In this document: piece by piece, positions 1 to 64,000 of the stretch
Position numbering within the stretch: position 1 is the stretch's first letter
Layout of the letters: every line of letters begins with the position of its first letter
Program-made: the position numbers and the translations under genes
Assembly (NCBI GenBank): GCA_963808235.1
Contig: CAWEEQ010000004.1
Span: 1,472,001-1,536,000, forward strand
Length of the DNA: 64,000 nucleotides
Source: an uncultured delta proteobacterium
GTDB taxonomy: Bacteria > Desulfobacterota > Binatia > Binatales > Binataceae
Direction of reading: 5' to 3'
The notes under the pieces: generated by a model
Database searches by the model: none
Seen by the model: only the letters and a program-made list of their open reading frames with translations
Told to the model about the DNA's origin: nothing

Positions 1-1
1 T

Positions 2-136
2 GGGGGCAAGCTCGTCTCATGGCAGGAGGCAGAGCACACGATGCCGGCAAAGGGGCACACCGGCATCAGCATGGGGGTCGGCGGCGGGCCGATAGGCAAT
101 GGCACTCAGACGCAGCCTGGGGCGGTCCACTACTAG
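2..136 (+). CDS. 3' end of an upstream ORF, possibly the low-complexity tail of the GspD secretin
   Basis: Frame is open from the window edge to TAG at 134-136 (…GVGGGPIGNGTQTQPGAVHY*). The identity is guessed only from its position upstream of gspE. Confidence 0.25.
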   Translation, partial: GGKLVSWQEAEHTMPAKGHTGISMGVGGGPIGNGTQTQPGAVHY

Positions 137-348
137 TCGAAGTTGCGGTAGTGACGCGGCGGCGTGGCTGATGGGACGAGCATATTGCATGTAGCTCGAA
201 CCATCGTGTCTAATTGAGCCATAACGACTTGACCGGGGCGAAAACGGGGCGGTTTTGGGGTAGAGTCTTCGATGGGGTGTCTTCTAAATATGACTGGAAA
301 TGACCTGATGCGGTCTGGCTTCGGGCGTGGAGAATTCGCACTCGCCTG

Positions 349-2064
349 ATGGCAACCGCGAGCAAAAATTTCGAGGCTATCCTGCTCGACCGCTCATGGG
401 TCTCGGAGCAGGATCTCGACAAAGCGCGGCAGCGCAAGAAGCCCGGCCAGGAGCTTGCCGACGTGCTGGTCGAGATGGGTGCGCTCGAGCCGCAGCGGCT
501 TGCCCGCGCGCTCGCGCAGGAATACCACCTGCCGTTCCAGGCTCATATCGACGAGAACTCACTCGACTCCACGCTGGTCTCCAAGATTCCGATCAACTAC
601 GCGAAGAAGAACCGTCTGCTGCCGCTTTCGAGCGTTGACGGCGCGGTGACGGTTGCGATCGCCGATCCCGCCAATTACGAACCGCTCGACGACTTGCGCC
701 TGCTCTACGGCGCGCAGATACATCCGCTGGTCGCGCCCGCGGAGGTAATTGCGGAGGCTATCAATCGCGCCTACGACCAGGCTTCGGCAACGTCGGCCGA
801 AGACCTGATGATCGATCTCGAAGAGGAGCGTCTCGACGTGGTCGCGAGCGAACTCGCATCGGAGCCGACCGACCTGCTCGAGTCCGACGACTCCGCGCCG
901 ATCATCAAGCTGGTGAACGGAGTCCTGTCGCAAGCAGTCAAGGATCGCGCCAGTGACATCCACGTAGAAGTCTTCGAAAAGGAATTGGTGATTCGCTTCC
1001 GCGTCGACGGGATGCTGTACGACGTGCTGTCGCCGCCCAAGCGCTTTCAGCCGGCGATCACGTCGCGCGTCAAAGTCATGGCGGGGCTTAATATCGCGGA
1101 GAAACGCCTGCCTCAGGACGGTAGAATTCGGCTGCGCATCGCGGGCCGCGATATCGATCTGCGCGTCTCTTCGATTCCGACCAACTTCGGCGAGCGCATC
1201 GTGCTCCGCCTCCTCGATCGCGCGCAGGCCGCCGACGTTGTGAATCTCGATCACCTGGGTTTTTCCGGCGACAACCTCCAGCGCCTCGATCGCCTGATTC
1301 GCCAAAGTCACGGCATCATCCTGGCGACCGGGCCGACCGGGTCGGGCAAATCGACCACGCTCTACGCGTGTCTCAGCCGCATCAACTCGCCCGAGAAGAA
1401 CATCATCACGATTGAGGATCCGATCGAATACCAGCTCCGCGGCGTTGGCCAGATGCAGGTGAATCCGAAGATCGATCTGACCTTTGCGAGCGCGCTGCGC
1501 TCGATTCTGCGCCAGGACCCGGACGTGATCATGGTCGGCGAAATCCGCGACAAGGAAACCGCCGAGATTGCGATCACCGCCGCGCTCACCGGCCATCTTG
1601 TCTTCTCGACCATCCACACCAACGATTCGTTTGGCGCGGTGACCCGCCTGGTTGACATGGGAATCGAGCCGTTCCTGGTCTCGTCGTCGATTCTCGCGGT
1701 GCTCGCGCAGCGCCTGGTCCGCAAGCTATGTCCCGATTGCCGCGAACCGTTCCAGCCGACCGACCAGGAACTCGCGCGAATTGGGCTCAAGCCCGATAAC
1801 TTGACCGCGAAGATCTGCCGGCCCAAGGGATGCCGCAATTGCCGCAACACCGGTTATCGCGGCCGAATGGCGGTGCAGGAACTCATGATCATGGACGATG
1901 ATATCCGCGCGCTGGTCATGCAGAACGCCGACGCCGCGATGCTCCGCCGCCAGTGCACCTCCCACGGCATGACGCTGCTGCGCCAGGACGGCGCGGCGCG
2001 CGTGCTGCGCGGGGAAACTTCGATCGAAGAACTGCTCCGCGTAACCCAGGAAGACATCGACTAG
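349..2064 (+). CDS. gspE: Type II secretion ATPase GspE
   Basis: Walker A GPTGSGKST, TIEDPIEY, LRQDPDVIMVGEIRD, zinc motif CPDC…CRNC; first gene of the gsp run. Confidence 0.95.
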   Translation: MATASKNFEAILLDRSWVSEQDLDKARQRKKPGQELADVLVEMGALEPQRLARALAQEYHLPFQAHIDENSLDSTLVSKIPINYAKKNRLLPLSSVDGAVTVAIADPANYEPLDDLRLLYGAQIHPLVAPAEVIAEAINRAYDQASATSAEDLMIDLEEERLDVVASELASEPTDLLESDDSAPIIKLVNGVLSQAVKDRASDIHVEVFEKELVIRFRVDGMLYDVLSPPKRFQPAITSRVKVMAGLNIAEKRLPQDGRIRLRIAGRDIDLRVSSIPTNFGERIVLRLLDRAQAADVVNLDHLGFSGDNLQRLDRLIRQSHGIILATGPTGSGKSTTLYACLSRINSPEKNIITIEDPIEYQLRGVGQMQVNPKIDLTFASALRSILRQDPDVIMVGEIRDKETAEIAITAALTGHLVFSTIHTNDSFGAVTRLVDMGIEPFLVSSSILAVLAQRLVRKLCPDCREPFQPTDQELARIGLKPDNLTAKICRPKGCRNCRNTGYRGRMAVQELMIMDDDIRALVMQNADAAMLRRQCTSHGMTLLRQDGAARVLRGETSIEELLRVTQEDID

Positions 2065-2090
2065 CCGCACCGTCGGGTATTGATTAACGG

Positions 2091-3320
2091 ATGCCGGTTT
2101 TTGCTTATCGAGGACTCGATGCCGGCGGACGCGCCGTCAAGGGCGTAGTCGACGCCGATAGCGCGCGCACCGCACGCGCCAAGCTGCGCGCGTCGGGATT
2201 TTTTCCCACCGACCTGAACGAAGAGTCGAACGCCGCCGAACGAGAAGTGGCCAGGAAAGAATGGTTGCCGTCGTTGTGGCGGCGCAAGATGCCGGCCTCG
2301 GATCTCGCGCTGATGACCCGGCAGTTAAGCGCGCTGCTGGGCGCAGGCGTGCAGCTGGTCGAGGCGCTCGGCGCGCTCAGCGATCAGTCCGCGCGCGCGC
2401 AGACCAAGAAGATGCTCTCCCAGGTGCGCGAGCGGGTCCGCGAGGGATCGTCGCTTGCCGACGCGCTCACCGCTCATCGCGACATCTTCTCCGATCTTTA
2501 CATCGGGATGGTCCGCGCGGGCGAGCAGGCAGCCGCCCTTGAAGCGGTGCTCGATCGCCTTGCCGAGTACAGCGAGCGCCAAGCTGAATTTACCACCAAG
2601 GTCCGCGGCGCTCTGACCTATCCGATCATCATGATGTGCGTCGGCACCGGAATCATGGCGTTCCTGGTCGCTTACGTAGTTCCGCAGGTCGCGACTATTT
2701 TCGAGCAACAGCATGCGGCGCTTCCACTCGCGACCAGAATCCTGCTCACGTTTTCCGCGCTGGTCACCACCTACTGGCTGCCGATGGGCCTGTTGCTGGT
2801 CGCGATGGTTGCGGGATTCACCGGCGCGATGGCGACTCCGCGCGGCCGGCGCATCTATGACACCGCGATTCTCAAGGTGTACTACATCGGTCCAACCATC
2901 ATTCGAATTATCTGCGCGCGATTCGCGCGCACGCTCGCCACGCTGCTCTCGAGCGGCGTTCAGCTTCTCCCGGCGCTCGACGCGGTCAAGGGCGTGGTGA
3001 CCAACGGGCTGATGAAGGACGCCGTCGAAGAGAGCCGCGAAAGTATCCGCGAGGGCCATGGCATGGGCGACACCCTGTCGAAGAGCGGGCTCTTTCCGCC
3101 GCTCCTTATCGCGATGATCAAGGTTGGCGAGCGCTCCGGCGATCTCGAGCGGATGCTCGAGCGGGTTGCCGACAACTATGAGCATGAAGTTGCGCACTCG
3201 CTAAGCCAGATGACCACCGTGCTCGAACCCTTGATGACGCTGGCGATGGCCGCTGTTATCGTGTTCATGATGCTGGCGGTGTTGATGCCAATCTTCCAGT
3301 TGAACCAGTTGATGCAGTGA
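2091..3320 (+). CDS. gspF: Type II secretion inner-membrane platform protein GspF
   Basis: MPVFAYRGLD start, two T2SSF repeats (RAGEQAAALE, GERSGDLE), TVLEP…MPIF end. Confidence 0.95.
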   Translation: MPVFAYRGLDAGGRAVKGVVDADSARTARAKLRASGFFPTDLNEESNAAEREVARKEWLPSLWRRKMPASDLALMTRQLSALLGAGVQLVEALGALSDQSARAQTKKMLSQVRERVREGSSLADALTAHRDIFSDLYIGMVRAGEQAAALEAVLDRLAEYSERQAEFTTKVRGALTYPIIMMCVGTGIMAFLVAYVVPQVATIFEQQHAALPLATRILLTFSALVTTYWLPMGLLLVAMVAGFTGAMATPRGRRIYDTAILKVYYIGPTIIRIICARFARTLATLLSSGVQLLPALDAVKGVVTNGLMKDAVEESRESIREGHGMGDTLSKSGLFPPLLIAMIKVGERSGDLERMLERVADNYEHEVAHSLSQMTTVLEPLMTLAMAAVIVFMMLAVLMPIFQLNQLMQ

Positions 3321-3323
3321 ACC

Positions 3324-3350
3324 GTGAAAAGTGAAAAGTGAAAAGTAAAA
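3324..3350 (+). repeat. Short tandem heptamer repeat (GTGAAAA)x3 plus a degenerate copy
   Basis: gtgaaaa gtgaaaa gtgaaaa gtaaaa in the gspF-gspG spacer; more GTGAA/ATGAAAA variants continue to about 3383. Confidence 0.8.
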
Positions 3351-3402
3351 TTTGAAGAAGTGAAGGCGTGAAAAAATGAAAAATGTGCGGGAGGAAACCG
3401 CG

Positions 3403-3822
3403 ATGAAATCGCGCCGATACAATCAGGATGGCTTCACCCTGATTGAAATCATGGTGGTCATCCTTATCCTTGGCCTGCTCGCTACCATCGTCGTCCAGAG
3501 CTTGCGCGGCGCCGCCGACAAGGCGAAAAAGACCAAGGCACAGGCCGACCTCGCCGAGATCAAAACCGCGCTCGACCGCTACTACCTCGACAACGGCTAC
3601 TACCCATCCACCGATCAAGGTCTCAACGCGCTGGTCTCTCCGCCGACCAACGGCCGCATCCCGGCCAACTATGAAAGCGGCGGGTACATCGAGCGCCTTC
3701 CGCAAGACCCGTGGGGAACTGCCTACTTCTACCAGAGCGACGGTAACGCCTACGTGCTGAAGTCGTTCGGTCCGGACGGAGTCGAGAGCAGTGACGATAT
3801 AGATGCGAGCCAGTCGTCTTGA
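3403..3822 (+). CDS. gspG: Major pseudopilin GspG
   Basis: G|FTLIEIMVV N-methylation motif, YYLDNGYYPSTDQGLNALV, PQDPWG; RBS GGAGGA before ATG 3403. Confidence 0.95.
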   Translation: MKSRRYNQDGFTLIEIMVVILILGLLATIVVQSLRGAADKAKKTKAQADLAEIKTALDRYYLDNGYYPSTDQGLNALVSPPTNGRIPANYESGGYIERLPQDPWGTAYFYQSDGNAYVLKSFGPDGVESSDDIDASQSS

Positions 3823-3829
3823 CCGTGAA

Positions 3830-4420
3830 ATGAACTTTCGGCCCGCGCAGCCACGACCCGGCGCAGGACCGAGTGCGCGCGCGTCGGGTCAGGGCACCCG
3901 CTCGTTCTCGAAACTCGCGGCGCCGGGCTTCACTCTGCTCGAACTTGCGATCGTGATCTTCATCATGGGCCTGATGCTGACCCTGACGATGCCCTACCTG
4001 GGCGGCTTCCGCCACGCGCAGCTTCGCAGCGAGGCGCGCCGCCTCGCCGGCCGCGCGACCTTCATGTTCGACGAGGCCGCCGGCCACAAGCTCGTGTTGC
4101 GGCTCATCTTCGATCTCGACAACAACGGCTACGCAGTCGCGCGACTCGATCCCTATGCGGTCCAGCCGGTCTTCGCCGCCGATACCACTCCGTCCTCGCG
4201 CCCAATCATGTTGCCCTCCACGATTCGCATCCGCGATATCACCGTGGAAGGTATCGGCACTGTCAATCGCGGCGTCGTTGCCTGCAATTTTTATCCGGAG
4301 GGATACGTGGACGCGACCGTGGTGCATCTCGAAGACGCGTCGGGCGACGTGATGACGCTCAGCTTCACGCCGCTGACCGGCCAGGTCGCGATAGTCGACG
4401 GCGACGTGGGAATCCCGTGA
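3830..4420 (+). CDS. gspH: Minor pseudopilin GspH
   Basis: G|FTLLELAIV prepilin motif, FYPEG motif, operon position. Confidence 0.85.
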   Translation: MNFRPAQPRPGAGPSARASGQGTRSFSKLAAPGFTLLELAIVIFIMGLMLTLTMPYLGGFRHAQLRSEARRLAGRATFMFDEAAGHKLVLRLIFDLDNNGYAVARLDPYAVQPVFAADTTPSSRPIMLPSTIRIRDITVEGIGTVNRGVVACNFYPEGYVDATVVHLEDASGDVMTLSFTPLTGQVAIVDGDVGIP

Positions 4421-4863
4421 TAGCTGCTACCATGAACAGATCGATGAACATCGTCAGCAAACGCGCCCGTGGCTTCACCCTGCTTGAAGTGATGATCGCG
4501 ATCGCGATCCTCGGAACCGCACTCGCCGGCCTGCTCGGACTGCATCATCAGAGTCTGCAATCGGTCATTCGGTCGCAGGATATGACCCGGGCCTCGATGC
4601 TCGCGCAGGCGGTGATGACCGAGGCGGAGCTCGAGCGTTTTCCGGACCCCGGAACTACCACCGGCGATTTCCAGGCGTCGTTCCCGGGCCAGTTCCGGGA
4701 TTTTCAATGGCAACGAGTAGTCGAAGTCTCGGCTAACTTCCCCGACGTGCGCGAAGTCAAAGTGATGGTTCGCTACGGCCCGAAACTGAGCGGCTCCTTC
4801 GTGCTGGTCGAGTTTCTGCACTCGCCGATTCCACCCGATGAGAACTCAGGCCAGATCCCATGA
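4417..4863 (+). CDS. gspI: Minor pseudopilin GspI
   Basis: G|FTLLEVMIA motif; GTGA overlap with the gspH stop. Confidence 0.85.
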   Translation: MIAATMNRSMNIVSKRARGFTLLEVMIAIAILGTALAGLLGLHHQSLQSVIRSQDMTRASMLAQAVMTEAELERFPDPGTTTGDFQASFPGQFRDFQWQRVVEVSANFPDVREVKVMVRYGPKLSGSFVLVEFLHSPIPPDENSGQIP

Positions 4864-5555
4864 CGAGTCGAAGAAATTCCTACGCCTCTCCCCTCGCTAC
4901 AGATCGGCGCATATCCACACTCGCTCGCGGCTTCACCCTGATCGAAATGATGCTCGCGATTGGCGTGCTCGCCCTTATTCTCGCGATGCTCGCGAGCTCG
5001 TTCAGCGCGGTGGCGCATAGCAAAGTACATGGCGAAGGACGCCTGCTCGTCGATCGCGAAGGCCGCGCACTGCTGTGGCAGATGAGCAGGGAAATCCGCA
5101 ACGCCGTGCAGACGCCGGTCTCGCCCAGTCACGTCATTCTGATCGGTGGCGGACATGCCGGGAGCAACGGCCCAATCGATTCGATCACCATGTCCACCCT
5201 CGACGCGGGGCATCGCCGGGCGCTGACCGGGCTCGCGCCGGAATTTATTGTCACCTACAACATTGTGTCGAATCCCGACCAGCACGGATGGTACCTCCTC
5301 CAGCGCTCCCAACAGAGCGGCTTGATGGCCGGCGGCGCAGGCCAGGCTACGGTACTGGCCGACAACCTGCTCTCGATGCATCTGCGCTACTTCGACGGCG
5401 ACCGCTGGTCCGAGACTTGGGATTCGACCAGTGCGCAACCGGGACGCCAATTGCCGGTGGCGGTGGCTATTCAGATTCAGATGGCGGCGCCGGGCGGCCA
5501 CGCAATGGACTTCGCGACCCAAGTCACAGTGCCGATGGCGATAGCACAGTGGTAA
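4860..5555 (+). CDS. gspJ: Minor pseudopilin GspJ
   Basis: G|FTLIEMMLA motif, C-terminal YFDGDRWSETWD…LPVAV. Confidence 0.85.
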   Translation: MTSRRNSYASPLATDRRISTLARGFTLIEMMLAIGVLALILAMLASSFSAVAHSKVHGEGRLLVDREGRALLWQMSREIRNAVQTPVSPSHVILIGGGHAGSNGPIDSITMSTLDAGHRRALTGLAPEFIVTYNIVSNPDQHGWYLLQRSQQSGLMAGGAGQATVLADNLLSMHLRYFDGDRWSETWDSTSAQPGRQLPVAVAIQIQMAAPGGHAMDFATQVTVPMAIAQW

Positions 5556-6514
5556 GCGCACTTGGAAAGAGCGAACGCGGCGTCGCGCTGCTCGCGGTCC
5601 TGCTCGGAATCGCGCTGATGACCCTGGTCGTCGTGGATTTCGCGATGACCTCCGGTCTCGGGTTCGTGTCCGCCGCAAACCAGGCCAATGAACTCCGCGC
5701 CTACTACTTCGCCCGCTCGGGCATCAATATCGGTCTGGCCTTACTGGCCGCGGATGAGCGCGCCAAAACCAATCAGACTTCAACGACCTCCCAACCTGCG
5801 GAAACTCTGGGCGACGCGTGGGCGATGCCGTTTCCGGCCATGCCGCTCGAAGGTGGCAACGTGTCGCTGTCGATCGTGGACGAGGCTCGCAAACTCAACA
5901 TCAACCAGATGGTCGATCAAAATGGAGTTCCCAACCTGGCCGCAATCCAGCGCGTCGAGCGCCTGTTCACCTTCTTGAATGTGGATCCGGCGCTGATTCC
6001 AGGTATCGTGCAGTGGATTTCTCCGGCTAATGCTAGTGTGTCCGGCGGTATCGGCGCGGATTACTACCTCGGCCTGAAACCGCCATACCAACCGCGCGGC
6101 GGCCCGATGCCGACGATTGCGGATTTGCAGATGGTCAGAGGTTTCAACGAGGCGATCTTCAACCGGGTGATCCCGTTCCTGACCGTGATGCCGGAAAACC
6201 AGGTGAACGCCAACACTGCCTCGCCGCAAGTGATAGCATCGCTCGAGCCGGAATTGACGGAGGATCAGCAACTGGTCGAGGAAATCATCATGGCGCGTCA
6301 GGTGCGGCCATTTGCCGCCGTGACCAACGTCGTTAACGACATTCCTGGCGTCGCCGCGTTTGGAACCCGCCTCACCCAGACTTTAACTGTACGCAGCGCA
6401 TACTTTACGATAAGCGGCATGGGCACCTACGCCGGCGCGCGCAAAAGCGTGACCGCGACTTTTCATCGCGAGACCACCGGCGTCGGCACCCTGGGCAATT
6501 GGCATGAAGACTAG
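5549..6514 (+). CDS. gspK: Minor pseudopilin GspK
   Basis: ERG|VALLAVL, IVDEARKLNIN, VNANTAS motifs; GTG start overlapping the gspJ end. Confidence 0.9.
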   Translation: MVSALGKSERGVALLAVLLGIALMTLVVVDFAMTSGLGFVSAANQANELRAYYFARSGINIGLALLAADERAKTNQTSTTSQPAETLGDAWAMPFPAMPLEGGNVSLSIVDEARKLNINQMVDQNGVPNLAAIQRVERLFTFLNVDPALIPGIVQWISPANASVSGGIGADYYLGLKPPYQPRGGPMPTIADLQMVRGFNEAIFNRVIPFLTVMPENQVNANTASPQVIASLEPELTEDQQLVEEIIMARQVRPFAAVTNVVNDIPGVAAFGTRLTQTLTVRSAYFTISGMGTYAGARKSVTATFHRETTGVGTLGNWHED

Positions 6515-6529
6515 GAATCAGGGCGCCTG

Positions 6530-8011
6530 ATGGCTCAACGAATCCTCGCGCTCGAGATCTCCGGCGACCGGGTACGCGCCGCGTCCGCCGATCGCTCGTG
6601 GAATTCGTTCCATCTCGCCGGCGTCTACGAGAAGTTCCGCGCCAACGACGAGACCGACCTGAGCGGTGCGCTCTCCCGCCTGGTCGTCGAGGTTGGCGAA
6701 CCCGATATCGTGATCTCCGCGCTGCCGTCGGAGCGGGTCGTCAAGCGCCTGCTCGAACTGCCGTTCAAGGATGCGCGCCGGCTGCATCAGGTGGTCCCGT
6801 TCGCGCTCGAAGAGCACTTGCCCTTCCCCGTAGATAACGGCGCGGTCGCGTTTTCGCGCTTCGGGCAGGAAAACGGCCATAGCCTGGTGATGGCGGCGAT
6901 GGTCCGCAAGGCCGACTTGCAGGGTCATCTCGATCTGCTCGCCAAGGCGGGACTCGATCCCAAGATCGTCACGCTTGCGCCGCTGGCACTGGCCGCGATG
7001 TTCACTCGATCGCGCAACGGCGCCAAGCCGATGGCGCATCTAGTGGTCGAAGGCGACGAGTCTTCCACTTCGGTGGTGCTGGTCGATTTGACGGGAACTC
7101 CGCGCGCAATCCGCTCGATGCGCGGCGGGCTCATGATGTCCGACGGATCGGCGGTCTCGGCGGACGCAGCCGGCCCGATACTCAACTCGGTGCGCCAGAC
7201 CCTGCTCGCCCAGGGCGGCGAGACCGATGATACCGAAGTGATCGTGGCGGGCCCCGCCGCGGCGTTTGCCAACGTGCGCGGGCTGGTCTCGGATTCGCTC
7301 GCGATGGCGGTGCGGGACGGCGGCACTTTCGATTACTCCGGGTTTTTCGAGGGCACCGTCGCGACCACCGGCAAGTTCGCGTCATGCCTGGCGATGCTGC
7401 TTGGCGAGTTGCCGTCCAAGCCGCTCAACCTGATCAACTTTCGCCAGGGCGAGTTCCTTTTTCGCGGCCGTGTGCGCGGCGACCTGAGTCCGTTTTATCT
7501 TTCCGGCATTCTCGGCGCAGCTTTGTTCGCAGTCATCGCGCTGCACTTCATCCTTGGGGTATCTGCCAATCTCCGCCGGCTGCATCAGGTCGATGCCGAA
7601 ATCGCCGCGGCTGCCGGGCCCGTTCTCGGCGAGACCGATCCTGCCGATGCGCGAAAGCAGTTGAAAAGCGGAATCGCGAAAATGAACGAACGGCTCAAGT
7701 TGATCGGCGGCAACCTGACTCATCACCCGCCGCTCGACACGCTGGTCGCGGTATCGCGCGCGCTACGCAAGGATTTTCCAGTCGAGATGGCCGACGTACA
7801 GATCGATGCGAACGCGCTTCGCATGACCGGCCAGGCGGATTCGTTTGCCACAGTTGATCAAGCCAAGCGAGCGCTCGACAACAGCGGATATTTCGGCGCG
7901 ATCCAGGTTACTCACGCCAAGGCGGGATCCGATCCGAACAAAGTGGATTTCCGCATCGATGCGACGTTCAAGGACGCGGTCCCTACCGCCGCCTCCGACC
8001 ATGAGTTTTGA
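6530..8011 (+). CDS. gspL: GspL/PilM-PilN-like assembly protein
   Basis: Actin-like cytoplasmic domain (LELPF…VPFALEEHLPF), one TM segment, PilN-like periplasmic end. Confidence 0.8.
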   Translation: MAQRILALEISGDRVRAASADRSWNSFHLAGVYEKFRANDETDLSGALSRLVVEVGEPDIVISALPSERVVKRLLELPFKDARRLHQVVPFALEEHLPFPVDNGAVAFSRFGQENGHSLVMAAMVRKADLQGHLDLLAKAGLDPKIVTLAPLALAAMFTRSRNGAKPMAHLVVEGDESSTSVVLVDLTGTPRAIRSMRGGLMMSDGSAVSADAAGPILNSVRQTLLAQGGETDDTEVIVAGPAAAFANVRGLVSDSLAMAVRDGGTFDYSGFFEGTVATTGKFASCLAMLLGELPSKPLNLINFRQGEFLFRGRVRGDLSPFYLSGILGAALFAVIALHFILGVSANLRRLHQVDAEIAAAAGPVLGETDPADARKQLKSGIAKMNERLKLIGGNLTHHPPLDTLVAVSRALRKDFPVEMADVQIDANALRMTGQADSFATVDQAKRALDNSGYFGAIQVTHAKAGSDPNKVDFRIDATFKDAVPTAASDHEF

Positions 8012-8028
8012 GGAAGACGGAATCTTAG

Positions 8029-8673
8029 ATGCTGGGAGATAGATTCGATAACCTGCGCGAGTCGCTGAAGGATCGCTTGGCGCCGTACGCCAGGCAGGTT
8101 CGTGAACGCCTCGATCCGCTTATTGGGCAGGCCCGCGGCCGCTATCAAAAGCTTGAGCCGCGTGAGCGCCTGCTGGTGCGCATCGCAGCCGGCATCTTCG
8201 GCCTGTTCCTGCTCTACAATCTCATCTACGTTCCGATCGTCGATCTAAGCTCCGGGCTCGAGGATAAAATCGTCCAGCGCCAGCGCGATCTCGCAGAAGT
8301 CAAAAGGCTCACGGTAACTTACGCTCAGCTCAAAGCCGACCTCGCCTCCGCCGAGCATCATACGGTTCCGCAGGGCAGAGACTTCTCGCTCTTTTCGGTC
8401 GTCGAAGCGTCGCTCTCCAAGAGCGTCGGCCGCGAAAAGATCGGTTCGATCACGCCCGGCTCGGATCGCAAGCTCACCGACGGATTCACCGAGTACAGCG
8501 TCCAGTTGAAGCTCGCCAACGTGAATCTCGCGCAGTTGGTAGATGCGCTATACGGAATCAACTCGCTACCGATGCCGATCGGCGTCGCCAATATCCGCAT
8601 CCAGCGCCGCACCCAGGACACTCATTCTTACGATGTCGACCTCACCTGCGTGGCGCTCGCGCGGAATGCCTGA
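8029..8673 (+). CDS. gspM: GspM-like protein
   Basis: YQKLEPRERLL followed by a single TM and a ferredoxin-like C-terminus; operon position. Confidence 0.75.
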   Translation: MLGDRFDNLRESLKDRLAPYARQVRERLDPLIGQARGRYQKLEPRERLLVRIAAGIFGLFLLYNLIYVPIVDLSSGLEDKIVQRQRDLAEVKRLTVTYAQLKADLASAEHHTVPQGRDFSLFSVVEASLSKSVGREKIGSITPGSDRKLTDGFTEYSVQLKLANVNLAQLVDALYGINSLPMPIGVANIRIQRRTQDTHSYDVDLTCVALARNA

Positions 8674-9523
8674 GGTGCCCGCGCCCACGTCCGCATCATT
8701 CTGGCGAAACCATCTCGTTCAGATAAGCTACGCGGCCTTCGGCCTGGTCCTGTTCGTCGGCTTCCTGTTCGCGACCTTCCCCTACAGCGCGACCCTTTCC
8801 AAAGTGCTGGCGCCGATGGGTTTCGAGTTCTCGAGCGTATCGCAAACTCTGCGCTTCCCCTTCGGCGCCGAACTGACCGGCGTCCGCGTAAACTCGATGA
8901 CGTCGGCGAATCCAAACCTCCAATGCCCCGTCATCACGATCGCACCGTCCCTCCTCTCCCTACTGATCTTCCATCCGGGCGTGCGCGTGAATGCAAGTAT
9001 CTACGATGGCCAGGCAGTCGTAACGCTCCGCCCGAGCAGCGGCGGCACCGCGATCAGCTACAACCTCGAGGCGCTCAACATTGCCAGGCAACAACTACTA
9101 TCGTTAGGAAGTGCGGCCGCGTCAGGAACAGTTTCCGGCTACGGCAAATTGTGGCTCTCGCCAGCAGACCTCGACGCAGATACCGGCGATGGAGTACTGA
9201 GCGGCACGGGGCTGACGATCAGCTCGCCTCTCACCAGCGGGCCGATTCGCCTCGGCATCGCGGATGCGAAGTTCAAGCTGGATCGCGGAACTCTGACGAT
9301 CGACGGACTAAAGACCCGCGGCGGCGATTTGACGTTGACAGCGAGCGGAACGATTCATCTTGCTGGGGATCCGTCGCAAAGCGCGCTCGCGATTGCGTTC
9401 AACCTCGTGGCGGAGCCGGCCGCCATATCTCGATTCGGCGTGCTGTTCGCATTACTGCCGCATCCCCCAAGTGCGGAGCCTTATCGGCTGAGCGGGACGC
9501 TCTCGGCTCCGCAAATACTCTAA
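8666..9523 (+). CDS. gspN: GspN-like protein (deltaproteobacterial type)
   Basis: N-terminal TM (FLFATFPY), beta-rich body, RLSGTLSAP end. Confidence 0.7.
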   Translation: MPEVPAPTSASFWRNHLVQISYAAFGLVLFVGFLFATFPYSATLSKVLAPMGFEFSSVSQTLRFPFGAELTGVRVNSMTSANPNLQCPVITIAPSLLSLLIFHPGVRVNASIYDGQAVVTLRPSSGGTAISYNLEALNIARQQLLSLGSAAASGTVSGYGKLWLSPADLDADTGDGVLSGTGLTISSPLTSGPIRLGIADAKFKLDRGTLTIDGLKTRGGDLTLTASGTIHLAGDPSQSALAIAFNLVAEPAAISRFGVLFALLPHPPSAEPYRLSGTLSAPQIL

Positions 9524-10282
9524 GCCGGCGCCGATTTGAAGAAACGCAGCACCGCTTCCCTGTATAGCGGGTCCGCAGGAGCGCCAAGATGATCTCGCCC
9601 CTCGAGCATCACCAGCTGACTACCGGGAATTGAATCGCGCAACAGTTTGGGATCGCCGACCAGCGTGTCCTTCGTTCCAATAACGATCATAGTCGGTACG
9701 CGAATTGGCTTCGCGGTCAAATCCTCGGCGGTCAGGTCGCCGCGATTTGCGCCCATGCACGCCGCCAATGCTTTCAGATCGTTGCCGGTGATTTCGGCAA
9801 ACCGGCGGAACTGCTTTGCGCGTTCGTCGCTGACGGCGGAAATCATTTTCTGCGAGCAGCGCGTTGACGATCGGTTGCCGGCTGAAAGATGGACGTCTGG
9901 CCGACACTGCGCCGATTCCGCCGAGCACGACCGCGCGCAGCCGCTCCGGATGCGACCGCAACAGCCCGAGCGCGATCCGTCCGCCCATCGAATAGCCCAT
10001 CAATAATGTGCGCCGGATGCCAAGATGGTCCATCAGCCGGATGACATCGTCGCCCATCGTTTCGCCTGCGTATGCCTCCGGCTCGTGCGGCTTGGCGCTC
10101 TTGCCATGGCCGCGGCAATCGAGCGCGACGACCCGGTAGTGCGCGCCCAGATGATCGAACCAATCCGCGCCCCAGTTGTGCTCGGCGCGCGACGCGAAGC
10201 CGTGTACCAACACCACCGGCTCGCCTTTGCCGTGTTCCTCGTAATAGATCTGCACGCCCTTGGAATCGAAGTATGCCATCAC
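9520..10282 (-). CDS. Alpha/beta hydrolase, split by a 1-nt frameshift near 9845
   Basis: VLVHGF, DCRGHG and GYSMGG in one frame; GTKD…GRDH in the adjacent frame. Confidence 0.85.
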
Positions 10283-10361
10283 CTACTCCTCATTCGCCTT
10301 GCGGACCATTACCGAATAGCTACACAATCGTTCAACGTCAAACTTGGAATTGGAATCTCGC

Positions 10362-11348
10362 ATGTCACAAGAGAAAAAACTCGGACTGCAGACTTCGCTC
10401 GCGCGGCTTGCGCAAATGGGCGAGATCGAAGAACTCGGCTACACGTCTCTGTGGATCGCCGAAGTCTCGGGGCCCGACGCGTTCGTAAGTCTCACCGCGC
10501 TAGCGCTGAACACGAAAAAGGCGGAACTCTCGACCGGCGTCATCCCGATTCAGATTCGCACGCCGGGTGCGATGGCGATGGGATTCCTCACTATCAACGA
10601 GCTGTCCGGCGGACGCGCGATTGCGGGACTCGGCGTGTCGAGTCCGGTGATCGTCGAGCGTTGGCATGGCGCGTCGTATCGGAAGCCGGTCACCGCGATG
10701 CGCGAGTGTGTGACGATCATGCGCCAGCTATTCAGCGATGGGCGCTCGAAGTTCGAAGGTGAAGTGTACAAGTCGGATTTTCGTCTCGGGATGCGGATAA
10801 CCGCGCCGCGTCCGCCGAAGATTTATCTTGCAGGTCTGAACGCGCCGATGCTCCGCCTGGCCGGTGAGATCGCCGACGGAGTTCTGATGAACTACTCGCC
10901 GCCGGACGCGATCGCGCCGATGGTTCAGCATATTCACGAAGGCGCAAAAGCCGCCGGGCGCGACCCGTCGTCAGTAGATGTGGGTATCTACATCCGCATG
11001 TGCATCACCGATGAAGAGGACAAGGCGGTCGATTCATTCCGGCGCGAGCTGGCCGGCTACGCGTTCGTCGACAGCTACAACAAGATGTTCGCGCGCTACG
11101 GACTTGCGGCCGAGTTCGACGAGGTGCGGCGGCTGTGGAAAACCGGCAAGCGCGACGACGCTGCGAAGGCGATCAGCGAGGCCTCGTGCCGCAAGATTGC
11201 GGTCTTCGGCAAAGCGGCGGCAGGCCGCGATTTCGTCGCGCGATTTCGCGCCGCCGGCGTCACCCATCCGGTGGTATTCCCCATCGGACCAGCCGCGACT
11301 TCAGCGCGCGACTATTCAAACACGATGCGCGCGTTGTCCGGCGCCTAA
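10362..11348 (+). CDS. LLM-class (luciferase-like) flavin/F420-dependent oxidoreductase
   Basis: GYTSLWIAE, LSGGRAIAGLG, LAGEIADG motifs. Confidence 0.85.
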   Translation: MSQEKKLGLQTSLARLAQMGEIEELGYTSLWIAEVSGPDAFVSLTALALNTKKAELSTGVIPIQIRTPGAMAMGFLTINELSGGRAIAGLGVSSPVIVERWHGASYRKPVTAMRECVTIMRQLFSDGRSKFEGEVYKSDFRLGMRITAPRPPKIYLAGLNAPMLRLAGEIADGVLMNYSPPDAIAPMVQHIHEGAKAAGRDPSSVDVGIYIRMCITDEEDKAVDSFRRELAGYAFVDSYNKMFARYGLAAEFDEVRRLWKTGKRDDAAKAISEASCRKIAVFGKAAAGRDFVARFRAAGVTHPVVFPIGPAATSARDYSNTMRALSGA

Positions 11349-11374
11349 AGAACTTTCCGATGCTCGGAGGAAGG

Positions 11375-12269
11375 TCAAGCCATCAAGCCGGCCGCACGCC
11401 ACTTCGGCGCGACTTTCTTATCGACGACATCGACTTCGGTCAGAAATTCGACAAGTTCCGCTGACATTTCGCGTCTGATCCGTGCCCGATGGGGATTGCT
11501 CTTCGCCATCGCAAGCGCCTCCGGAGGCAACCCGAGGTTCTTGTAAATGTCTGGATGTACCAATTGCCAGATGATGATCCTGGTCGCGAGCAGCCCATAG
11601 CGCCGCGCCATCGAGCGGGAGATTTCGCCGACATGGGGCCAGTTCTGCCTGAGATATTCATGCGCGTAACCGCGATGCCGCGCTTCCTCGAGGATGTGAA
11701 TCTTCGACAACTCGCGCATCACGGGATGACACTCCGGATCCTGCGCGGTGCGGTTGTTCAGGTACCCGGTGACATCTTCAGCAGCGAGCGTGCTGAGCAT
11801 CATCGCAACTCTCGAGGTCATGTACTTGCTGAAGAAGGTAATCAGACCCGAGAAGCGCGGCTCGTACCAGGGAACCTTGCAGCGCTTGATCGCCTCGCCG
11901 AACATCATCGAATGACGGCACTCGTCGGCCACTTCGATCTGCATCCAATAGAAATGCGGGTCGAGGGGGCTGACGCCGAATCAGGTAATCCATGAGCTTG
12001 AAGCAGAGCTGATTCTCAAACCATATCGTGGTCGCCAACGCACTGCATGCCTCGTGCATCGAAAGCTTTACCCTCTGCTCCCGCGTCATCTGGTCCCACA
12101 GCGGCGTCCCGTACAACGAGACCATGTCTTGCGGCATATAGAAATGTGAGTCGTCGAAGGGAACGCTCCAATCGATTTCTTTGTAAGGATCGAAGGACTT
12201 CCGATGCGACGCATCGATAAGGTGCTGCAGATACTGACCACTGATCTCTTCGCGAGTCATGGCGCTCAA
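11375..12269 (-). CDS. AurF-like diiron oxygenase, frameshift near 11978
   Basis: SFDPYKEIDW, IWFEN, DECRH and EEARH diiron ExxH motifs across two frames. Confidence 0.8.
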
Positions 12270-12529
12270 CTTTTCGAAACGCTCGATTGCGTTACGAAAA
12301 GCTCTCCGAGGAGGCCTTCAGCAGAATGAGACAATCTTGGTCTAGCGAAGCCGTGGCTAAAGGCTAATAGAAGAGCCACGCTCGGGCTGGATCAAATTCG
12401 GAGTCGATAGGTTATCGAACCCAACACAATGACTATACCCACGATGCGAACGGAGATCACCCAATTGAGCGAAATCTGCGACGCTTTGGTTATATGAGTG
12501 ACGCATACTTGAGTAGACGACCAATCGGC

Positions 12530-13336
12530 TCAGTGGCCGGTGTAGTTGGGCTTGCGCTTTTCCATGAATGAGCGCGGGCCCTCCTTGGCGTCGTCGGACT
12601 TCATGACTTCACGCGCGAGTTCATTTTCGATCTTGAAGGCTTCTTCATACGGCCGCCCGGAGCATCGGCGAACCGCCTCTTTGATTTTCCGCACCGCGAG
12701 CGGACCGTTCTGCGCGATCGTCGCCGCCAGTTCTTCGGCCTTTGCAATCAGATCCGCCTGCGGCACTACATAGTTGACAAGTCCGAGCCGCCAGGCTTCG
12801 TTCGCGTCGATTCGGTTGCCGGTCAGCAGGATTTCCATCGCCTTGCAGTACGGGATTTGTCTTTGCAATCGCGCGAGCGATCCGGCGGCGGGAATTATCG
12901 CCCACTTCACTTCCTGGAGTCCGAAGCTCGCGTTCTCAGAGGCGACTCGCAAGTCCGTTGCCTGGATGAATTCCATTCCGCCGGCGATGCAAAATCCGTT
13001 GACCGCCGAGATTACCGGCTTGTCCATGTTGTAGTTGCGCAGCAGTGCGATGTCGCCGGCCTTGCGATCGGCGAGCAGCTTGCGATCCCATTCGTCCTCG
13101 GGCTTCCGCGCGCCGGTGAAGAGCGGAATCAATCGTCCGAGGTCGGCGCCCGCCGAGAATGCGACCTTGCCCGCGCCGGTAACGATCGTGGCGCGGACAC
13201 TGTCATCTTTGTCGATCTCCTTCCACGCTGCCGCCAGCGTGACGAGCATTTCGGGATTGAGCGAGTTGTGAACCTCGGGCCGGTTCAGCGTAAGCCATGC
13301 GATGTGGTTTCGTTTTTCGAAGATCAACGCGGGCAT
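12530..13336 (-). CDS. Enoyl-CoA hydratase/crotonase family protein
   Basis: FSAGADL, AVNGFCIAGGME, EGPRSFMEKR. Confidence 0.9.
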   Translation of the reverse strand: MPALIFEKRNHIAWLTLNRPEVHNSLNPEMLVTLAAAWKEIDKDDSVRATIVTGAGKVAFSAGADLGRLIPLFTGARKPEDEWDRKLLADRKAGDIALLRNYNMDKPVISAVNGFCIAGGMEFIQATDLRVASENASFGLQEVKWAIIPAAGSLARLQRQIPYCKAMEILLTGNRIDANEAWRLGLVNYVVPQADLIAKAEELAATIAQNGPLAVRKIKEAVRRCSGRPYEEAFKIENELAREVMKSDDAKEGPRSFMEKRKPNYTGH

Positions 13337-13457
13337 TATGCACTCCTTTGAGTTCGATATGTTTTTGGAAACGACTTCAATCGCGTGTTATATACAACAA
13401 TCTTGAGGCATCTTGCCGCCTGACACATTCACGCATCCGATCAATCTGGAGGCTACG

Positions 13458-14198
13458 ATGATAGAAAAAGAAATCGAGATTCGCACCGCCGATGGAACCG
13501 CAGACGGTATCCTCTTTCAAGCCGACGACGGACGCCGCTGCCCAGGCGTCATCCATTTGACCGACATCGCGGGCATTCGCCCGTCGCATCGCGCGATGGC
13601 GCAGCGGCTGGCCGAGAAAGGGTACACCGTTCTGCTGCCCAACATATTTTATCGGACCGGGCGGACGCCGATCTTCGACTTCGTGCCGAAGTTTGGCGAG
13701 GAGCGAACCATGAAACGGTTTGGCGAGCTACGGGCTCCGCTGACACCGGAAGCGACCGAGCGTGACGCTGCGAGCTATGTGGATTTCCTGGCGGCGAATA
13801 GTTCCGTGAGCGCGGGTGCGATGGGCGTCGTCGGCTACTGCTTCACCGGCGCCATGGCGATGCGCACCGCCGCGGTAAGGCCCGCGAAGATCGCAGCCGC
13901 GGCTTCATTCCACGGCGGCGGACTCTTCACCGATGGACCGACCAGCCCGCATCACGTGTTGCCGCGGATCAAGGCGGAGCTTTATTTTGGGCATGCAACC
14001 AACGACCAAAGCATGCCGAAGGAAGCGATCGAAAAGCTCGATCGTGCGCTCGCGGCGTGGGGCGGCAAATACCAAAGCGAAGTTTACCAGGACGCGTATC
14101 ACGGATGGACGACGGCGGACGCACCGGTTTTCAACCAGCCTCAGGCCGAGCGGGCTTTCGAAAAACTGACCGCGCTGTTCGCGAGAACGCTCAAGTAG
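13458..14198 (+). CDS. Dienelactone hydrolase family protein
   Basis: GYCFTG nucleophile motif, SFHGG, YHGW. Confidence 0.9.
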   Translation: MIEKEIEIRTADGTADGILFQADDGRRCPGVIHLTDIAGIRPSHRAMAQRLAEKGYTVLLPNIFYRTGRTPIFDFVPKFGEERTMKRFGELRAPLTPEATERDAASYVDFLAANSSVSAGAMGVVGYCFTGAMAMRTAAVRPAKIAAAASFHGGGLFTDGPTSPHHVLPRIKAELYFGHATNDQSMPKEAIEKLDRALAAWGGKYQSEVYQDAYHGWTTADAPVFNQPQAERAFEKLTALFARTLK

Positions 14199-14306
14199 GG
14201 CCGCTTATTCGTGGCGCTAGCGGGTGCATCAACGCGGCTTTACCGGCCTCTTCGCGGGCCGCTATGATCTAGTGTTGATGGCAATCCCTGAGCCGAGGAG
14301 AAGCGC

Positions 14307-14792
14307 ATGAAATACCTGCTTTTTTCGATCATTGCGTTCTTGTGTCTTGCCACGGTCACGCCAGCCTTCGCGATCGAAGCGCCTCGGATCGTGCCGCGCA
14401 TGGTTCAAGTGCCGAAGCCAATCGATGAAGTCTATGGACGGCTCAAAAGATATTTTTCCGACCCTATGGCGAGCCACTTTCAACTGGTCAGCGCCGACCC
14501 GAGGACTCATACGCTGGTCGCGAAGCAATCTGGTTTCGATGGCGCGTCGTGGGACAACCTGGCGTTCTGCAAGGCGGGTCCGGTGCAGATGATCTACAAG
14601 CTTGCTGACGGCACGGTGACGGTGACCGTCAAGCTGGAAAAGACCACCCGGCAATCGACGTTCGCGAGCGTGTCGGCGGATTTCCAGGGCGTTTACCGGC
14701 TCGGCTCGAACGAAAACAAAGTTGATTGCTCGTCGAAATTCACCCTGGAGGACAGTATCCTCGCAGCGGCCGGAGCTTCGGGCGCCAATTGA
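14307..14792 (+). CDS. Secreted hypothetical protein with two Cys in the mature region
   Basis: Signal peptide ending AFA; RBS GAGGAG; directly upstream of the ABC pair. Confidence 0.65.
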   Translation: MKYLLFSIIAFLCLATVTPAFAIEAPRIVPRMVQVPKPIDEVYGRLKRYFSDPMASHFQLVSADPRTHTLVAKQSGFDGASWDNLAFCKAGPVQMIYKLADGTVTVTVKLEKTTRQSTFASVSADFQGVYRLGSNENKVDCSSKFTLEDSILAAAGASGAN

Positions 14793-14805
14793 CGCATGTG
14801 ATTAG

Positions 14806-16683
14806 TTGAGGGCTGAATCGACAAAGGTCGTCGCACCTCCGGCGCCCGCTGAAATTGCGTTTCCCGAGCCGCGCCGGCTCCGTTCGCGCGATGTCTTTCG
14901 CCTCGCGGTGCGCGCGTGGCCCTTCATCCGCCCCTATCGGCGTCATCTCATCTACCTGCTGCTGTTGACCCTGCCGACTTTGCTCGGCGGACTCTTCGCC
15001 TTGAAGATGACGCGGATCTTCTTCGACGTGGTTGGTCACGGCGACGCCCTTTTGCCGTTTGAAGCGTGGATGCTTCACGTTGCGGTGCATGCGGATCGGC
15101 GGACCGTGCTGATCCACGCCTGCGTCGTGACCGGGATAGCCGCGATGATTGCGTTGCCGATTGTGCTTGCGATCTTCGGCTACGGGATTTGGATTTTACA
15201 GCGCATCAGCAACCTCTTCCGGGTCAATCTCTACACGCGCCTGCAGGAATTGAGCGTCCAGTTTCACTCGCAGGAGAAGATCGGCGACGCGATTTTCCGC
15301 ATGTTCCAGGATTCGGCGGCGATTCCGCAGGTGATCAATGGGCTGATCATTCAACCGCTGATCCTGATTCCGGCCGCACTCGGCTCGCTCGTCTATCTCG
15401 CCATGTACGACTATCGGATGGCGCTGATCGCGGTTCTGCTCATGCCTTCGAATTTTATCCTGGCATGGATTTTCGGCGGCGCGCTCAGGCGGGGCTTTGT
15501 TGGCGAGCGCGAAGCGACCGCGCTGGCGACGACCCGGATCGAAGAAACGCTCGCCTCGATTAAAGCGGTCAAAGCCTTCGGGACCGAGGCGTCGGAGGCC
15601 GCGCTCTACGCGCGCGAAAACTGGAACGCGTTCCTTGCCGCGCGGCGCGCGCGCTTGCGGCTTGCCGGATATCGCGTCGCCACCAACACTCTTCGCGGAC
15701 TCGCTTACGTGTGCGCGCTCTACATCGGCGCGATCGAGGTGCTCGCAGGCGGCACCGCGGGCATCGCGCACGCGGCGGTCTCGCTCGGTCTGTTCCAGGG
15801 ATCGCTCGCGCTGCTGGCGCGGGTGAGCGGACGCATGCGGAACATCACCGACCTCTGGGGCAGCATGCAGGACGTGGTGGTCGCGATTTCCCGCGTGCTC
15901 GAGATGCTCGGAAAAACGCCGGAGCAGAGCGTGAGCAGCGGGCATAAGATTCCGCCGGCGGCGGCGCAAGTGCTGAGCTTCGACAACGTGAGCTTCGGCT
16001 ACGATCCGAGATCGCCCGTGCTCAACGAGGTCTGCTTTGAAGCGCGCGTCGGTGAGATCACGGCGATCGCGGGCGCGAGCGGTTCGGGCAAAAGTACGAT
16101 CATCGGCCTGGTGGTGAGATTCTTCGATCCGGTGACGGGTAGTATCCGCGTCGACGGACAGGAAATTTGCGAGTTCGATCTGGCGGCATGGCGCGGCATG
16201 TTGTCGGTTGCGCTACAGGAGAATCCGCTCTTTACCGCGACGCTCGCGGACAACGTGGCGTACGGACGCCCGGACGCATCGCGCGCCGAAGTCATGCAGT
16301 GCATCGAGCGCGCAGGGCTTGGCGACTTCGTGCGAAAACTTCCTGCCGGACTGGACACGATGCTCGGCGAGAAGGGCTCGAAACTATCGACCGGGCAGGC
16401 GCAGAGAATCGGGCTGGCGCGCGCAATCTTGCGCAACTCGCCGATTCTTCTGCTCGACGAGCCGACCTCGGCGCTCGACGGCGCCACCGAAGACTCGGTG
16501 ATGCGCGGCTTACGCGACTGGGTCAACGAGGATCCGAAACGACGGATGGCAATCATCGCGACGCATCGCAGAACCACCGCCGCGCGCGCCGATCGAACCT
16601 ACCAGATTGCCGGCGGGCGCGTCGTCGCGGCGGGCGATTCCGCGTTCGGCGTGGCGCACGGGCGCGAGGTGAAAATTGCCTGA
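14806..16683 (+). CDS. ABC exporter subunit (TMD+NBD)
   Basis: TM domain, GASGSGKST, LSTGQAQR, LLDEPTSALD. Confidence 0.9.
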   Translation: MRAESTKVVAPPAPAEIAFPEPRRLRSRDVFRLAVRAWPFIRPYRRHLIYLLLLTLPTLLGGLFALKMTRIFFDVVGHGDALLPFEAWMLHVAVHADRRTVLIHACVVTGIAAMIALPIVLAIFGYGIWILQRISNLFRVNLYTRLQELSVQFHSQEKIGDAIFRMFQDSAAIPQVINGLIIQPLILIPAALGSLVYLAMYDYRMALIAVLLMPSNFILAWIFGGALRRGFVGEREATALATTRIEETLASIKAVKAFGTEASEAALYARENWNAFLAARRARLRLAGYRVATNTLRGLAYVCALYIGAIEVLAGGTAGIAHAAVSLGLFQGSLALLARVSGRMRNITDLWGSMQDVVVAISRVLEMLGKTPEQSVSSGHKIPPAAAQVLSFDNVSFGYDPRSPVLNEVCFEARVGEITAIAGASGSGKSTIIGLVVRFFDPVTGSIRVDGQEICEFDLAAWRGMLSVALQENPLFTATLADNVAYGRPDASRAEVMQCIERAGLGDFVRKLPAGLDTMLGEKGSKLSTGQAQRIGLARAILRNSPILLLDEPTSALDGATEDSVMRGLRDWVNEDPKRRMAIIATHRRTTAARADRTYQIAGGRVVAAGDSAFGVAHGREVKIA

Positions 16684-18721
16684 TCGCGCCGGCACGCCGA
16701 GCGTTCCTGCGCCGAACGGAGCCGGCATCGCGCCGGCAACTTCGAGCGGCGACGCGCGCGCCAACCTGCTCTACTCGAGCGAGACGGCTCCGCTCACGAT
16801 CGGCGAAGCGTGGCGGATCTTGGCGAAGAGCTGGCCGTTCATCAGTCGCCATCGGCGGCTGGTGGCGATCAAGTGCGGCCTGGTGTTCGTCTCGCTGACA
16901 TTTATTCTGATGACGCCGTGGCCGCTCAAGATAGTGATCGACAACGTGATCGACGGCCATCCGCTGACCGGAATTCCGGCGGCGATTCTGACGCCGATGG
17001 TCGGCGCCGATCGCGCCGCGATACTCGCGGCGGTGACGCTGTTCCTGCTCGCGGCAGTGATCCTGATCGGAATGATCGGCGACAACGCCGAAGCGCTCGG
17101 CACCCGCGTCGATAGCGGAGGATTGGACCAGGCGGGCGCGACCGCCGACGAAGCGAACGAAGGCAGCAGCCTATGGAACGGTTTGTTCGGCTACCTGGAG
17201 GCCCGGGTCACGATCGATTTGACGCAGCGGATGAACCAATCGGTGCGCACGGCGATCTATGAGCGATTTCTGCGCTCGCCGCTCGCGCTCTACGCCGATC
17301 AGAAAATCGGCGATGCGGTTTTCCGGGTGATGTATGACAGTGCGTCGATCGGCCCGGTGTTCTATCGCGGCGTCCTGGCGCCGGTGATGTCGCTGTTGAT
17401 GTTCATCATGGCGATGATCGTGCTGTCCTGGCAGTTCAGCAATCAACTGGTGATCGTAGGGATCGCGATTGCGTTACTGCCGATCGTGGCTATCGGCAGC
17501 GGCCTGTTCGGACGCGCGCTGCGCGGACAGAGCCAGACGATGCGCGAGCGCAGCAGTGACGTGATGGCGGCCTTCGAGGAACGCGTCGCGCAGGTGCAAC
17601 TGATAAAAGCGTTCGGGCAGGAGGAGCGCGAGACGGCGGCGGTCGATTCGGCAAGCTGGGCATCGTTTCGAGCGACGCTCAAAATTCTGGCGATCACCGC
17701 GGCGATCGTGATCGTTCTGACCCCGATGATCGGCGTGCTGGTTGGATACACGGTCTACTACCTATTTACCCAGGTGATTAACGGGCGGATGACGCTCGGC
17801 GATATCGTGCTGCTGGCCGGATACGGAGGGATGCTCTGGAATCCGATGTCGATAATCGGCAGCACGTGGGCGTCGGTGCAGGCGCCGATCGCAGGATTGA
17901 GACGGGTGCATAGCGTACTCGACAATCTGGGCGAGCCGAACGGTGCCGGCCTCGCGGGAAACGGCGCACGAGGACTCGAGCCGCGAATCGGCAGGCTCGA
18001 GTTCAACGAAGTCGCAATCGGCTATGGCGATACCACGGTACTGAGCCACGTTTCGATGGCTCTGAGAGCCGGTGAACTGGTTGCGCTTGCCGGACCGAGC
18101 GGATGCGGCAAGACCACGCTTATCTATTCGATTCCGCGCTTCCTCGAACCGTCGGCGGGAACGATTGAATTCGACGGCACCGATTCGCGCTCTGTTGCCC
18201 CGGATGCGATTCGGGAACGGGTGGGCTTTGTATTCCAGCAGGAATCGCTATTCTCGATCTCAATCGACGACAACATCCGGTACGGGAGCGCGGGCGCATC
18301 GGAGGCCAGCGTGCGCGAGGCGGCCGCGATGGCGGGCGCGGCCGGATTTGTCGAGCAGTTGCCCGACGGATACGCGACGATGCTCGGACGGCGTGGGGCG
18401 CGCCTGTCGGTCGGCCAGAAGCAGCGAATTGCTATCGCGCGCGCCCTGCTCCGCCGTCCGGAGATCATGGTGCTCGACGAGCCGACCGCGCCGCTCGACC
18501 CGGGTTCCGAATCCGATCTGATCAAGACTTTGCGCACTCTGTCCCGCGATCGAATCGTAATTATCGTGGCGCATCGCGCCGACACGCTTGCCGCCTGCGA
18601 CCGGGTTCTTTTTGTTCATGGCGGAACGATCGCCGCGGCCGGCACTCACCTTGAATTGCTGGCAAGCAACCAGTCTTACCGCGACTACCTGGCGCAGACG
18701 GCGTCGGAAATCCATAGCTGA
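16676..18721 (+). CDS. ABC exporter subunit (TMD+NBD), probable heterodimer partner
   Basis: PWPLKIVIDNV, GPSGCGKTT, LSVGQKQR, VLDEPT; 8-nt overlap with the previous gene. Confidence 0.9.
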   Translation: MPDRAGTPSVPAPNGAGIAPATSSGDARANLLYSSETAPLTIGEAWRILAKSWPFISRHRRLVAIKCGLVFVSLTFILMTPWPLKIVIDNVIDGHPLTGIPAAILTPMVGADRAAILAAVTLFLLAAVILIGMIGDNAEALGTRVDSGGLDQAGATADEANEGSSLWNGLFGYLEARVTIDLTQRMNQSVRTAIYERFLRSPLALYADQKIGDAVFRVMYDSASIGPVFYRGVLAPVMSLLMFIMAMIVLSWQFSNQLVIVGIAIALLPIVAIGSGLFGRALRGQSQTMRERSSDVMAAFEERVAQVQLIKAFGQEERETAAVDSASWASFRATLKILAITAAIVIVLTPMIGVLVGYTVYYLFTQVINGRMTLGDIVLLAGYGGMLWNPMSIIGSTWASVQAPIAGLRRVHSVLDNLGEPNGAGLAGNGARGLEPRIGRLEFNEVAIGYGDTTVLSHVSMALRAGELVALAGPSGCGKTTLIYSIPRFLEPSAGTIEFDGTDSRSVAPDAIRERVGFVFQQESLFSISIDDNIRYGSAGASEASVREAAAMAGAAGFVEQLPDGYATMLGRRGARLSVGQKQRIAIARALLRRPEIMVLDEPTAPLDPGSESDLIKTLRTLSRDRIVIIVAHRADTLAACDRVLFVHGGTIAAAGTHLELLASNQSYRDYLAQTASEIHS

Positions 18722-18829
18722 TCCGGGCACGCCGATTGCTCTGGTTGCAGTCGGGATTTGTGCACGTGGCTCGACGGTTTGGCCGCGCCGACTAATTTCG
18801 CGGCAAATCCGTCTGCAAGGTGATTTGCG

Positions 18830-20323
18830 ATGGCTGCGATTGTTCTCGAAACAGGCACAACGACGCCCGTTTGGGCGGCGTACAAGTCGGGCGATGGCAT
18901 GTTCGACGAAATGCTCGACCTCGCCCACAGCGCGCGGAGCGGATGCCAGCCAACCGCGAAGGCATTATTCTCGATGGCGCCAGACTGGTTCGCCGAGATA
19001 TCAGGGCGCGCGCAGCAGATGTTCCGGCGGATGGGCGTAACCTTCAATGTCTATGGCGGCGCAGACGGTATCGAGCGGATTTTCCCGTTCGATCCGATTC
19101 CGCGCGTGATCGATGCGGACACCTGGACGACGCTGGAGGCAGGACTCATCCAGCGCGTTCGCGCGCTCAACATGTTTGTCGCCGACGTTTATGGCGAAGG
19201 CAGCATCCTCGCCGATGGAATCGTTCCGCGCGACCTGGTGCTCGGATGCCCGCAGTTTCGCCGCGCCGCCGCGGGCATCAAGCCGCCGCTCGGCAACTTC
19301 ATCACAGTTGCGGGAATCGATCTCGTCCGCGGCGCCGACGGCCGGTTTTATGTGCTCGAAGACAACGTCCGCACACCCTCGGGCGTATCGTACGTGATCG
19401 AAAATCGCCTGGTCATGACGCGTCTGATGCCCGACTTGATGCGATCGTGCCGCGTGCGCAGCGTCGAGCGCTATCCAGCCGACTTGCTGCAGTGTCTCAT
19501 CGAACAGGCGCCGGGCGGCAAGTCGAATCCCACCATCGCGCTGCTGACGCCGGGACCGTACAACTCTGCGTTTTTCGAACACGTGTTCCTGTCGCAACAA
19601 ATGGGAATCGAGCTTGTCGAGGGTCAGGATCTGGTCTGCGCCGATCACAAGCTTTACATGAAAACCGTTCACGGACTGAGCCAGGTGGACGTTCTGTATC
19701 GGCGCATCGATGACGACTTCGCCGATCCGCTGGTCTTCCGCGCCGACTCGATGCTCGGAGTCGCCGGGCTGACGGCCGTCTTGCGCGCCGGCAACGCAGC
19801 TGTCGCCAACGGCCTCGGCACGGGAATCGCCGACGACAAGGCGATCTACGCCTACACGCCCGCGATGATTCGTTACTACCTTTCCGAAGAACCGATTCTG
19901 CCGATCGTCGAGACCTATCTGCTTCGCGACCGCGAGGTTAAAGAAGAAGTGCTGGCCAGGCTCGAGCGCTATGTGATCAAGCCAACCGGTGCGTCGGGTG
20001 GTTACGGCGTTGTGATCGGACCGAAAGCCAGCGAGCAGGAGCTGGCGCAGGTGCGCGAACTGATTGTCGCCGATCCTTCGGCATTTATCGCGCAGCCGGT
20101 AATTCAGCTGTCGATGCATCCGACGATTGTCGGTGGCTCTGGGAGCAGCTCAGAAACTCAGATCGCGCCGCGACACATAGACTTCCGTCCGTTCGTATTG
20201 CTCGGCGCCAAACCGCGAGTCCTCGCGGGCGGCCTGACTCGAGTCGCGCTGAAAGAAGGCTCGCTCATCGTAAACTCGTCCCAGGGCGGGGGAAGCAAGG
20301 ACACCTGGGTGCTCGAGAATTAG
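18830..20323 (+). CDS. Circularly permuted type 2 ATP-grasp protein
   Basis: FPFDPIPR, LEDNVRTPSGVSY, YRRIDDDF, GASGGYG, VNSSQGGGSKDTWVL. Confidence 0.95.
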   Translation: MAAIVLETGTTTPVWAAYKSGDGMFDEMLDLAHSARSGCQPTAKALFSMAPDWFAEISGRAQQMFRRMGVTFNVYGGADGIERIFPFDPIPRVIDADTWTTLEAGLIQRVRALNMFVADVYGEGSILADGIVPRDLVLGCPQFRRAAAGIKPPLGNFITVAGIDLVRGADGRFYVLEDNVRTPSGVSYVIENRLVMTRLMPDLMRSCRVRSVERYPADLLQCLIEQAPGGKSNPTIALLTPGPYNSAFFEHVFLSQQMGIELVEGQDLVCADHKLYMKTVHGLSQVDVLYRRIDDDFADPLVFRADSMLGVAGLTAVLRAGNAAVANGLGTGIADDKAIYAYTPAMIRYYLSEEPILPIVETYLLRDREVKEEVLARLERYVIKPTGASGGYGVVIGPKASEQELAQVRELIVADPSAFIAQPVIQLSMHPTIVGGSGSSSETQIAPRHIDFRPFVLLGAKPRVLAGGLTRVALKEGSLIVNSSQGGGSKDTWVLEN

Positions 20324-21285
20324 TGCTGCGCCGAATCGCGAGCCATCTGTATTGGACTGCGCGCAACCTCGAGCGCGCTGAATGGCGCGCGCGGCTCGTC
20401 GATGTGAACTATCATCTCTTGATCGAGACTCCGCCTCGCGGCGCCGAGCCATGGGCTCCGCTACTCGCAATTTTTGGCGAGCGCGATACGTTTGCCGAGC
20501 ATTACGAGACCGCCGACGAACACTCGGTTCTGAATTTCTTCGTTCTCGATCTCGATAATCCCAATTCGATCCGAAACTGCGTCAACAACGCCCGCAACAA
20601 TGCGCTTTCCCTGCGCCATTACGTGTCATCCGAATTTTGGATCGGCCTGAACACGCTTTACCTCTCCGCACAGGCGTGGACGCCTAGCCTTTTCATCACC
20701 CCGGGGGTGTTCGCGTTTTTCGCTGAGCTTAGGGACAGCTTCTACCGGCTTTCGGGAATCCTGCAGACCACCATCCCGCGCGACCCGGCCTACGACTTCA
20801 TGCAAATCGGCATGATGCTCGAGCGCGCGGAAGACGTCGCCCGGATGCTCGATGTGAAATATCATTTCCTGCTTCCAAAGCTGGAGGACGTCGGTGGTCC
20901 GGTCGATTTGCTGCAATGGGGAGCGGTGCTGCGAAGTGCATCCGGCCTGGAGCCTTATCGAAAACGTTTCGGCAATGCGATCGAGATCAGTAAGGTGGTC
21001 GGAATTCTGCTCTTCGACCCTTCGTTTCCGCGTTCTGCGCGCTTCTCGCTCGACCAGCTTGCGGTCTCGGTCGCTCGAATCGCCGCTGACGATTCGTCTT
21101 CACCGCGACCGCTCGAACAATCTCCCGCAGATTTTCCAGCCCTGCACGAACTGGATAAGTCTCTGATGTCCGATCGATCGCCGCAGGTACTGAAGTCCGG
21201 GCTGCATCAATTCCTGATTCAAATCCAGGATGGATGCGCGGCGATCGGCGAAGAGGTGTTCGCAAAATATCTTCGGACCGAGTGA
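20323..21285 (+). CDS. Alpha-E domain protein (DUF403)
   Basis: LYWTARNLERAE and GMMLERAEDVARMLDV ER motifs; FPRS. Confidence 0.9.
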   Translation: MLRRIASHLYWTARNLERAEWRARLVDVNYHLLIETPPRGAEPWAPLLAIFGERDTFAEHYETADEHSVLNFFVLDLDNPNSIRNCVNNARNNALSLRHYVSSEFWIGLNTLYLSAQAWTPSLFITPGVFAFFAELRDSFYRLSGILQTTIPRDPAYDFMQIGMMLERAEDVARMLDVKYHFLLPKLEDVGGPVDLLQWGAVLRSASGLEPYRKRFGNAIEISKVVGILLFDPSFPRSARFSLDQLAVSVARIAADDSSSPRPLEQSPADFPALHELDKSLMSDRSPQVLKSGLHQFLIQIQDGCAAIGEEVFAKYLRTE

Positions 21286-21290
21286 AGCCC

Positions 21291-22184
21291 ATGCTGCTGC
21301 GGATTGTCCACACCACGCGCTTCGCCTACGAGAAGCCCGCCTTCCAGTCGCATAACGAAGTCAGGATGCGGCCGCTCGAGGGCGTCGATCAGCGATGCGT
21401 CAAGTTCGAGCTGGATACGCAACCGAGCGCGACCACGCTTGAATATCGCGACTTCTACGGCAATAACGTTCATGCCCTGTCGGTTCATCAACCGCACACG
21501 GAGTTTAGCGTGGTCGCTCGCTCGATCGTCGAACGCGTGCAGGTTCCATCGCCAGTTCCGGTCGAAACCTCGTTCAAGGCTTTTCTGATCGACGACCACA
21601 AACGTTACCAGACTGAATACGATTTCCTGAGCGCGAGCCGGCACATCCCGTTCAGCAAACCGCTCAGAACTTTTTTTTGGATGGCCCGTCCGCGCCACGA
21701 CGAAAATGTAGCTGACTACACCAATCGAATAGTCAATTACATCCGTTCACAGTTCGCTTACGAACCCGGCAAGACCAAAGTACACTCGACCGCCGACGAG
21801 ATTCTCAGCGTCGGCGCAGGCGTTTGCCAGGATTTTGCGCATCTCGCGATAGGCGTCCTGCGTCTGGCTGGAATTCCGTCGCGCTACGTATCCGGATACT
21901 TGGCACCGGCGTTGGACAACACCGTTGAAAGCGTCGGCGCGCAGGCGAGCCACGCATGGCTCGAGGTCCAGCTACCGGGCGCAGGATGGATCGGATTCGA
22001 TCCGACCAATGGATGCCAGGTGGACCAGCGTCATATCCGCGTGGCAATCGGGCGCGACTATTCGGACGTGCCGCCGATGCGCGGAGTGTATCGTAGCACT
22101 GGCATCAGCCAGACCATGACGGTCGAGCTGCGCATCGAGCCCGAGTCGGATCAACAGCAGCAACAGGATCAGAATCAGCAGTGA
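21291..22184 (+). CDS. Transglutaminase family protein with a Gln-rich tail
   Basis: GVCQDFAH, RYVSGY, SHAW, FDPTN, GRDYSDVPP; ends DQQQQQDQNQQ. Confidence 0.92.
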   Translation: MLLRIVHTTRFAYEKPAFQSHNEVRMRPLEGVDQRCVKFELDTQPSATTLEYRDFYGNNVHALSVHQPHTEFSVVARSIVERVQVPSPVPVETSFKAFLIDDHKRYQTEYDFLSASRHIPFSKPLRTFFWMARPRHDENVADYTNRIVNYIRSQFAYEPGKTKVHSTADEILSVGAGVCQDFAHLAIGVLRLAGIPSRYVSGYLAPALDNTVESVGAQASHAWLEVQLPGAGWIGFDPTNGCQVDQRHIRVAIGRDYSDVPPMRGVYRSTGISQTMTVELRIEPESDQQQQQDQNQQ

Positions 22185-22223
22185 CGCCGTTTGCCGCCAG
22201 CAGCACATTGGCTCGCAGAGCCG

Positions 22224-23642
22224 CTATGCGCTGACGGCGGGCGTCGCGACCAGCGGCGGCATCAGCGTGTCGGGAGCAGCTGCGGGTTTGCCCCGGATGA
22301 GCCGGCGCGACCATGCCTTCGCAATCATCGCGAGCAAAGACATCTCGAACAGCGAGGACGGCGGCTTGATCATGTTGATCACTTCGGCGATACGGTCTCC
22401 GATTCTCGGGTCGTCGTTGGCGACCTCGAACATTCGTCCGAGCAGTGGATCCAGCACGCGACTTATCATGGGACGCGTACCCTCCGTGCCGGCGATTCTG
22501 AAATCCGCACCGGTCGCGAGGCCCCACGGCTCGGCCTGGAATCGTGCTTGCGCGGCGAAAAATTTGCGCGGCAATTCGGCATCACCTGAGGTGCTGTTTT
22601 TAAGACATTCACCGAGTATCAGCGCGGACAGCGCCCCCGAAGTCATCCCCTGCCCGTAGACCGGATTGAAAGCGCACGACGAATCGCCGAGCGCGACGAA
22701 GCCGTCGAGCCGCGCGTTCCATTTTTCGTAATGGCGCCATCGGTTCGCCATCTGCCGATACGAATAGACTTTCGAGATTGGCTCCGCGAGTGCGACTTCC
22801 GACGCAATGATCGGCGAGCGCAGTTCGCCAAGTCGGGTCGTGAACCCGTCTTCGTCGCTCGGCGGATAGTGCCCGCCGATTCCCGCCATCGTGACGATCA
22901 TTCGATTGCCTTCGACCGGAAACAAAACGCCCGCGCTGGAAAAATGCTCGGCGACCGGATCGATCCAGATTCCCTTCCACCACCAGTCTTTCGGACGCCG
23001 CTCGGGATTCACCTTGTACCATCGCGACGCGTACCCAGTGTGCGAATCGACCACCGTCTCCGCGGGAATCGGCAGTCCCATCGCCTCAATCCACGAAGGG
23101 CACTTGGTCGAGCGCCCGCTCGCATCGACAATCAGATCGCCCGTCAGAGTAAACGGCGCTCCGCTATCGCGCGGATTTACCTTCACGCCGGTCACGCGCC
23201 GCGAATCGGACTGACTCGTCTCGAAGCCCACCGCCTCGACGCGCTCGATCAGTTCGACGTTCGCCGTGCGGCGGAGCAACTCCCTGATGGTCTCCTCGAT
23301 CAACACACGGCTGGCGAATAGCGTGGTAAGCCGGTCAGAGCGGCGCGCGGCCCATCCGTTGGCTCTCAGCGCCGCGAAGTCGCGGCTGAAGTTAATTTCG
23401 ATCGCGCCGCGATCGAGCATGTTCTTTTCGAATCCCGGAAACAGCCGCTCGAGCTCGAGCCGCCCACGCGACAACAGCGCATGCACGTGCCGGCTCTGCG
23501 GAACGCCGGGCCGCTCGTGCGCGCCCGCCGGATAGCTGTCGCGATCGAGCACTGTGATCTTGTCGTAGAAACCGCTGAGCACCTGCGCGGCACACAGTCC
23601 AGCCATGCTTCCGCCGATTACGATCGCATGATTTCTTGCCAT
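22224..23642 (-). CDS. FAD-dependent oxidoreductase (NAD(P)/FAD monooxygenase-like)
   Basis: IGGSMAGL, GVPQSRHVH, DASGR, GDSSCAFNPVYGQGM; likely start at ATG 23642. Confidence 0.85.
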   Translation of the reverse strand: MARNHAIVIGGSMAGLCAAQVLSGFYDKITVLDRDSYPAGAHERPGVPQSRHVHALLSRGRLELERLFPGFEKNMLDRGAIEINFSRDFAALRANGWAARRSDRLTTLFASRVLIEETIRELLRRTANVELIERVEAVGFETSQSDSRRVTGVKVNPRDSGAPFTLTGDLIVDASGRSTKCPSWIEAMGLPIPAETVVDSHTGYASRWYKVNPERRPKDWWWKGIWIDPVAEHFSSAGVLFPVEGNRMIVTMAGIGGHYPPSDEDGFTTRLGELRSPIIASEVALAEPISKVYSYRQMANRWRHYEKWNARLDGFVALGDSSCAFNPVYGQGMTSGALSALILGECLKNSTSGDAELPRKFFAAQARFQAEPWGLATGADFRIAGTEGTRPMISRVLDPLLGRMFEVANDDPRIGDRIAEVINMIKPPSSLFEMSLLAMIAKAWSRRLIRGKPAAAPDTLMPPLVATPAVSA

Positions 23643-23671
23643 CTGAATATTCCTTTCCCCGTATGCTCCGG

Positions 23672-24319
23672 TTACTCGCGTCTCGATTTCCTGTCGCTCA
23701 GCCCCTTCAGAATGATGTCCAAAGTCTCGGCGACTGCGGCTTCGATATCGATTTTTCCGTCGTGCCGGACCCACGTATAGATGAGCGCAAAGAACGCCGC
23801 GCACACAGTCAGAGCTGCAACGGTAGGTTGCGTCCGTTTTCGAAATTCGCCGGCCGCCTGCCCGCGGCGAATAATCGCGGCCAGCAGATGAACCAGGTCG
23901 GCGGTCCGTTGATCGTGTTCGCTGAGGACTCCCGGGCGTGCGATCACCTCGCGAACCACCATCCGGACCACATCCGGATGCCTCTGCGCGCGTTCGGCGA
24001 GCATCTTCAGCGCCATCCTCAGGGTCAACGTCGCGCTGCCGCGATACTCGCGAATTGCGGCCGCAAGCTCCAGGTTGGCCCGCTCGCCATATTCGACCAG
24101 CAGCGCCTCTTTGGCCGGAAAATGTAAGAAAAACGTAGCCCGCGCCACGTCGGCCTCGTCGCAAATATCGTCAATCGTAACCGAATCGAAACCTCGTTTG
24201 AGGAACAGGTTCATCGCGGCGTTGTAGATATCGGCGCGAGTGCGTCCTTTCTTGCGCTCGCGGCGCGAGACCGCCGGCGTTCTTGAGCGGAGACTGGAAG
24301 CGAGTGTTTGTTCGGCCAT
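23672..24319 (-). CDS. TetR/AcrR family regulator
   Basis: RRERKK…FLKRGFDSVTIDDICDEADVARATFFLHFPAKE helix-turn-helix. Confidence 0.92.
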   Translation of the reverse strand: MAEQTLASSLRSRTPAVSRRERKKGRTRADIYNAAMNLFLKRGFDSVTIDDICDEADVARATFFLHFPAKEALLVEYGERANLELAAAIREYRGSATLTLRMALKMLAERAQRHPDVVRMVVREVIARPGVLSEHDQRTADLVHLLAAIIRRGQAAGEFRKRTQPTVAALTVCAAFFALIYTWVRHDGKIDIEAAVAETLDIILKGLSDRKSRRE

Positions 24320-24324
24320 GAGAC

Positions 24325-24338
24325 TAGACTCAAGTCTA
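24325..24338. promoter_or_regulatory. Palindromic operator candidate TAGACT-CA-AGTCTA (probable TetR site)
   Basis: Perfect 6-bp inverted repeat 6 nt upstream of the TetR start, in the divergent intergenic region. Confidence 0.6.
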
Positions 24339-24443
24339 TTAAATGACTGTAGTGCGCGAAGCAAGGGATGCGCGATGCGTTCCGCTTTTGCCCGACAGAA
24401 GCGAGCCGTATAAAATTTGTGGTCGTCCCGGACGATCTGCGAT

Positions 24444-25164
24444 TTGCCAAAAGATAAAAATAAGACTCGCGACCCGGCTGATCGGCCGCGCGTCGTCGTC
24501 GATTTCGATCTGCTGCGAACTTTCGCGGCGCAAAATTTCCGCGATCTCGGAGGACGTCCGACAATCGCGGGCCGCCGAGTCCGCGCCGGCAAAATCTATC
24601 GCTCCTCGCATCTGGCCGAAGTTCCGCCCGAGAGCCCGATCAGTCAACTGAAGCTGCGGACCCTGGTCACCTTGCAGAGCCGCGCGGAAGTGAAGCATCT
24701 TGGCGCGCCAAAACCGGCCGGGCGCCTCGGCGTACGATGGGAACACATCCCGATGGGCGACGAATGGTTCAACGACCAGGGTTATACGCGGATTGCGCAC
24801 TGAGCCGGGACGCGAACACCTGGCGCTCGTGATGCACTTCCGCGAGGATTGGCTCCGCTTCTTCAAGCTGCTCGGCGAGCGCGACGTCTATCCGCTGCTC
24901 TTCCACTGTTCGGCGGGACGCGACCGCACTGGAGTCGGTGCCGCGATGCTGCTCTCGGTGCTCGGCGTCGATCGGGAGAAGATCGTGGCCGACTTTCTCG
25001 AGAGCAACCTGGTTTTCAAAAAGATCCCGCTCGCGGCAGAGCAACTTGATCCGGTATTCGAATTGATCGATGAAAACGGCGGAATCGAAGGCTTCATGCG
25101 CGAAGTAATCGGCCTGAAATCCAGCGAGCTGGATCTAATCCGCGAAGATCTCCTGGAAGACTAG
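24444..25164 (+). CDS. Tyrosine-protein phosphatase (Y_phosphatase3-like), frameshift near 24795
   Basis: NFRDLGG and IYRSSHL in one frame; FHCSAGRDRTG in the next. Confidence 0.85.
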
Positions 25165-26322
25165 TCAGGCGGGAAGGTAGCCGTCGCGCAGTAGAGACTT
25201 CGCGATGATCATGCGCTGCACTTCGCTGGTACCCTCGCCGATTTCGGAGAGCTTCGCGTCGCGCATGTAACGCTCGACCGGAAAGTCAGTGACGTAACCG
25301 TAACCGCCATGGATCTGCACGGCCTTGATCGTCGACCACATCGCGGTCTCCGACGCGAACAGCTTGGCCATCGCAGCTTCGCGCGCGAACGGTTTGCCTG
25401 CATCCTTGAGCGCGGCGGCTCGGCAGATGAGCACCCACGACGCGTCGATGCGCGTTGCCATGTCCGCGAACATCCACTGGATTGCCTGGAACTCCGCAAT
25501 CTTCTTGCCGAACTGCCCGCGTTCGAGTGCGTAGCTGCGCGCCTCTTCGAATGCGCCGCGTGCGATTCCTGCTGCGAATCCGGCGATTCCGATGCGCCCT
25601 GCCTCGAGCACTTTGAGCGTTTGCCGGTAGCCTGCGCCGAGCTCGCCAACCAGGTTTCGCGCCGGCACGGTGACGTTTTCGAAGTTCACCTCGGCGGTGT
25701 CGGAGGCTCTGAGCCCAAGCTTCTCGATCTTCTTTCCATTCGACAATCCGGCCGCGCCGCGATCGACGATGAACGCCGAGACTCCGTCGCGTCCGCGCGC
25801 CTGGTCCGTCACCGCCATCACTACGTAAACGTCCGCAACGGTGCCGTTGGTGATGAACATCTTCGACCCGTTGATCGAAAAGTTGTCGCCGACGCGCGTC
25901 GCCTTGGTTAACATCGCGGCCGCGTCGGAACCGGAACTCGGCTCCGTGAGGCACCATGCGCCGATCTTTTTCGCCGCAAGCATGGGCGGTACGTATTGCT
26001 CGCGCAACGCGTCGCTTGCGAACCCCGCAATATGCCCGGTCGAGAGCGACATGTGCGCCGCGCACGTGAGTCCGATCGACGCGTCGTAACGCGACAGCCC
26101 CTCGACGACGAGCACCTGTGAGAGGGTGTCTGCTCCGCCGCCGCCGAATTTCTCCGGGAACGCCACGCCAAGGAATCCGAGCTGGCCGAGCTTCTCGACG
26201 ATGTGCCGCGGAAAAGTTTCTTCCTTGTCCCATTTGGTCGAATGCGGCTTGATTTCCCGCTCGGCGAAATCGGTCAGCGTCTCGCGGATACGGCGCTGCT
26301 CTTCGGTGAGGTCGAAATTCAT
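25165..26322 (-). CDS. Acyl-CoA dehydrogenase
   Basis: [34 protein letters not shown]. Confidence 0.95.
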
Positions 26323-26331
26323 GGTGATCGA

Positions 26332-26733
26332 CTAACGCGGCGCGACGTTCTCCCGCACCCACTTGACGATATCTTCCGTCGAGGCGCCGGGGGTGAATAT
26401 CTGCCGCACGCCCATCGCCTTCAGCTTGTCGGCGTCTTCGTCCGGAATAATTCCGCCGCCGAATACCGCTACCTCGCCGGCGCCGCGCTCTTTGAGCAGG
26501 CGCATCACCTCGGGAAACAGCGTCATGTGCGCGCCTGAAAGCACGCTGAGTCCGACCGCGTCGGCATCTTCCTGCACCGCGGCCTCTGCGATCATTTCCG
26601 GGGTCTGATGAAGGCCCGTGTAGATCACCTCGAAGCCGCCGTCGCGCAGCGCACGCGCGATTATCTTCGCGCCGCGATCGTGTCCGTCGAGTCCGGGCTT
26701 CGCAACCAGAATCCTGAGTCTCTTGTCTGCCAT
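26332..26733 (-). CDS. Cobalamin-binding small subunit of an acyl-CoA mutase
   Basis: [12 protein letters not shown] (DxHxxG), SVLSGAH, GGIIP. Confidence 0.95.
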
Positions 26734-26735
26734 CG

Positions 26736-28370
26736 TTAAATCCAGCCCGGGTCAGTGTACACGCCGAACTCGGTGCGAAAAATATCGCTGACCTCGCCGA
26801 CGGTCGCGTCATTGCGCACCGCCTCGCAAATCGGGTCCATCAGGTTCTCGCCGGAGCGGCAAGCCTCGGCAACCCGTGCGAGCGCCGCTTTGACGTTGAT
26901 CGAATTTCGCTCGCGCTTGACCTTGCGCACGCGCTGGATCTGCTTCTCTTCGATCGCCGCGTCGATCTTGAGCGTCGCAATCGGAATTTCCTCGGGTATC
27001 GAATACTTGTTCACCCCGACCACTGTCTTAATCCCCTGCTCGAGTTGGCGCTGGAAGTGAAACGCCGCCTCCGCGATTTCGCGCTGCGGGTAGCCGGTTT
27101 CGATCGCCTTAATCATCCCGCCCATCTCGTCGATGCGCCTGATATAGTCGCTCGCCTCGCGCTCCATGCGATCGGTTAGCGCCTCGACTGCGTAGCTGCC
27201 GCCGAACGGGTCGATCGTGTTGGTGACGCCGGTCTCCTCGGCGATCACCTGCTGAGTGCGCAGCGCGACCATCACCGCCTGCTCGGTCGGCAGCGCAAGC
27301 GTCTCGTCCATCGAGTTGGTATGGAGCGACTGCACTCCGCCCAGCACGCCCGCGAGCGCCTGGATCGCGACTCGCACCACGTTGTTCATCGGTTGCTGCG
27401 CGGTGAGCGAGGCTCCGGCGGTCTGCGCATGGGTGCGCAGCATCATCGACTTCGGATTCTTGGCGCCGAAGCGATCCTTCATGATGCGCGCCCAGAGCCG
27501 GCGCGCCGCGCGAAGCTTGGCGACCTCCTCGAGAAAGTCATTGTGCAGATTCCAGAAGAACGAGAGCCGATCCGCGAAGTCATCGACGCTCAAGCCCCGC
27601 TTGATCGCATCCTCGACGTAACAGATCCCGTCCGCAATCGTGAACGCAAGCTCCTGCACCGCAGTCGAGCCGGCCTCGCGGATGTGGTAGCCGGAGATCG
27701 AGACTGCGTGCCAGCGCGGAACTTTCCGCGCGCAGAACTCGATCATGTCGGTGACGATTCTGAGTGCGGGCCGCGGCGGGCAAATCCATTCCTTCTGCGC
27801 GATATATTCCTTGAGCATGTCGTTCTGAATCGTGCCGCCGACCTGCTCCCATGGAATTCCGTTGCGCTCCGCGACCACCAGGTACATCGCGAGCAGGATC
27901 GACGCCGAGCAATTCACCGTCATCGAAGTGCTGACCTTGTCCAGCGGGATTCGATTGAACAGCGCCGCCATATCGTAAACCGTCGACACCGAAACGCCTT
28001 CCCGCCCCACTTCGCCGAGCGCGCGCTCGTGGTCGGCGTCGTAGCCCATCAGGGTCGGCATGTCGAACGCGGTCGAAAGTCCGTCCTGCCCCTGCCCGAG
28101 CAGAAAATGAAAACGCGCGTTGGTGTCCTCGGCGAGTCCGAAGCCCGCGAACTGGCGCATTGTCCACAGCCGCCCGCGATACATCGAGCCATACACGCCG
28201 CGCGTGTATGGAAATTCGCCAGGATTCCCGATTGCATCGTCGTACGAACCTTTCACGTCGTCGGGCGTATAGAGCGGGTCAAGCTCCATATCCGATACCG
28301 TCGAGAATCGCATCGGCCGTTCAGTCGCCTTCTTATAGGTCGTCTCAAGCCACTTTTTTTTGCTGCTCAC
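26736..28370 (-). CDS. icmA: Acyl-CoA mutase large subunit, isobutyryl-CoA-mutase-like
   Basis: [18 protein letters not shown] (Phe where MCM has Tyr), KEYIAQKEW (Gln where MCM has Arg); GTG start at 28370. Confidence 0.8.
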
Positions 28371-28378
28371 CGGTGACC

Positions 28379-29524
28379 TCAGCGGTTGTCGAGCACACTG
28401 CTCGCGATTACCAGGCGCTGAATCTCGGACGTCCCTTCGTAAATCTCGGTTATCTTTGCGTCGCGGAAATAGCGCTCGACCTTGAATTCTTTTGTGTAGC
28501 CGTAGCCGCCGTGGATCTGCACGGCCTCGGTCGCCGACTTCATCGCAGTCTCCGCGGCAAACAATTTCGCCATCGCGGATTCCTTCGTGCACGACTCGCC
28601 GCGATCTTTGAGCGTGGCCGCGCGATGCGTCAGCAAACGCGCCGCGTCGATCTCGACCGCCATGTCGGCGAGCTTCCACTGAATGGCCTGGTACGACGCG
28701 ATCGGTTTGCCGAAGGTGAGCCGCTGCGCCGCGTACTTTAGCGACGCCTCCAGCGCCGCGCGTGCGATTCCCAGCGCCTGCGAGGCGATTCCAATTCGCC
28801 CGCCGTCAAGCGTTTTCATCGCAACCTTGAAGCCTTCACCCTCGCCCAGGATCAAATTCTCGCGCGGCACGCGCATATCGGAAAAACTCAGCTGCGCCGA
28901 ATGTGCGCCATGAATTCCCATCTTGTCTTCGACCCGCGTCACCGACCATCCCGGCGTGTCGGTCTCGACCGCAAACGCGCTGATCCCATGATGCCCCTTA
29001 TCGGGCTGCGTCATCGCAAACACAATCGCCACTTTTGCTTGCGGCGCGTTGGTAATGAAATTCTTGGTCCCATTGATCAAGTAAGAGTCGCCATCGAGCA
29101 CGGCGCGCGTCTTCTGCCCAGCCGCATCGGAGCCCGCCTGAGGCTCGGTAAGCGCAAAGCATCCGAGCCAGTTGCCGGTCGCCATCTTCGGCAGAAAATG
29201 ATTTTTTTGCGATTCGGTGCCGAGCCCGAGAATCGGCCACGACGCGAGCGAGCAATGCGCCGACATGATCACTGCCGTCGACGCACACTCCACTGCGAGT
29301 TCCTCGAGCACCAGCGAATACGAAACATGATCGAGTCCGGCGCCGCCATACTGTTCAGGAAGAAAGATACCGAGCATCCCGAGTTTCGCAAGCTCGTCGA
29401 TTGCCTCTGACGGATAGCGATGCGACCGGTCGGCCTCGACGCCGATCGGTCCAAGCTTCTCGCGCGAGAACCGCCGCGCGACGTCGCGCGCGCCGCGTTG
29501 CGCTTCCGTCAGTTCAAGGTCCAT
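28379..29524 (-). CDS. Acyl-CoA dehydrogenase (butyryl-CoA DH-like)
   Basis: [31 protein letters not shown]. Confidence 0.95.
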
Positions 29525-29576
29525 CGATTCATTTGTAGCCTAGCGAGCAGATGCGGTCGATAGAACCGTGCCCGAT

Positions 29577-29613
29577 CCCTCGCCCGTTATTTTACGGGAG
29601 AGGTTAGTGAGGG
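29577..29613. repeat. REP-like imperfect palindrome (CCCTCGCCCGT…ACGGGAGAGG-TTAGTGAGGG)
   Basis: Imperfect inverted repeat resembling common CCCTCTCCC…GGGAGAGGG intergenic repeats; a weaker relative lies at about 63046-63065. Confidence 0.45.
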
Positions 29614-29656
29614 TTCTGCTTTGAGCGTGCAGCTCTGAGCCGTTCAGCTCAAGCAC

Positions 29657-30357
29657 TCAGACTGCCGTGCTGAGTTGCTGTTCGCGTATCCGCCGCTCAC
29701 GCATCGCGAGCATGTATCGCCGCGTCCATGCGATGAGAACAATCGTCACGCCGAACGCCATCACCGGCGAGATCGCGACCACCTGCGCCGGCGACAGGAC
29801 CATGCAAGGACAACCCTAACCGCTGCTTCGACGATGTAAGCAATTCCCCACACCGCGGTCACGAATTTTTGCGCTGCGCGAAAGTTCGGAAATTCCTCCC
29901 AAAGCCCGTTCCACCATGCGAGTCGCGTCGGATCGTCGCCGGCGACGAACTGGCGGTTGATGTAGAACATCAGCGGCCGCTCGGCAAACAGCGAACCGAG
30001 ACAGATGAGACCGAAGGCCGCGGTCAGGAACGATTCCTTGATCAGCGTGAAAAACACGCTGCCCGAGACCAGCGAAGTCGCGGTTCCAACCACCAGAAAA
30101 CTCATCACGATGATTCCGAGCGGTTCAAGCTTGCGCGTCTTTACCCATACTCGAAGGTTGTTGAGCGCCGGAAAGATCCCGCCCGCGACCAGCGCGTACA
30201 GTGTCGAGACGCCATAGTGGGTCAGCACATTGAACGCAACTATCGGCATCGCCACGTCGACGACGAGGGTGGGAATCATCTGCGCGAAGCTGAAGTTTCC
30301 GGGCGGCTCAGGATTGACCGCCAGCGGATCGACAGTTCGTGGTTCGTTGTCCACCAC
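29657..30357 (-). CDS. VC0807-like membrane protein, frameshift near 29803
   Basis: LVVDVAMP, LIKES, RPLMF, TAVWG; the shifted frame continues VLSPAQVVAISP…WTRRY to a stop at 29657. Confidence 0.75.
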
Positions 30358-30358
30358 G

Positions 30359-31138
30359 TTACTTGTGCTCCCACTTCGGCGGACGCTTCTCGACGAATGC
30401 CGCAGTGCCCTCGATGCGATCGCTGCTCCCGAACACAACGCCGAAAGCCTCTTGCTCAAAGCGCAACCCGGCGTCTTCGTTCATCGTGAATGCAGCGCGC
30501 AGCGCGGCCTTGGCCTGCCGGAGCGCAATCGCGGATTTGCTCGCGAGTTTCTCCGCGAGCTTCCTCGCGGTATCGATCAATTCTCCGGGCGCCACGACCT
30601 GGTTGGCGAGACCCCAATCGTGCGCCGCCTTCGCGTCGAACATCTCGCCGGTCATGATCAATTCCCTCGCCTTGTTGTGACCGATACGATGCGCCAGGCG
30701 TTGCGTGCCGCCGAACCCCGGGATGAGTCCAAGATTGATCTCCGGCTGCCCAAAGCGCGCCTTGTCGCTTGCGATGATCAGGTCGCAGGCGAGCGCGAGC
30801 TCGAGTCCGCCCCCGAGCGCAAATCCGTTTACCGCCGCGATCACAGGGATCGGCAAATCCTCGAAACTTTCCATCACGCGATGCCCCAGGCGCGAGAAGT
30901 CGAGCCCGTCGATCGCCGACATTTTCGACATAGCCGCGATATCCGCGCCCGCCACGAACGCACGATCTCCGGCCCCGGTGACGATCAGGACGCGAACCGA
31001 CGAGTCGTGGCGAACTTCGCGAATGACGCGCGCCATCTCCTCCAACACCTCGCGGTTGAGCGCGTTCAGTGCCGTCGGCCGATTCACAGTGAGCGTGGCG
31101 ATCGCAGCTTTGTCGAAAATAATATTTTTGAGTTCCAC
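30359..31138 (-). CDS. Enoyl-CoA hydratase (crotonase)
   Basis: AFVAGADI, AVNGFALGGGLE, PGFGGTQRL. Confidence 0.93.
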   Translation of the reverse strand: MELKNIIFDKAAIATLTVNRPTALNALNREVLEEMARVIREVRHDSSVRVLIVTGAGDRAFVAGADIAAMSKMSAIDGLDFSRLGHRVMESFEDLPIPVIAAVNGFALGGGLELALACDLIIASDKARFGQPEINLGLIPGFGGTQRLAHRIGHNKARELIMTGEMFDAKAAHDWGLANQVVAPGELIDTARKLAEKLASKSAIALRQAKAALRAAFTMNEDAGLRFEQEAFGVVFGSSDRIEGTAAFVEKRPPKWEHK

Positions 31139-31308
31139 GAAGATCTCCGTTTCAAATCAATATCGCGCCAGACTCGCGTTTTTTAATTCCGCGCCTAGCG
31201 TCCTTTCCGTGTCAACACCCGAACATCGGATACTGTCGCGAGTTCCACCCGATGCACCGCGTGGAGTCCAGCTTGCGCCAACCGGCTCGCGCGGGAAACA
31301 ATGCCCAC

Positions 31309-31776
31309 GTGCGTGGCAAATTCAGGACCCTTCGAAGCGCGATTGCTGCGTCCGTGACTGTCGCGATAGTTGCGTGTATCGCCACGGGATGCGCTCCGCC
31401 GGCGAAGGCATTCGTGGACAAAATTCGAACCGAAGCCGACGAGAAATGCCGCGCGGGCAATCAACCCGCCTGTCATACGATCGTGCAGGCGCTCAACGAT
31501 ACCAAGGTAGCAATCGAAACGACCAGTCCGCTGGAGACGCAGACGCCCGCGTGCATGGCGGGCAAACAGGTCGCCTGTCAGCAAGTCGCCGTGCTGCACG
31601 CGGAACTGAGCGCATGGTGCTCGATGGACAACGCGCAGGCGTGCGCCGCGGTCAACACCGGCCCATGGCCGAAGACCTGGGACGAGCCGGCGCTACTCGA
31701 CGCGGCGAAGCTTTCGTGCCTGAGCGGTCAGTTCAAGTCCGAGTCGAACACCTGCCAGGCATTGCAGATGATGTGA
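31309..31776 (+). CDS. Cys-rich lipoprotein with repeated C-x7-C helical units
   Basis: Lipobox-like ATGC; CRAGNQPAC, CMAGKQVAC, CSMDNAQAC. Confidence 0.65.
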   Translation: MRGKFRTLRSAIAASVTVAIVACIATGCAPPAKAFVDKIRTEADEKCRAGNQPACHTIVQALNDTKVAIETTSPLETQTPACMAGKQVACQQVAVLHAELSAWCSMDNAQACAAVNTGPWPKTWDEPALLDAAKLSCLSGQFKSESNTCQALQMM

Positions 31777-31800
31777 GCCCGCGCGCAGCGCGGCCGGCGA

Positions 31801-31992
31801 TCACTGCCGCTCTTCGAAGCCCAGCGAGAGCATCATCTCATGCAGCGACTGATCCACTGCGATGTATTCGGTCAGCGACAGGTAAACGTGGCATCCGCGG
31901 CGCCCCTTACCGTCAGGAATTTCCACGATCTTGACCACCAGGTCACCGTTGATCATTGCGGGTTGGTCGTCGAGGGTCACGCGTAGCCACAT
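31801..31992 (-). CDS. Small hypothetical protein, weakly FlbD-like
   Basis: 63 aa with an AGAGAG purine tract upstream; pattern INGDLVVKIVE…IAVDQSLHE. Confidence 0.5.
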   Translation of the reverse strand: MWLRVTLDDQPAMINGDLVVKIVEIPDGKGRRGCHVYLSLTEYIAVDQSLHEMMLSLGFEERQ

Positions 31993-32081
31993 TTTTTGAT
32001 TCTCTCTCTTTTTGAAAATTGCTTTTTGATGAAGATACCGCCGGGCCGCGAGTCATTGCAGCGCTGCAGCACGACTCGGGC

Positions 32082-33035
32082 CTAGTACTCGGGTTTGAAA
32101 TCGAAATGATGAATCGCTTCGATAAAGCGGACCGTGCGCGTCTTCGATCTCATCACGACGCTGTTGGTCATCGCCCCGCCGGAAAAAAATCGCACCCCGC
32201 GCAGATAATCGCCGGTGGTCACGCCGGTTGCCGCGAACATGACATTTTCGCCCGCCAGTTCCTCCAGCGTGTAGCGATGCTTCAAATCCATGATGCCCAT
32301 AGCCAGACACGCTTCCGCTTCCTCGGAGTTGCGCGGCACGAATCTGCATTGCATCTCGCCGCCGACCGAACGAATCGCAGCCCCTGCAAGCACGCCCTGA
32401 TGCGCTCCGCCGATCCCGATCAGCATGTCGATTTCGCTCTCGGGGCGGGTGGTTGCGATAGCCGCGGAAAGATCTCCGGCTGATATCATCTTGATTCCGG
32501 CGCCGGCCTTGCGCACTTCGTTGATCAGCTTTTCGTGCCGCGGCCGATCGAGAATCGCGATCCTTAGATCCTCGACGTAGACGTTCTTCGCTTCGGCGAG
32601 CGCCTTAAGATTGTCGGTTGGCGATTTGTCTATGTCGATCACGCCGCGGCCCGCGGGTCCGCACGTGACCTTGTCCATGTATGTGTCGGGACAGCGCAGG
32701 ATTCGGCCACGCTCCGCAAGCGCGACGCATGACAGCGCGTTGGGTCCGCCGGTTGCGCAGATAAGCGAGCCTTCGATCGCGTCCAGCGCAACGTCGATCT
32801 CGGTGCCCGCGCCGCTGCCGACTATTTCGCCTTCGTAAAGGAATTCCGCGTCGCCTTCCTTCCCCTCGCCGATAACGATCTTGCCGTCCATCGCGACCGA
32901 GTTAAGCGTCTTGCGCATCGCGTCGCACGCAGATCGATCCGCCATCCGATCGTCGCCCTTGCCGATGAAACGCGCTGCTGCCAGCGCAGCCGCTTCAGTC
33001 GCACGCACAACTTCAAGGGCAAGATTTCGCTCCAT
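32082..33035 (-). CDS. glpX: Class II fructose-1,6-bisphosphatase
   Basis: MERNLALEVVRATEAAA, IVIGEG, LDRPRH, FAATGVT. Confidence 0.93.
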   Translation of the reverse strand: MERNLALEVVRATEAAALAAARFIGKGDDRMADRSACDAMRKTLNSVAMDGKIVIGEGKEGDAEFLYEGEIVGSGAGTEIDVALDAIEGSLICATGGPNALSCVALAERGRILRCPDTYMDKVTCGPAGRGVIDIDKSPTDNLKALAEAKNVYVEDLRIAILDRPRHEKLINEVRKAGAGIKMISAGDLSAAIATTRPESEIDMLIGIGGAHQGVLAGAAIRSVGGEMQCRFVPRNSEEAEACLAMGIMDLKHRYTLEELAGENVMFAATGVTTGDYLRGVRFFSGGAMTNSVVMRSKTRTVRFIEAIHHFDFKPEY

Positions 33036-33048
33036 TCACGCCTCCCGA

Positions 33049-34280
33049 TCAGTTCGAGGTCACGGTCATCCCACGTCCGAACAACGATTCTATCAGGTGA
33101 TAGCCATCGCCGACGACCAGCCCGGTCCTGGTTCCGTCCGCTTCAGTGTATCGCCGCGCGATCCCGCGTTCCGACCTGAGCTGCGCTCGATTTCAGGAGC
33201 GCGAACGGCACCGGCTCCGGCGAATGCGTTTTCAACTGACTCGGAGTCGCGTGATCGGGCATCAGCAGAATCGCAAAATCGCCCAGCGCGCCGAGACCTG
33301 CGAGCATCGGCCCGATGATCAACTCGTCGATTCGCTCGATCGCTTCCTTCTTCAGATCGGCACGTCCCATGTGACCGGCCTCATCCGGCGCTTCGATGTG
33401 CAAGAGCAGGAAGTCGCGCGCTTTCAGCGACTCGAGACCATATCGCGCCTTCGCGGCGTAATCGGTATCGAGAAAACCGGTCGCGCCCGGCACCTTGATC
33501 AGATTCAGCCCCGCGAGCCTTCCGAGCCCGTTGACCAGGTCCACGGCGGAGATCACTGAGCCCTCGACCCCAAACCGTTCCTTGAGCGTCGGCACCGACG
33601 GCCGCGTCCCCTGCCCCCAGAGCCAGATCGAGGTCGCCTCCGGCTTGCCCGCGGCGCGACGCGCCTTGTTCACCGGATGCTCCGCCAAAATTTTCGCAGC
33701 GCGAGTGGTCAGGTTGCGCAACAGGTCGGCGCCGGCGCCCTTGGGCAGATGAGGCTCGACCGGCTTGCCGGTGATGTCGTGCGGCGGAGTCAGATGCGTG
33801 GTCGCGATTCCACCGCGCCACATCATCAGATGCCGATAGCTGACACCGTTGAAAAATTCGATTCCGTCGCCGCCAAGTTCGGCGCGGATATCATCGACGA
33901 TCCGCGCGGCTTCTTCGCTGCTGATATGCCCCGACGTGAAATCGTTCATCACCAGCGCGCCAGCCATCGTCGGGTTTCAGCGAGACGAGGTTCATCCTGA
34001 ACACAACATCGCGCGGACCCATCTCGATTCCCTGGCTCGCGGCCTCTATCGGCGCGCGCCCGGTGTGATAGCGGGCCGGATCGTAGCCAAGCATCGTCAT
34101 GGTGCCGACGTCGCTGCCAGACGGCATCCCCTTGGGAATCGTCGCGACCATCCCGAGCGTGCCGCGAGTCGCGAGCAAATCCATATTCGGCTTGTGCGCT
34201 GCGTCGAGTGGAGTCTTCCCGCCAAGTTCCTCGCACGGCCAATCGGCCATCCCGTCGCCATGAATGATGATGTACTTCAT
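33049..34280 (-). CDS. apgM: Cofactor-independent phosphoglycerate mutase, frameshifts near 33963 and 33160
   Basis: GDGMAD, GSDV, GRAPIEAA, HIEAPDEAGH, PDHATP, H-x-x-EPVP; the shifted tail RRYTEA…GYHLIESLF ends at 33049. Confidence 0.9.
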
Positions 34281-34299
34281 CGCATCAACCGCGCGCTGA

Positions 34300-35398
34300 T
34301 CAGTCGCGCTCCAGGACTTTCAGCACTTTCTCGATGTCCGGTTCGACGACGATCGTGTTGCTCAAATTCTTGAGCGCGGTGTCTGGATCCTTCAGCCCAT
34401 GACCAGTCAGCGTGCAGACGACGACCGATCCGGGCTTAAGCATTCCGGTCCCCGCATACTTGAGCAGTCCCGCCACCGACGCCGCCGACGCAGGCTCGGC
34501 GAATACGCCACCGGCCGCGATCAGCCGATACGCCGCGAGGATTTCCGAGTCGGTCACGATGTCGATAACGCCGCCGGAGTCATCGCGCGCCGTCGTCGCG
34601 CCTTTCCAGCTCGCGGGATTTCCAATCTTGATCGCCGTCGCCACCGTATGCGGATCGTCAATCGGATGCCCCACGACAATCGGCGCCGACTCCGCCGCCT
34701 GGTAACCCATCATCTTCGGCACCCGCGCGCTCAACTCAGCATCGCGGTACTCCTGGTAGCCGGCCCAGTGTGCGGTGATATTTCCAGCGTTTCCGACCGG
34801 CAAAAAATGATGCGTCGGCGCGTCGCCGAGTTGATCGCAAATCTCGAACGCCGCGGTCTTCTGCCCCGCGATTCGATCCGGGTTCACACTATTAACGAGC
34901 CGGATGCGCACCGGGTCGCGCTCCGCGACGTCGCGCACCACCTTCAGGCAGATGTCGAAGTTGCCGATCACCTCGAGCACGCGCGCCCCATGCATCACGC
35001 TTTGCGAAAGCTTGCCCAGCGCGACCGCGCCCTTGGGAATCAGCACGTAGGCTTTCAGCCCCGCGCGTCCCGCATATGCCGCCGCCGACGCCGCTGTGTT
35101 GCCCGTCGACGCGCAGATCACCGCGCGAGCGCCCTCGCCCAGCGCCTTCGAGATTGCGACCGTCATCCCGCGGTCCTTGAAAGAGCCGGTAGGGTTGGCG
35201 CCCTCAAACTTAAAGTAAACCTTGACGTTTAGCCCAAGCCGGTCCGCGATCGCCGGCGCCTCGATAAGCGGCGTGTTGCCTTCGTTCAGCGTGACGATCG
35301 GAGTTGAATCTGTCACCGGCAGGAAGCGCCGGTAATGTTCGATCAGACCCGGCCAGTGCGACAAACGCTGCGACTGGATTTTTCGGGTCGGAGGCCAT
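34300..35398 (-). CDS. thrC: Threonine synthase (start uncertain; probable extra A in a homopolymer near 35380)
   Basis: EGNTPL, NPTGSFKDRG, ASTGNT, PVGNAGN, TGHGLKD. Confidence 0.93.
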
Positions 35399-35401
35399 CG
35401 A

Positions 35402-36709
35402 CTAAAGCTTCTCCTCAATTCGGATGAACGCCGGCGCCGCCTGCACGATTTTCTTCCGCTGTATCTCGGTCAGCGCGCGTTTCAAACTTCGCTCCGGCGC
35501 CTCATGGGTCCGCATGATCACCGGCACCGTCCGCGCCTTTCCGCGATCCTTCTGTATCACCGACGCTATCGACAACCCGTGACGTCCCAGCACCGACGCA
35601 ATCGCACCAAGCACCCCCGGCATGTCGCGCGCCATGAAGCGCAGGTAATACTCGCATACCACGTCGTCCATCGGCTTGACACTGGCGCGCTTCATGAGCG
35701 CAACCGGAAATCCCAGCGCATGCGTTCGCGCCGAGCCTGCCGCCAGCCTATGCCTCGCGATGTCCAATATATCCGCCATCACCGCGGTCGCCGTCGGCAT
35801 TTGCCCCGCTCCGAGTCCGGTGAACATCGTCGAGCCTAGCGCGTCGCCGTGAATATAGATCGCGTTGTATGCCCCGCCGACGCTCGCCAACAGATGCTTC
35901 ATCGGGATCATCGTCGGATGCACCCGCGCCTCGATCGCGCCGTCGTCGTCCTTGGCGATCGCGAGCAACTTCACCGCATAGCCAAGCTCGCGCGCGTTCG
36001 TGATATCGGTCTGCGTGATTCGCGTGATCCCTTCGGTATATACCTGCGCCGGCTTCACCAGCACTCCGAACGCAAGCGTCACCAGCAGGCAGAGTTTGTG
36101 CGCCGCGTCATGACCTTCGACATCGATCGCTGGATTCGCTTCGGCAAGTCCGGCTGCCTGCGCGTCGGCGAGCGCGCTGCCGAACTCGACTCCGCTTTCG
36201 CTCATGGTGCTGAGAATCGAATTGCATGTCCCGTTGACGATTCCATAAACGGCGCGTTGACGATCGCCCGCGAGAGCCTCGCGCAGCACCCGGATGATCG
36301 GCACGCCGCCGCCGACGCTTGCCTCGAAGCCAACTGCGAGACCGCGTTTGCCGGCCTCGCGAAAAATCTCGCCTCCATGCTCGGCGAGCAGCGCCTTGTT
36401 GCCGGTTACGACGTCCTTGCCCGCGCCAAGCGCTTTCAAAATAAGTTCGCGCGCCGGCTGATGCCCGCCGAACAACTCCACCACGATGTCGATATCGGGA
36501 CGTACGACAATCGCCGCGCTGTCGCGTGTGATCAGTTGCGCGGTGAGGCCTAGCGCGGCGTCAGGCTTAAGGCTGCGATCGGCGACCGCCGCCAACTCGA
36601 GCGGTACGCCGAGCTTGCGCGCGTACGAGGCGCCGTTGTCGCGAATCAGCCTGACGACGCCGGTCCCAACAGTGCCGCATCCGAGCAGAGCAATCCGAAC
36701 GGGTTTCAA
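35402..36709 (-). CDS. hom: Homoserine dehydrogenase with ACT domain
   Basis: GCGTVG, TGNKA, FEASVGGGVP, NGTCN, GAGQMPTA, C-terminal ACT domain. Confidence 0.95.
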   Translation of the reverse strand: MKPVRIALLGCGTVGTGVVRLIRDNGASYARKLGVPLELAAVADRSLKPDAALGLTAQLITRDSAAIVVRPDIDIVVELFGGHQPARELILKALGAGKDVVTGNKALLAEHGGEIFREAGKRGLAVGFEASVGGGVPIIRVLREALAGDRQRAVYGIVNGTCNSILSTMSESGVEFGSALADAQAAGLAEANPAIDVEGHDAAHKLCLLVTLAFGVLVKPAQVYTEGITRITQTDITNARELGYAVKLLAIAKDDDGAIEARVHPTMIPMKHLLASVGGAYNAIYIHGDALGSTMFTGLGAGQMPTATAVMADILDIARHRLAAGSARTHALGFPVALMKRASVKPMDDVVCEYYLRFMARDMPGVLGAIASVLGRHGLSIASVIQKDRGKARTVPVIMRTHEAPERSLKRALTEIQRKKIVQAAPAFIRIEEKL

Positions 36710-36738
36710 TCTGACGCCCCCACCCAAGCGAATCCGCT

Positions 36739-37953
36739 TCAGGAGGCAACGACGGCGCGGGCGGGAATTTCCGCATGCCCGCGGCTGAGCGCGAGGCGAA
36801 TTCCGCGAATCGCCTGCCGCGTCCGATGTTCATTCTCGATAAGCGCGAAGCGCACGAAGCCGTCGCCGTCCTGGCCGAAACCGATTCCCGGCGACACCGC
36901 GACTTTGGCCTCTGCGAGTAGGAACTTGGCGAACTCGAGCGAGCCCATCGCGCGCCACGGCTCCGGTATCGGCGCCCACACGAACATCGTCGCCTTGGGT
37001 TTCTCGACCGGCCAGCCGGCGCGATTGAGTCCGTCGACCAGCACGTCGCGCCGCCGCTTGTACATCGCGTTGATCTCGCCGACGCATTCCTGCGGCCCAT
37101 TGAGCGCCGCGATCGCCGCGACCTGCACCGGCGCGAACATCCCGTAGTCGAAGTACGATTTCAGCCGCGCGAGCGCCGCGATCATCTCGCGGTTTCCGAC
37201 CGCGAAGCCGACCCGCCATCCCGGCATGTTGTAGCTTTTCGAGAGCGTGAAGAACTCGACGCCAATCTCTTTCGCGCCCGCAACCTGCATCATCGAGGGC
37301 GCCTTGTATCCGTCGAAGCACAGGTCCGCATACGCAAAATCCTGCGCCACCATGATGTCGTTCTCGCGCGCGAACTCGACCACCCGCTGCATGAAATGCA
37401 TATCGACGGTCGCGGTGGTCGGATTATGCGGAAAATTCATGATCAGAAACTTCGGCCGCGGCCAGCATCGATTCACCGTCGCGATCAGCTCGTCGAAAAA
37501 TTCCTCGCCGCGCCGGATCGGAACGCCCTGCACCTGCGCTCCCGCAATGATGCATCCGTACTGATGAATCGGGTAGGTCGGCGTCGGCGCCAGCACCACG
37601 TCGCCCTGATCGAGAATCGCCAGCGCCATGTGCGCGATTCCCTCCTTCGAGCCGATCGTCACGATCGCTTCCGAGTCCGGGTCGAGCTCAACGCCATAGC
37701 GCCGCCGATACCAGTCGCAAATCGCAAGGCGTAGTTTGAACACCCCGCGCGAGACCGAGTAGCGATGGTTCGCGCCCTTGGCCGCTGCCTCGACCAGCTT
37801 CGCCACAATATGCGGCGGCGTCGGCTCGTCAGGATTTCCCATCCCGAAATCGATAATGTCCTCGCCCGCCCGCCGAGCCTTCAAACAAAGCTCGCCGATA
37901 GCATTGAACACATACGGCGGCAGCCGCTTAATTCGAGGGAAATCCATGTCCAT
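36739..37953 (-). CDS. alaC: Alanine transaminase AlaC-like PLP aminotransferase
   Basis: [37 protein letters not shown]. Confidence 0.9.
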
Positions 37954-38067
37954 ATAGTTCGCCGGTGATGCCCCAGCGCACCCCAAATGCGCGAACTATA
38001 AGTTTTAACCGACCGCCGACGCCCTCGCTAGTAGGCTCCGGCCAGCGCAATGGTGGTTTTGAAAATT

Positions 38068-38405
38068 CTAGAGGACGTTTAATGTTCCGTATGTCGATGC
38101 GCCGCCAATACCCTGCGTGCCGGCTTTTTCACCCGCTCGTCTGCGTCACTGCGCAATTTCTCGAGCACGTCGACGATGCGCGCCTCATAGACAGCCGGAG
38201 AGCCATCGCAAAGCACATGAACGATCCCGCGGCGAACAAGCGCGTCGGGGTCGTCGGCCATCTCGATGAATCGGTCCCAAATCTCCGCTTTATGCACCTT
38301 AACCTCGCACGGACACAAAGCCTGAACGGCTTTGCGACGAACTTTAGGATCGCGGTCTCTGCTCATCTCGAGCAACCTCGGAATTTCGGATCGCGGCGTG
38401 CGCAT
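38068..38405 (-). CDS. HEAT-repeat small protein with a CPC motif (last codons frameshifted)
   Basis: DRDPKVR, DPDALVR and DADERVK repeats; adding one G gives the end RHTGTLNVL* at 38068. Confidence 0.7.
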
Positions 38406-38434
38406 GCGCCTCTCTCCTCATACGATTGTTTCCC

Positions 38435-39682
38435 TTAGGTTTCCGCGACCGCAACCGCGACAGATTCGCGCCGCCGTATCGCCCAATACACCGGCGCTGC
38501 GCAGACCGAGATTAGGCCCGCAATCTGCCATTCGAATGGGACTCCCGAGACGTCCGCTATATGGCCCGCGAACAGCAGGCCGACTGCTCCGCCGATAGTC
38601 TCGAACGTGCTTCGAAACGACAGCAGCGTCGCCCGATTGCTCGATTCAACCTGCTCGTTGAACCAGCTCTGCACCAGCGGCAGCATCGCGCCGGTGCAAA
38701 TGTTCATCACGAACAACATCGCGAGCGCGACTACCGGCCGTCCGCCGAATAGACCTGCCAGGAACAACATCACGCTCGCCGCGAACACCAATGCTCCGAC
38801 TCGCGCCGCGCGCTGCGATTCGTCGCACCCGATGCGCGCGTTCATCTCCGCGCCGATCATCCGCGCCAGCGCCAGCCCGCAATAGATCCATCCGATAATC
38901 CAGATACCCACCGCGAAGCTCTCGTTGAACATAACCGGCCACTCGACCCAGTACGGCGCCCACGCGCCTACCGTGATCGCGCCCGCCGCGCTCAGCATCA
39001 GCACGGTCGGCGCGCTGAATCCGGTTCGGAGACCGTCGCTCACTTGCGACGCCACCCGATGAGGAATTTCCGCAATCCTGATCCGCACCGCGCGCGGTCG
39101 CTCGTCGTGCATCAGGTACCCGCCCACTACCAGGCTCGCCAGATAGCCTGCCGCACCGAGCAGCCACGGCCACGCAACGTTCACGTCGGCGACGTATGCG
39201 CCGATCATCGCCGAGCCCATGAAGCCCACCGTGCTCAGCTGCGAGGCTCGCGAGAACAGCCGATCTTTCAGCCCTTCGTATCCGGCGTTGTCGAGTGCGT
39301 CGACGCCCCACGCGTCGATCGCGCCGTTGCCGAACGTCGTGCCGATACCATCGATACCCTCGGCGATCAGGAAGACGTAGTAGTGATGCGCCGTGAAATA
39401 AAGCAGGAACGCGCAGACCCGCAGCGACGTGCCAAGCACGAACGACTTGCGCCGTCCGAGCAGGTCGGCGAACGCACCGGTCGGCACGTCGGTAAGGAAC
39501 AGGACTACGAAGAAGACCGCGAGAACGCTGTTTATCTGGAGCTGAGTCAGACCGCGCGCGCGCAAAAAAATCGGGTAGACGCCGAACAGGAATCCACCGG
39601 CGAACGAGTACATCCCCCAGACCGTGTAGTAACGCCGGATGATGTCGTTAATCTTCGGAACATGATGCCGTTTCGATTCCAC
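38435..39682 (-). CDS. MFS transporter
   Basis: DVPTGAFADLLGRRKS motif A, about 12 hydrophobic segments, NRATLLS. Confidence 0.92.
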   Translation of the reverse strand: MESKRHHVPKINDIIRRYYTVWGMYSFAGGFLFGVYPIFLRARGLTQLQINSVLAVFFVVLFLTDVPTGAFADLLGRRKSFVLGTSLRVCAFLLYFTAHHYYVFLIAEGIDGIGTTFGNGAIDAWGVDALDNAGYEGLKDRLFSRASQLSTVGFMGSAMIGAYVADVNVAWPWLLGAAGYLASLVVGGYLMHDERPRAVRIRIAEIPHRVASQVSDGLRTGFSAPTVLMLSAAGAITVGAWAPYWVEWPVMFNESFAVGIWIIGWIYCGLALARMIGAEMNARIGCDESQRAARVGALVFAASVMLFLAGLFGGRPVVALAMLFVMNICTGAMLPLVQSWFNEQVESSNRATLLSFRSTFETIGGAVGLLFAGHIADVSGVPFEWQIAGLISVCAAPVYWAIRRRESVAVAVAET

Positions 39683-39712
39683 GGAACTTTCCCCGCCCAC
39701 TGTGCAACGCGC

Positions 39713-39755
39713 AAAGAAAAAGCCCCGGGGCTCTTAAGCGCCCGGGGCTTTTTTG
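39713..39755. terminator. Intrinsic terminator, bidirectional geometry
   Basis: AAAAAGCCCCGGGGC-TCTTAAGC-GCCCCGGGGCTTTTT with A/T tracts on both sides. Confidence 0.8.
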
Positions 39756-39841
39756 AGCCAAGTATCGATGTCCGTCTCAATTCGGGAGGACCTTCATTGA
39801 ATTGGGGACTTGACGTACGTCGTTGCTCGGCTTCATAGGTG
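39713..39841 (-). ncRNA. Candidate structured sRNA or leader RNA (about 130 nt)
   Basis: Upstream TTGACT-17-TAGGGT (39875-39847); nested stems AGCCGAG/CUUGGCU and CAAUUC/GAAUUG; apical loop containing UCCUCCC; ends in the terminator. Confidence 0.45.
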
Positions 39842-39899
39842 ATGCCACCCTATCCAGTCGCAAACCCGCAGTCAAGCGCCGCGAATTCTGGGCACTGGT

Positions 39900-40721
39900 T
39901 CAGTTTGAAAGCGCAACCAATTCCTCAACACTCCAAACATGATCAGAGATACCGGCTTCCATCGCTGGCGTGCAACGGATGGTCTGGCAGATTCGCGCGA
40001 AATTGTAGTGCATGAAGTGGAGCGCGACCGCATGCCGATGATTCTGAATCTTCTTGCTGTGACCAGCGCTCAAGCGGGTAAATCGGCGTATGCTCTGGCG
40101 CATCGTCTGGTTGTGCTTTTCGACAAATGACGTGGAAATGAAGTCTGGATCGGGCGAGCCGATGCGCGTGTCTTTACGGATGCCGATGCATTTGGGCGGG
40201 CTGTATCGATGCTCGCTATCTTCTTCGCCGTACAGCTTGACCAGCATCGCGTAATCAACATCGCGTCCAAACGCTTCCTCGACCGCGCGAAAGTAAACGG
40301 CATGCCCGTCTGTGGTCAATTGAATCCGAGTCGCGATCCGGCTCGCTACGTCGTTCATAAAGCGCTCTCCGGCTGGCGCGTTACGTCGGCCAACGTGCCA
40401 CGCGACCATCAACTTTGAATCGGCATCAATCGCGGTCCAAGTCCACACGTCGCCGAAACCAAAGCGACCGCGAAATTCAGCCGGTACGTTCTTTTGCTTC
40501 GCGTAGCAGAACGCCCAAATTTCGTCGCACTGAACGCGATTGCAATTCAGATTGCGGACATGCTCGTTGTGATAGCTCTCACAAGCTTCGCCCAGATCGG
40601 CGAGCAGCTTGAGAACGGTATTCTTCGCGATGCCAGTGATCCGCGTGATCGCGTTGATGCCGTTGCCTTCAACCAGAAGCGAAACGATCTGCGCCCGTTG
40701 CCCAATGCTCATTCTGTTCAT
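39900..40721 (-). CDS. IS1-family-like DDE transposase
   Basis: N-terminal HTH, QCDEIW, WTWTAIDADSKL, TTDG, TSFVE, RRFTRL, YNFAR, TPAMEAG; the stop lies inside the left TIR. Confidence 0.9.
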   Translation of the reverse strand: MNRMSIGQRAQIVSLLVEGNGINAITRITGIAKNTVLKLLADLGEACESYHNEHVRNLNCNRVQCDEIWAFCYAKQKNVPAEFRGRFGFGDVWTWTAIDADSKLMVAWHVGRRNAPAGERFMNDVASRIATRIQLTTDGHAVYFRAVEEAFGRDVDYAMLVKLYGEEDSEHRYSPPKCIGIRKDTRIGSPDPDFISTSFVEKHNQTMRQSIRRFTRLSAGHSKKIQNHRHAVALHFMHYNFARICQTIRCTPAMEAGISDHVWSVEELVALSN

Positions 40722-40728
40722 ACTGAAC

Positions 40729-40757
40729 AACATACAAGAGCGCTCTCGCTATGTCAA
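40729..40757 (-). promoter_or_regulatory. Sigma70-like promoter of the transposase (probably leaderless mRNA)
   Basis: TTGACA (40757-40752), 17 bp, TATGTT (40734-40729); ATG 8 nt downstream; palindrome GAGCGCTC in the spacer. Confidence 0.65.
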
Positions 40758-40765
40758 GCGGAAAC

Positions 40766-40800
40766 AAAAAGCCCCGTGGCAATAGAGGCCCACGGGGCTT
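40766..40800 (-). terminator. Intrinsic terminator of the hicA-hicB-orf3 operon
   Basis: AAGCCCCGTGG…CCACGGGGCTT stem, followed by TTTTGTTT on the minus strand. Confidence 0.75.
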
Positions 40801-40820
40801 GAACTTGATATCCGCTGATC

Positions 40821-41075
40821 TTACTTCTGCGGGTTAACCTTCGCCGCGTCCAATGCCGACGGTCCTTCCTTATCTGCTTTCTGTAAGCCAATTCCCATAA
40901 TTGTAACGACCACCGCGGGAAGTGTTTCGCCACCGCCAGCAGGCGACGGCACCTGCATGTTACCCATCCCAATTTGAAATTGTGAGGTCCAAATGCCTTC
41001 GCGTAATCCTTGATGTCGGATTAGTATTTCGACCAACTCCTTGTGCGAAAAAACGAATTGTGTCGGTTCAGCCAC
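40821..41075 (-). CDS. Small hypothetical protein, third gene of the TA operon
   Basis: GGAGG RBS then GTG at 41075; overlaps the hicB stop by 8 nt; 84 aa (FSHKELVEILI…EGIW…LDAAKVNP). Confidence 0.7.
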   Translation of the reverse strand: MAEPTQFVFSHKELVEILIRHQGLREGIWTSQFQIGMGNMQVPSPAGGGETLPAVVVTIMGIGLQKADKEGPSALDAAKVNPQK

Positions 41076-41607
41076 GGGCACCTCCTATTGTTATTGTCTC
41101 TTTCGTTGGAGGTAGAGAAATAACGGCAGCCGCATTGGATGGCAAAAACCATGAGCCAGCTTGGCCCGTAAATGGCGTGATGTAGATAAAATTGGCTTGA
41201 ATGAAATTCATTTCTATTCGATGAGCTATTCGCTCAAACAAATTATCCGCCCCAACCCAAGCCGAAATTGCGGATACAAAACAAGAATTGAGACTGATAC
41301 CATCGCGCTCGGCCTTGATCGCTGCCATGCGATGCACATCTCGCGGCAATCTGAGCGCGAACTTTCCGCTATAGCTGTGATCCGTGGTCGGAGGCGGAAT
41401 CGGCTCGCCATCGCTCAGTGTGCCTTCGATCCATGTAGCTGCAACCTCCTCCAGCTGATGATAAGCCTCGCCCGCTGTTTCGCCCTCAGCAAAGCATCCC
41501 GGAAATTCGAGAATCTCCGCAAAAAACCCGCCTTCCTCAGCGGGAACGAGAACCCTATGATAGGGAAGTTTCAGATAGTCGCTAATTGATTTTTTTTGAA
41601 TGTCCAT
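41068..41607 (-). CDS. hicB: HicB-family antitoxin with a C-terminal extension
   Basis: EILEFPGCFAEGET…GEPIPPP…YSGKFALRLPRDVH…GISLN (RHH), then about 55 extra residues. Confidence 0.88.
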   Translation of the reverse strand: MDIQKKSISDYLKLPYHRVLVPAEEGGFFAEILEFPGCFAEGETAGEAYHQLEEVAATWIEGTLSDGEPIPPPTTDHSYSGKFALRLPRDVHRMAAIKAERDGISLNSCFVSAISAWVGADNLFERIAHRIEMNFIQANFIYITPFTGQAGSWFLPSNAAAVISLPPTKETITIGGARG

Positions 41608-41890
41608 TTTGTTTGGCAATTGCTTGTTTCTCGGCCATTTCTATCGCGGCCAGATCGCCATCTAGGATCGCTAGGATCGCCTCCTTCGTTCGCCTCTTGA
41701 TTGGGGCTGAGTGATGCGGGATCGGTACTCTGGGACGGCCCTTCATCGCATACATCGGGTGATGTCCCTTTCCATCTAGTTTGCGACCAATCGCTTCCGC
41801 CAGAGATCTCAGTTCTTTGCTAGGCACTTGCCCTTGCCCTCGAAGTTCCTCCAGCCGCCGCCGCAACTCCTCTATTTTCTTGAGGGTCAT
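41582..41890 (-). CDS. hicA: HicA-like mRNA interferase toxin
   Basis: GKGHHPMY (G-x-H motif) and VPIPHH; basic, 102 aa; directly upstream of hicB. Confidence 0.7.
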   Translation of the reverse strand: MTLKKIEELRRRLEELRGQGQVPSKELRSLAEAIGRKLDGKGHHPMYAMKGRPRVPIPHHSAPIKRRTKEAILAILDGDLAAIEMAEKQAIAKQNGHSKKIN

Positions 41891-41934
41891 GATATCATGG
41901 GCGATATCATAGGTCGCTGCTTGGCTGGTGTCAA
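41889..41934 (-). promoter_or_regulatory. hicAB promoter with an overlapping palindromic operator
   Basis: TTGACA (41934-41929), 17 bp, TATGAT (41911-41906); inverted repeat ATGATATC-N6-GATATCAT (41889-41910). Confidence 0.75.
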
Positions 41935-42176
41935 GACTTCGAAGACTTCCATCTAGCGCGGGCCGCTTTACGAGCTAATTCTTTGCGCTTTTTTGCTGGT
42001 ACGCCCTTCCATCGCGCCTTTCCGCCCTTGAGACCGCCCTTGCGCCCCAGAGCGACCGCAGCAGGGTCTTTCCCATCGTCGGGCTTCTGCGCCTCTACAT
42101 CTTCGCCAATGGCCATCTGTAGAACTTTGTGCGCCAATTGGTTAGTGTCGCGGGGCATGCGAGAGCGCTTCTGCAT
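41931..42176 (-). CDS. Small basic IS-associated protein
   Basis: PRDTNQLA…KDPAAVALGRKGGLKGGKAR…RKELARKAARARW; I recall this type accompanying such IS1-like elements. Confidence 0.75.
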   Translation of the reverse strand: MQKRSRMPRDTNQLAHKVLQMAIGEDVEAQKPDDGKDPAAVALGRKGGLKGGKARWKGVPAKKRKELARKAARARWKSSKS

Positions 42177-42205
42177 ACCTTAGAATATGACACAGGGGGA
42201 AACCA

Positions 42206-42520
42206 ATGAAAAGACTTGGCGTCGCACTTGTATTGATCGTCAGCCTCGGCATCTCTTTCCGCGCCTACGGAAAAACATGCGAAGACGATTCAATAGACGA
42301 AGTGGCGGGGGACGGCGCGATCATTACGATGCTCTCCGGTTCGATTTGGAAAGTCGATGATATAGATCGCATCGATTCCGGCCTTTGGCTCTCTACTGAG
42401 GACGTTTTGATTTGCGAAGAGCGGGCGTCAGTGAAAGGTAAAACTTTCGTGGACTACACTATCATCAACAAAGACGACGATGGCGCAGAAGTCCACGCGG
42501 CCCGAATTGGCTCAAAATAA
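42206..42520 (+). CDS. Secreted acidic hypothetical protein (IS passenger)
   Basis: GGGGGA RBS, signal peptide, two Cys; the stop lies 2 nt inside of the right TIR boundary. Confidence 0.7.
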   Translation: MKRLGVALVLIVSLGISFRAYGKTCEDDSIDEVAGDGAIITMLSGSIWKVDDIDRIDSGLWLSTEDVLICEERASVKGKTFVDYTIINKDDDGAEVHAARIGSK

Positions 42521-42640
42521 AATCAAACTGAACCAGTGCCGAATTCTGGCTGCCCACAGCGCTGAAAACCAGAAAAAGGCACGCCGCCCCTTCAAAATTT
42601 GCCAAGGTTCAGAGAGCCAATTTTCCGATGCGAACCTCGG

Positions 42641-42931
42641 TCAATTTCGGACTCGGACTCCGCCCTTTTCGATCACCTTGTTGCGGAGCTCAACGTCGCC
42701 AGGGAGCAACTCGCACGGACACAGCTCCTGCAACCATCGTCTGGTGATTGCGACTGGAAGTTTCCGAAACCCGAATGCAGAGACACTAACCGCGTAGCGT
42801 TCTCCGCTCGGAGAATCGACGAAATCACGCCCGCATCGCGAGCAGCGGTATTGAACAATCTGCCCGCCCGATCCGATGTCGAGGGTCCTGCGAGTGTAAT
42901 TGTGGCTGAGCCAAGCGTCGCGAAAATCCAT
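42641..42931 (-). CDS. Small protein with a putative zinc ribbon
   Basis: SHNY…YRCSRCGRDF…ELCPCE; GGAG RBS upstream. Confidence 0.6.
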   Translation of the reverse strand: MDFRDAWLSHNYTRRTLDIGSGGQIVQYRCSRCGRDFVDSPSGERYAVSVSAFGFRKLPVAITRRWLQELCPCELLPGDVELRNKVIEKGGVRVRN

Positions 42932-43088
42932 GGACTGAACTCCTGGACCACGGAAGTTTATGCGCCGGTAAATGTATGTGCTTTGACGGTGCGCTAATCG
43001 TGAGCCAATAACAAGTTGTTTGGAAGAACATCAATTTCGTACTTTCAAGAACCCGAACAGATAATCGGCCTTTCGATTTTTTCCAATG

Positions 43089-45032
43089 CTATTTTGCTGA
43101 GGGTTCGTTCAGCAGAGCTTCAAGGACCTTGCCCGTAATCGGCTTTGGCACCAGCCGATCGAAACCTGCCTGCTTCGCATCGGCGTGATCCTTGGGTTGG
43201 CTGTACCCAGAAAGCGCGATTAGACGAGTGTCGCGTAGTCCCGGTTCTGCCCGTAGAGCGCGGGCTACCGCATAACCATCCATACCGCCTGGCAGTCCGA
43301 GATCGCAGATGACCAGGTCCGGCGCCTTCGCTATCGCGCAAACCAACGCCGATCGCCCATCGTATGCGGCATCGACATCGAAACCGATTTGGTCGATAAG
43401 CTCGGATAAGCCATCGGCTACATCCCTGTTGTCTTCGATGAGCAAAACGCGCCTGCGGTCCTTCCGCTGCGGTTGCTCAGCTGGAGGAGCGGCGGAAGTT
43501 GTCGCCGATGGTGCCGTGAGTGGCAACGTCAGCATAAACACCGCCCCGCGTCCCGGACCCGGGCTTTCGCCCGACAGCGAGCCGCCCTGCAGCTCGGCAA
43601 GTTTTCTGCTGATCGCCAGGCCAAGTCCGAGTCCTCCGTTGAACCGATCGATCTGTTGTTCTTGCTGAATAAACGGTTCGAACAGTCTGTCCGCCAGGGC
43701 GCCGTCAAAGCCGACCCCAGTGTCCTCGATCCGAACAACAGCCGAGCGCCCTTCGGCCCGGAGCCGTACCGTTACACGTCCCCGCACGGGTGTGAACTTG
43801 ACCGCGTTGGAAAGAACATTGTCGATGATCTGCCGCAGCCGGACGCGGTCGCCTCTCACCGGACACCGCGCATTAGAAATCTCGAATTCGAAGCCGATAC
43901 CAGCAGCGCTGACGCGCTCCTTGTTCTCTCCGACAATCTCGCGAAGGAGATCGCCGAGATCAATATCCTCGAATCGTATAGACGTTTTTCCGGAGGCGAT
44001 GCGAGCGGTGTCGAGCAAGTCGTCCAGCATGCGCGCCATAACCATGGATTGTCGGTCCAGCCGCTCGTGGAGACGCTCAACCTTCGGGTACTCCAGCGTC
44101 ATCCGACCCAGGGCATCGGCCGCCGCGCGGATCGCGGTCAGCGGATTACGCAGCTCGTGCGCCAGGATCGCAATGAACTGGTCCTTCTGCCGGTCCTTCT
44201 CCTCGAGTGCGTCTTTTGCGTTTCGCAGCTCCTCTCGCTCGTTCAGCTCGCGCAGCGCCGTTAGCTCGTCGAACATCCTCGCGCGCATTTCGCAACGGTC
44301 AGCTTCTGGATCGTCCATCAAGAGTTGGGCGAGCTCCGCATGATCCCGCATAAGGACCCGCATATCCTCCTCGGTCTCTATCTCCGGATGGAGCATTGTC
44401 CAGTAGTGGGCCGTCCGGATGAAAGCGAGGAGACCGCTCAAGTACTCGAAATTGCGCGGCCCCAGAGCCTTTAGAAGTGCGAGCCGCGCCTCCTCGCCGC
44501 GAGCGGGTTCACTGAAGACCACGGCGGCGCAGGCGAAAATAAAGTCTTCCATCTCCGTTCGGGGTTCAGGCCAGTTGGCCAATGGTGTTTTCAATCCCTG
44601 AAGACGCGCATAGACCTCACCCATGTCGCGGTTCCATGGCGTCGGGCGTTTCAGGAGCTGGACTACCTCAGCAACGCTCTGCGCGGGAGCGTCCGCATCG
44701 CCTGCCGGCCGGCCGTGGCCGAGCAGAAAGCCGACGTGGCGCACGATGCAATAGCGGACGGGGCACAGCCGCGAGAGCATCACAAACAAGCGTTCTTTGA
44801 ATAGAGCGGGAATGGGATTGTCGAGATAACCGGCCCTCGCGAAGGACCATAGCCTCTCGATTAATTCTGGTGCTGCGCGGGCCGAACGAAAAAAATTGGG
44901 AAGGATGCCGAAGCGCCCCGTCACTTCGGTGTCGAACGCCGTGCGGGGATCATCAGATAATTGATCCATCGGTCTCTCTTCGGAATCCTGAGAGTAATCT
45001 ACGTCCGCCGGCTTTTCCAATCGCCTTTTCAT
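43089..45032 (-). CDS. Hybrid histidine kinase/receiver with an N-terminal AhpD-like domain
   Basis: RFGILPNFF…KERLFV…CPVRYCIVRH; AHELRNPL H-box; NAVKF, DTGVG, GLGLGL; C-terminal receiver (DLGLPG…K). ATGA overlap with the upstream RR. Confidence 0.88.
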   Translation of the reverse strand: MKRRLEKPADVDYSQDSEERPMDQLSDDPRTAFDTEVTGRFGILPNFFRSARAAPELIERLWSFARAGYLDNPIPALFKERLFVMLSRLCPVRYCIVRHVGFLLGHGRPAGDADAPAQSVAEVVQLLKRPTPWNRDMGEVYARLQGLKTPLANWPEPRTEMEDFIFACAAVVFSEPARGEEARLALLKALGPRNFEYLSGLLAFIRTAHYWTMLHPEIETEEDMRVLMRDHAELAQLLMDDPEADRCEMRARMFDELTALRELNEREELRNAKDALEEKDRQKDQFIAILAHELRNPLTAIRAAADALGRMTLEYPKVERLHERLDRQSMVMARMLDDLLDTARIASGKTSIRFEDIDLGDLLREIVGENKERVSAAGIGFEFEISNARCPVRGDRVRLRQIIDNVLSNAVKFTPVRGRVTVRLRAEGRSAVVRIEDTGVGFDGALADRLFEPFIQQEQQIDRFNGGLGLGLAISRKLAELQGGSLSGESPGPGRGAVFMLTLPLTAPSATTSAAPPAEQPQRKDRRRVLLIEDNRDVADGLSELIDQIGFDVDAAYDGRSALVCAIAKAPDLVICDLGLPGGMDGYAVARALRAEPGLRDTRLIALSGYSQPKDHADAKQAGFDRLVPKPITGKVLEALLNEPSAK

Positions 45033-45424
45033 CCGGACCCATCCATCAGCCGCGAGATTTCCTCCATCAGGTGTTCCGTCTTGAATGGTTTGCGCAGAAA
45101 CGCATCGTAGCCTTCGCATCGCTTCCTGATTGTCTGTTCGGATAGCGCGCTGGTCAGAATCACCGGAATCTCGCGGAATCGATCGTCGGCGCGCATCGCC
45201 TTCATAACGCCCGCGCCATCCAAAATCGGCATCATGAAATCGACGATAGCCAAAGCCGGAACGCTCTCTTCCAGCCTGGCCAACGCCTCCTGACCGTTGA
45301 GTGCGCTGATCACTTTGAAGCCCGCATCGCTCAAGATAAACCCGACTACTTCAAGAATCCCGAATTCGTCATCAACGATCAGTATCGTCTTTCCGGCCGA
45401 TCGGGCCTTTGAGCTCTTCGCCAT
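45029..45424 (-). CDS. Single-domain response regulator
   Basis: ILIVDDE, DFMMP, LTS, RKPF. Confidence 0.92.
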   Translation of the reverse strand: MAKSSKARSAGKTILIVDDEFGILEVVGFILSDAGFKVISALNGQEALARLEESVPALAIVDFMMPILDGAGVMKAMRADDRFREIPVILTSALSEQTIRKRCEGYDAFLRKPFKTEHLMEEISRLMDGSG

Positions 45425-45441
45425 GGGCCCCAGATTTTCTC

Positions 45442-46899
45442 TTATTCCTGAGTCAGCTTGGGCTTGGCCGACATGCGCGGCAGGATCGATTTTGCGCTCG
45501 AGGAATCTGCAGCCAGTTCGAGACCGTTGGCAGAGAAACTCAGCTCGCGCAGGTTGGAATCGAAGGCACTGTCGCGAACTTTCAGTATCGACACCATCCT
45601 GTACACGCTCGCTTCCGACTCGACGTAGCGCAGCAGGATGTGATTATCAGTAACGTCGGATAAGCCCTGCAGCGGCACCGTGATGGTCGGTCCAACTACC
45701 TCCATTACTTCAGCGGTGCAGATTGTGGTCACACCTTGCGAACGCAACTCGTGCACCAGCGCGGAAAAGAATGGCTCGATCGGTCTCGAGCGAAGGGCTT
45801 TCTTGAAACCGCCGAGACCGTCGATCAGCAGCCGCTTGACCTTTCTGCGCTTGATATCGCGAAGCATCCGGTCAGCTAGCTCGTCGAGAAACTGATCGGT
45901 CGGCGCCTGCCATAAAATCTGCACGTGGCCGCTGTCTAGCTGCCTGGTCAGCGCAGGACATATCGCTTTCGCCTTGGCATGTATCCGGGCCGGGGTCTCG
46001 TAGAAGCCGAACAACAGCCCGGGTTCCTGCGCGTTCGAGTTGGCCAGGAATTGCAGCCCCAGGATGGTCTTGCCGGTGCCCGAAGGTCCAATCAGCATGG
46101 TCGCTGATCGCGCGGGCAACCCGCCACCAAGCATTTCATCAAGGCGCGCACTGCCCGACGAGATCCGCCGCAACTCGCCATTGAGGTCTGTATGAGGCCC
46201 GATCAGGGTTTCCAGCCGCGGATAAACCGTAACTCCGTTCCCGGTGATGTCGTAGGAATGAACGCCCTGAAGATAACTGCTGCCGCGAAACTTTCGCACG
46301 CACAGTTCGCGCGCCGAGCGCCATTCATGGATCGTCGTATCAAGGTTGATGATGCCGTCCACCATCGTCTCTTCGGACGAAGGTTCATGCGGAGTCGGAT
46401 TGGTCAGCAAAAAAACCGTGCAATTGGCGGCGTCGGCTTGCGTCTGTAGCTGCTGCACAAACAGCTTCAATTCCTCGTAGGAGTGCGCATTGTCCGACGC
46501 TGATGCAAATCCGTCGACGATCAGGGTCGTAGCTTTGCGCGACGCAACTTCCCTTCGCAGCAAATGCAGCAGCCCGGTCAAACCATCTTTCTTCAACGCG
46601 TTGAAACCACTGACGTAAAAAATGCCGTTTCCAACCGCCTCTTCATTGAAGAACGCGAGGTTCTTGATGTTAAGCAGCATGCGGCTGACAGTTTCCGCGA
46701 TCAGCGTGACGTAAAGGACTTTGCCTCCGGCGCTGGCATGATTGAAGCAAATTTGATTCCCGAGGATCGTCTTGCCGACTCCCGGCGCCCCCTCGACAAT
46801 GTACAGTCCGCCGCTAAAGAAGCCCCCTCCCAGGATGTCGTCGAGACCTTTCACTCCCGAGGGGACGCGCGTGAGCTGTTGAAGTTCTTGCTTACTCAT
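45442..46899 (-). CDS. KaiC-like double RecA-domain ATPase
   Basis: SGVKGLD…GAPGVGKT; SGSARLD…GPSGTGKT; RKFRGS; LLRYVE…LKVRDS. Confidence 0.9.
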   Translation of the reverse strand: MSKQELQQLTRVPSGVKGLDDILGGGFFSGGLYIVEGAPGVGKTILGNQICFNHASAGGKVLYVTLIAETVSRMLLNIKNLAFFNEEAVGNGIFYVSGFNALKKDGLTGLLHLLRREVASRKATTLIVDGFASASDNAHSYEELKLFVQQLQTQADAANCTVFLLTNPTPHEPSSEETMVDGIINLDTTIHEWRSARELCVRKFRGSSYLQGVHSYDITGNGVTVYPRLETLIGPHTDLNGELRRISSGSARLDEMLGGGLPARSATMLIGPSGTGKTILGLQFLANSNAQEPGLLFGFYETPARIHAKAKAICPALTRQLDSGHVQILWQAPTDQFLDELADRMLRDIKRRKVKRLLIDGLGGFKKALRSRPIEPFFSALVHELRSQGVTTICTAEVMEVVGPTITVPLQGLSDVTDNHILLRYVESEASVYRMVSILKVRDSAFDSNLRELSFSANGLELAADSSSAKSILPRMSAKPKLTQE

Positions 46900-47719
46900 G
46901 ATTTTCCTGTGGCCAGATCGGTAACGTTACGGTGAAAGTAGAGCCAACCCCGGGTTCGCCGACTACGCTTATCGACCCACCCATCCGCTCCGCGAGGTTG
47001 CGTGTGAGCCACAGCCCAATTCCGAAACCGGCCTGAACTTCTCTGCCTACCGCCCTCTCAAAACGCTCGAAGATGCGCTGCTTGTCTTTTTCATTGATGC
47101 CAATCCCGCTGTCTTGCACAATTATCTGGGCGCAATCGGGAGTCGCGGTCAGCGTAAGCGCTATCGGTTTGCGCTGGCCAAATTTGATCGCGTTGGAAAG
47201 TAGATTTTCCACGATTTGCGATGCCGCGAGCCTGTCAACATACGCCACCACTCCATCCTGGATATCGGTAGTCAGCTCGGAACCGCTGCGATCTACTAAC
47301 GGCTTTTGATCCTCCACGATACTCTCTACCAGTTCAGACAAGTTCTGCTCGGTATTGTCCAACTGCAACTTGTTCGAAGTTACTTGCGAAACCTCGAGCA
47401 GTGTGTTGGCCCGCGCTACGAAGTGTTGAATGAGACGCTGAAGCCGGTCCAGCTTGGAAATAGCCATGGCATGATTTCCCGACAGTGCACCCGCACGGAT
47501 GAGCTGCGCGCAAAGCAGGATCGGAGTCATCGGATTGCGCAGTTCGTGCGCCGCGATCGCCAGAAAATCGTCGCGGCGGCGAATCGCCTCGCGCAACTCC
47601 TCGATAAGCAGATCGCGCCCGTCCGGTGCAGGCGCATTGGCCGGCAAGGGCGCGTTTCCGCTACCCGTTCTCCGGTCCGAGAAATCCTGCTCTGAATTGC
47701 CGTTGGTACTCTTCGACAT
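46892..47719 (-). CDS. Histidine kinase lacking an obvious sensor domain
   Basis: AAHELRNPM about 55 aa from the start; NAIKF, DSGIG, GFGIGL. Confidence 0.88.
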   Translation of the reverse strand: MSKSTNGNSEQDFSDRRTGSGNAPLPANAPAPDGRDLLIEELREAIRRRDDFLAIAAHELRNPMTPILLCAQLIRAGALSGNHAMAISKLDRLQRLIQHFVARANTLLEVSQVTSNKLQLDNTEQNLSELVESIVEDQKPLVDRSGSELTTDIQDGVVAYVDRLAASQIVENLLSNAIKFGQRKPIALTLTATPDCAQIIVQDSGIGINEKDKQRIFERFERAVGREVQAGFGIGLWLTRNLAERMGGSISVVGEPGVGSTFTVTLPIWPQENHE

Positions 47720-48111
47720 CGCGCTGACTTTCCAAACCTCTGCCGGGTCTGCGCAAATCGAATTGCGGAGGCGTCAATCCAACTCGCCGCAGATCGGCAG
47801 CAGAACGGGCGAGCGCGCCACCAACATGGCGCTGAGGGTCTGCGGCAATTATTGCATGCGACAGGGTAAGTAAGGCCAACGGAAGGTGTTACCCAAAGAA
47901 CATCCAGATTCTTTGTAGGGCTGAACATTTCAGCGTTATACACAGCGCCCCTTCGAGTTATGTTGGTATAAGGCGACCTCACTCTATTTCCAGGACACCG
48001 CCACGCTCCGCCACAGTGCCAAAATCCCCGCGCTGTTCTCTGAATCGCGACTATCGCGTAGGATTTATCCACGAGAACGGATCCGATTCGCGCATCACCA
48101 GCTTTCTTCGC

Positions 48112-49509
48112 ATGACCAACCCGACTACCGGCCCCGGCTTCGATTTCCCAGCCGACGTTCCCGAACCCACGATTTCCACCCGTCTGTGGCGCTCGCTGAA
48201 CGTGATGTGTCTCGCGGCGCGCGTCTACGCGGGCTACAAAGGCACCCAGCTCTGGACCCGCTTCATTAGCGACAGCAACAAGGCCGAACTCTATCAGCGC
48301 CAGGATCTCCGCGCTGCGCAATCGCTCAACCGCACCGCGCTCCGCCTCGAAGGCCTTCTCATCAAGGCTTGCCAGTTTATCGCGACCCGCGCCAACGTCC
48401 TTCCCGACGAATGGGTCAAGACGCTTTCCGGCCTGCACGATCGAGTGCCCCCGCGTCCGTTCGCGATGATCCGCGAGCAAATCGAGCGCGAGCTTCACCG
48501 CCCGCTCGAAACTGTCTACGCAGAGTTCGATCCCGTTCCGCTCGCGTCGGCGTCGCTCGCGCAGGTGCATCGCGCACGTCTCCACGACGGACGGATATGC
48601 GCGGTCAAGGTCCAGTATCCGAACATCGACGGGATCATCCGCGCCGATCTGCGCAACTTGATCCTGGTTCTGCGATGGCTCGCCCTTCTCGAGCGCGACT
48701 TCGACTATCGAATCCTGATGCGCGAGGCGCTCAAGTACGTGCCGATGGAGCTGGACTTTGAGCACGAAGCCGACAACGCCGAGACGATGCGCCGCAACTT
48801 CGCCAATGATCCCAGCATCGTCATCCCAGAAATTTACCGCGAGTTCACCACCCGCCGCGTGCTCACGATGGAACTGGTCGAAGGAATCAAGGTCACCGAC
48901 ATCGAGGCGCTCGAACTCGCCGGAATCGACAGGCACGCCGTCGCACAAAAGCTAACCGAGAATTTTTGCGATCAGGTCCTGCGCGACGGCTTCTTCCACG
49001 CCGATCCGCATCCGGGAAATATCCTCATCCAGCCCGGTCCCAAGATCGTGCTGCTCGACTTCGGCCTGGCCAAGGATTTTCCGCCCGCGTTTCGCGACGG
49101 ACTGGTGCGCCTGACGTTTTCAATTCTGACTTCCAATCGCCAGGGGATTATCGACGCGTTTCAGGAGCTCGGTTTCCGTACTCGCAGCGGCTCGTCAGAC
49201 ACCTTGCTCGCGCTATCCGATCTTTTTCTCGGCAACACGCTCAAAGCGAAGAAGGCATATGCGGACAAGGAACTGGTCGAGCAATTTTCCGAGGAATTTC
49301 CCAAGACGCTGAAAGCGAATCCCGTAGTCGAAGTTCCCGCCAACGTCCTGCTCGTGAGCCGCATGATGGGACTGCTTAGCGGTCTCGGTAAATCGCTCGA
49401 CTCCCAAGTCGATCTGTTCACGACCATCATGCCGTACGCGCAGCGCTTGATGATGGCGCAGGCGGCCGCGCAATCGGGCGCTCCGCCAATAGCTCCCGCA
49501 GCCAGGTAA
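48112..49509 (+). CDS. ABC1/UbiB/AarF atypical kinase
   Basis: ASASLAQVHRA, AVKVQYP, ELDFEHEA, FFHADPHPGN, LDFG. Confidence 0.92.
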   Translation: MTNPTTGPGFDFPADVPEPTISTRLWRSLNVMCLAARVYAGYKGTQLWTRFISDSNKAELYQRQDLRAAQSLNRTALRLEGLLIKACQFIATRANVLPDEWVKTLSGLHDRVPPRPFAMIREQIERELHRPLETVYAEFDPVPLASASLAQVHRARLHDGRICAVKVQYPNIDGIIRADLRNLILVLRWLALLERDFDYRILMREALKYVPMELDFEHEADNAETMRRNFANDPSIVIPEIYREFTTRRVLTMELVEGIKVTDIEALELAGIDRHAVAQKLTENFCDQVLRDGFFHADPHPGNILIQPGPKIVLLDFGLAKDFPPAFRDGLVRLTFSILTSNRQGIIDAFQELGFRTRSGSSDTLLALSDLFLGNTLKAKKAYADKELVEQFSEEFPKTLKANPVVEVPANVLLVSRMMGLLSGLGKSLDSQVDLFTTIMPYAQRLMMAQAAAQSGAPPIAPAAR

Positions 49510-49521
49510 ACCAAAGACCAG

Positions 49522-50700
49522 ATGTCAGAAAAGCGCACCCGACTCGCATCCCTCGCCGCCGAACTCGCGACCGACTTCGCGACTCGCGCCGGCCAGCACG
49601 ATCGTGACAATTCATTTCCTGTTGAAAACGTTGACAAGATGAAGGCCGCCGGTTACACCGCGCTCGTTATTCCAGAAAAGCACGGCGGCCTCGGCGCCGA
49701 CCTCGAGGATTTCGCCGCCTGCCAGGAAGAGCTCGCACAGGGATGCGCCGCGACCACGATCGCAATCAACATGCACCTGTTCGGCATCGGCAGCATGGTC
49801 GAGCGCGCGACTGGACGTCCGCAAGAGGAATTTTTCTTCGATGTGATCGGGCGCAACAAGCAAATCCTGGGCGGCGGTATCAGCGAGCCCGAAACTGGCG
49901 GCGATTGGGGCTACTTCGCGACTCGCGCGCGGCGCGACGGCGACTATTACATCCTGAACGGTCGCAAGACCTTCACCAGCCTCTCGCCGGTGATCGATCT
50001 GTTTATGGTGATGGCGACGATCGAGGATTCCAATCCTCCCGCAGCCGCGACCTTCGTCGTCCCGCGCGGCACTCCCGGCCTCGAGCTGATCGAGACCTGG
50101 GACGCGATGGGCATGCGCGCAACCGCGAGCCACGACCTCAATATCAAGGACGTCCGGGTTCCCGCGCTTGCGATGGCGGAGTCGCGACCAGTCGGCCCCG
50201 TCAACGACCAGGCGATTTCGCTGTTCGCATGGTTCGGCGTATCGGTCGCCGCCACTTACACCGGAGTCGCAATCGCCGCGCTGAAATTCGCCAAAGAATT
50301 TGCCGGACGCCTCAAGCCGCTCACGATGCCGCGTACGATCAAGTATCTGCCCGGCGTTCAGTTCGCGATCGCCGACGCCGAAGCACTCATCGCGCAATCG
50401 CGCGCGCTGTATTACGGCGTCGCGGCCGACTACATCCGCGATCGCAGTTCGTTCAAGGGGGAGGCAGGGCTGGCGCGAGTCGTGATGCCGAAATATGTCG
50501 CGACCAACAATGCGATCCGCGCCGTCGATTACTGCATGGAGGTCGTCGGCGCGCACGGGATGCTGAAAAAATTCCCGATGGAGCGCTACTACCGCGACGT
50601 TCGCGCCGGAGTAAATCACCCGCTCTCCAACGCCCGCGCCCGCGAGCTGTTGGGCAAAGCCGCTCTCGGCGTACGCCTCGGCGAAACTCCACGCTGGTAA
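49522..50700 (+). CDS. Acyl-CoA dehydrogenase family protein (DszC/SfnB-like branch possible)
   Basis: AINMH, SEPETGG, NGRKTF, WDAMGMRATASH, ERYYRDVR. Confidence 0.85.
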   Translation: MSEKRTRLASLAAELATDFATRAGQHDRDNSFPVENVDKMKAAGYTALVIPEKHGGLGADLEDFAACQEELAQGCAATTIAINMHLFGIGSMVERATGRPQEEFFFDVIGRNKQILGGGISEPETGGDWGYFATRARRDGDYYILNGRKTFTSLSPVIDLFMVMATIEDSNPPAAATFVVPRGTPGLELIETWDAMGMRATASHDLNIKDVRVPALAMAESRPVGPVNDQAISLFAWFGVSVAATYTGVAIAALKFAKEFAGRLKPLTMPRTIKYLPGVQFAIADAEALIAQSRALYYGVAADYIRDRSSFKGEAGLARVVMPKYVATNNAIRAVDYCMEVVGAHGMLKKFPMERYYRDVRAGVNHPLSNARARELLGKAALGVRLGETPRW

Positions 50701-50806
50701 ATTCGAACGAGTCAACGCTCAAGCACGATCCGCACATTCGCGATCTGTCGATAGATTTTTCTCGCCCGCTGGACGCTTCGCGCGGCGTGGAATATCGTCC
50801 GTCACC

Positions 50807-51641
50807 GTGGAGAACGAAATCGAACAAATCGCCGTCCGCGCCGCGCGCGCGGCCGGCAGAATTCACTTGAAGCGGCTCAGCCGAATCACCGTAAATCGCA
50901 AGTCGAATTCGATCGACCTGGTCACCGAAGCCGACCGCGAGTCGGAAGCTGCGATTATCGAAGTGATCCATCGCGCGTTTCCCACTCACGCCGATGCTCG
51001 CCGAGGAAAGCGGCGCCAGCGCGCATCAGAGCGACCATCGATGGATCATCGATCCGCTCGACGGCACCACCAACTTCGCGCACGGCTTCCCGCAGTTCTG
51101 CGTCTCGATCGCCTACGAACGCCGCGGCCGTGTCGAGCTCGGCGTGGTCTTCGACGCGCTGAAGCGGGAATGCTTCATCGCACAACGCGGGCACGGAGCA
51201 CGTCTCAACGGCAAACCGATTCGCGTCAGCACGACGCCGAGCCTCGGCGCCTCGCTGCTCAGCACCGGTTTTCCCTACGATCGCCGCGAGCGCCGCCGCT
51301 TCTACCTATGCTTCTGGGAAGAATTGATGACCCGGGTGCAGGGCGTGCGCAGGACCGGCGCCGCCGCACTCGACCTCGCGTACGTGGCCGCGGGCCGCAC
51401 CGACGGATTCTGGGAATTCGGACTGAGGCCGTGGGACGTCGCCGCGGGCGCGCTGATCATCCAGGAGGCGCGCGGCCGGGTCACGAACATGGATGGCTCC
51501 GATCTCGATCTGAACGGCGCAAATATCGTCGCGAGCAACGCGCGCATCCACGATGAACTCATCGAGGTGCTGGCCGGCGCGCGCCCCGAAGCCGAGCGCC
51601 GCGAAGCCGAGATGATCCGCGAGACCAAGGTCTCCGCATAG
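50807..51641 (+). CDS. suhB: Inositol monophosphatase SuhB, frameshift near 50990
   Basis: DLVTEADRESE in one frame; EE…WIIDPLDGTTNF and WDVAAG in the next. Confidence 0.9.
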
Positions 51642-51730
51642 TACGAATCACCCTCAGCCCTGATAACTTGTTTTGCTCTCCACCCGCTGTGAACATCGTG
51701 CAGGACTCGGAGCGCTTCGAGACGAGCTGA

Positions 51731-52303
51731 ATGGCAAGAGTCGAGATTCCGCAGGCGCGCGCCCGCATCACGGAGACCCCAACTGGTCTCCACGTTAGCA
51801 TTCCCGCCAACAGAAACTGGTTCATCGTCCTGTTCATGGGATTCTGGATGTGCGGTTGGTTGTTTGGCGAATGCGCCGTCATCTATACGCTGATAAGGGG
51901 AAAGACACCGCTTCCCGCAAACCTGTTCATGCTTGTATGGCTAGGCGGATGGACCGTAGGCGGAGGATTCATTGGCTACCAATGGCTGTGGAATATGGCC
52001 GGCAAGGAATTGATCGTGCTCGGGCAACAGACCCTGGCGATCAAAAGTGATGTACTCGGCTTCGGACGGGTGCGGGAATTCGATCTGACGGAGGTGCGTG
52101 ATTTGCGCGTCGATAGCGCGTCGTCGGGACTCGCAAAGCTCAATTGGGGTTGGTCGGGTCAAATGTCGGGAGCAGGCACCATCGCCTTCGATTACGGCGC
52201 GAAGACGTTCCACTTCGGGTCGGGCCTGGATGAATCCGAGGCACGCCAGCTCATAGCCCGACTCAGCACGCGGTACAATTTTCAGACGGCCCCATCGAGT
52301 TAG
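51731..52303 (+). CDS. Membrane protein, 2 TM plus a PH-like C-terminal domain
   Basis: Two hydrophobic segments, WLGGWTVGG, IAFDYGAKTFHFGSGLDESEA. Confidence 0.7.
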   Translation: MARVEIPQARARITETPTGLHVSIPANRNWFIVLFMGFWMCGWLFGECAVIYTLIRGKTPLPANLFMLVWLGGWTVGGGFIGYQWLWNMAGKELIVLGQQTLAIKSDVLGFGRVREFDLTEVRDLRVDSASSGLAKLNWGWSGQMSGAGTIAFDYGAKTFHFGSGLDESEARQLIARLSTRYNFQTAPSS

Positions 52304-52358
52304 TCGCCTTGTCCGCCGCGCATCGCTGCGATACTTCTGTCAGTTGCCTTACCGACGC

Positions 52359-52430
52359 GCCCCGGTAGTGAAAAGGACATCACGGAGGTCTCCGGAACCT
52401 CAAGTCCGGGTTCGATTCCCGGCCGGGGCA
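52359..52430 (+). tRNA. tRNA-Arg (anticodon CCG), CCA not encoded
   Basis: Acceptor GCCCCGG/CCGGGGC; anticodon arm GAGGT-CTCCGGA-ACCTC; T arm CCGGG-TTCGATT-CCCGG. Confidence 0.95.
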
Positions 52431-52699
52431 TTATTCGGAGGATTCCTGAGCCGGGTTTTCCCGGTCTCATCGCGCCGCGAATGCCTCTGCGGCCGCCAAT
52501 TGCTCACCATACTCGAAGTAGGGTTTTCTGCCACCTCTCCCCGATGGACAAATTAGAAACCTACAGTACGTAGGTAAACTTTACTCTTTGCTTAAGCTAT
52601 GAAGTCTTTTTAGACTGCTTATCCATGTTTTAGCATCCTATTATTCTCACGACAAGTCTAGTCTTGCTTTAAGACCAGATAAGAGTCATAAACGTTCGC

Positions 52700-53365
52700 A
52701 TGAAAATCGATCCGCGAGAGCAAGTGGTCGCTCCTGATCTCGAAAAACGCGAGATATGGGATCAATTTCGCAACGACCACGAACTAATCGACCGGCTTAA
52801 AATAAGCGCGCAGGAACTCGAAACGCTCTCTCGATGCGCCCTGCTCGGCACGCTGACCTGCAAGCAGGATTTGCTTTTCATCCTGCGCCAGATTCGTGAG
52901 GCAACTACCCCGGGGGCTCCACCGACCGTGTTCGCGGCACCGGCCTCGGCGTCCGGTGCCGCGTACGACTCAATCGATCAAACCGCGCCGCCGGATTTGA
53001 GCCGAATCCGCGTTCACCTCGCCACTCCCGCCGCGGCGGTTTCCGTCGAATCGGCTTCGCACGCGCGTGTAACCCGGGGGCGGGTCCGCGAGCATTTTGG
53101 CGTGACATTCTGGGTGGTGATTCTGGCCGCGGGCCTGGTGTGGAATTTCGCGATCGCAATCTCGCGCTGGCGCGACGGCTTTCTTGCCAAGGTAGTTGCA
53201 CCCGCCACTTCTGCTCCTGCGGAGTCGCCCGCGTGGTTCGCGCGAGTCGACGAGTTCAAGATGCTGATCGGCTGGGAAATTTTGTTCTTGCTGGGCGTGT
53301 CCGTGGTGATCTACCTTCTGGCCTCACGCAAGCGTCCGCGCCGACTCAAAGTCAAACCGCTCTGA
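52700..53365 (+). CDS. Hypothetical membrane protein (helical N-terminus, Pro/Ala linker, 2 TM)
   Basis: 221-aa ORF after an AT-rich promoter region; two TM segments; basic C-terminal tail. Confidence 0.7.
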   Translation: MKIDPREQVVAPDLEKREIWDQFRNDHELIDRLKISAQELETLSRCALLGTLTCKQDLLFILRQIREATTPGAPPTVFAAPASASGAAYDSIDQTAPPDLSRIRVHLATPAAAVSVESASHARVTRGRVREHFGVTFWVVILAAGLVWNFAIAISRWRDGFLAKVVAPATSAPAESPAWFARVDEFKMLIGWEILFLLGVSVVIYLLASRKRPRRLKVKPL

Positions 53366-53510
53366 GCCGACGCCGCACGTCTACCAGTTAAAGGTTAAAA
53401 GCTAAATCGTTTTCGCCTGACGCCCTTACCCGAGGCTCTTCGCAGCATCGTTTGCGATGGGCGCGCCGACTGCGATATCAAAAGCTTCACGAGTCTCGAG
53501 GCACACCTCG

Positions 53511-54311
53511 ATGGAATATCGAATCACGCCGGGCCGATTGCCGATTGGCCAGTTCTCGCTCTACTACGAGCGCGTCGGCGCCGGCCCGCCGATTGTCTTT
53601 CTGCACGGTCTCGGCGGTAACCATCTATCGTGGTGGCAGCAGGTCCCCTACTTCATGCGCTCGTTTGAGTGCGTCACGGTTGACCAGCGGAGCTTCGGCC
53701 TCTCGCCCGATCCCGAGGGTCTGTTCAACCGCGCCCATTCGACCGACTTGGGCGCTCTGCTCGACCATCTGAAGATCGAGCGGTGTGTGTTGATCGGACA
53801 ATCGATGGGTGGATGGACGATCGTGGGTTACGCACTCGAGCATCCCGAGCGCGTCGCTGCGATGGTGATGGCGGACACGCCGGGCGGCATCTTCACGCCG
53901 GAAATGAATTTCCAGCGGAGCGCGCCGCTCCCCGCCGATCCAAACCCGCCGATCGGATCGTTGCCAACCTATGCGGCCGACTATTTCGCACGGCGTCCCG
54001 AGCTTGCGTTTCTGTACGAAGAAATCCGCATCCATGGCGCGCGTCCACCGGCCGACGCCGGTCTGCGCCTGTTCGGCCAGCGCTACGATCTCGCCGCAGT
54101 GAAGAAACGCCTCACGATGCCGATTCTGTGCCTGGTCGGCGAGGAGGACACCCTCATCAGGCCGGAGATCGTCCGCGCGCTTGCGTCGGCGCTGCCCGAT
54201 GCCCGGATGCGAACTGTCCCCGGTTCCGGGCATTCGATTTATTTCGAGAATCCCGCCGTTTTCAATCAACTGGTGCGCGATTTCATGATTGAAGTCGGTT
54301 ATCCACGCTAA
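53511..54311 (+). CDS. Alpha/beta hydrolase
   Basis: FLHGLGG, GQSMGG, GEED, GHSIYFE. Confidence 0.9.
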   Translation: MEYRITPGRLPIGQFSLYYERVGAGPPIVFLHGLGGNHLSWWQQVPYFMRSFECVTVDQRSFGLSPDPEGLFNRAHSTDLGALLDHLKIERCVLIGQSMGGWTIVGYALEHPERVAAMVMADTPGGIFTPEMNFQRSAPLPADPNPPIGSLPTYAADYFARRPELAFLYEEIRIHGARPPADAGLRLFGQRYDLAAVKKRLTMPILCLVGEEDTLIRPEIVRALASALPDARMRTVPGSGHSIYFENPAVFNQLVRDFMIEVGYPR

Positions 54312-54403
54312 ATCGCCTCTGAATCGCCAACCTGCGCCGACCGAATTCCGTCAAGTTCGTCGAATTGCCTTGCAGACGACGCTGGCGTATATTCCGCTCG
54401 TCT

Positions 54404-54658
54404 ATGAATCCTTTCATAGAGAGACTGTCGGCTGCCGTGATGGCCGTCGGACCAGCCGCACAGCCTGTTCAATCAGACGCGTGGTACATGCGAATCACGC
54501 GAATCAACGACTACGAGATCTTGCTCGGCTGGGAAGTTTTGTTTGTGGTAGGCGTGTCTGCGGCGTTCTTCATCCTGTCCTCACGCAGGCGCGGCGTTGA
54601 CTCGCCGACAAAGCGCTCTAAGCCAACTCCCCCCGCATCTACAGACTCTCGCGCCTGA
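54404..54658 (+). CDS. Small membrane protein paralogous to the C-terminus of 52700..53365
   Basis: AWY…INDYEILLGWEVLFVVGVS…SSRRR versus AWF…VDEFKMLIGWEILFLLGVS…ASRKR. Confidence 0.65.
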   Translation: MNPFIERLSAAVMAVGPAAQPVQSDAWYMRITRINDYEILLGWEVLFVVGVSAAFFILSSRRRGVDSPTKRSKPTPPASTDSRA

Positions 54659-54757
54659 CGCTGAATCGCCCCGATCGGCAACCTGTGCCGTGAAACTAAA
54701 TTCTGCCAAATTCGTCGAATTGGCAGGTAGAAGATAACGGCATATACTCACCTTGCT

Positions 54758-55618
54758 ATGAATCTCATCATAAAGGGGTTGTCCGCGGTCGTGCTGACCG
54801 TGGCGATGTCCGCGTTGGCTGCGTGTACGCCGATCCAGAATTCGTTCGGAACGGCCGATCCAACCAATCCCGCTTCGCAAATGGGATCCTCCAACGGGTT
54901 TGGATCGAATTCCACGATGCCGACTCCTTCCAGCGCAGGCACCGTGGTCGGCGGCGTTGTCGATTCACCCTCGAGCCAGGGACTCTCCGATTATTTGAAG
55001 CATCACCAATTGCCGTTGGTCGGCGCCCAGGTTGTCACCAGTTCGAGCGGCGGCCGCCAGGTTATCCTGTTCGGCTTTGTCGCGAGCGACTTCGGCAAGA
55101 CCGACGCCGAGCAGAAGGCTCGCCACTACCTGAAAGATCAATCGGTGGTCGTGGACAACCGGATAAAGATCAGCCCCGATCTGGCTGGCGCGGGCGGCAG
55201 CGCGGGATCGACCGTAAACGGTGTACCTTCAGCGAATGCGATGCCGTCGGATGGAACCGATCCGTACGCGGGCTCCGGTTCTATCCAGGACTACCAGAAC
55301 AACCAGCCCCCGGCCTTCGCCTCTCAATCCCAGCAGTACCAGCAGTACGGCAGCACCGGCGGCTCACCCAGCATGCTGACGACGATTATTCCGCTGATCG
55401 GAATGCTTGGCGGCGGATCGATCGGCGGCAGCAGTATGGGCGGAAGTTTCGGCGGATTCGGCGGCGGCGGATTCGGTGGTGGCTCCCCGGGCTTCGGAGG
55501 ATTCGGCGGTTCGCCAGGCTATGGCGGCGGCTACGGTGGCGGAGGTTACGGTGGCTATCCTTCGTATCCACCACCAACATCGCCATACGGTGGCGGCGCG
55601 CCCGCGTTTTCGTTCTGA
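54758..55618 (+). CDS. Lipoprotein with a BON-like domain and a Gly/Tyr/Phe-rich tail
   Basis: Lipobox LAAC; VILFGFV…VVDNRIKI; GGFGG/GGYGG repeats. Confidence 0.7.
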   Translation: MNLIIKGLSAVVLTVAMSALAACTPIQNSFGTADPTNPASQMGSSNGFGSNSTMPTPSSAGTVVGGVVDSPSSQGLSDYLKHHQLPLVGAQVVTSSSGGRQVILFGFVASDFGKTDAEQKARHYLKDQSVVVDNRIKISPDLAGAGGSAGSTVNGVPSANAMPSDGTDPYAGSGSIQDYQNNQPPAFASQSQQYQQYGSTGGSPSMLTTIIPLIGMLGGGSIGGSSMGGSFGGFGGGGFGGGSPGFGGFGGSPGYGGGYGGGGYGGYPSYPPPTSPYGGGAPAFSF

Positions 55619-55625
55619 TCGCGAA

Positions 55626-56384
55626 CTAGTGCGCGAGCTTGAATCGCTCGCCGAGAAAGACCTGCCGCACCTGCTCGCTCGCAACAATGTCCCTCGGCTC
55701 CCCGTCAAACAGGATCTTGCCGGCGTGAATTATGTAAGCGCGATCGATTATCGAGAGCGTCGCTTGCACGTTGTGATCTGACATCAGCACGCCAATCCCC
55801 CGCTCCTTCAGGTACGTGACCACCCGCTGAATCTCGACCACGGTTATCGGATCGATTCCGGCGAACGGCTCATCCAGACACAGATAGACCGGATCGAGCA
55901 CCAGCGCGCGGGTGATCTCGACCCGGCGCCGCTCGCCGCCCGACAACACGCCCGCCTTCGCCTTCGCGAGCTTCGCGATTCCAAGTTCGTCGAGCAGAGA
56001 TTGCAAGCGTGCGCGGCGCTCTTCGTCGGTGAGCGGCAACGTCTCCAGCACCGCGAGCAGATTCTCCTCGACGGTCAGCTTGCGGAACACGCTGGGCTCC
56101 TGTGGCAGGTAGGAGATTCCCCGCCGCGCGCGCTGATAGAGCGGCAGCGTCGTGATGTCCTCCTCGCCGAATACGACCCGCCCCTTGTCGGGCTTCAGCA
56201 GTCCCACCAGCATGTAGAAGGTCGTCGTCTTGCCGGCGCCATTGGGCCCCAGAAATCCAACCACTTCGCCCGGCTTGACGTTCACGTCGACGTTGTCGAC
56301 GACCGCGCGCCCGCCATAGACCTTGGTCAGTCCCTCGCCACGCAGCGACTGCGCGGACGCCGCTTGAACAGGCGCGCCATTCAC
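55626..56384 (-). CDS. lptB: LPS export ABC ATPase LptB
   Basis: GPNGAGKTTTFY, YLPQEPSVFRKL, LSGGERRR, DEPFAGIDP, LGERF. Confidence 0.93.
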   Translation of the reverse strand: MNGAPVQAASAQSLRGEGLTKVYGGRAVVDNVDVNVKPGEVVGFLGPNGAGKTTTFYMLVGLLKPDKGRVVFGEEDITTLPLYQRARRGISYLPQEPSVFRKLTVEENLLAVLETLPLTDEERRARLQSLLDELGIAKLAKAKAGVLSGGERRRVEITRALVLDPVYLCLDEPFAGIDPITVVEIQRVVTYLKERGIGVLMSDHNVQATLSIIDRAYIIHAGKILFDGEPRDIVASEQVRQVFLGERFKLAH

Positions 56385-56504
56385 TTCGCCGGATTTTAAA
56401 TTTTTCGCTATTGCCACAACAAAAGCCGTTCGACCCAATTCCCCTAGAACTTATCGGCTTTGCGCAAGATATGAAACGTTCCGCCGTGATCGGCAATCTG
56501 CCGA

Positions 56505-57173
56505 TTACGAATTTGCGGTCTGCGGCGACTGCATTCCCGAAAGCATCCCGATGAGCAGCATGACGGTGACATCCGCCGCGCCGAGAGCCGCGCGATTCCA
56601 CTCTATACCGCCGGCGGGAAGCATCACGCCCTCGCCAGGCTCGAGGATGACGCGAATTCGCGCCGATTGCGCGCCGGACTCCGCGCCGAGAAACACTGCG
56701 GCGTTCTCGTCGCCGAGGTTGATACACGCGAGCGTCGTACCGACGCCCGCGCTGAATCGCGTCGCTCGGCTCGATTGCAGCACAACCGCTCCATCGTTCT
56801 CAGCGACTCCCGTTTGCCCGCCGTCGGAGACGATCACCTCCATCACGGCATCCGAGGGGAGCAACCAGTTTTTGTAATCGAAATAGGCCGCCACCTCACG
56901 CGCATACCCTTCGAATCCGGCGGATATGTTGCTCGGATTATCGTCGCCCGATTCGGCGAGACTCCACCATCGCTTCAACAGATGCCTTGGTATCGCGATC
57001 ACTGACACATCGGTAGGCAACGACGCTCCGTCGTCGGAACATGATGCCGCGAGCTCGCTCGCGTCGGCGGGGCGCCATCCGGTCGGTCCTGGCACCTGCA
57101 CTCTTTCAGCCAGAGTCAGCCGGCTCTGATATCGAGCCGCGTGGCGTATTCGACAAGCCGGCGCAACCTTCAT
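56505..57173 (-). CDS. Hypothetical protein co-oriented with the rSAM; possible cupin/DSBH fold
   Basis: Starts 20 nt after the rSAM stop; CINLGDE…RVILEPGEGVMLP pattern. Confidence 0.55.
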   Translation of the reverse strand: MKVAPACRIRHAARYQSRLTLAERVQVPGPTGWRPADASELAASCSDDGASLPTDVSVIAIPRHLLKRWWSLAESGDDNPSNISAGFEGYAREVAAYFDYKNWLLPSDAVMEVIVSDGGQTGVAENDGAVVLQSSRATRFSAGVGTTLACINLGDENAAVFLGAESGAQSARIRVILEPGEGVMLPAGGIEWNRAALGAADVTVMLLIGMLSGMQSPQTANS

Positions 57174-57192
57174 CGACCTAAGCGAGTCGAAT

Positions 57193-58357
57193 TCAGGTGA
57201 CGACCGCTGCGTCGCCGCTTGGATGCCGTAGTCGTGCGACAATCACGTCGACCAGCACTTTGCGATTGAGGCGGCAGAACATGGTCTCGGTGGAATCGAA
57301 CGAGCCATTCTCGAAGTACTTATTCACCGGCGCGCCGCCGCCGCACAAGCCGTAGTACTCACATGTGTCGCGGCACTTGCTCAGCCCGCGTGCAATATCA
57401 GTACTCATATGCCGGAACTTGTCGCCATTGATCGCTGTGGCGAGTGTATCCGTCTTCACGTTGCCTATAGCGAAGTCGCCGTAGTGACTACTCTTGAGTC
57501 CAAGCAGCTCGGGCGAGTAGGTAGTGAAGTTGCCTTCGCAGTCGATACTGAGTATCGCACCAGGCGCGTTTTCCTGCGTCAGAGGAACATCGTCTGAGCC
57601 GGCGCCAAGAATCAGCGGAACCATCGAATCGAACTCGCGCACGCTCATGGCCAGGTCGTCGCGCGCGACCAGATCGAAGAATCTTCCGATGAAGCGTCCG
57701 AATCTATTTTCGATTCCCGCCGCGCCGAGTGTCGACGAGGCGTGCGGTCCTTCGATCTCTTCGATATTGAACGCGACCTCCCGGAACGTCGTTCTCCAGG
57801 TAGAAGTCATAGAGTTCGTCCGCGTAATCGAGCGACTCGCCGGTAAGCACGGAGATTACGTGGAAGGGCACCTTGTTGCTCTGCAGTTTTCGGATCCCCG
57901 CCATCACGCGATGATGAGTCGCGCCGCCCTTGCGGGTCTTTCGATAGCGATCGTGAAGAAACGCCGGCCCGTCAACGCTGACTCCGACGTTGACGCCATG
58001 CGCGTTGAAAAAATCGCACCATGCGTCGTCGATCAGAACGCCGTTGGTCTGAAACGAGTGACGCACCTGCGCGCCGTCCGGATTGTGATTGGCGATAATC
58101 CCGATCGCGGTTTCGTAGTAGCCGACCGGCAGGACCATCGGTTCTCCCGCGTGCCAGACCACGGTGAAGCCCTGCTCGACGATTCCGCTTTCGAAGACGA
58201 ATTGAAAAACGCGCTTCAGCGTCGCTTCCGACATTCGGCGCGTAGAGTCGCGATCGGGCAGGTAGCAGTACGAGCAGTCGAGATTACAGAACGGAGTCGG
58301 CTGCAGAACTAGTAACTCGAGTGGCCCAGCGATTCGCCATCTATTGACCGCGGCCAT
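57193..58357 (-). CDS. grrM: GrrM/OscB-type cyclophane-forming radical SAM/SPASM peptide maturase, frameshift near 57785
   Basis: LVLQPTPFCNLDCSYCYLP, WHAGEP, QTNG, SVDGP, FNIEE, YSPEL, CRDTCEYYGLCGGGAPVNKYFENG…TETMFC. Confidence 0.9.
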
Positions 58358-58426
58358 CTTCAATTCTGCCCGACGCGCGCTCGCGGCGTCCGAGGCGGCG
58401 CTACTTCGAGTCCGCGACTTGAAAAC

Positions 58427-58753
58427 TTACCAATTGCGCCAGTTATGCCAGTTGTGCCAGTTCGGCCAGCCCCATCCGCGCCATCCACCGTTGCGCCAAT
58501 TGCGCCACCATGCGAGCTGCACGGTTGAGTCGCCTTGCTTGATCAGGTTGGCGTTGGCGTCTTGAGCCTGAGGGCGCACCTTCTCGACGCGTTGCTTGAG
58601 ACTGTCCGTGGGATTGCTGTCCGCGACGTTGGCGCCCGCAGGGAGCGCACTCAGGATCGTAGTCGCGAGCACGATCGTGCTGGCGCTAGTGCCGATGATC
58701 GCGCGGAGACGTTCTTTAAGTTTTTGTCGATTCGCGGGCTGGTCGGATTTCAC
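58427..58753 (-). CDS. GrrA/OscA-type triceptide RiPP precursor (108 aa)
   Basis: RBS AAGGAGGA then GTG; core WWRNWRNGGWRGWGWPNWHNWHNWRNW*; directly upstream of the rSAM. Confidence 0.9.
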   Translation of the reverse strand: MKSDQPANRQKLKERLRAIIGTSASTIVLATTILSALPAGANVADSNPTDSLKQRVEKVRPQAQDANANLIKQGDSTVQLAWWRNWRNGGWRGWGWPNWHNWHNWRNW

Positions 58754-59024
58754 CGGTTCCTCCTTCAGGAAACTCACTCCAGATTGGATCGGCCGATCGT
58801 CAAAAATCCTTATACCGTCACTAAGTTGAGTACGATTCCTTGAGTCCGATGTCAATCAAGTCCGGATGTCACCATGCTGCATCGTTCCGCGCGTGACCTA
58901 TCTTAAGTTACGCACGCAACCTTGTATCGGTTACGGTTGACTTGGATAATTTTTTTTCAGTAGGATTTTTGCGCGGTTCAACCACTCTGCCTGCGACCGC
59001 CTGCGTCGCACTGGAGGCCTCGTC

Positions 59025-59669
59025 ATGCGATTTCGGCCCACTCTTTCAGCGGTAATCCTCGTCTCAAGTCTGCTCGGCGCCAGTCCCTTCCTGATGGCTG
59101 CCGATGAGCATCCTCCGGAGCCGGCAAATCCGGAATACGCGCAATGGTCTCACTTCAAACCCGGCAGCTACGTCACCCTCGAGCGAAAAGTACTCGAACA
59201 CCGCGAGAGTAATCCGGGTGTCGTCGAGGCGATGGCGCATCCGCCGGGCGCCGCCGTCATGCGCATCAGCAGCAAGTTGGTCGATCTCGACAAGGACAAA
59301 GCCGTTCTCGAGGAGACCAGGATCGATCTCGGCGACGGCAGCGAAACCGAGATGCCTCCCGACAAGGTGACGCTCTTCGCCAGTGGCTCGGTCAGCGATG
59401 CGACCGATTCACTGATGGAGGCGCCGGCGAAGCAGGAAGACGTCAAGGCGACCGAGGGCGACGAAGAAGTGTCCGTACACGGAAACAAGATCAAGGCGCA
59501 CTGGGTCGAGACCTCGGTCAAGACCGGCTCCGAAGTATCCACCTCGAAGGACTGGCTGTCGGATGACATTCCCGGCGGCCTGATCAAGGAAGAGGTCAAG
59601 AAAACTATCGGTGGGAAGCTGGTGCTGGAATCGGTGACCAAGGTGATCGATTACAAATCCGCTTCCTGA
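59025..59669 (+). CDS. Secreted beta-rich hypothetical protein
   Basis: GGAGG RBS, signal peptide, W-x-x-FKPG, WLSDDIPGGLIK. Confidence 0.75.
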   Translation: MRFRPTLSAVILVSSLLGASPFLMAADEHPPEPANPEYAQWSHFKPGSYVTLERKVLEHRESNPGVVEAMAHPPGAAVMRISSKLVDLDKDKAVLEETRIDLGDGSETEMPPDKVTLFASGSVSDATDSLMEAPAKQEDVKATEGDEEVSVHGNKIKAHWVETSVKTGSEVSTSKDWLSDDIPGGLIKEEVKKTIGGKLVLESVTKVIDYKSAS

Positions 59670-59697
59670 TCATTTAGCGGCGAACACTGAGCGAATC

Positions 59698-59735
59698 AGC
59701 CGGCAGGGATCGAAATCACTGCCGGCTCTTTCTTT
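59698..59735 (+). terminator. Intrinsic terminator
   Basis: AGCCGGCAG…CTGCCGGCT stem followed by CTTTCTTT. Confidence 0.7.
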
Positions 59736-59776
59736 GGCCGCTTTGCGCAATGGCTGCGGGATGCTACCCCTCTAAC

Positions 59777-60055
59777 GTGGCCGACGAATTCGACAGCGAA
59801 CGGTTCCCGGGGAACTTCTACCAGGGGATGATCCTCAAGCTCGATCGCTCGCGCGGACGCGGCGTGGTGCGATCGCATAGCGGCAAGGAGATCCCGTTTG
59901 AATTTCCGTTCGTGGCCGTGCTCGGCGCCGGAATCGGCGGCAACATGCCCGGAATCGATCTGCTCCGCGAAGGCGACATCATCGGCTTCGACGTCGGATG
60001 GACCTCGAAGGGCCTGCGCGTGACGACGATCCACCCGCGCGCCAGTGCGCAATAG
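59777..60055 (+). CDS. Small OB-fold/cold-shock-like protein
   Basis: YQGMILKL…RGRGVV…LREGDIIGFDVGWTSKGLRVT resembles the cold-shock domain pattern. Confidence 0.6.
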   Translation: MADEFDSERFPGNFYQGMILKLDRSRGRGVVRSHSGKEIPFEFPFVAVLGAGIGGNMPGIDLLREGDIIGFDVGWTSKGLRVTTIHPRASAQ

Positions 60056-60061
60056 CGCGGC

Positions 60062-60823
60062 TTATTTCCCCTTCCAGTTCGGCGAACGCTTTTCGGCAAA
60101 AGCCAGGGCACCCTCTTTTGCGTCTTCAGTTTTGGTCAGGGATTCGTAGCGATCGTGTTCGAGCTTGAGTCCTTCAGCGAGGGGAAGATCGAGTCCGCGC
60201 AATGCAACCTCCTTGATTCCCCGCACCGCAAGCGGCGCGCTTTTGCAAATCTCAGATGCGATTTCCTCGCATCGCGGAATCAGCTCAGACATCGATACCA
60301 CGTAGTCAACCAGACCGAGGCGCAGCGCCTCCTGTGCGTCGATTCGCTTGCCCGTGTACAGCATCTCCAGCGCGCGGCCCAGCGGAATAAGACGGGGAAG
60401 ACGCTGCGTGCCACCGCCGCCCGGCAGCCAGCCGAGGCGGACTTCGCCAAGACCGAATTGCGCGTGATGCGCCGCGACTCTGATATCGCAGGCTAGCGCT
60501 TGTTCCAGGCCGCCTCCGTTGGCGTGACCGTTGATCGCGGCAATTATCGGTTTGGTCAGCTCGAGCATCACCGGATACGGAGTCTTCGCGCCTTCCGCGC
60601 CGCGCCGTTCGACGTAGTTGGATTTGATATCGCTGCCGGCGCAGAAGGCGCGCTCCCCCGCGCCGGTAAAGATTGCGACGCGCAAGTGAGGGTCGTCGCG
60701 AAACTCCGACCAGATTTCGGCCAGCCGCGTGTAAGTTTCGAAGTCGCAGGCGTTGAGTCTTTCCGGCCGGTTGATCGTGACGTACGCGACCGGACCTTTC
60801 TTCTCGAAGATTACTTTCATCAT
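60062..60823 (-). CDS. Enoyl-CoA hydratase family protein
   Basis: AFCAGSD, INGHANGGGLE, PGGGGTQRL. Confidence 0.92.
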   Translation of the reverse strand: MMKVIFEKKGPVAYVTINRPERLNACDFETYTRLAEIWSEFRDDPHLRVAIFTGAGERAFCAGSDIKSNYVERRGAEGAKTPYPVMLELTKPIIAAINGHANGGGLEQALACDIRVAAHHAQFGLGEVRLGWLPGGGGTQRLPRLIPLGRALEMLYTGKRIDAQEALRLGLVDYVVSMSELIPRCEEIASEICKSAPLAVRGIKEVALRGLDLPLAEGLKLEHDRYESLTKTEDAKEGALAFAEKRSPNWKGK

Positions 60824-60867
60824 CGAAGCTTTACCGGCACGCGTTACCGGATGTCAAAAAAATCCGG

Positions 60868-61506
60868 CTAGCGCTTGCGCTGGTACATCCGCCACGTCTT
60901 GACTCCGAGCGGATACAACTCGCCAAGCACCTCGTAACCCTTGCCGCTGTAGAACGCGACGTTGGCTTCGGTGGCCGTCTCCAGGTACACACCCGCGATC
61001 TCGGGGCGCACGCTCGCTTCGAGCTTGAGCCGGTCGAGCAGCGCGCTGCCATAGTGCTTGCCCTGAAACGGCGGGTCGACGCCGAGCACTTGCAGGTACA
61101 GATGAGGCTCTTTGGGATGATTCTCCGAGAGCACGCTGAACAGGTTAAGCGCGCGGCCGATTCCGCTCCATCCGAGCGCGCGGACCATCCGCGGCATCTG
61201 CCCAAGTCCGGTCATCAGCAAGCCGAGCACGCCGGGATGCCCGACACCTTCGCTCATCGCGGCTCCGACCACGCGTCCATTGTCGTCGACCACGCCGAAG
61301 ACCGGCTGTCCGCTGCGCCGCTCGATCGCGAGCATCGCGCGGAACAAGTCGGCCAGATGCTCGGCGCGCGCAACCGGATCGGTGATGTCCGGAAGGATCG
61401 ACCGCATGGTCGGATCGTTTATAAAGGCGCGTCCGAGCGAGACCGCGGCCTGATCGTGTTGCTCGGGATATACGACGGTGACTAGCGGCCTTTCATTTTC
61501 AGGCAT
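60868..61506 (-). CDS. GNAT N-acetyltransferase
   Basis: YLQVLGVDPPFQGKHYGSALL, YLET…NVAFY…GYE. Confidence 0.88.
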   Translation of the reverse strand: MPENERPLVTVVYPEQHDQAAVSLGRAFINDPTMRSILPDITDPVARAEHLADLFRAMLAIERRSGQPVFGVVDDNGRVVGAAMSEGVGHPGVLGLLMTGLGQMPRMVRALGWSGIGRALNLFSVLSENHPKEPHLYLQVLGVDPPFQGKHYGSALLDRLKLEASVRPEIAGVYLETATEANVAFYSGKGYEVLGELYPLGVKTWRMYQRKR

Positions 61507-61530
61507 TCGATTCTCCAGGCTTAAGCAAGT

Positions 61531-63033
61531 TCAATGTTGAGAAGATGTAAGTACGCGCCCGACCGCGTCATGCCATCCCGCGAGCAACTTATCGCGTTCG
61601 GCCGAGCGCATTTTCGGGGTGAACACGTCGCCGCGCTTGATGATCGCGTGCAAGTCCTCCGGCGATTTCCATACTCCCATCGCAAGTCCCGCCAGCATCG
61701 CGGCGCCCATCGCGGTGGTCTCCGCGATCTTCGCGCGACGCACCGGCTTGCCAAGAATATCGGCCTGGAACTGCATCAGGTAGCGGTTCGCGGTAGCGCC
61801 TCCGTCGGCGCGCAAGTCGCTCATCGATTCGCCGGTGTCGGATTCCATCGCAACGATCACGTCGCGCACCTGGTACGCGATACTGTCGAGCGTCGCGCGC
61901 ACGATATCGGCGGCGGTTGTCCCGCGCGTGATTCCGAGTATCGCGCCCGTTGCAGTCGCATCCCAATGCGGTGCGCCTAGTCCGACGAAAGCCGGAACCA
62001 CGTATGGCTGTGTGCGGTCCGGATTTTTCCTCAAGCTCGCACGCGCCTGCTCATAAGAATCCGCCGCGGTGCGAATCAACTTCAGCCCGTCGCGAAGCCA
62101 TTGCACGGCCGCGCCTGCGATGAACACCGAACCTTCCAATGCGTATACAGGCTCCCCGGCTGGACCGAGTGCGGCCGTGGTCAGCAAGCGATTTTTCGAG
62201 ACCACGATTGCGCCGCCCGTGTTCATCACCAGGAACGCGCCGGTTCCATAGGTCGCCTTCGAATCGCCGGCGTGAAATCCTCCCTGTCCGTAGAGGGCTG
62301 ACTGCTGATCGCCGATCACTGCCGCGATTGGTATCGCGCGTGAGGCGATCGTACCGGCCGCCGCCTCTGCCAGCGGACCTCGCGAACTCACCGCCGCCGG
62401 GATCATCTCGCGCGGCACCCCGAGCATCGCAAGCATCGTGTCGTCCCATTGAAGATGTTCGAGATTGAATAGCATCGTGCGCGACGCGTTGGTGTAGTCA
62501 GTCACGAAACTCGCGCCGCGCGACAATTTAAAAGTGAGCCAGGTGTCGATCGTGCCGAAGCACAGCTCGCCCCGACTCGCGCGCGCGCGCAATTCGGGTT
62601 TCGCGTCGAGCAGCCACTTGAGCTTGGTGCCGGAGAAATATGGATCGACAATCAACCCGGTGCGGCGAATGACTTCGGGCTCGCGATCGCGCAGGGCGTC
62701 GCAGATTTCCGCGCTGCGGCGGCATTGCCATACGATCGCGCGATGCACCGGGCGGCCGCTCTTGCGCTCCCACACCACGAACGTTTCGCGCTGATTGGTG
62801 ATGCCGATTCCCGCAATCGCGCTCGCATCGATCTTCGCCGCGGCGATCGCTTTTTTCGAGAGCGTGACCACCGAGCGGTAGATTTCCTCTGGGTCATGCT
62901 CGACCCATCCCGGCTTCGGATAGAATTGACGAATCTCGGCATAGGCGCGCCCGCGGATACGCGCGCCGCGATCGACGACGAACACGGTCGTGCCGGTGGT
63001 CCCCTGGTCGATGGCAAGTATGAAGTCTGGCAT
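61531..63033 (-). CDS. glpK: Glycerol kinase
   Basis: IDQGTT, GITNQRET, IVWQCRR, DPYFSGTK, GDQQ, TYGTG, DGGA. Confidence 0.95.
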   Translation of the reverse strand: MPDFILAIDQGTTGTTVFVVDRGARIRGRAYAEIRQFYPKPGWVEHDPEEIYRSVVTLSKKAIAAAKIDASAIAGIGITNQRETFVVWERKSGRPVHRAIVWQCRRSAEICDALRDREPEVIRRTGLIVDPYFSGTKLKWLLDAKPELRARASRGELCFGTIDTWLTFKLSRGASFVTDYTNASRTMLFNLEHLQWDDTMLAMLGVPREMIPAAVSSRGPLAEAAAGTIASRAIPIAAVIGDQQSALYGQGGFHAGDSKATYGTGAFLVMNTGGAIVVSKNRLLTTAALGPAGEPVYALEGSVFIAGAAVQWLRDGLKLIRTAADSYEQARASLRKNPDRTQPYVVPAFVGLGAPHWDATATGAILGITRGTTAADIVRATLDSIAYQVRDVIVAMESDTGESMSDLRADGGATANRYLMQFQADILGKPVRRAKIAETTAMGAAMLAGLAMGVWKSPEDLHAIIKRGDVFTPKMRSAERDKLLAGWHDAVGRVLTSSQH

Positions 63034-63210
63034 CGCTGTAGTTGCCTCTCCCGTACAGCGAGAGGCGATTAAGAATCCTATTTATAGAGTGCTCGCGCGA
63101 CAATCATCGCGGCACGCACTCGAACCCCGCGCATGCTTGCCTCGGATGTTTTCTTGAGTCCATGATAAGCGCGCTTGGCGGGCAGGCCTTCGTTAAGGAC
63201 CGTGAGATCG

Positions 63211-64000
63211 ATGAGTGAATTGGTCGAAAATAAAGAGGACCTGATCCGCTACTTCGAAGGCGGCGCCAAGCCGCGCGAGCAGTGGCGAATCGGCACGGAA
63301 TACGAAAAGGTCGCCGTTCGCAGCGCCGATGGGACCGCGATGCCCTATTCCGGCGCCGGCGGAGTCGAGGACCTCCTCCGCAAGATGGCCGACAACTACG
63401 GCTTCGAGCCCGAGGACGAGCACGGCCGCATCCTGGCCCTCAAGGGCGACCGCGCCGCGATCACGATCGAGCCCGGTGGACAGATCGAGCTGTCAGGCGA
63501 ACAGTGCGATACCATCCACTGCGCCTACGCCGAGTTCGCCACCCATGTACGACAGTTGATCGAAGTAACCAGCCGAATTGGCGCGACGGTCGTCGGCCTC
63601 GGGATGCAACCGCTCAGCCGCATCGATCAGATCGAGCTGTTGCCGAAGGCCCGCTACCACATCATGTATCCGTACATGGCGCGCAAGGGCACGCTCGGTC
63701 AACGCATGATGAAGCAGACCGCGGGCGTTCAGGCTAATCTCGATTACCGTGACGAGGCCGACGCGATGCGCAAGCTCCGCGTCAGCATGGGAATCGTGCC
63801 GCTGCTCTATGCGATCTTCGCCAACTCACCGCTGAGCGACGGCGATCTCAACGGCTATCACACTTTCCGCGGCCATATCTGGACCGACACCGACAACGAG
63901 CGCAGCGGGGTGCCCGAATTTGTCTTCCGCGATGGATGCTCGTTCGAAGATTACGCCGAGTATGCGCTCGACGTGCCGATGTATTTCCTGATTCGCCATC
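63211..64000 (+). CDS. gshA: Glutamate-cysteine ligase (GCS2 type), truncated by the window end
   Basis: Read manually because it is absent from the ORF track: WRIGTEYEK, EPGGQIELSG, PKARY, QANLDY, FANSP, IWTDTD. Confidence 0.9.
   Translation, partial: MSELVENKEDLIRYFEGGAKPREQWRIGTEYEKVAVRSADGTAMPYSGAGGVEDLLRKMADNYGFEPEDEHGRILALKGDRAAITIEPGGQIELSGEQCDTIHCAYAEFATHVRQLIEVTSRIGATVVGLGMQPLSRIDQIELLPKARYHIMYPYMARKGTLGQRMMKQTAGVQANLDYRDEADAMRKLRVSMGIVPLLYAIFANSPLSDGDLNGYHTFRGHIWTDTDNERSGVPEFVFRDGCSFEDYAEYALDVPMYFLIRH

Follow-up and report, generated by a model that had tools for sequence, protein, structure and literature searches.

To our knowledge, the only well-described tripartite toxin-antitoxin-chaperone (TAC) architecture is the one that relies on SecB-like chaperones. 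A HicA-HicB-SecB module of this type has been described from Methylomonas methanica MC09, where the ChAD of the antitoxin (Mmet-HicB) spans residues 119-159, and the same account presents ChAD/SecB pairs as modular and graftable between antitoxins, the ChAD tails themselves having no common sequence similarity (Bordes et al. 2016, PMC5105189). As reported by Mets et al. (2024), recognition of the ChAD rests on aromatic patterns, and the third protein of TAC systems senses phage. The contexts in which HicA occurs have been surveyed and fall into 14 classes, all of them bicistronic or monocistronic, and the main text of that survey makes no mention of a third gene or of SecB (Gerdes 2024, PMC10865869).

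The locus described here lies on the minus strand of the window, by which we mean the whole 64-kb stretch of DNA that was analyzed, and comprises a hicA-like gene, a hicB gene with a long C-terminal tail, and a third gene that we call orf3. Its features, from the promoter to the terminator, are the following:

41934..41906, minus strand: sigma-70-like promoter, TTGACA-17-TATGAT, 11/12 matches
41889-41896 / 41903-41910, no strand: candidate operator, a perfect 8-nt inverted repeat, ATGATATC-N6-GATATCAT
41582-41890, minus strand: hicA-like toxin gene, 102 aa, divergent, its Pfam HicA_toxin match below the cut-off
ATG 41607 to stop 41068, minus strand: hicB, 179 aa
41377..41607, minus strand: N-terminal toxin-binding domain of HicB, residues 1-77, by Pfam and by profile matches to solved HicBs
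41251..41376, minus strand: ribbon-helix-helix (RHH) DNA-binding domain of HicB, residues ~78-119, by Pfam PF05534
41071..41250, minus strand: C-terminal tail of HicB, residues 120-179, with a helix, an aromatic beta-prone stretch and a variable end
41081-41086, minus strand: AGGAGG ribosome-binding site of orf3, within the HicB codons I-G-G and 5 nt before GTG 41075
GTG 41075 to stop 40821, minus strand: orf3, 84 aa, from a large unnamed family
40759..40800, minus strand: intrinsic terminator, 11-bp stem, 10-nt loop and U-run

The original prediction of three overlapping genes, read from a single promoter with a palindromic operator and closed by one terminator, holds in each of these parts. 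The three minus-strand ORFs overlap by 26 nt (hicA/hicB, from the ORF coordinates) and by 8 nt (hicB/orf3, sequence GTGGCTGA), and hicA-hicB-orf3 is one overlapping three-gene unit, complete with promoter, palindrome and terminator. Some 15 nt separate the promoter from the hicA ATG downstream of it, which leaves a very short leader without a Shine-Dalgarno (SD) sequence; the region holds 2 promoter-like sites where shuffled sequences give 1.5 +/- 1.4, a count that is by itself non-significant. The inverted repeat (41889-41910) covers both the -10 hexamer and the hicA start codon, and the candidate operator also holds a direct repeat, GATATCATGGG / GATATCATAGG. Since HicBs of the RHH class are known to bind in this way (Gerdes 2024, PMC10865869), this candidate operator may be bound by HicB. 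At the other end of the operon, RNA folding gave an 11-bp G+C stem (40769-40800) followed by the U-run, with a fold of 71 nt at -32.4 kcal/mol (z -5.4) that none of 200 shuffles equalled; this terminator is absent from the consensus scan because its loop is 10 nt long. The same scan placed 3 terminator-like sites inside hicB, no more than chance would give (1.7 +/- 1.3 expected from shuffles).

The GTG start of orf3 is backed both by the AGGAGG 5 nt upstream and by homologues that begin with M-A-E. The last hicB codons thus contain the SD of orf3, and the position of AGGAGG inside the I-G-G codons explains the I-G-G-A-x-G end that is kept in close HicBs. The tight hicB/orf3 overlap is predicted to give translational coupling. 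The locus has a G+C content of 51% (0.51), compared with 60% (0.60) for the 64-kb window, and sits within a low-GC patch (~39.6 to 43.2 kb) beside an ORF for an IS1-family transposase.

The antitoxin was readily assigned. Its N-terminal domain matches PF15919 (HicB_lk_antitox) at 32.8 bits (cut-off 27) and PF21748 (UPF0150) at 33 bits (cut-off 27.3), its RHH domain matches Pfam HicB (PF05534) at E 4e-10 and 39.9 bits (cut-off 21), with a weak Arc match (E 0.006), and a profile of the tailed HicBs matches the solved HicBs 6u0i, 6hpb, 6g1n, and 4p78 at E 2e-6 to 2e-3, the alignment with 6g1n extending to profile position 119. By these sequence matches the identity of HicB is secure. The toxin is more divergent: Pfam HicA_toxin covers it over 52 of 58 profile positions at 21.2 bits (cut-off 27; E 3.1e-4), PHROG 353 'toxin' matches it at E 7.5e-4, in its nearest Atlas clusters (101-107 aa) 12-16% of the members carry HicA_toxin, and a PDB sequence search with it returned no match. 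Two His-containing motifs, putatively catalytic, are visible in its sequence. The gene is thus a probable divergent hicA, and the locus belongs to the HicAB family on the antitoxin side and, judged by the same kind of evidence, probably on the toxin side too.

The arrangement typical of RHH-class HicAB was found here, with hicA directly upstream of hicB and a palindromic candidate operator. It most resembles the Class 4 hicAB operons, in which hicA likewise lies upstream of an overlapping hicB whose product binds HicA through its N-terminal domain and has an RHH at its C-terminus, and the promoter carries a palindrome; it differs from classical hicAB, as described in the same survey, in having a third gene and a HicB tail (Gerdes 2024, PMC10865869).

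This tail comprises residues 120-179 of HicB, i.e., 60 residues beyond the RHH domain: the Pfam HicB match stops near residue 108, the PDB HicB matches stop by profile position 119, and the solved HicBs are 138-148 aa long, compared with 179 aa in the window. An extension had been predicted and is present, its length being 60 residues where about 55 had been given, and the aromatic, beta-prone stretch assigned to it is borne out by 7 F/W/Y among the 60 residues. A search with residues 118-179 alone returned 6 tailed HicBs, in which the helix, the aromatic strand, and a W-F-L-P-S-N-A-A-A-V-I stretch are kept. The profile search yielded 1187 HicB relatives at E<=1e-10, and our set of 121 consists of the best 120 of these together with one sequence from the tail-only search (P0029). 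In 106 of these 121 relatives (15 did not fit the motif rule and were left out) the tail has a median length of 67 aa (range 20-148), which suggests that long-tailed RHH HicBs form a sizeable clade, although public records label them plainly as HicB family antitoxin. The tail is not uniform along its length. Its proximal part (helix and aromatic strand) is kept across subclades, and its distal part evolves fast, with identities of 0.30-0.34 against 0.62-0.72 for the HicB core, and may be a weakly constrained translated spacer.

The third gene belongs to an unnamed family, defined here as proteins of 80-110 aa that have a helix followed by E-G-x-W, then a long hairpin bearing P53 and G63, and that close with V-D-A-A-x-V-N-P. 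A word-indexed search gave 26 homologues (83-94 aa, 41-90% identity), and an exhaustive search of 50%-identity clusters found 397 representatives at E<=1e-3, of which 28 also reach E<=1e-10. Among the 173 aligned members the signature positions are G27 (173), W29 (160), P53 (172), D76 (165), A77 (173), N81 (150), and P82 (143), and the family profile matches the window protein at 120 bits. This conservation indicates that orf3 is a real gene of a large uncharacterised family and, with that of the HicB relatives, that neither tail nor orf3 is a chance ORF. The AlphaFold model of orf3 shows one helix, then a long beta-hairpin, then a short strand and helix, with a pLDDT of 87.9 from 27 sequences and of 97-98 for the domain with 150 sequences. 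A degenerate orf3 paralogue as the origin of the tail was considered and rejected, as a 10-sequence tail alignment compared by hhalign with orf3 alignments of 27 and 173 sequences gave E 0.87 and 0.52.

No annotation could be transferred to orf3: it had no match in Pfam, NCBIfam, PADLOC, or PHROGs, nor in PDB by sequence, and neither orf3 nor 27 members of its family matched SecB or any other Pfam entry at E<=1. Foldseek found nothing at E<=0.001, the best PDB matches of two models, none of them SecB, having E 0.53 and 0.33 and the best BFVD match of the orf3 model E 0.23. The full-text literature search found no description of this hicAB-linked third gene.

Tail and orf3 are found together again in distant lineages, at times as a fusion, as far as gene order and contig data can tell, which supports the expectation that orf3 homologues recur beside tailed HicBs. 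Scanning genome contigs with 11 close orf3 sequences (33 candidate stretches) gave one locus, in a Steroidobacteraceae MAG (L001), with the same three-gene order and an orf3 of 45% identity. It contains a hicA-like ORF (3126-3425; Pfam E 0.005), a 181-aa tailed hicB (3456-4001), and orf3 from 4001 with a TGATG overlap; upstream of its hicA, neither a promoter-like site on the gene's strand nor an inverted repeat was detected. In Ca. Binatus soli, a HicB (P0210, on 86 contigs) and an orf3 homologue of 86 aa labelled 'hypothetical protein' (P0298, on 89 contigs) have neighbouring accessions. Using the length of the longest contig as a proxy for co-location, 8 of the 26 orf3 matches have one exactly as long as that of a tailed HicB, and no HicB partner was found for the remaining 18.

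The gene overlap itself leaves a trace in the proteins. An 8-nt overlap with an orf3 that starts M-A/P-E/D, as 105 of 172 family members do (M-[AP]-[ED]), dictates that HicB ends in one of Y, H, N, D or C, R, S, G followed by G or A. Such a dipeptide ends 43 of the 121 HicBs (best 120 of 1187 plus P0029), compared with 7.3 expected from the internal dipeptides of the same proteins (binomial p 4e-22), and this proxy undercounts, because 5 of the 8 contig-matched HicBs lack the dipeptide.

Fused forms are seen as well. In P0157, the RHH domain, the tail, and a complete orf3 form a single chain, and in P0300 from Ca. Binatus soli (268 aa, 1 contig) a frameshift within the tail joins HicB to orf3. 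In 3 of the 121 HicBs (best 120 of 1187 plus P0029; E 1.6e-10 to 1.5e-9) the tail contains the C-terminal half of the orf3 domain, one further HicB carries this half at E 1e-3, and the motif is visible by eye in several others. Together with the tight gene overlap, which would couple translation, these fusions could mean that a longer antitoxin is in most cases divided between two genes, orf3 and the tail together being its C-terminal domain, within an ordinary two-partner toxin-antitoxin system where the domain serves oligomerisation or another role; the two tandem orf3 domains of P0106 hint at domain pairing in the same sense. The split form is nevertheless the norm, as the contig counts of the Binatus pair (86 and 89) against that of the fusion (1) illustrate, only 4 of the best 150 of the 397 family representatives exceed 150 aa, and tail and orf3 show no homology to each other in hhalign (E 0.5-0.9), so that we regard a split antitoxin as distinctly unlikely. 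The long orf3 forms P0067, P0106, and P0128 have N-terminal parts that are not HicB.

To see which part of HicB orf3 evolves with, 11 HicB/orf3 pairs were compared (the window, the Steroidobacteraceae locus, the eight contig-matched pairs, and the Binatus pair), most of which rest on equal longest-contig sizes as a co-location proxy. The identity of orf3 follows that of the tail (Spearman 0.82, Mantel p 2e-4), also after removal of the two most distant pairs (0.52, p 0.004) and of P0029 in addition (0.45, p 0.03), whereas its correlation with the HicB N-domain (-0.07) or the RHH (0.15) is non-significant, the N-domain and the RHH correlating with each other at 0.76. The pair of P0029 is an example, its identity to the window being 42% in the core, 58% in the tail, and 82% in the orf3 partner. 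Co-variation of tail and orf3 without tracking of the core points to one swappable module, and the two would thus make up a single evolutionary cassette that is exchanged independently of the HicB core. It is also the pattern expected of a partner specific to the tail, as far as identities can indicate.

The same figures are compatible with plain linkage, since tail and orf3 are adjacent DNA and a recombination break after the RHH would move both without any interaction between them. Adjacency alone could therefore yield the co-variation if orf3 were a passenger gene unrelated to HicAB and the tail a translated spacer, for which the poor conservation of the distal tail also speaks. A passenger would hardly remain linked down to 42-45% orf3 identity, with coupling overlaps and fusions, nor would the proximal helix and aromatic strand be expected to persist across subclades, and we consider this explanation very improbable. 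In the fold predicted for the natural fusion P0157 the orf3 domain has a pLDDT of 97-98, and the tail (residues 68-118), which had no depth in an alignment that covered orf3 only, for that reason came out disordered, with a pLDDT of <50 and no contact to orf3.

The C-terminal end of orf3 suggests a different role, in which the protein would be an accessory of the repressor function that docks at or near the HicB C-terminus, carries the conserved D-A-A-x-V-N-P motif and, in most relatives, a basic tail, and tunes operator or nucleic-acid binding or conditional cooperativity. In 104 of the 173 family members the C-terminal tail has a net charge of +3 or more (median 13 aa, +4 in the family), and the natural deletion-fusions have lost all of orf3 but its last strand, motif, and basic tail, which follow directly on the RHH and one helix. 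The orf3 of the window and its close relatives, however, end 2-4 residues past the motif with a net charge of about +1 to +3, no DNA-binding fold or family was detected for orf3 with Foldseek or Pfam, and the co-variation of orf3 with a long hydrophobic tail is left unexplained, and we consider such an accessory rather unlikely.

By analogy with TACs, where the third protein is a phage sensor (Mets et al. 2024), orf3 could also be a sensor or trigger that sets HicA free on binding an invader or stress signal, or a second effector that hits a target of its own, with the tail as a tether only. The rapid divergence of the tail-orf3 module, its swapping between cores, and the place of the locus in a low-GC patch by an insertion sequence are in keeping with such a role. 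The case is one of analogy throughout, and it is weakened by the surroundings and the searches: no defence genes were seen beside the locus, PADLOC gave no match for 5 local proteins, orf3 included, PHROGs gave none for orf3, and tblastn with orf3 against phage and plasmid collections found no match, as did tblastn with two distant relatives (P0042, P0034) against plasmids. We therefore rate a sensor or second effector as quite improbable.

Set against M. methanica HicA-HicB-SecB (Bordes et al. 2016, PMC5105189), the locus has the same order of toxin, antitoxin, and third gene, its HicB extension also begins near residue 119-120 and is aromatic-rich and lineage-variable, and tail and partner may likewise be a portable module, as their co-variation suggests. 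The 60-residue extension beyond the functional domains of the antitoxin agrees with a TAC, although at 60 aa the tail is longer than that of Mmet-HicB, whereas the third protein, of 84 aa, has neither a SecB match (Pfam, NCBIfam) nor a SecB-like fold match (best PDB E in Foldseek 0.33-0.53). With E. coli HigBAC and CmdTAC it shares the tripartite organization, and there the third protein guards the antitoxin via aromatic motifs in its tail; these systems differ in having other toxins and a SecB-like chaperone, and phage triggering has been shown for them (Mets et al. 2024). The original prediction, a tripartite toxin-antitoxin system with a non-SecB third component, can thus be retained for the three-gene unit, the conserved tail, and the non-SecB nature of orf3. 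Without the SecB feature the locus is not a member of the TACs, and it is plausibly a functional analogue of them.

The reading that we favour, and to which we assign a probability a little short of even, is that the HicB tail has in orf3 a dedicated partner, which gates antitoxin function in the manner of a TAC. The locus would be an RHH-class type II hicA-hicB operon with an addition in two parts, the 60-residue tail and the translationally coupled 84-aa orf3. In such a system, orf3 would bind the aromatic, beta-prone tail, whose strands would probably extend the exposed hairpin of orf3, and this binding would control the solubility, stability, or activity of HicB, so that HicA would be restrained only while orf3 is present. 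HicB would repress the operon through its RHH domain at the palindrome, and HicA, once freed, would cleave RNA. The logic would be that of ChAD and SecB in TAC systems, implemented by an unrelated fold.

A broader and more tentative proposal, which we think somewhat doubtful, is that the HicB tail and orf3 represent a second, independently invented 'addiction cassette', i.e., a portable aggregation-prone tail together with a small guardian of new fold, common among environmental bacteria (at least 397 clusters at 50% identity), in which antitoxin activity is conditional on the guardian and an invader-sensing input is possible.

What is new here, as the sequence comparisons suggest, is an unannotated protein family that is coupled to tailed HicB and co-varies with the tail. 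If the proposed partnership is true, partner-guarded, conditional antitoxins would have arisen more than once, a large family of hypothetical proteins would gain a function, and a new small pair of tail and partner would become available for the control of protein stability.

The end of hicB (41068 to 41086 of the window) encodes both the Shine-Dalgarno sequence and the start of orf3, so that the conserved C-terminal residues of HicB and the conserved M-A-E start of orf3 are constrained at least in part at the nucleotide level, by translational coupling rather than by protein function. The surroundings of the operon hold the following features, all on the minus strand (window positions):

39900 to 40733, minus strand: transposase ORF of the IS1 family (E 5.8e-19 to NCBIfam IS1, a match that stays under the cut-off)
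40757 to 40729, minus strand: promoter-like site accompanying the transposase ORF
41931 to 42176, minus strand: very basic 81-aa ORF just upstream of hicA
43089 to 45119, minus strand: 676-aa ORF, translation judged by eye

The transposase ORF, which also has weak Pfam matches (DDE and HTH), sits immediately downstream of the orf3 terminator, and between roughly 39.6 and 43.2 kb the G+C content is 49–55% throughout, compared with 60–65% in the flanks, which suggests that this patch is acquired DNA. The 81-aa ORF has its stop codon within the hicA promoter, in the -35 hexamer; no match to its product was found in the Pfam, NCBIfam and PADLOC scans, and PHROG 2384 matched it weakly (E 3.8e-4). 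By eye, the translation of the 676-aa ORF resembles a hybrid sensor histidine kinase that carries a receiver domain.

In the Steroidobacteraceae MAG locus L001, where the three genes follow the same order, the hicA-like ORF (3126 to 3425) ends in a run of aspartates and lacks the first of two histidine positions aligning with the hicA-like protein of the window. About 70 nt after orf3 lies a 376-aa ORF (4319 to 5449) without a match in Pfam.

A different context for the orf3 domain is provided by P0106, a 637-aa protein whose C-terminus consists of two tandem orf3-like domains and whose large N-terminal part contains an H-E-x-x-H-like string and had no match in Pfam. The tandem copies hint that the domain works in pairs.

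The HicB relatives P0256, P0293, and P0297 have tails composed of the last strand of orf3, the D-A-A-x-V-N-P motif and a basic tail, attached a short way past the RHH domain; the same kind of tail occurs in P0271, P0280, P0291, P0292, and P0273. These tails look like repeated in-frame deletions in which the C-terminal orf3 motif was kept tethered to HicB, and they hint that D-A-A-x-V-N-P is the working end of orf3.

Follow-up and report, generated by a model that had tools for sequence, protein, structure and literature searches.

A probable four-gene GrrM/OscB-type triceptide cassette in Candidatus Binatus whose precursor may carry an export signal

How does a bacterium outside the cyanobacteria mature a tryptophan-rich precursor of the kind that GrrM/OscB enzymes modify, and where does the product go? 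We address this question for a locus in a 64,000-nucleotide stretch of DNA (the window) from Candidatus Binatus, which is an uncultured soil bacterium and lies, as the earlier note had it, outside the cyanobacteria. The locus is very probably of the GrrM/OscB triceptide type. The full explanation that we consider best, and likely, is a four-gene GrrM/OscB-branch triceptide (three-residue cyclophane) RiPP cassette in the Candidatus Binatus genome. The earlier note had described a compact three-gene locus at 56505–58753. This span is correct for the three co-oriented genes, which are all present, but it omits a conserved fourth gene that diverges from them on the plus strand (59025–59669), and the signal-peptide-like N-terminus of the precursor had been overlooked as well. 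The features are as follows, in window coordinates:

59025–59669, plus strand: gene of a predicted LolA-like protein (214-aa product), a divergent and conserved neighbour of the precursor gene
58427–58753, minus strand: precursor peptide gene, 108 aa plus stop (coding 58430–58753)
58631–58753, minus strand: signal-peptide-like segment, precursor residues 1–41, from hydropathy, conservation and inspection
58574–58594, minus strand: leader motif Q54-R55-V56-E57-K58-V59-R60, from conservation in alignments A1 and A4
58430–58510, minus strand: core peptide, residues 82–108, with six W-x-N motifs
57193–58357, minus strand: radical SAM/SPASM maturase, GrrM/OscB, from the TIGR04261 matches of its two halves and tblastn, with one extra base near 57784
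56505–57173, minus strand: third gene, 222 aa, from the choice of start and family conservation

The maturase gene is split into two halves (57704–58357 and 57193–57810) that match contiguous parts of the TIGR04261 profile, positions 1–178 with 242 bits and positions 177–361 with 217 bits; they sum to 459 bits, and each alone lies under the cut-off of 310 because the gene is split. The intact orthologue P0148, which is 83–87% identical to the two halves, spans profile positions 1–362 with 487.7 bits, above that cut-off, and its next-best family, AmcB, reaches 315.7 bits against a cut-off of 425. These matches uphold the assignment to GrrM/OscB that had been made from the letters, and NCBI already labels the Candidatus Binatus orthologues as such. 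The N half contains the CX3CX2C radical SAM motif (FCNLDCSYC), the Pfam Radical_SAM model scores 72.4 bits on the maturase, and the C half holds five cysteines, including C-x3-C-x5-C; the stand-alone SPASM models end just under their cut-offs (TIGR04085, 24.8 versus 27; PF13186, 17.7 versus 21.5). In our phylogenetic tree, where the split maturase was entered as two halves with X at the break, it falls within a 21-row Binatus clade (SH-aLRT 100) that is separate from the cyanobacterial clade.

The precursor frame starts with a GTG at 58753 on the minus strand, 5 nt past GAAGGAGG, and encodes 108 aa with the C-terminal end WWRNWRNGGWRGWGWPNWHNWHNWRNW; homologues of 107–108 aa share this start position. 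The reading frame and its six W-x-N motifs were confirmed at residues 83–85, 86–88, 96–98, 99–101, 102–104 and 105–107, the last four being contiguous. From the six-frame composition of the window, 0.008 W-x-N would be expected per 25 positions; among 1190 stop-to-stop segments with a length of 30 aa or more, none but the precursor exceeds three aromatic-x-N motifs in 30 aa. The 27-aa core is composed of 10 W, 6 N, 4 R, 2 H and 4 G, among other residues, and its Arg and His residues, together with the absence of any acidic residue, bear out its earlier description as cationic.

We found 37 homologues of the precursor, all named ones from Candidatus Binatus, among which the core is near-identical (A1, 38 sequences). 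In A4, which holds 20 sequences from Binatota, Planctomycetota, Myxococcota, Verrucomicrobiota, Pseudomonadota and Cyanobacteriota, N85, N98 and N101 are invariant or almost so. Among related precursors, the middle residue of W-x-N varies (R, H, G or P) and the spacing is kept. The TIGR04260 profile, against which the earlier note had proposed to check the precursor, does not match it even at E ≤ 1. Among 38 members of the precursor family this model matches one (E 1.9e-4; model cut-off 31 bits), and it gives 22.6 bits for the Binatia relative L026 and 80.4 and 78.4 bits for the cyanobacterial L054 and L076. The six W-x-N motifs lie directly upstream of a GrrM/OscB gene, in accord with the definition of triceptides by aromatic-X-X motifs in a precursor whose gene adjoins that of a 3-CyFE-type radical SAM enzyme (PMC11499958).

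How far this arrangement extends is shown by 80 related loci, which span about ten phyla. In 71 of them a plus-strand ORF with three or more aromatic-x-N motifs lies upstream, and 53 have a tandem W-x-N precursor; the third-gene family occurs in 46, and the LolA-like family, detected with an HMM from alignment A3, adjoins the precursor in 33, including loci of Planctomycetota and Myxococcota. Across phyla, two unnamed protein families accompany the maturase and the precursor. The notion of a rare locus confined to an unusual lineage had to be given up in view of the 53 loci with tandem W-x-N and of the names that NCBI already gives to the Binatus enzymes. antiSMASH 8 includes a triceptide rule, and the triceptide family has been estimated at about 3900 pathways (PMC11499958). 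The locus is already recognised by standard annotation; the peptide alone is undescribed. Between the precursor and maturase genes, an attenuator or terminator was considered and dropped, as the 86-nt spacer shows no folding excess over shuffled sequences (z 0.46; 132 of 200 shuffles fold equally well or better). A scan for promoters and terminators returned 2 and 2 sites, respectively, versus 1.0 and 3.1 expected.

Precursor residues 1–41 consist of a K/R-rich n-region, a 20-aa hydrophobic stretch rich in Gly, Ser and Thr, and P38-A39-G40-A41. The signal-like features, recognised by inspection alone, are the basic residues K11, K13, R15 and R17, an h-region from A18 to L37 and A39-G40-A41; the hydropathy peaks at 1.84 (Kyte-Doolittle, over 15 aa), and P38 and A41 are almost invariant among precursor homologues. 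In 56 of the 71 candidate precursors, the 15-aa hydropathy peaks at 1.6 or more. The precursor in the window has no twin-arginine motif, reading N-R-Q-K-L-K where its relatives have R-R-x-F/L-L/K, and the RR-x-F-L-type motifs of these relatives align to its R9-Q10 (A4). Two arginines followed by two hydrophobic residues occur in 14 of 18 F-x-N loci, for example as D-R-R-R-F-L-K-G, and a twin-arginine motif is visible by eye also in L018, L043, L042 and L047. From these features, we consider it fairly likely that the N-terminus of the precursor is an export signal, and judging by their sequences the precursors of the whole GrrM/OscB enzyme family appear to carry such signals. Beyond this segment, R55 is invariant in both A1 and A4, which makes RVEKVR a candidate maturase recognition element.

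Export signals are rare among bacterial RiPPs according to a 2025 survey (PMC12452194). Our literature search, with the primary triceptide papers outside its scope, returned no paper joining twin-arginine signals to radical SAM RiPP precursors. Signal peptides are not tied to triceptides in the excerpts of PMC12452194 and PMC10885120 that we drew on, and the supplements of earlier triceptide papers may bear on novelty.

The product of the divergent fourth gene has no Pfam or NCBIfam match, and the members of its alignment yield only isolated matches no better than chance. Its AlphaFold2 (AF2) model has a pLDDT of 75.2, with residues 1–30 disordered and hydrophobic, and Foldseek relates it to LprG, LolA, RseB and MucB (E 4.5e-4 to 6e-3), matches that are weak, with TMq of 0.26–0.41. 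A sequence-level match in the PDB and a lipobox Cys were both looked for and not found, and the ESM Atlas points to unnamed Planctomycetota clusters (0.97). The model suggests an exported, open β-barrel resembling LolA, LprG and RseB, and we propose tentatively that this protein handles the cross-linked product.

The third co-oriented gene that had been reported is present as the ORF 56505–57242; translation more likely starts at the ATG at 57173, for a length of 222 aa. The family counts 610 representative clusters. Pfam and NCBIfam hold no family for the protein in the window, and the matches among members of its alignment are scattered and at chance level. Modelled together, the third protein and the precursor reach a score of 0.71, and the best of three controls 0.00. 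On a calibration that is rough, as our own alignments were used, 0.71 is attained by 116 of 157 solved complexes and by 2 of 215 mismatched pairs. Between runs, at least 46% of contacts recur, the partner pLDDT is no lower than 42, and the modelled peptide is largely hydrophobic and of low confidence (pLDDT 42–44). The predicted interface joins residues 70–95 and 105–117 of the third protein to precursor residues 6–35; it includes W70 (invariant) and P106 (near-invariant) in the alignment of the third-protein family (A2), and A24 and V28 of the precursor, both near-invariant in A1.

The same model, which places exactly the N-terminal segment on the third protein, can be read in another way: the hydrophobic N-terminus would be only a leader that docks on an RRE-type adaptor, and the product would stay in the cytoplasm or leave through an unlinked transporter. 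The missing arginine pair in the window would suit a plain leader, and a separate adaptor is plausible because GrrM-type enzymes begin straight with the radical SAM core, position 1 of the TIGR04261 profile corresponding to residue 18–20. We nonetheless consider this reading unlikely. The n-h-c layout with its conserved P-A-x-A speaks against it, as do the textbook Tat motifs of homologous precursors, the conserved partner in the cassette that has a signal peptide of its own, and the recurrence of the hydrophobic segment in cyanobacterial and other loci that have no third gene.

Whether this genome makes the product hinges on the frameshift in the maturase gene being an artefact. Alignment with the intact P0148 by tblastn locates one surplus base near 57784, with no residues lost, in the context GTT C CGG GAG (wider context TTCCGGGAGG, which has no long homopolymer). 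Two other conserved genes in the window, an apgM-like gene and that of an inositol monophosphatase, are also frameshifted, with breaks near 33900–33980 and 50950–51000; an assembly error is likely for this reason, and we regard the break as very probably artefactual. The radical SAM gene is intact in L004 and L015, whose names carry 'ilm_asm', and in the long-contig MAGs L021 and L022 the longest radical SAM ORF covers 206 and 226 residues, respectively, of the 388-aa P0148, which suggests that these genes are split too. A decaying locus, in which the frameshift is real and the genome makes no cyclophane peptide, would account for the broken frame and for an extra base outside any long homopolymer, but we find it improbable: both halves are otherwise intact and free of further stops or losses; the precursor, third and LolA-like genes are unbroken; similar frameshifts affect at least two housekeeping-type genes of the same 64 kb; and the relatives from long-contig MAGs are split in differing cassette genes, namely the precursor (L014, L022), the third gene (L021, L029) and apparently the radical SAM gene (L021, L022).

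If the enzyme is functional, its chemistry can be anticipated from the family. OscB reportedly joins Trp C7 to the Cβ of Asn or Asp, and in aromatic-x-Asn motifs uses Phe C4 as well (PMC11002830), in agreement with the earlier proposal of W-x-N as a cross-linkable motif, and six cyclophanes on the core are a reasonable expectation by analogy because OscB joins Trp C7 to Asn Cβ. OscB, XncB and MscB are described as working in E. coli when nothing but the precursor is supplied (PMC11002830), so cross-linking does not in general call for a helper. The maturase might make other links than six between Trp C7 and Asn Cβ, that is, fewer rings, rings at other positions, or links within W-R-G or W-G-W. 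Ring position does differ between triceptide enzymes, being Trp C6 for XncB and Trp C7 for OscB (PMC11002830); the Binatus clade stands apart from the cyanobacterial clade, whose L054 and L076 precursors match TIGR04260; and overlapping or adjacent motifs may hinder each other. Against such an outcome, which we also hold to be rather improbable, stand the (near-)invariance across phyla of N85, N98 and N101, expected if Asn is cross-linked, and the constant spacing of W-x-N motifs around a variable middle residue.

The structure predicted for the third protein bears on what it does to the peptide that it may bind. The AF2 model (pLDDT 86.1) retrieves cupin and double-stranded β-helix (DSBH) folds with Foldseek (E 6e-4 to 6e-3, TMq 0.29–0.46), and the family profile from A2 matches MicC (PDB 9VKM, 9vkm_A; E 3e-4, 23.5 bits), its sole significant sequence relative in the PDB; 9VKM is not among the best 50 Foldseek matches listed for the third protein. 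This evidence, weak but consistent, suggests a cytoplasmic DSBH protein distantly related to MicC. Mutagenesis of MicC is reported to have identified H160, D162, H253, R188 and K266 as essential (PMC12912966). In the HMM alignment, these five catalytic residues fall on non-ligand residues of the third-protein family, and no conserved His occupies the MicC ligand columns in 135 representatives (those of 170–300 aa, out of 150). Histidine reaches 30% in the family at positions 16 and 64 only, both outside the core, and 80% at H64 alone; short forms of the family have lost the segment expected to hold H-x-D. Conserved polar residues are R24, R34, E40, K101, N152, R174 and E181, and the ESM Atlas leads are headed by unnamed viral clusters (0.92), with 2OG-FeII_Oxy_3 in 25% of one cluster (0.90).

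An active tailoring enzyme that uses a non-canonical site to modify the core once it is cross-linked, for example as a hydroxylase or a MicC-like oxidative cleaver, would suit the DSBH fold, the distant relationship to MicC, itself an enzyme that cleaves a triceptide by oxidation, the 2OG-FeII_Oxy_3 lead and the conserved polar residues, but it is very unlikely given the replacement of all five mutagenesis-essential residues, the want of a family-wide His/Asp pattern at the DSBH opening, the deletion of the H-x-D segment in short forms and a modelled contact with the signal segment rather than the core. The models agree better with a third protein that is a non-catalytic binder of the precursor's signal segment, to which we give slightly less than an even chance.

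The order of events that we propose starts in the cytoplasm, where the maturase, by its family, would abstract hydrogen from Asn Cβ and join this carbon to the Trp ring (at C7 in OscB), forming up to six three-residue cyclophanes with a loss of 2 Da per ring. If the models are right, the third protein is a catalytically dead relative of MicC that clamps the precursor's hydrophobic signal segment by β-strand pairing; it could then act as an adaptor in recognition, keep unmodified peptide from being exported, or do both. To judge from its sequence features, the modified peptide would then be exported, in Binatus through Sec or a degenerate form of Tat and in many relatives through a clearly Tat-type route, and the signal would be cut near A41 or A44. 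In the periplasm, the exported LolA-like protein may bind or otherwise handle the hydrophobic, Trp-rich product. Taken as a general statement, that the triceptides of this clade are envelope peptides and not secreted antibiotics, matured in a process coupled to export through a Tat-derived leader, a dead MicC-like clamp that presents the precursor and blocks early export, and a LolA-like receiver, the proposal is a speculative one to which we assign a modest chance.

Several consequences would follow. A signal-peptide clamp, if real, would explain how a cytoplasmic radical SAM enzyme modifies the peptide before the export machinery takes it, and if the third protein binds the signal, heterologous work should include this partner and heed the signal sequence. 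A physiological role in the envelope, rather than that of an accessory antibiotic, is suggested because the position of the cassette is syntenic and apparently vertically inherited among Binatus species.

The closest known system is OscA/OscB (GrrA/GrrM) of cyanobacteria, which shares the TIGR04261 maturase, the order of precursor then maturase, and the aromatic-x-Asn motif; its precursors and that of the window have in common an N-terminal hydrophobic segment, an invariant leader Arg and a repeated core. In contrast, the precursor in the window fails TIGR04260 and the maturase belongs to a separate clade. GGFRN-type cores have 16–25 Gly in their last 60 residues, whereas the core here is rich in W, R and H with only 4 Gly. 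The cyanobacterial clade (L051, L054, L056, L076) yields one weak match to the third family (L056, E 2e-7) and none to the LolA-like family; both families are present here. LolA, LolB, LprG, RseB and MucB, periplasmic carriers or sensors of hydrophobic ligands, provide the best fold matches of the 214-aa protein, at a TMq of only 0.26–0.41.

TorD/DmsD-type chaperones are cytoplasmic proteins that bind the Tat signal of redox enzymes and delay export until maturation is finished. They are all-helical, whereas the third protein has a predicted DSBH fold and no sequence relation to them; moreover, what would be bound here is a short peptide, whose signal in the window lacks the arginine pair.

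MicC of the minviopeptin cluster (PDB 9VKM, PMC12912966) resembles the third protein in its DSBH fold and in being encoded beside a triceptide radical SAM enzyme, a pairing described as frequent, with reported pairs in Actinomycetota and Bacteroidota (PMC12912966). The third protein differs in that the catalytic residues are replaced and the predicted contact is the precursor N-terminus, and no Gly cleavage site need be assumed here.

The bufferins (BufA/BufB/BufC) are built with an MNIO enzyme, a DUF2063-RRE partner and Cys-derived copper-binding heterocycles, which makes the likeness an analogy and not a family relation. By the published account, their precursors bear Sec signals, so that there too an export signal replaces the classical leader, modification is cytoplasmic, the gene order is precursor, enzyme, partner, and the destination is periplasmic with no dedicated transporter or protease; the authors speculate that the partner keeps the signal masked as long as the peptide is not fully modified (PMC12452194). 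If the envelope reading of the Binatus cassette is true, it would be the second independent case, after the bufferins, of RiPP maturation directed by a signal peptide, and the first in which a pseudo-enzyme binds the signal.

The precursor with six W-x-N motifs, the radical SAM gene and the third ORF, described in the earlier note as a triceptide RiPP locus, are present at 56505..58753, and a divergent fourth gene forms part of the cassette. The genes of the cassette and its immediate neighbours are as follows:

59025-59669, plus strand, divergent from the precursor: fourth gene, whose 214-aa product is hydrophobic at its N-terminus
58753 (GTG start), minus strand: precursor ORF of 108 aa, starting 5 nt past GAAGGAGG and with the C-terminal end WWRNWRNGGWRGWGWPNWHNWHNWRNW
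58357 (ATG start, 70 bases 3' of the precursor), minus strand: radical SAM gene, in the overlapping frames 57704-58357 and 57193-57810
57173 (likely ATG start, 20 nt past the maturase stop) to 56505, minus strand: third ORF
55626-56438, minus strand: lptB (TIGR04406, 344.6 bits), 67 nt downstream of the third gene
54758-55618, plus strand: gene for a 286-aa Gly-rich protein with a lipobox-like N-terminus (...LAAC)

The maturase carries a CX3CX2C motif and matches TIGR04261 (GrrM/OscB) in two halves that are contiguous in the profile (positions 1-178, 242 bits; positions 177-361, 217 bits). P0148, an intact 388-aa orthologue with 87% and 83% identity to the two window halves, scores 487.7 bits against this family (cut-off 310) and 315.7 bits against the next one, AmcB, below its cut-off of 425, which bears out the GrrM/OscB assignment proposed from the sequence. 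The named homologues of the precursor, maturase and third protein come from Candidatus Binatus, and the NCBI label of the Binatus enzymes, 'cyclophane-forming radical SAM/SPASM peptide maturase GrrM/OscB', is also borne by Gemmataceae and Isosphaeraceae enzymes. A scan with P0148, using one genome per species, yielded 80 loci (numbered with the prefix L), 22 of which are of Binatus/Binataceae type, the others belonging to Planctomycetota, Verrucomicrobiota, Myxococcota, Pseudomonadota, Cyanobacteriota, Acidobacteriota and further groups. In a quick maximum-likelihood tree of 79 loci (L034, whose gene runs off its contig, was omitted) and the window maturase, entered with X at the frame break, the latter falls inside a Binatus clade of 21 rows (SH-aLRT 100); of the cyanobacterial loci, four group together apart from it (SH-aLRT 100), and L078, the fifth, sits on a long branch in another part of the tree. 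With about 3900 triceptide pathways estimated (PMC11499958) and a triceptide rule included in antiSMASH 8, the locus belongs to a well-populated, automatically annotated family and is not a rarity.

The last 27 precursor residues constitute the core (10 Trp, 6 Asn, 4 Arg, 2 His and 4 Gly), which holds six W-x-N motifs, the final four contiguous; from the six-frame composition of the window, 0.008 such motifs would be expected per 25 positions, and no ORF of comparable motif density was found elsewhere within the 64-kb window. According to a review, OscB links Trp C7 to the C-beta of Asn or Asp, and Phe C4 to the C-beta of Asn (PMC11002830). Since OscB links W-x-N, the cyclophane chemistry inferred earlier is known family chemistry; the earlier observation is confirmed, and its central interpretation holds. 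TIGR04260, the curated precursor model against which the earlier note had proposed a search, gave no match to the window precursor at E ≤ 1; it matches 1 of the 38 members of the precursor family (alignment A1), and the cyanobacterial precursors of L054 and L076 pass it (80 and 78 bits, respectively). Among the database copies of the precursor, several (within P0022-P0026) are truncated or out of frame across the W-x-N repeats.

An upstream plus-strand ORF with at least three aromatic-x-Asn motifs in its last 60 residues accompanies 71 of the 80 loci: 53 precursors are of W-x-N type, 18 are Gly-rich with GGFRN, and 9 loci are without a candidate. The tandem W-x-N core is thus the commonest form among these loci, a sample in which relatives of the Binatus enzyme are over-represented, and the repeats of the relatives are often more numerous and tighter than those of the window (11 motifs in the cyanobacterium Adonisia, which has two tandem precursor genes). 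Two tandem W-x-N/W-x-D precursor genes lie upstream of one maturase at L056:2983-3841 (Adonisia) and L051:2988-3863 (Xenococcus), both on the plus strand, showing that cyanobacteria have W-type cores as well as the Gly-rich type. The verrucomicrobial precursors at L041:3314-3793 and L044:1530-2015 (plus strand) combine W-x-N/W-x-D cores with a His/Lys-rich run followed by a terminal Asp (...HHKHHKHHHNDDD), a tail that could be metal-binding.

In a tblastn search with P0148, the end of frame +1 and the start of frame +2 are one base apart and query residues 191 and 192 are adjacent; one extra base, near 57784, thus accounts for the maturase defect. At least two further conserved genes in the 64-kb window are broken likewise:

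33146-34319, minus strand: cofactor-independent phosphoglycerate mutase / proposed homoserine kinase gene of a homoserine dehydrogenase-threonine synthase operon, frameshifted (profile positions 1-104 in 33894-34319, 105-363 in 33146-33976)
50700-51638, plus strand: inositol monophosphatase-like gene, frameshifted (profile match only from position 59 on, the first 58 positions lying in another frame upstream of 50967; break near 50990)

In L021 and L022 the longest radical SAM ORF accounts for no more than 206 and 226, respectively, of the 388 P0148 residues, an indication that these genes may be split too; precursors are split in L014 and L022, and third genes in L021 and L029. All these relatives are MAGs with contig_ names, and most of the loci lie on very long contigs (that of L029 measures 107 kb); L004 and L015, with 'ilm_asm' in their names, are intact. 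Given the other broken genes of the window and the split genes of the contig_ MAGs, we interpret the maturase frameshift as a probable assembly error. Gene calls for this cassette family are unreliable in long-read assemblies.

The third protein has no match in Pfam or NCBIfam. Its family, for which a library of 1.84 billion proteins contains 610 representative clusters (E ≤ 0.001), is encoded directly downstream of the maturase in 46 of the 80 loci, with W-x-N and GGFRN precursors alike. The AF2 model is confident (pLDDT 86.1, pTM 0.84) and weakly resembles cupin/double-stranded beta-helix proteins (TMq 0.29-0.46), including acireductone dioxygenase, RmlC, prolyl hydroxylases and Fe/2OG enzymes. 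Searched against PDB sequences, the family profile returned one significant match, MicC (9VKM; E 3e-4, 23.5 bits), the 2-oxoglutarate/non-heme-iron oxygenase of the minviopeptin triceptide cluster, which is reported to require H160, D162, H253, R188 and K266 (PMC12912966; chain numbering is that of the paper plus 20). The MicC H-x-D motif aligns to a variable segment that is absent from short family members, H253 and K266 to hydrophobic positions (Trp in the window for H253) and R188 to Ala. In 135 of the 150 listed representatives, those of 170-300 aa, only one column, that of H64 in the N-terminal helix, is His in at least 80% of sequences. With the catalytic residues replaced and no conserved His column in the fold core, the third protein is best described as a putative MicC-like fold lacking the catalytic apparatus.

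Across phyla (A4, 20 precursors), the precursor N-terminus comprises a basic n-region, a Gly/Ser/Thr-rich hydrophobic stretch some 20 residues long, and P-A-x-A, of which P38 and A41 are nearly invariant (A1); in A4, R55 of the RVEKVR motif is invariant and N85, N98 and N101 of the repeat core are invariant or nearly so. The 15-residue hydropathy maximum is at least 1.6 in 56 of 71 candidate precursors (1.84 in the window). Many related precursors have a twin-arginine motif directly before the hydrophobic stretch (D-R-R-R-F-L-K-G in Gemmata, S-R-R-S-L-L-R in Hyphomicrobiales, N-R-R-N-F-L-D in Isosphaeraceae, A-R-R-K-L-K in a sister Binataceae clade), and a simple RR pattern occurs in 14 of the 18 F-x-N loci. 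These motifs align to window residues R9-Q10, so the second Arg was lost in the Binatus sequences. By inspection, we read the N-terminus as a probable export signal, which would be of Tat type in many relatives and either Sec or a degenerate Tat signal in the window. Textbook twin-arginine motifs are present in the Gly-rich GGFRN precursors of L023-L025, L027-L029, L032-L034, L036-L039 and L066, which suggests that a radical-SAM-modified peptide may be exported by Tat. According to a 2025 survey, the precursors of bacterial RiPPs rarely have signal peptides, and its other citations for Sec signals are the enterocin P and cinnamycin papers only, not triceptides (PMC12452194).

Complex prediction from the third-protein and precursor alignments, run with three controls, gave a score of 0.71 (best control, 0.00), a value that 116 of 157 solved complexes reach, as do 2 of 215 mismatched pairs; these counts are rough as our own alignments were used. 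The runs share at least 46% of contacts, with a partner pLDDT of at least 42. The model supports, but does not show, binding of the precursor by the third protein. It places precursor residues 27-33 against strand 109-115 in confident contacts and residues 6-21 on helices at 70-95, with W70 (invariant) and P106 (nearly invariant; both in A2, the third-protein alignment) facing A24 and V28 (nearly invariant, A1). Since the contacts fall at precursor residues 6-33, the predicted target is the signal segment and not the core. The reported activity of OscB, XncB and MscB in E. coli with the precursor alone (PMC11002830) argues against a strict helper requirement.

The fourth gene adjoins the precursor gene in 33 of the 80 loci, including all 22 of Binatus/Binataceae type, and its homologues in Planctomycetota and Myxococcota loci share 26-35% identity. 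No family match was found for its product; the best matches of its model (pLDDT 75.2) are LprG, LolA, LolB, RseB and MucB, with TMq of only 0.26-0.41. If exported and carrier-like, the fourth protein would fit a periplasmic destination of the peptide. On the other side of the cassette, lptB keeps its position in 16 of 22 Binatus-type loci, and the gene for the 286-aa protein, whose C-terminal tail is almost all Gly with Phe, Tyr, Ser and Pro and which has no family match, is kept beside it in 16 Binatus loci only. Because their neighbourhood is conserved only within Binatus, we treated both as synteny and set them aside as cassette parts. The lptB context is unusual in that neither lptA nor lptC lies beside it. 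The window of this non-cyanobacterial genome also encodes a KaiC-like double RecA-domain ATPase (45445-46926, minus strand; NF006799, 197.6 bits, below the cut-off of 408).

The greater interest lies in what appears to be an export-coupled architecture, combining a signal-type leader, a predicted dead MicC-like partner and a LolA-like partner. No description of such a triceptide architecture was found in the literature searched; an earlier one may exist. The predicted contact between the third protein and the signal segment has a parallel in the Tat signal-peptide chaperones of redox enzymes. It also resembles the bufferins, for which a partner protein is proposed to mask the Sec signal until modification is complete (PMC12452194).

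Follow-up and report, generated by a model that had tools for sequence, protein, structure and literature searches.

The closest known counterpart of the protein considered here is MicC, an alpha-KG-dependent non-heme iron oxygenase from the minviopeptin (mic) triceptide cluster that was reported in 2026 (PMC12912966, accessible portion). According to that portion of the report, the MicC gene lies beside the gene for a cyclophane-forming radical SAM enzyme (rSAM), and MicC cuts its peptide at Gly to leave a C-terminal amide. The same text notes that Actinomycetota and Bacteroidota have MicC homologues adjacent to rSAM enzymes, and names KdoO as a structural neighbor of MicC. It also describes an H160-D162-H253 triad, and reports that the H160A, D162A, H253A, R188A and K266A variants are all inactive (PMC12912966, accessible portion).

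A second point of reference is the GrrA/GrrM (OscA/OscB) triceptide system. The accessible part of a review describes OscB as linking Trp-C7 or Phe-C4 to the C-beta of an Asn or Asp residue at position i+2. Our search of the literature, with subscription-only papers (the original triceptide report included) outside its scope, returned no description of a third gene in GrrM/OscB clusters or of the protein family that it encodes. Here we describe such a gene, the family to which it belongs, and its relationship to MicC.

The third gene and its operon

The window, which is the whole stretch of DNA that was analyzed (64,000 nucleotides), contains a precursor gene and a gene for a GrrM/OscB-type rSAM, followed by a third gene (Table 1). 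An earlier note on this DNA had claimed an open reading frame carrying the motif CINLGDE at this place, and both are present. The note had also put the gene soon after the rSAM stop codon, which is correct, with a spacer of 20 nt, which is not: the TGA of the rSAM gene occupies 57195-57193 and the ATG of the third gene 57173-57171, leaving 19 nt. At several other loci there is no spacer at all, the start of the third gene overlapping the rSAM stop or adjoining it directly.

Table 1. Positions of the operon genes, of selected residues in the third-gene protein, and of precursors at related loci
Feature	Position	Strand	Remarks
Third gene (P0001)	56505..57173	minus	222 aa + stop; predicted MicC-related DSBH protein without the Fe/alpha-KG site
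CINLGDE	56706..56726	minus	residues 150-156 of the third-gene protein
RVILEPGEGVMLP	56616..56654	minus	residues 174-186 of the third-gene protein
W192 of the third-gene protein	56598..56600	minus	column of the MicC distal iron ligand H253
GrrM/OscB-type cyclophane-forming radical SAM/SPASM gene	57193..58357	minus	TIGR04261 match, split by an extra base
Precursor gene	58427..58753	minus	GTG start 5 nt after GAAGGAGGAA; 108 aa; core WWRNWRNGGWRGWGWPNWHNWHNWRNW
Divergent 214-aa protein with signal-peptide-like N-terminus	59025..59669	plus	conserved beside the precursor in distant loci
Precursors of long-form loci with RRxFLK-like motifs	L024 4090-4572; L029 276-647; L038 2347-2763; L043 1142-1741		

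Two other forms of the third gene were considered. A longer, TTG-started ORF (to 57242) and the 171-residue form of the protein present in databases are both less likely than the ATG-started form listed in Table 1, because homologues begin with MK(x)xPxxRIxHAxRYQ at the same point. The protein is acidic, with a mass of ∼22 kDa, and is predicted to be cytoplasmic; its sequence has neither a signal peptide nor a membrane segment. An ORF for an lptB-like ABC ATPase lies downstream of the third gene, also on the minus strand. A scan of the locus for promoters and terminators gave scores at background level, and the predicted fold of the RNA spacer between precursor and rSAM genes was no better than that of shuffled sequences (z 0.59). 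Elsewhere in the window, an ORF at 54758-55618 (plus strand) begins like a lipoprotein (…LAAC) and carries a long tail rich in Gly, Tyr and Phe, GGFGGGSPGFGGFGGSPGYGGGYGGGGYGGYP.

The rSAM gene of the window matches TIGR04261 in two halves, with 242 bits for model positions 1-178 and 217 bits for positions 177-361. Each half falls below the 310-bit cut-off because of a frameshift; intact GrrM orthologs score 471-492 bits against the same model. Relative to four orthologs, the window carries one extra base at ∼57785, which splits the gene into two ORFs. The contig of run X3, which is ∼97% identical to the window over 261 bases, is without the extra base, and the contigs of runs X1 and X2 that are identical to the window do not span 57785. 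Either an error of assembly or a lesion specific to the strain could account for the frameshift, and given its presence the operon may be non-functional in this assembly.

Association with one subclade of GrrM-type enzymes

The earlier note had named a lack of linkage between homologues and pairs of rSAM and precursor genes as grounds for refuting its reading; this objection fails, since such linkage is nearly universal. At 23 of 24 genome loci the third gene directly follows a GrrM/OscB-type rSAM gene; tblastn detects a precursor at 22 of these loci, and inspection by eye adds one more, at L024. The latter locus, in a MAG labelled Alcaligenaceae, has an intact GrrM of 382 residues and a third gene of 180 residues. 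The exception among the genome loci is L023, where the third gene is reduced to its final 55 residues (6001-6165) and no rSAM or precursor gene is present. The upstream gene for a secreted protein and lptB persist at L023, and the locus appears to have decayed there.

A scan of metagenomes with an alignment of long-form relatives (A3) gave 22 loci, 17 of which have over 100 nt of sequence ahead of the matched region; an rSAM gene is present upstream in 16 of these 17, L030 being the exception, and two of the metagenome loci, L038 and L039, appear to be duplicates of each other. In a sample of 151 Binataceae genomes, all 15 other genomes that carry the third gene have a GrrM gene scoring above the curated cut-off within ∼90 nt, although these genomes are close kin that probably overlap with the genome loci, such that the two counts are not independent. 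The position beside GrrM is kept from Binataceae to the Alcaligenaceae-labelled MAG and soil metagenome contigs, at which distance the third-gene proteins share 25-35% identity.

GrrM-family genes also occur without the third gene. We found two such copies in genome G251 (L048 and L049) and one, a second copy, in genome G348 (L050, on contig C1), and these rSAMs are more divergent, with scores of 389-406 bits. The near-identical G251 copies are followed by an ORF of 579-689 residues, which in the L048 copy has no Pfam match, and by a canonical PF13640 oxygenase of 268 residues; no precursor was identified there. Since GrrM loci exist without it, the third gene is tied to one GrrM subclade and is not required by all. 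Its product is a dedicated companion of one GrrM/OscB-type subclade and of precursors with W/F-x-N repeats.

Precursor peptides and a possible fourth component

The motifs WRN, WPN and WHN are present in the precursor of the window and, by ORF scan, in those of 21 other genome loci. Precursors at L024, L029, L038 and L043 carry FRN, FKN and FAN repeats, and that of L024 is of the classic Gly-rich type. Both the W-x-N and the F-x-N repeats fit the cross-link at i+2 reported for OscB in the accessible part of the review cited above. The window precursor matched no NCBIfam precursor (GrrA) model. Its core contains Gly-Gly.

All precursors have an N-terminus that, read by eye, resembles a signal peptide. 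If the precursor is exported by the general machinery, the absence of a peptidase or transporter gene from the locus would be explained. Precursors beside long-form members of the family contain NRRQVL, DRRQFLKG, DRRKFLKG, SRRGML or ARRKLK in this N-terminal region, whereas Binatus precursors have R-N, R-Q, R-K or R-S in place of R-R and hence a single Arg. The RRxFLK-like motifs resemble the twin-arginine consensus.

The divergently oriented gene for a 214-residue protein has homologues in 28 of 50 loci (L001-L022, L023, L024, L038/L039, L043 and L046), and the versions from the window and L024 are 27% identical (E 9e-9). The window version of this protein matched no Pfam model and no PDB sequence, and may belong to the system as a fourth component. 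At L024, a gene convergent to the third gene (6424-7329, minus strand) encodes a secreted caspase-like peptidase (PF00656, E 3e-7), for which no counterpart was seen in the window.

Family size, conservation and selection

Homologues of the window protein number 109 at E<=1e-3, of which 107 fall below 1e-30. Counted as representative clusters matched, the family comprises at least 116 clusters at 50% identity. Used as a single query, the window sequence reaches long-form members at E values of 2e-10 to 3e-7, and 15 clusters at E<=1e-10. The Binatus forms are without a helical insert of ∼35 residues that long-form members keep. An hhalign comparison of two alignments (A6 and A3) gave a probability of 100%, but three sequences are common to both, and the alignments are therefore not independent. 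Family records are labelled Binataceae, Gemmataceae and Alcaligenaceae, and come from soil lineages.

The window protein matches no Pfam model (E<=1) or NCBIfam model, and none of 14 long-form members matches NCBIfam. Among 74 family members scanned against Pfam, 12 show a weak match to Lcl_C (best E 0.0013). A single member, the fused protein P0175, gives a match to 2OG-FeII_Oxy_3 (PF13640), located in an extra C-terminal domain. The third gene is single-copy in the window's own genome, which is the only one of 201 genomes in a phylum-level sample to carry it; in a sample of Binataceae it occurs in 16 of 151 genomes, again counting that of the window. In the MAG assemblies that contain L018 and L019, the rSAM gene of each locus and the third gene of L018 are broken into different frames, a defect of the same kind as that in the window.

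Across 45 pairs of orthologs, the third gene has a median dN/dS of 0.37, compared with 0.12 for the adjoining rSAM gene. The third gene is under purifying selection and is more than a chance ORF. It evolves faster than its neighbor, with 49-69% identity between orthologs whose rSAMs are 80-88% identical; for the L021 and L022 orthologs, the values are 30% for the third gene and 60-65% for the rSAM.

Such rapid change could be taken to mean that the protein has no part in maturation and is instead an immunity factor, a regulator, or the decaying relic of a former tailoring oxygenase. The short remnant at L023 and the GrrM loci that do without the gene fit the same explanation. However, the place beside GrrM is retained across the lineages named above, the start codon overlaps the rSAM stop or lies directly against it at several loci, the dN/dS value is well removed from ∼1, and 13 of the 32 further genomes sampled from the same genus carry the gene intact. 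Immunity exerted outside the cytoplasm is further at odds with a protein that has no signal peptide or membrane segment, whereas the product of the locus appears to be exported. We therefore judge it improbable that the third gene has no function in maturation.

Predicted fold and kinship with MicC

The link to MicC emerges when the diversity of the family is used. A profile built from 74 diverse members with the window protein first (A2) matches MicC (PDB 9VKM, 9vkm_A) with an E value of 4.9e-12 and 48.6 bits over profile positions 45-244. In contrast, a profile dominated by Binatus sequences (A1) found no meaningful match among PDB sequences and did not reach MicC. Thus, the connection between the window protein and MicC is transitive, running through the long-form relatives.

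[quoted passage not shown] An AlphaFold model of the window protein (pLDDT 79.6, pTM 0.80) finds its best VIA-align match in ALKBH7 (Z 9.6, rmsd 3.9 Å, 155 residues aligned). Among the best 50 matches to this model, 46 are oxygenases of the 2OG/Fe(II) type, three are different cupins and one is an uncharacterized protein. A second fold comparison of the same model agrees with the 2OG-oxygenase match. The model of a long-form relative, P0134, was predicted with higher confidence (pLDDT 94.6, vs 79.6) and matches OkaE/FtmOx1 at Z 10.2; against KdoO it gives Z 8.6-8.7 over 191-196 residues, and KdoO is also its top Foldseek row.

Because Z values of 7-8 are common background in this fold comparison, the margin of values between 9.6 and 10.2 is modest when taken alone, but it agrees with the sequence match to MicC. 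Foldseek returned weak rows only for both models (best E 4e-4 and 1.5e-3). 9VKM appears in none of the fold-search results, and the copy of the PDB that was searched may not include it. Taken with the profile match, the modeling bears out the fold that had been proposed, and the third-gene protein is predicted to be a DSBH protein of the Fe(II)/2-oxoglutarate oxygenase type and a distant relative of MicC.

Predicted loss of the iron and 2-oxoglutarate sites

The only histidines of the window protein are H11 and H64, both outside its beta-helix core (residues 110-211). There is no His after residue 64, which bears out the remark of the earlier note on the absent H-x-D...H triad, and the triad is missing across the family as well. 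In a HMMER alignment of MicC with the window protein, H253 corresponds to W192, R188 to A158 and K266 to M205. The HxD motif of MicC (H-I-D) sits in an insertion absent from the family; the mapping is a single profile-to-sequence alignment, and the exact equivalent of HxD in the window protein is uncertain owing to this insertion.

The same picture is obtained with the 74 family members. The column of H253 is occupied by V, L, Y, F or W, with H in five members; that of R188 by T (34), A (17) or S (11); and that of K266 by L, W, V, M or Q. No H-x-D/E is present in the 45 residues before NLG in 73 of the 74, the one exception being HCE. All five residues essential in MicC are therefore missing or replaced, both in the window protein and across the family, and these include the basic residues for the C5 carboxylate of 2-oxoglutarate (R188 and K266). 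As judged from these alignments, the branch is predicted to have lost both the 2-His-1-Asp iron site and the two basic residues that hold 2-oxoglutarate, in which case no canonical oxygenase activity would be possible for the third-gene protein.

These replacements bear directly on whether the protein might be a canonical Fe(II)/2-oxoglutarate oxygenase, carrying out beta-hydroxylation or a MicC-like cut at Gly that yields a C-terminal amide. Homology to MicC, the shared fold and the Gly-Gly in the precursor core would suit such an enzyme. With every MicC-essential residue gone, no His in the beta-helix core and no match of the window protein to a Pfam 2OG-oxygenase model, this assignment is highly improbable and, on the sequence, close to refuted.

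Other polar residues are conserved in a pattern that resembles an active site: N152, D155/E156, R174, E181, and H64 in LPxHL. Within CINLGDE, N is kept in 73 of 74 members and L and G in 70 each, and N-L-G recurs in MicC (NLGRED). In RVILEPGEGVMLP, which aligns to RIKPFECYIAP of MicC, residues R174, P179, G180, E181, G182 and P186 are conserved. The features common to the family and MicC are N-L-G, the second E, R174 and two prolines, so some of the conserved positions may serve the structure.

This pattern could reflect an active tailoring enzyme whose chemistry is non-canonical. Such an enzyme would act on the cyclophane peptide through D155, E156, E181, R174 and H64, either independently of metal or with a different metal, and candidate reactions are epimerization, Asn deamidation and hydrolysis. 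N152, D155/E156, R174 and E181 are near-invariant over at least 74 divergent members, and H64 is conserved in both sub-alignments. Cupin-fold enzymes without a 2-His-1-carboxylate site, namely RmlC, sugar isomerases and the epimerase SnoN, are among the structural neighbors, and the authors of the MicC study raise the possible functional diversification of rSAM-adjacent MicC homologues (PMC12912966, accessible portion). Against such an enzyme, no known catalytic motif is matched, and N-L-G and the E of EPGEG are found also in MicC, whose catalytic residues sit elsewhere, so that they may be structural. The constraint on the gene is looser than that on the rSAM (dN/dS 0.37 vs 0.12), and the fusions described below suggest that the triad-less domain contributes no oxidative chemistry. 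On balance, we regard an enzyme of this kind as unlikely, albeit a serious contender.

A possible role as a peptide-binding partner

Four clusters (P0175, P0287, P0307 and P0310, three of which stand among the 120 matches listed) have the triad-less domain fused to a prolyl-hydroxylase-like domain (PF13640) in which H-R-D...H is intact. This arrangement suggests that the contribution of the triad-less domain is not oxidative, with substrate recognition as the simplest possibility. No longer fused forms (476-2000 residues) were found, which is weak evidence. The family is acidic, with a pI below 7 in 70 of 74 members (median 5.2), compared with a pI of 12 for the repeat core of the precursor. 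Acidic pI values are common in cytoplasmic proteins, and the contrast in charge is therefore weak evidence.

From the lost catalytic residues, the fusions to PF13640, the contrast in charge and an evolution faster than that of the rSAM, we infer, as the most likely of the readings, that the third-gene protein may be a pseudo-oxygenase serving as a non-catalytic accessory that binds the peptide, a role whose chances we consider about even. The earlier note had likewise weighed a non-catalytic binder against an unusual tailoring enzyme. The protein would have kept the peptide-binding cleft of its oxygenase ancestor, and might use it to bind either the repeat region of the precursor, which is basic and aromatic, or the cross-linked product. 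In doing so it could hold the precursor or present it to GrrM. Alternatively, it might keep the precursor soluble and cytoplasmic until modification is complete, after which export would follow.

A more specific version of this last idea, offered by analogy, is a holding chaperone that grips the GrrA-type precursor with its signal peptide and allows release for export only after GrrM has installed the rings. It would amount to the proofreading of a ribosomal peptide, comparable to the guarding of Tat substrates by their chaperones, and the fused relatives would deliver the peptide to their hydroxylase domain. Both the holding step and the proofreading are, in our estimation, rather doubtful.

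Whichever role applies, the family forms a large sister branch of MicC (at least 116 clusters at 50% identity) that is unannotated in the actively mined field of rSAM cyclophanes. If the protein is a binder, it would be a RiPP accessory protein of a new type, with an oxygenase as its ancestor, and could explain failed two-gene reconstitution of GrrM-type systems. If instead it is an enzyme, it would perform chemistry not yet known for the DSBH fold. Under either reading, the third gene belongs in expression constructs for these clusters.

Comparison with known systems

Chaperones of the TorD/DmsD/NapD type bind signal peptides during maturation in the Tat pathway. Our comparison with them was prompted by the RRxFLK-like motifs in precursors beside long-form members, and the likeness lies in the proposed logic only, that of a cytoplasmic protein holding an export substrate until it has been modified. 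The fold of the Tat maturation chaperones is unrelated to that of the third-gene protein, and Binatus precursors are without R-R.

One subunit of the Tlx enzyme is catalytically inactive. The TlxI/TlxJ heterodimer (PDB 7VBQ/7VBR) thus resembles the proposed arrangement in idea, with a DSBH protein acting as partner and not as catalyst, and both TlxIJ and TlxI rank high among the structural matches (Z 9.0-9.8). In contrast to the system described here, Tlx acts on meroterpenoids and not on peptides, and there is no sequence relation beyond the fold.

Among triceptide systems, GrrA/GrrM (OscA/OscB; TIGR04261 / IPR026357) shares with the window locus the type of rSAM and the aromatic-x-Asn repeats at the C-terminus of the precursor. 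The Binatus core differs in being Trp-rich and compact, and not Gly-rich.

The closest likeness in the protein itself is to MicC, as far as the accessible portion of its description extends. The two have in common the DSBH fold with KdoO as a structural neighbor, the NLG...E and R-x-x-x-x-P-x-E motifs and, in the long forms, the helical insert. Both are encoded beside an rSAM that forms three-residue cyclophanes and a precursor with aromatic-x-x motifs. They part in the active site, where MicC has its essential H160-D162-H253 triad together with R188 and K266 and the third-gene family has none of these residues. They also differ in their partners, which are a PasB-like rSAM and an ADP-ribosyltransferase in Bacteroidota and Actinomycetota for MicC, and GrrM/OscB-type rSAMs for the third-gene family. 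The third gene thus looks like a triad-less, GrrM-linked branch of the MicC-like family, in which the fold and the partnership in the genome are retained and the active site is lost.
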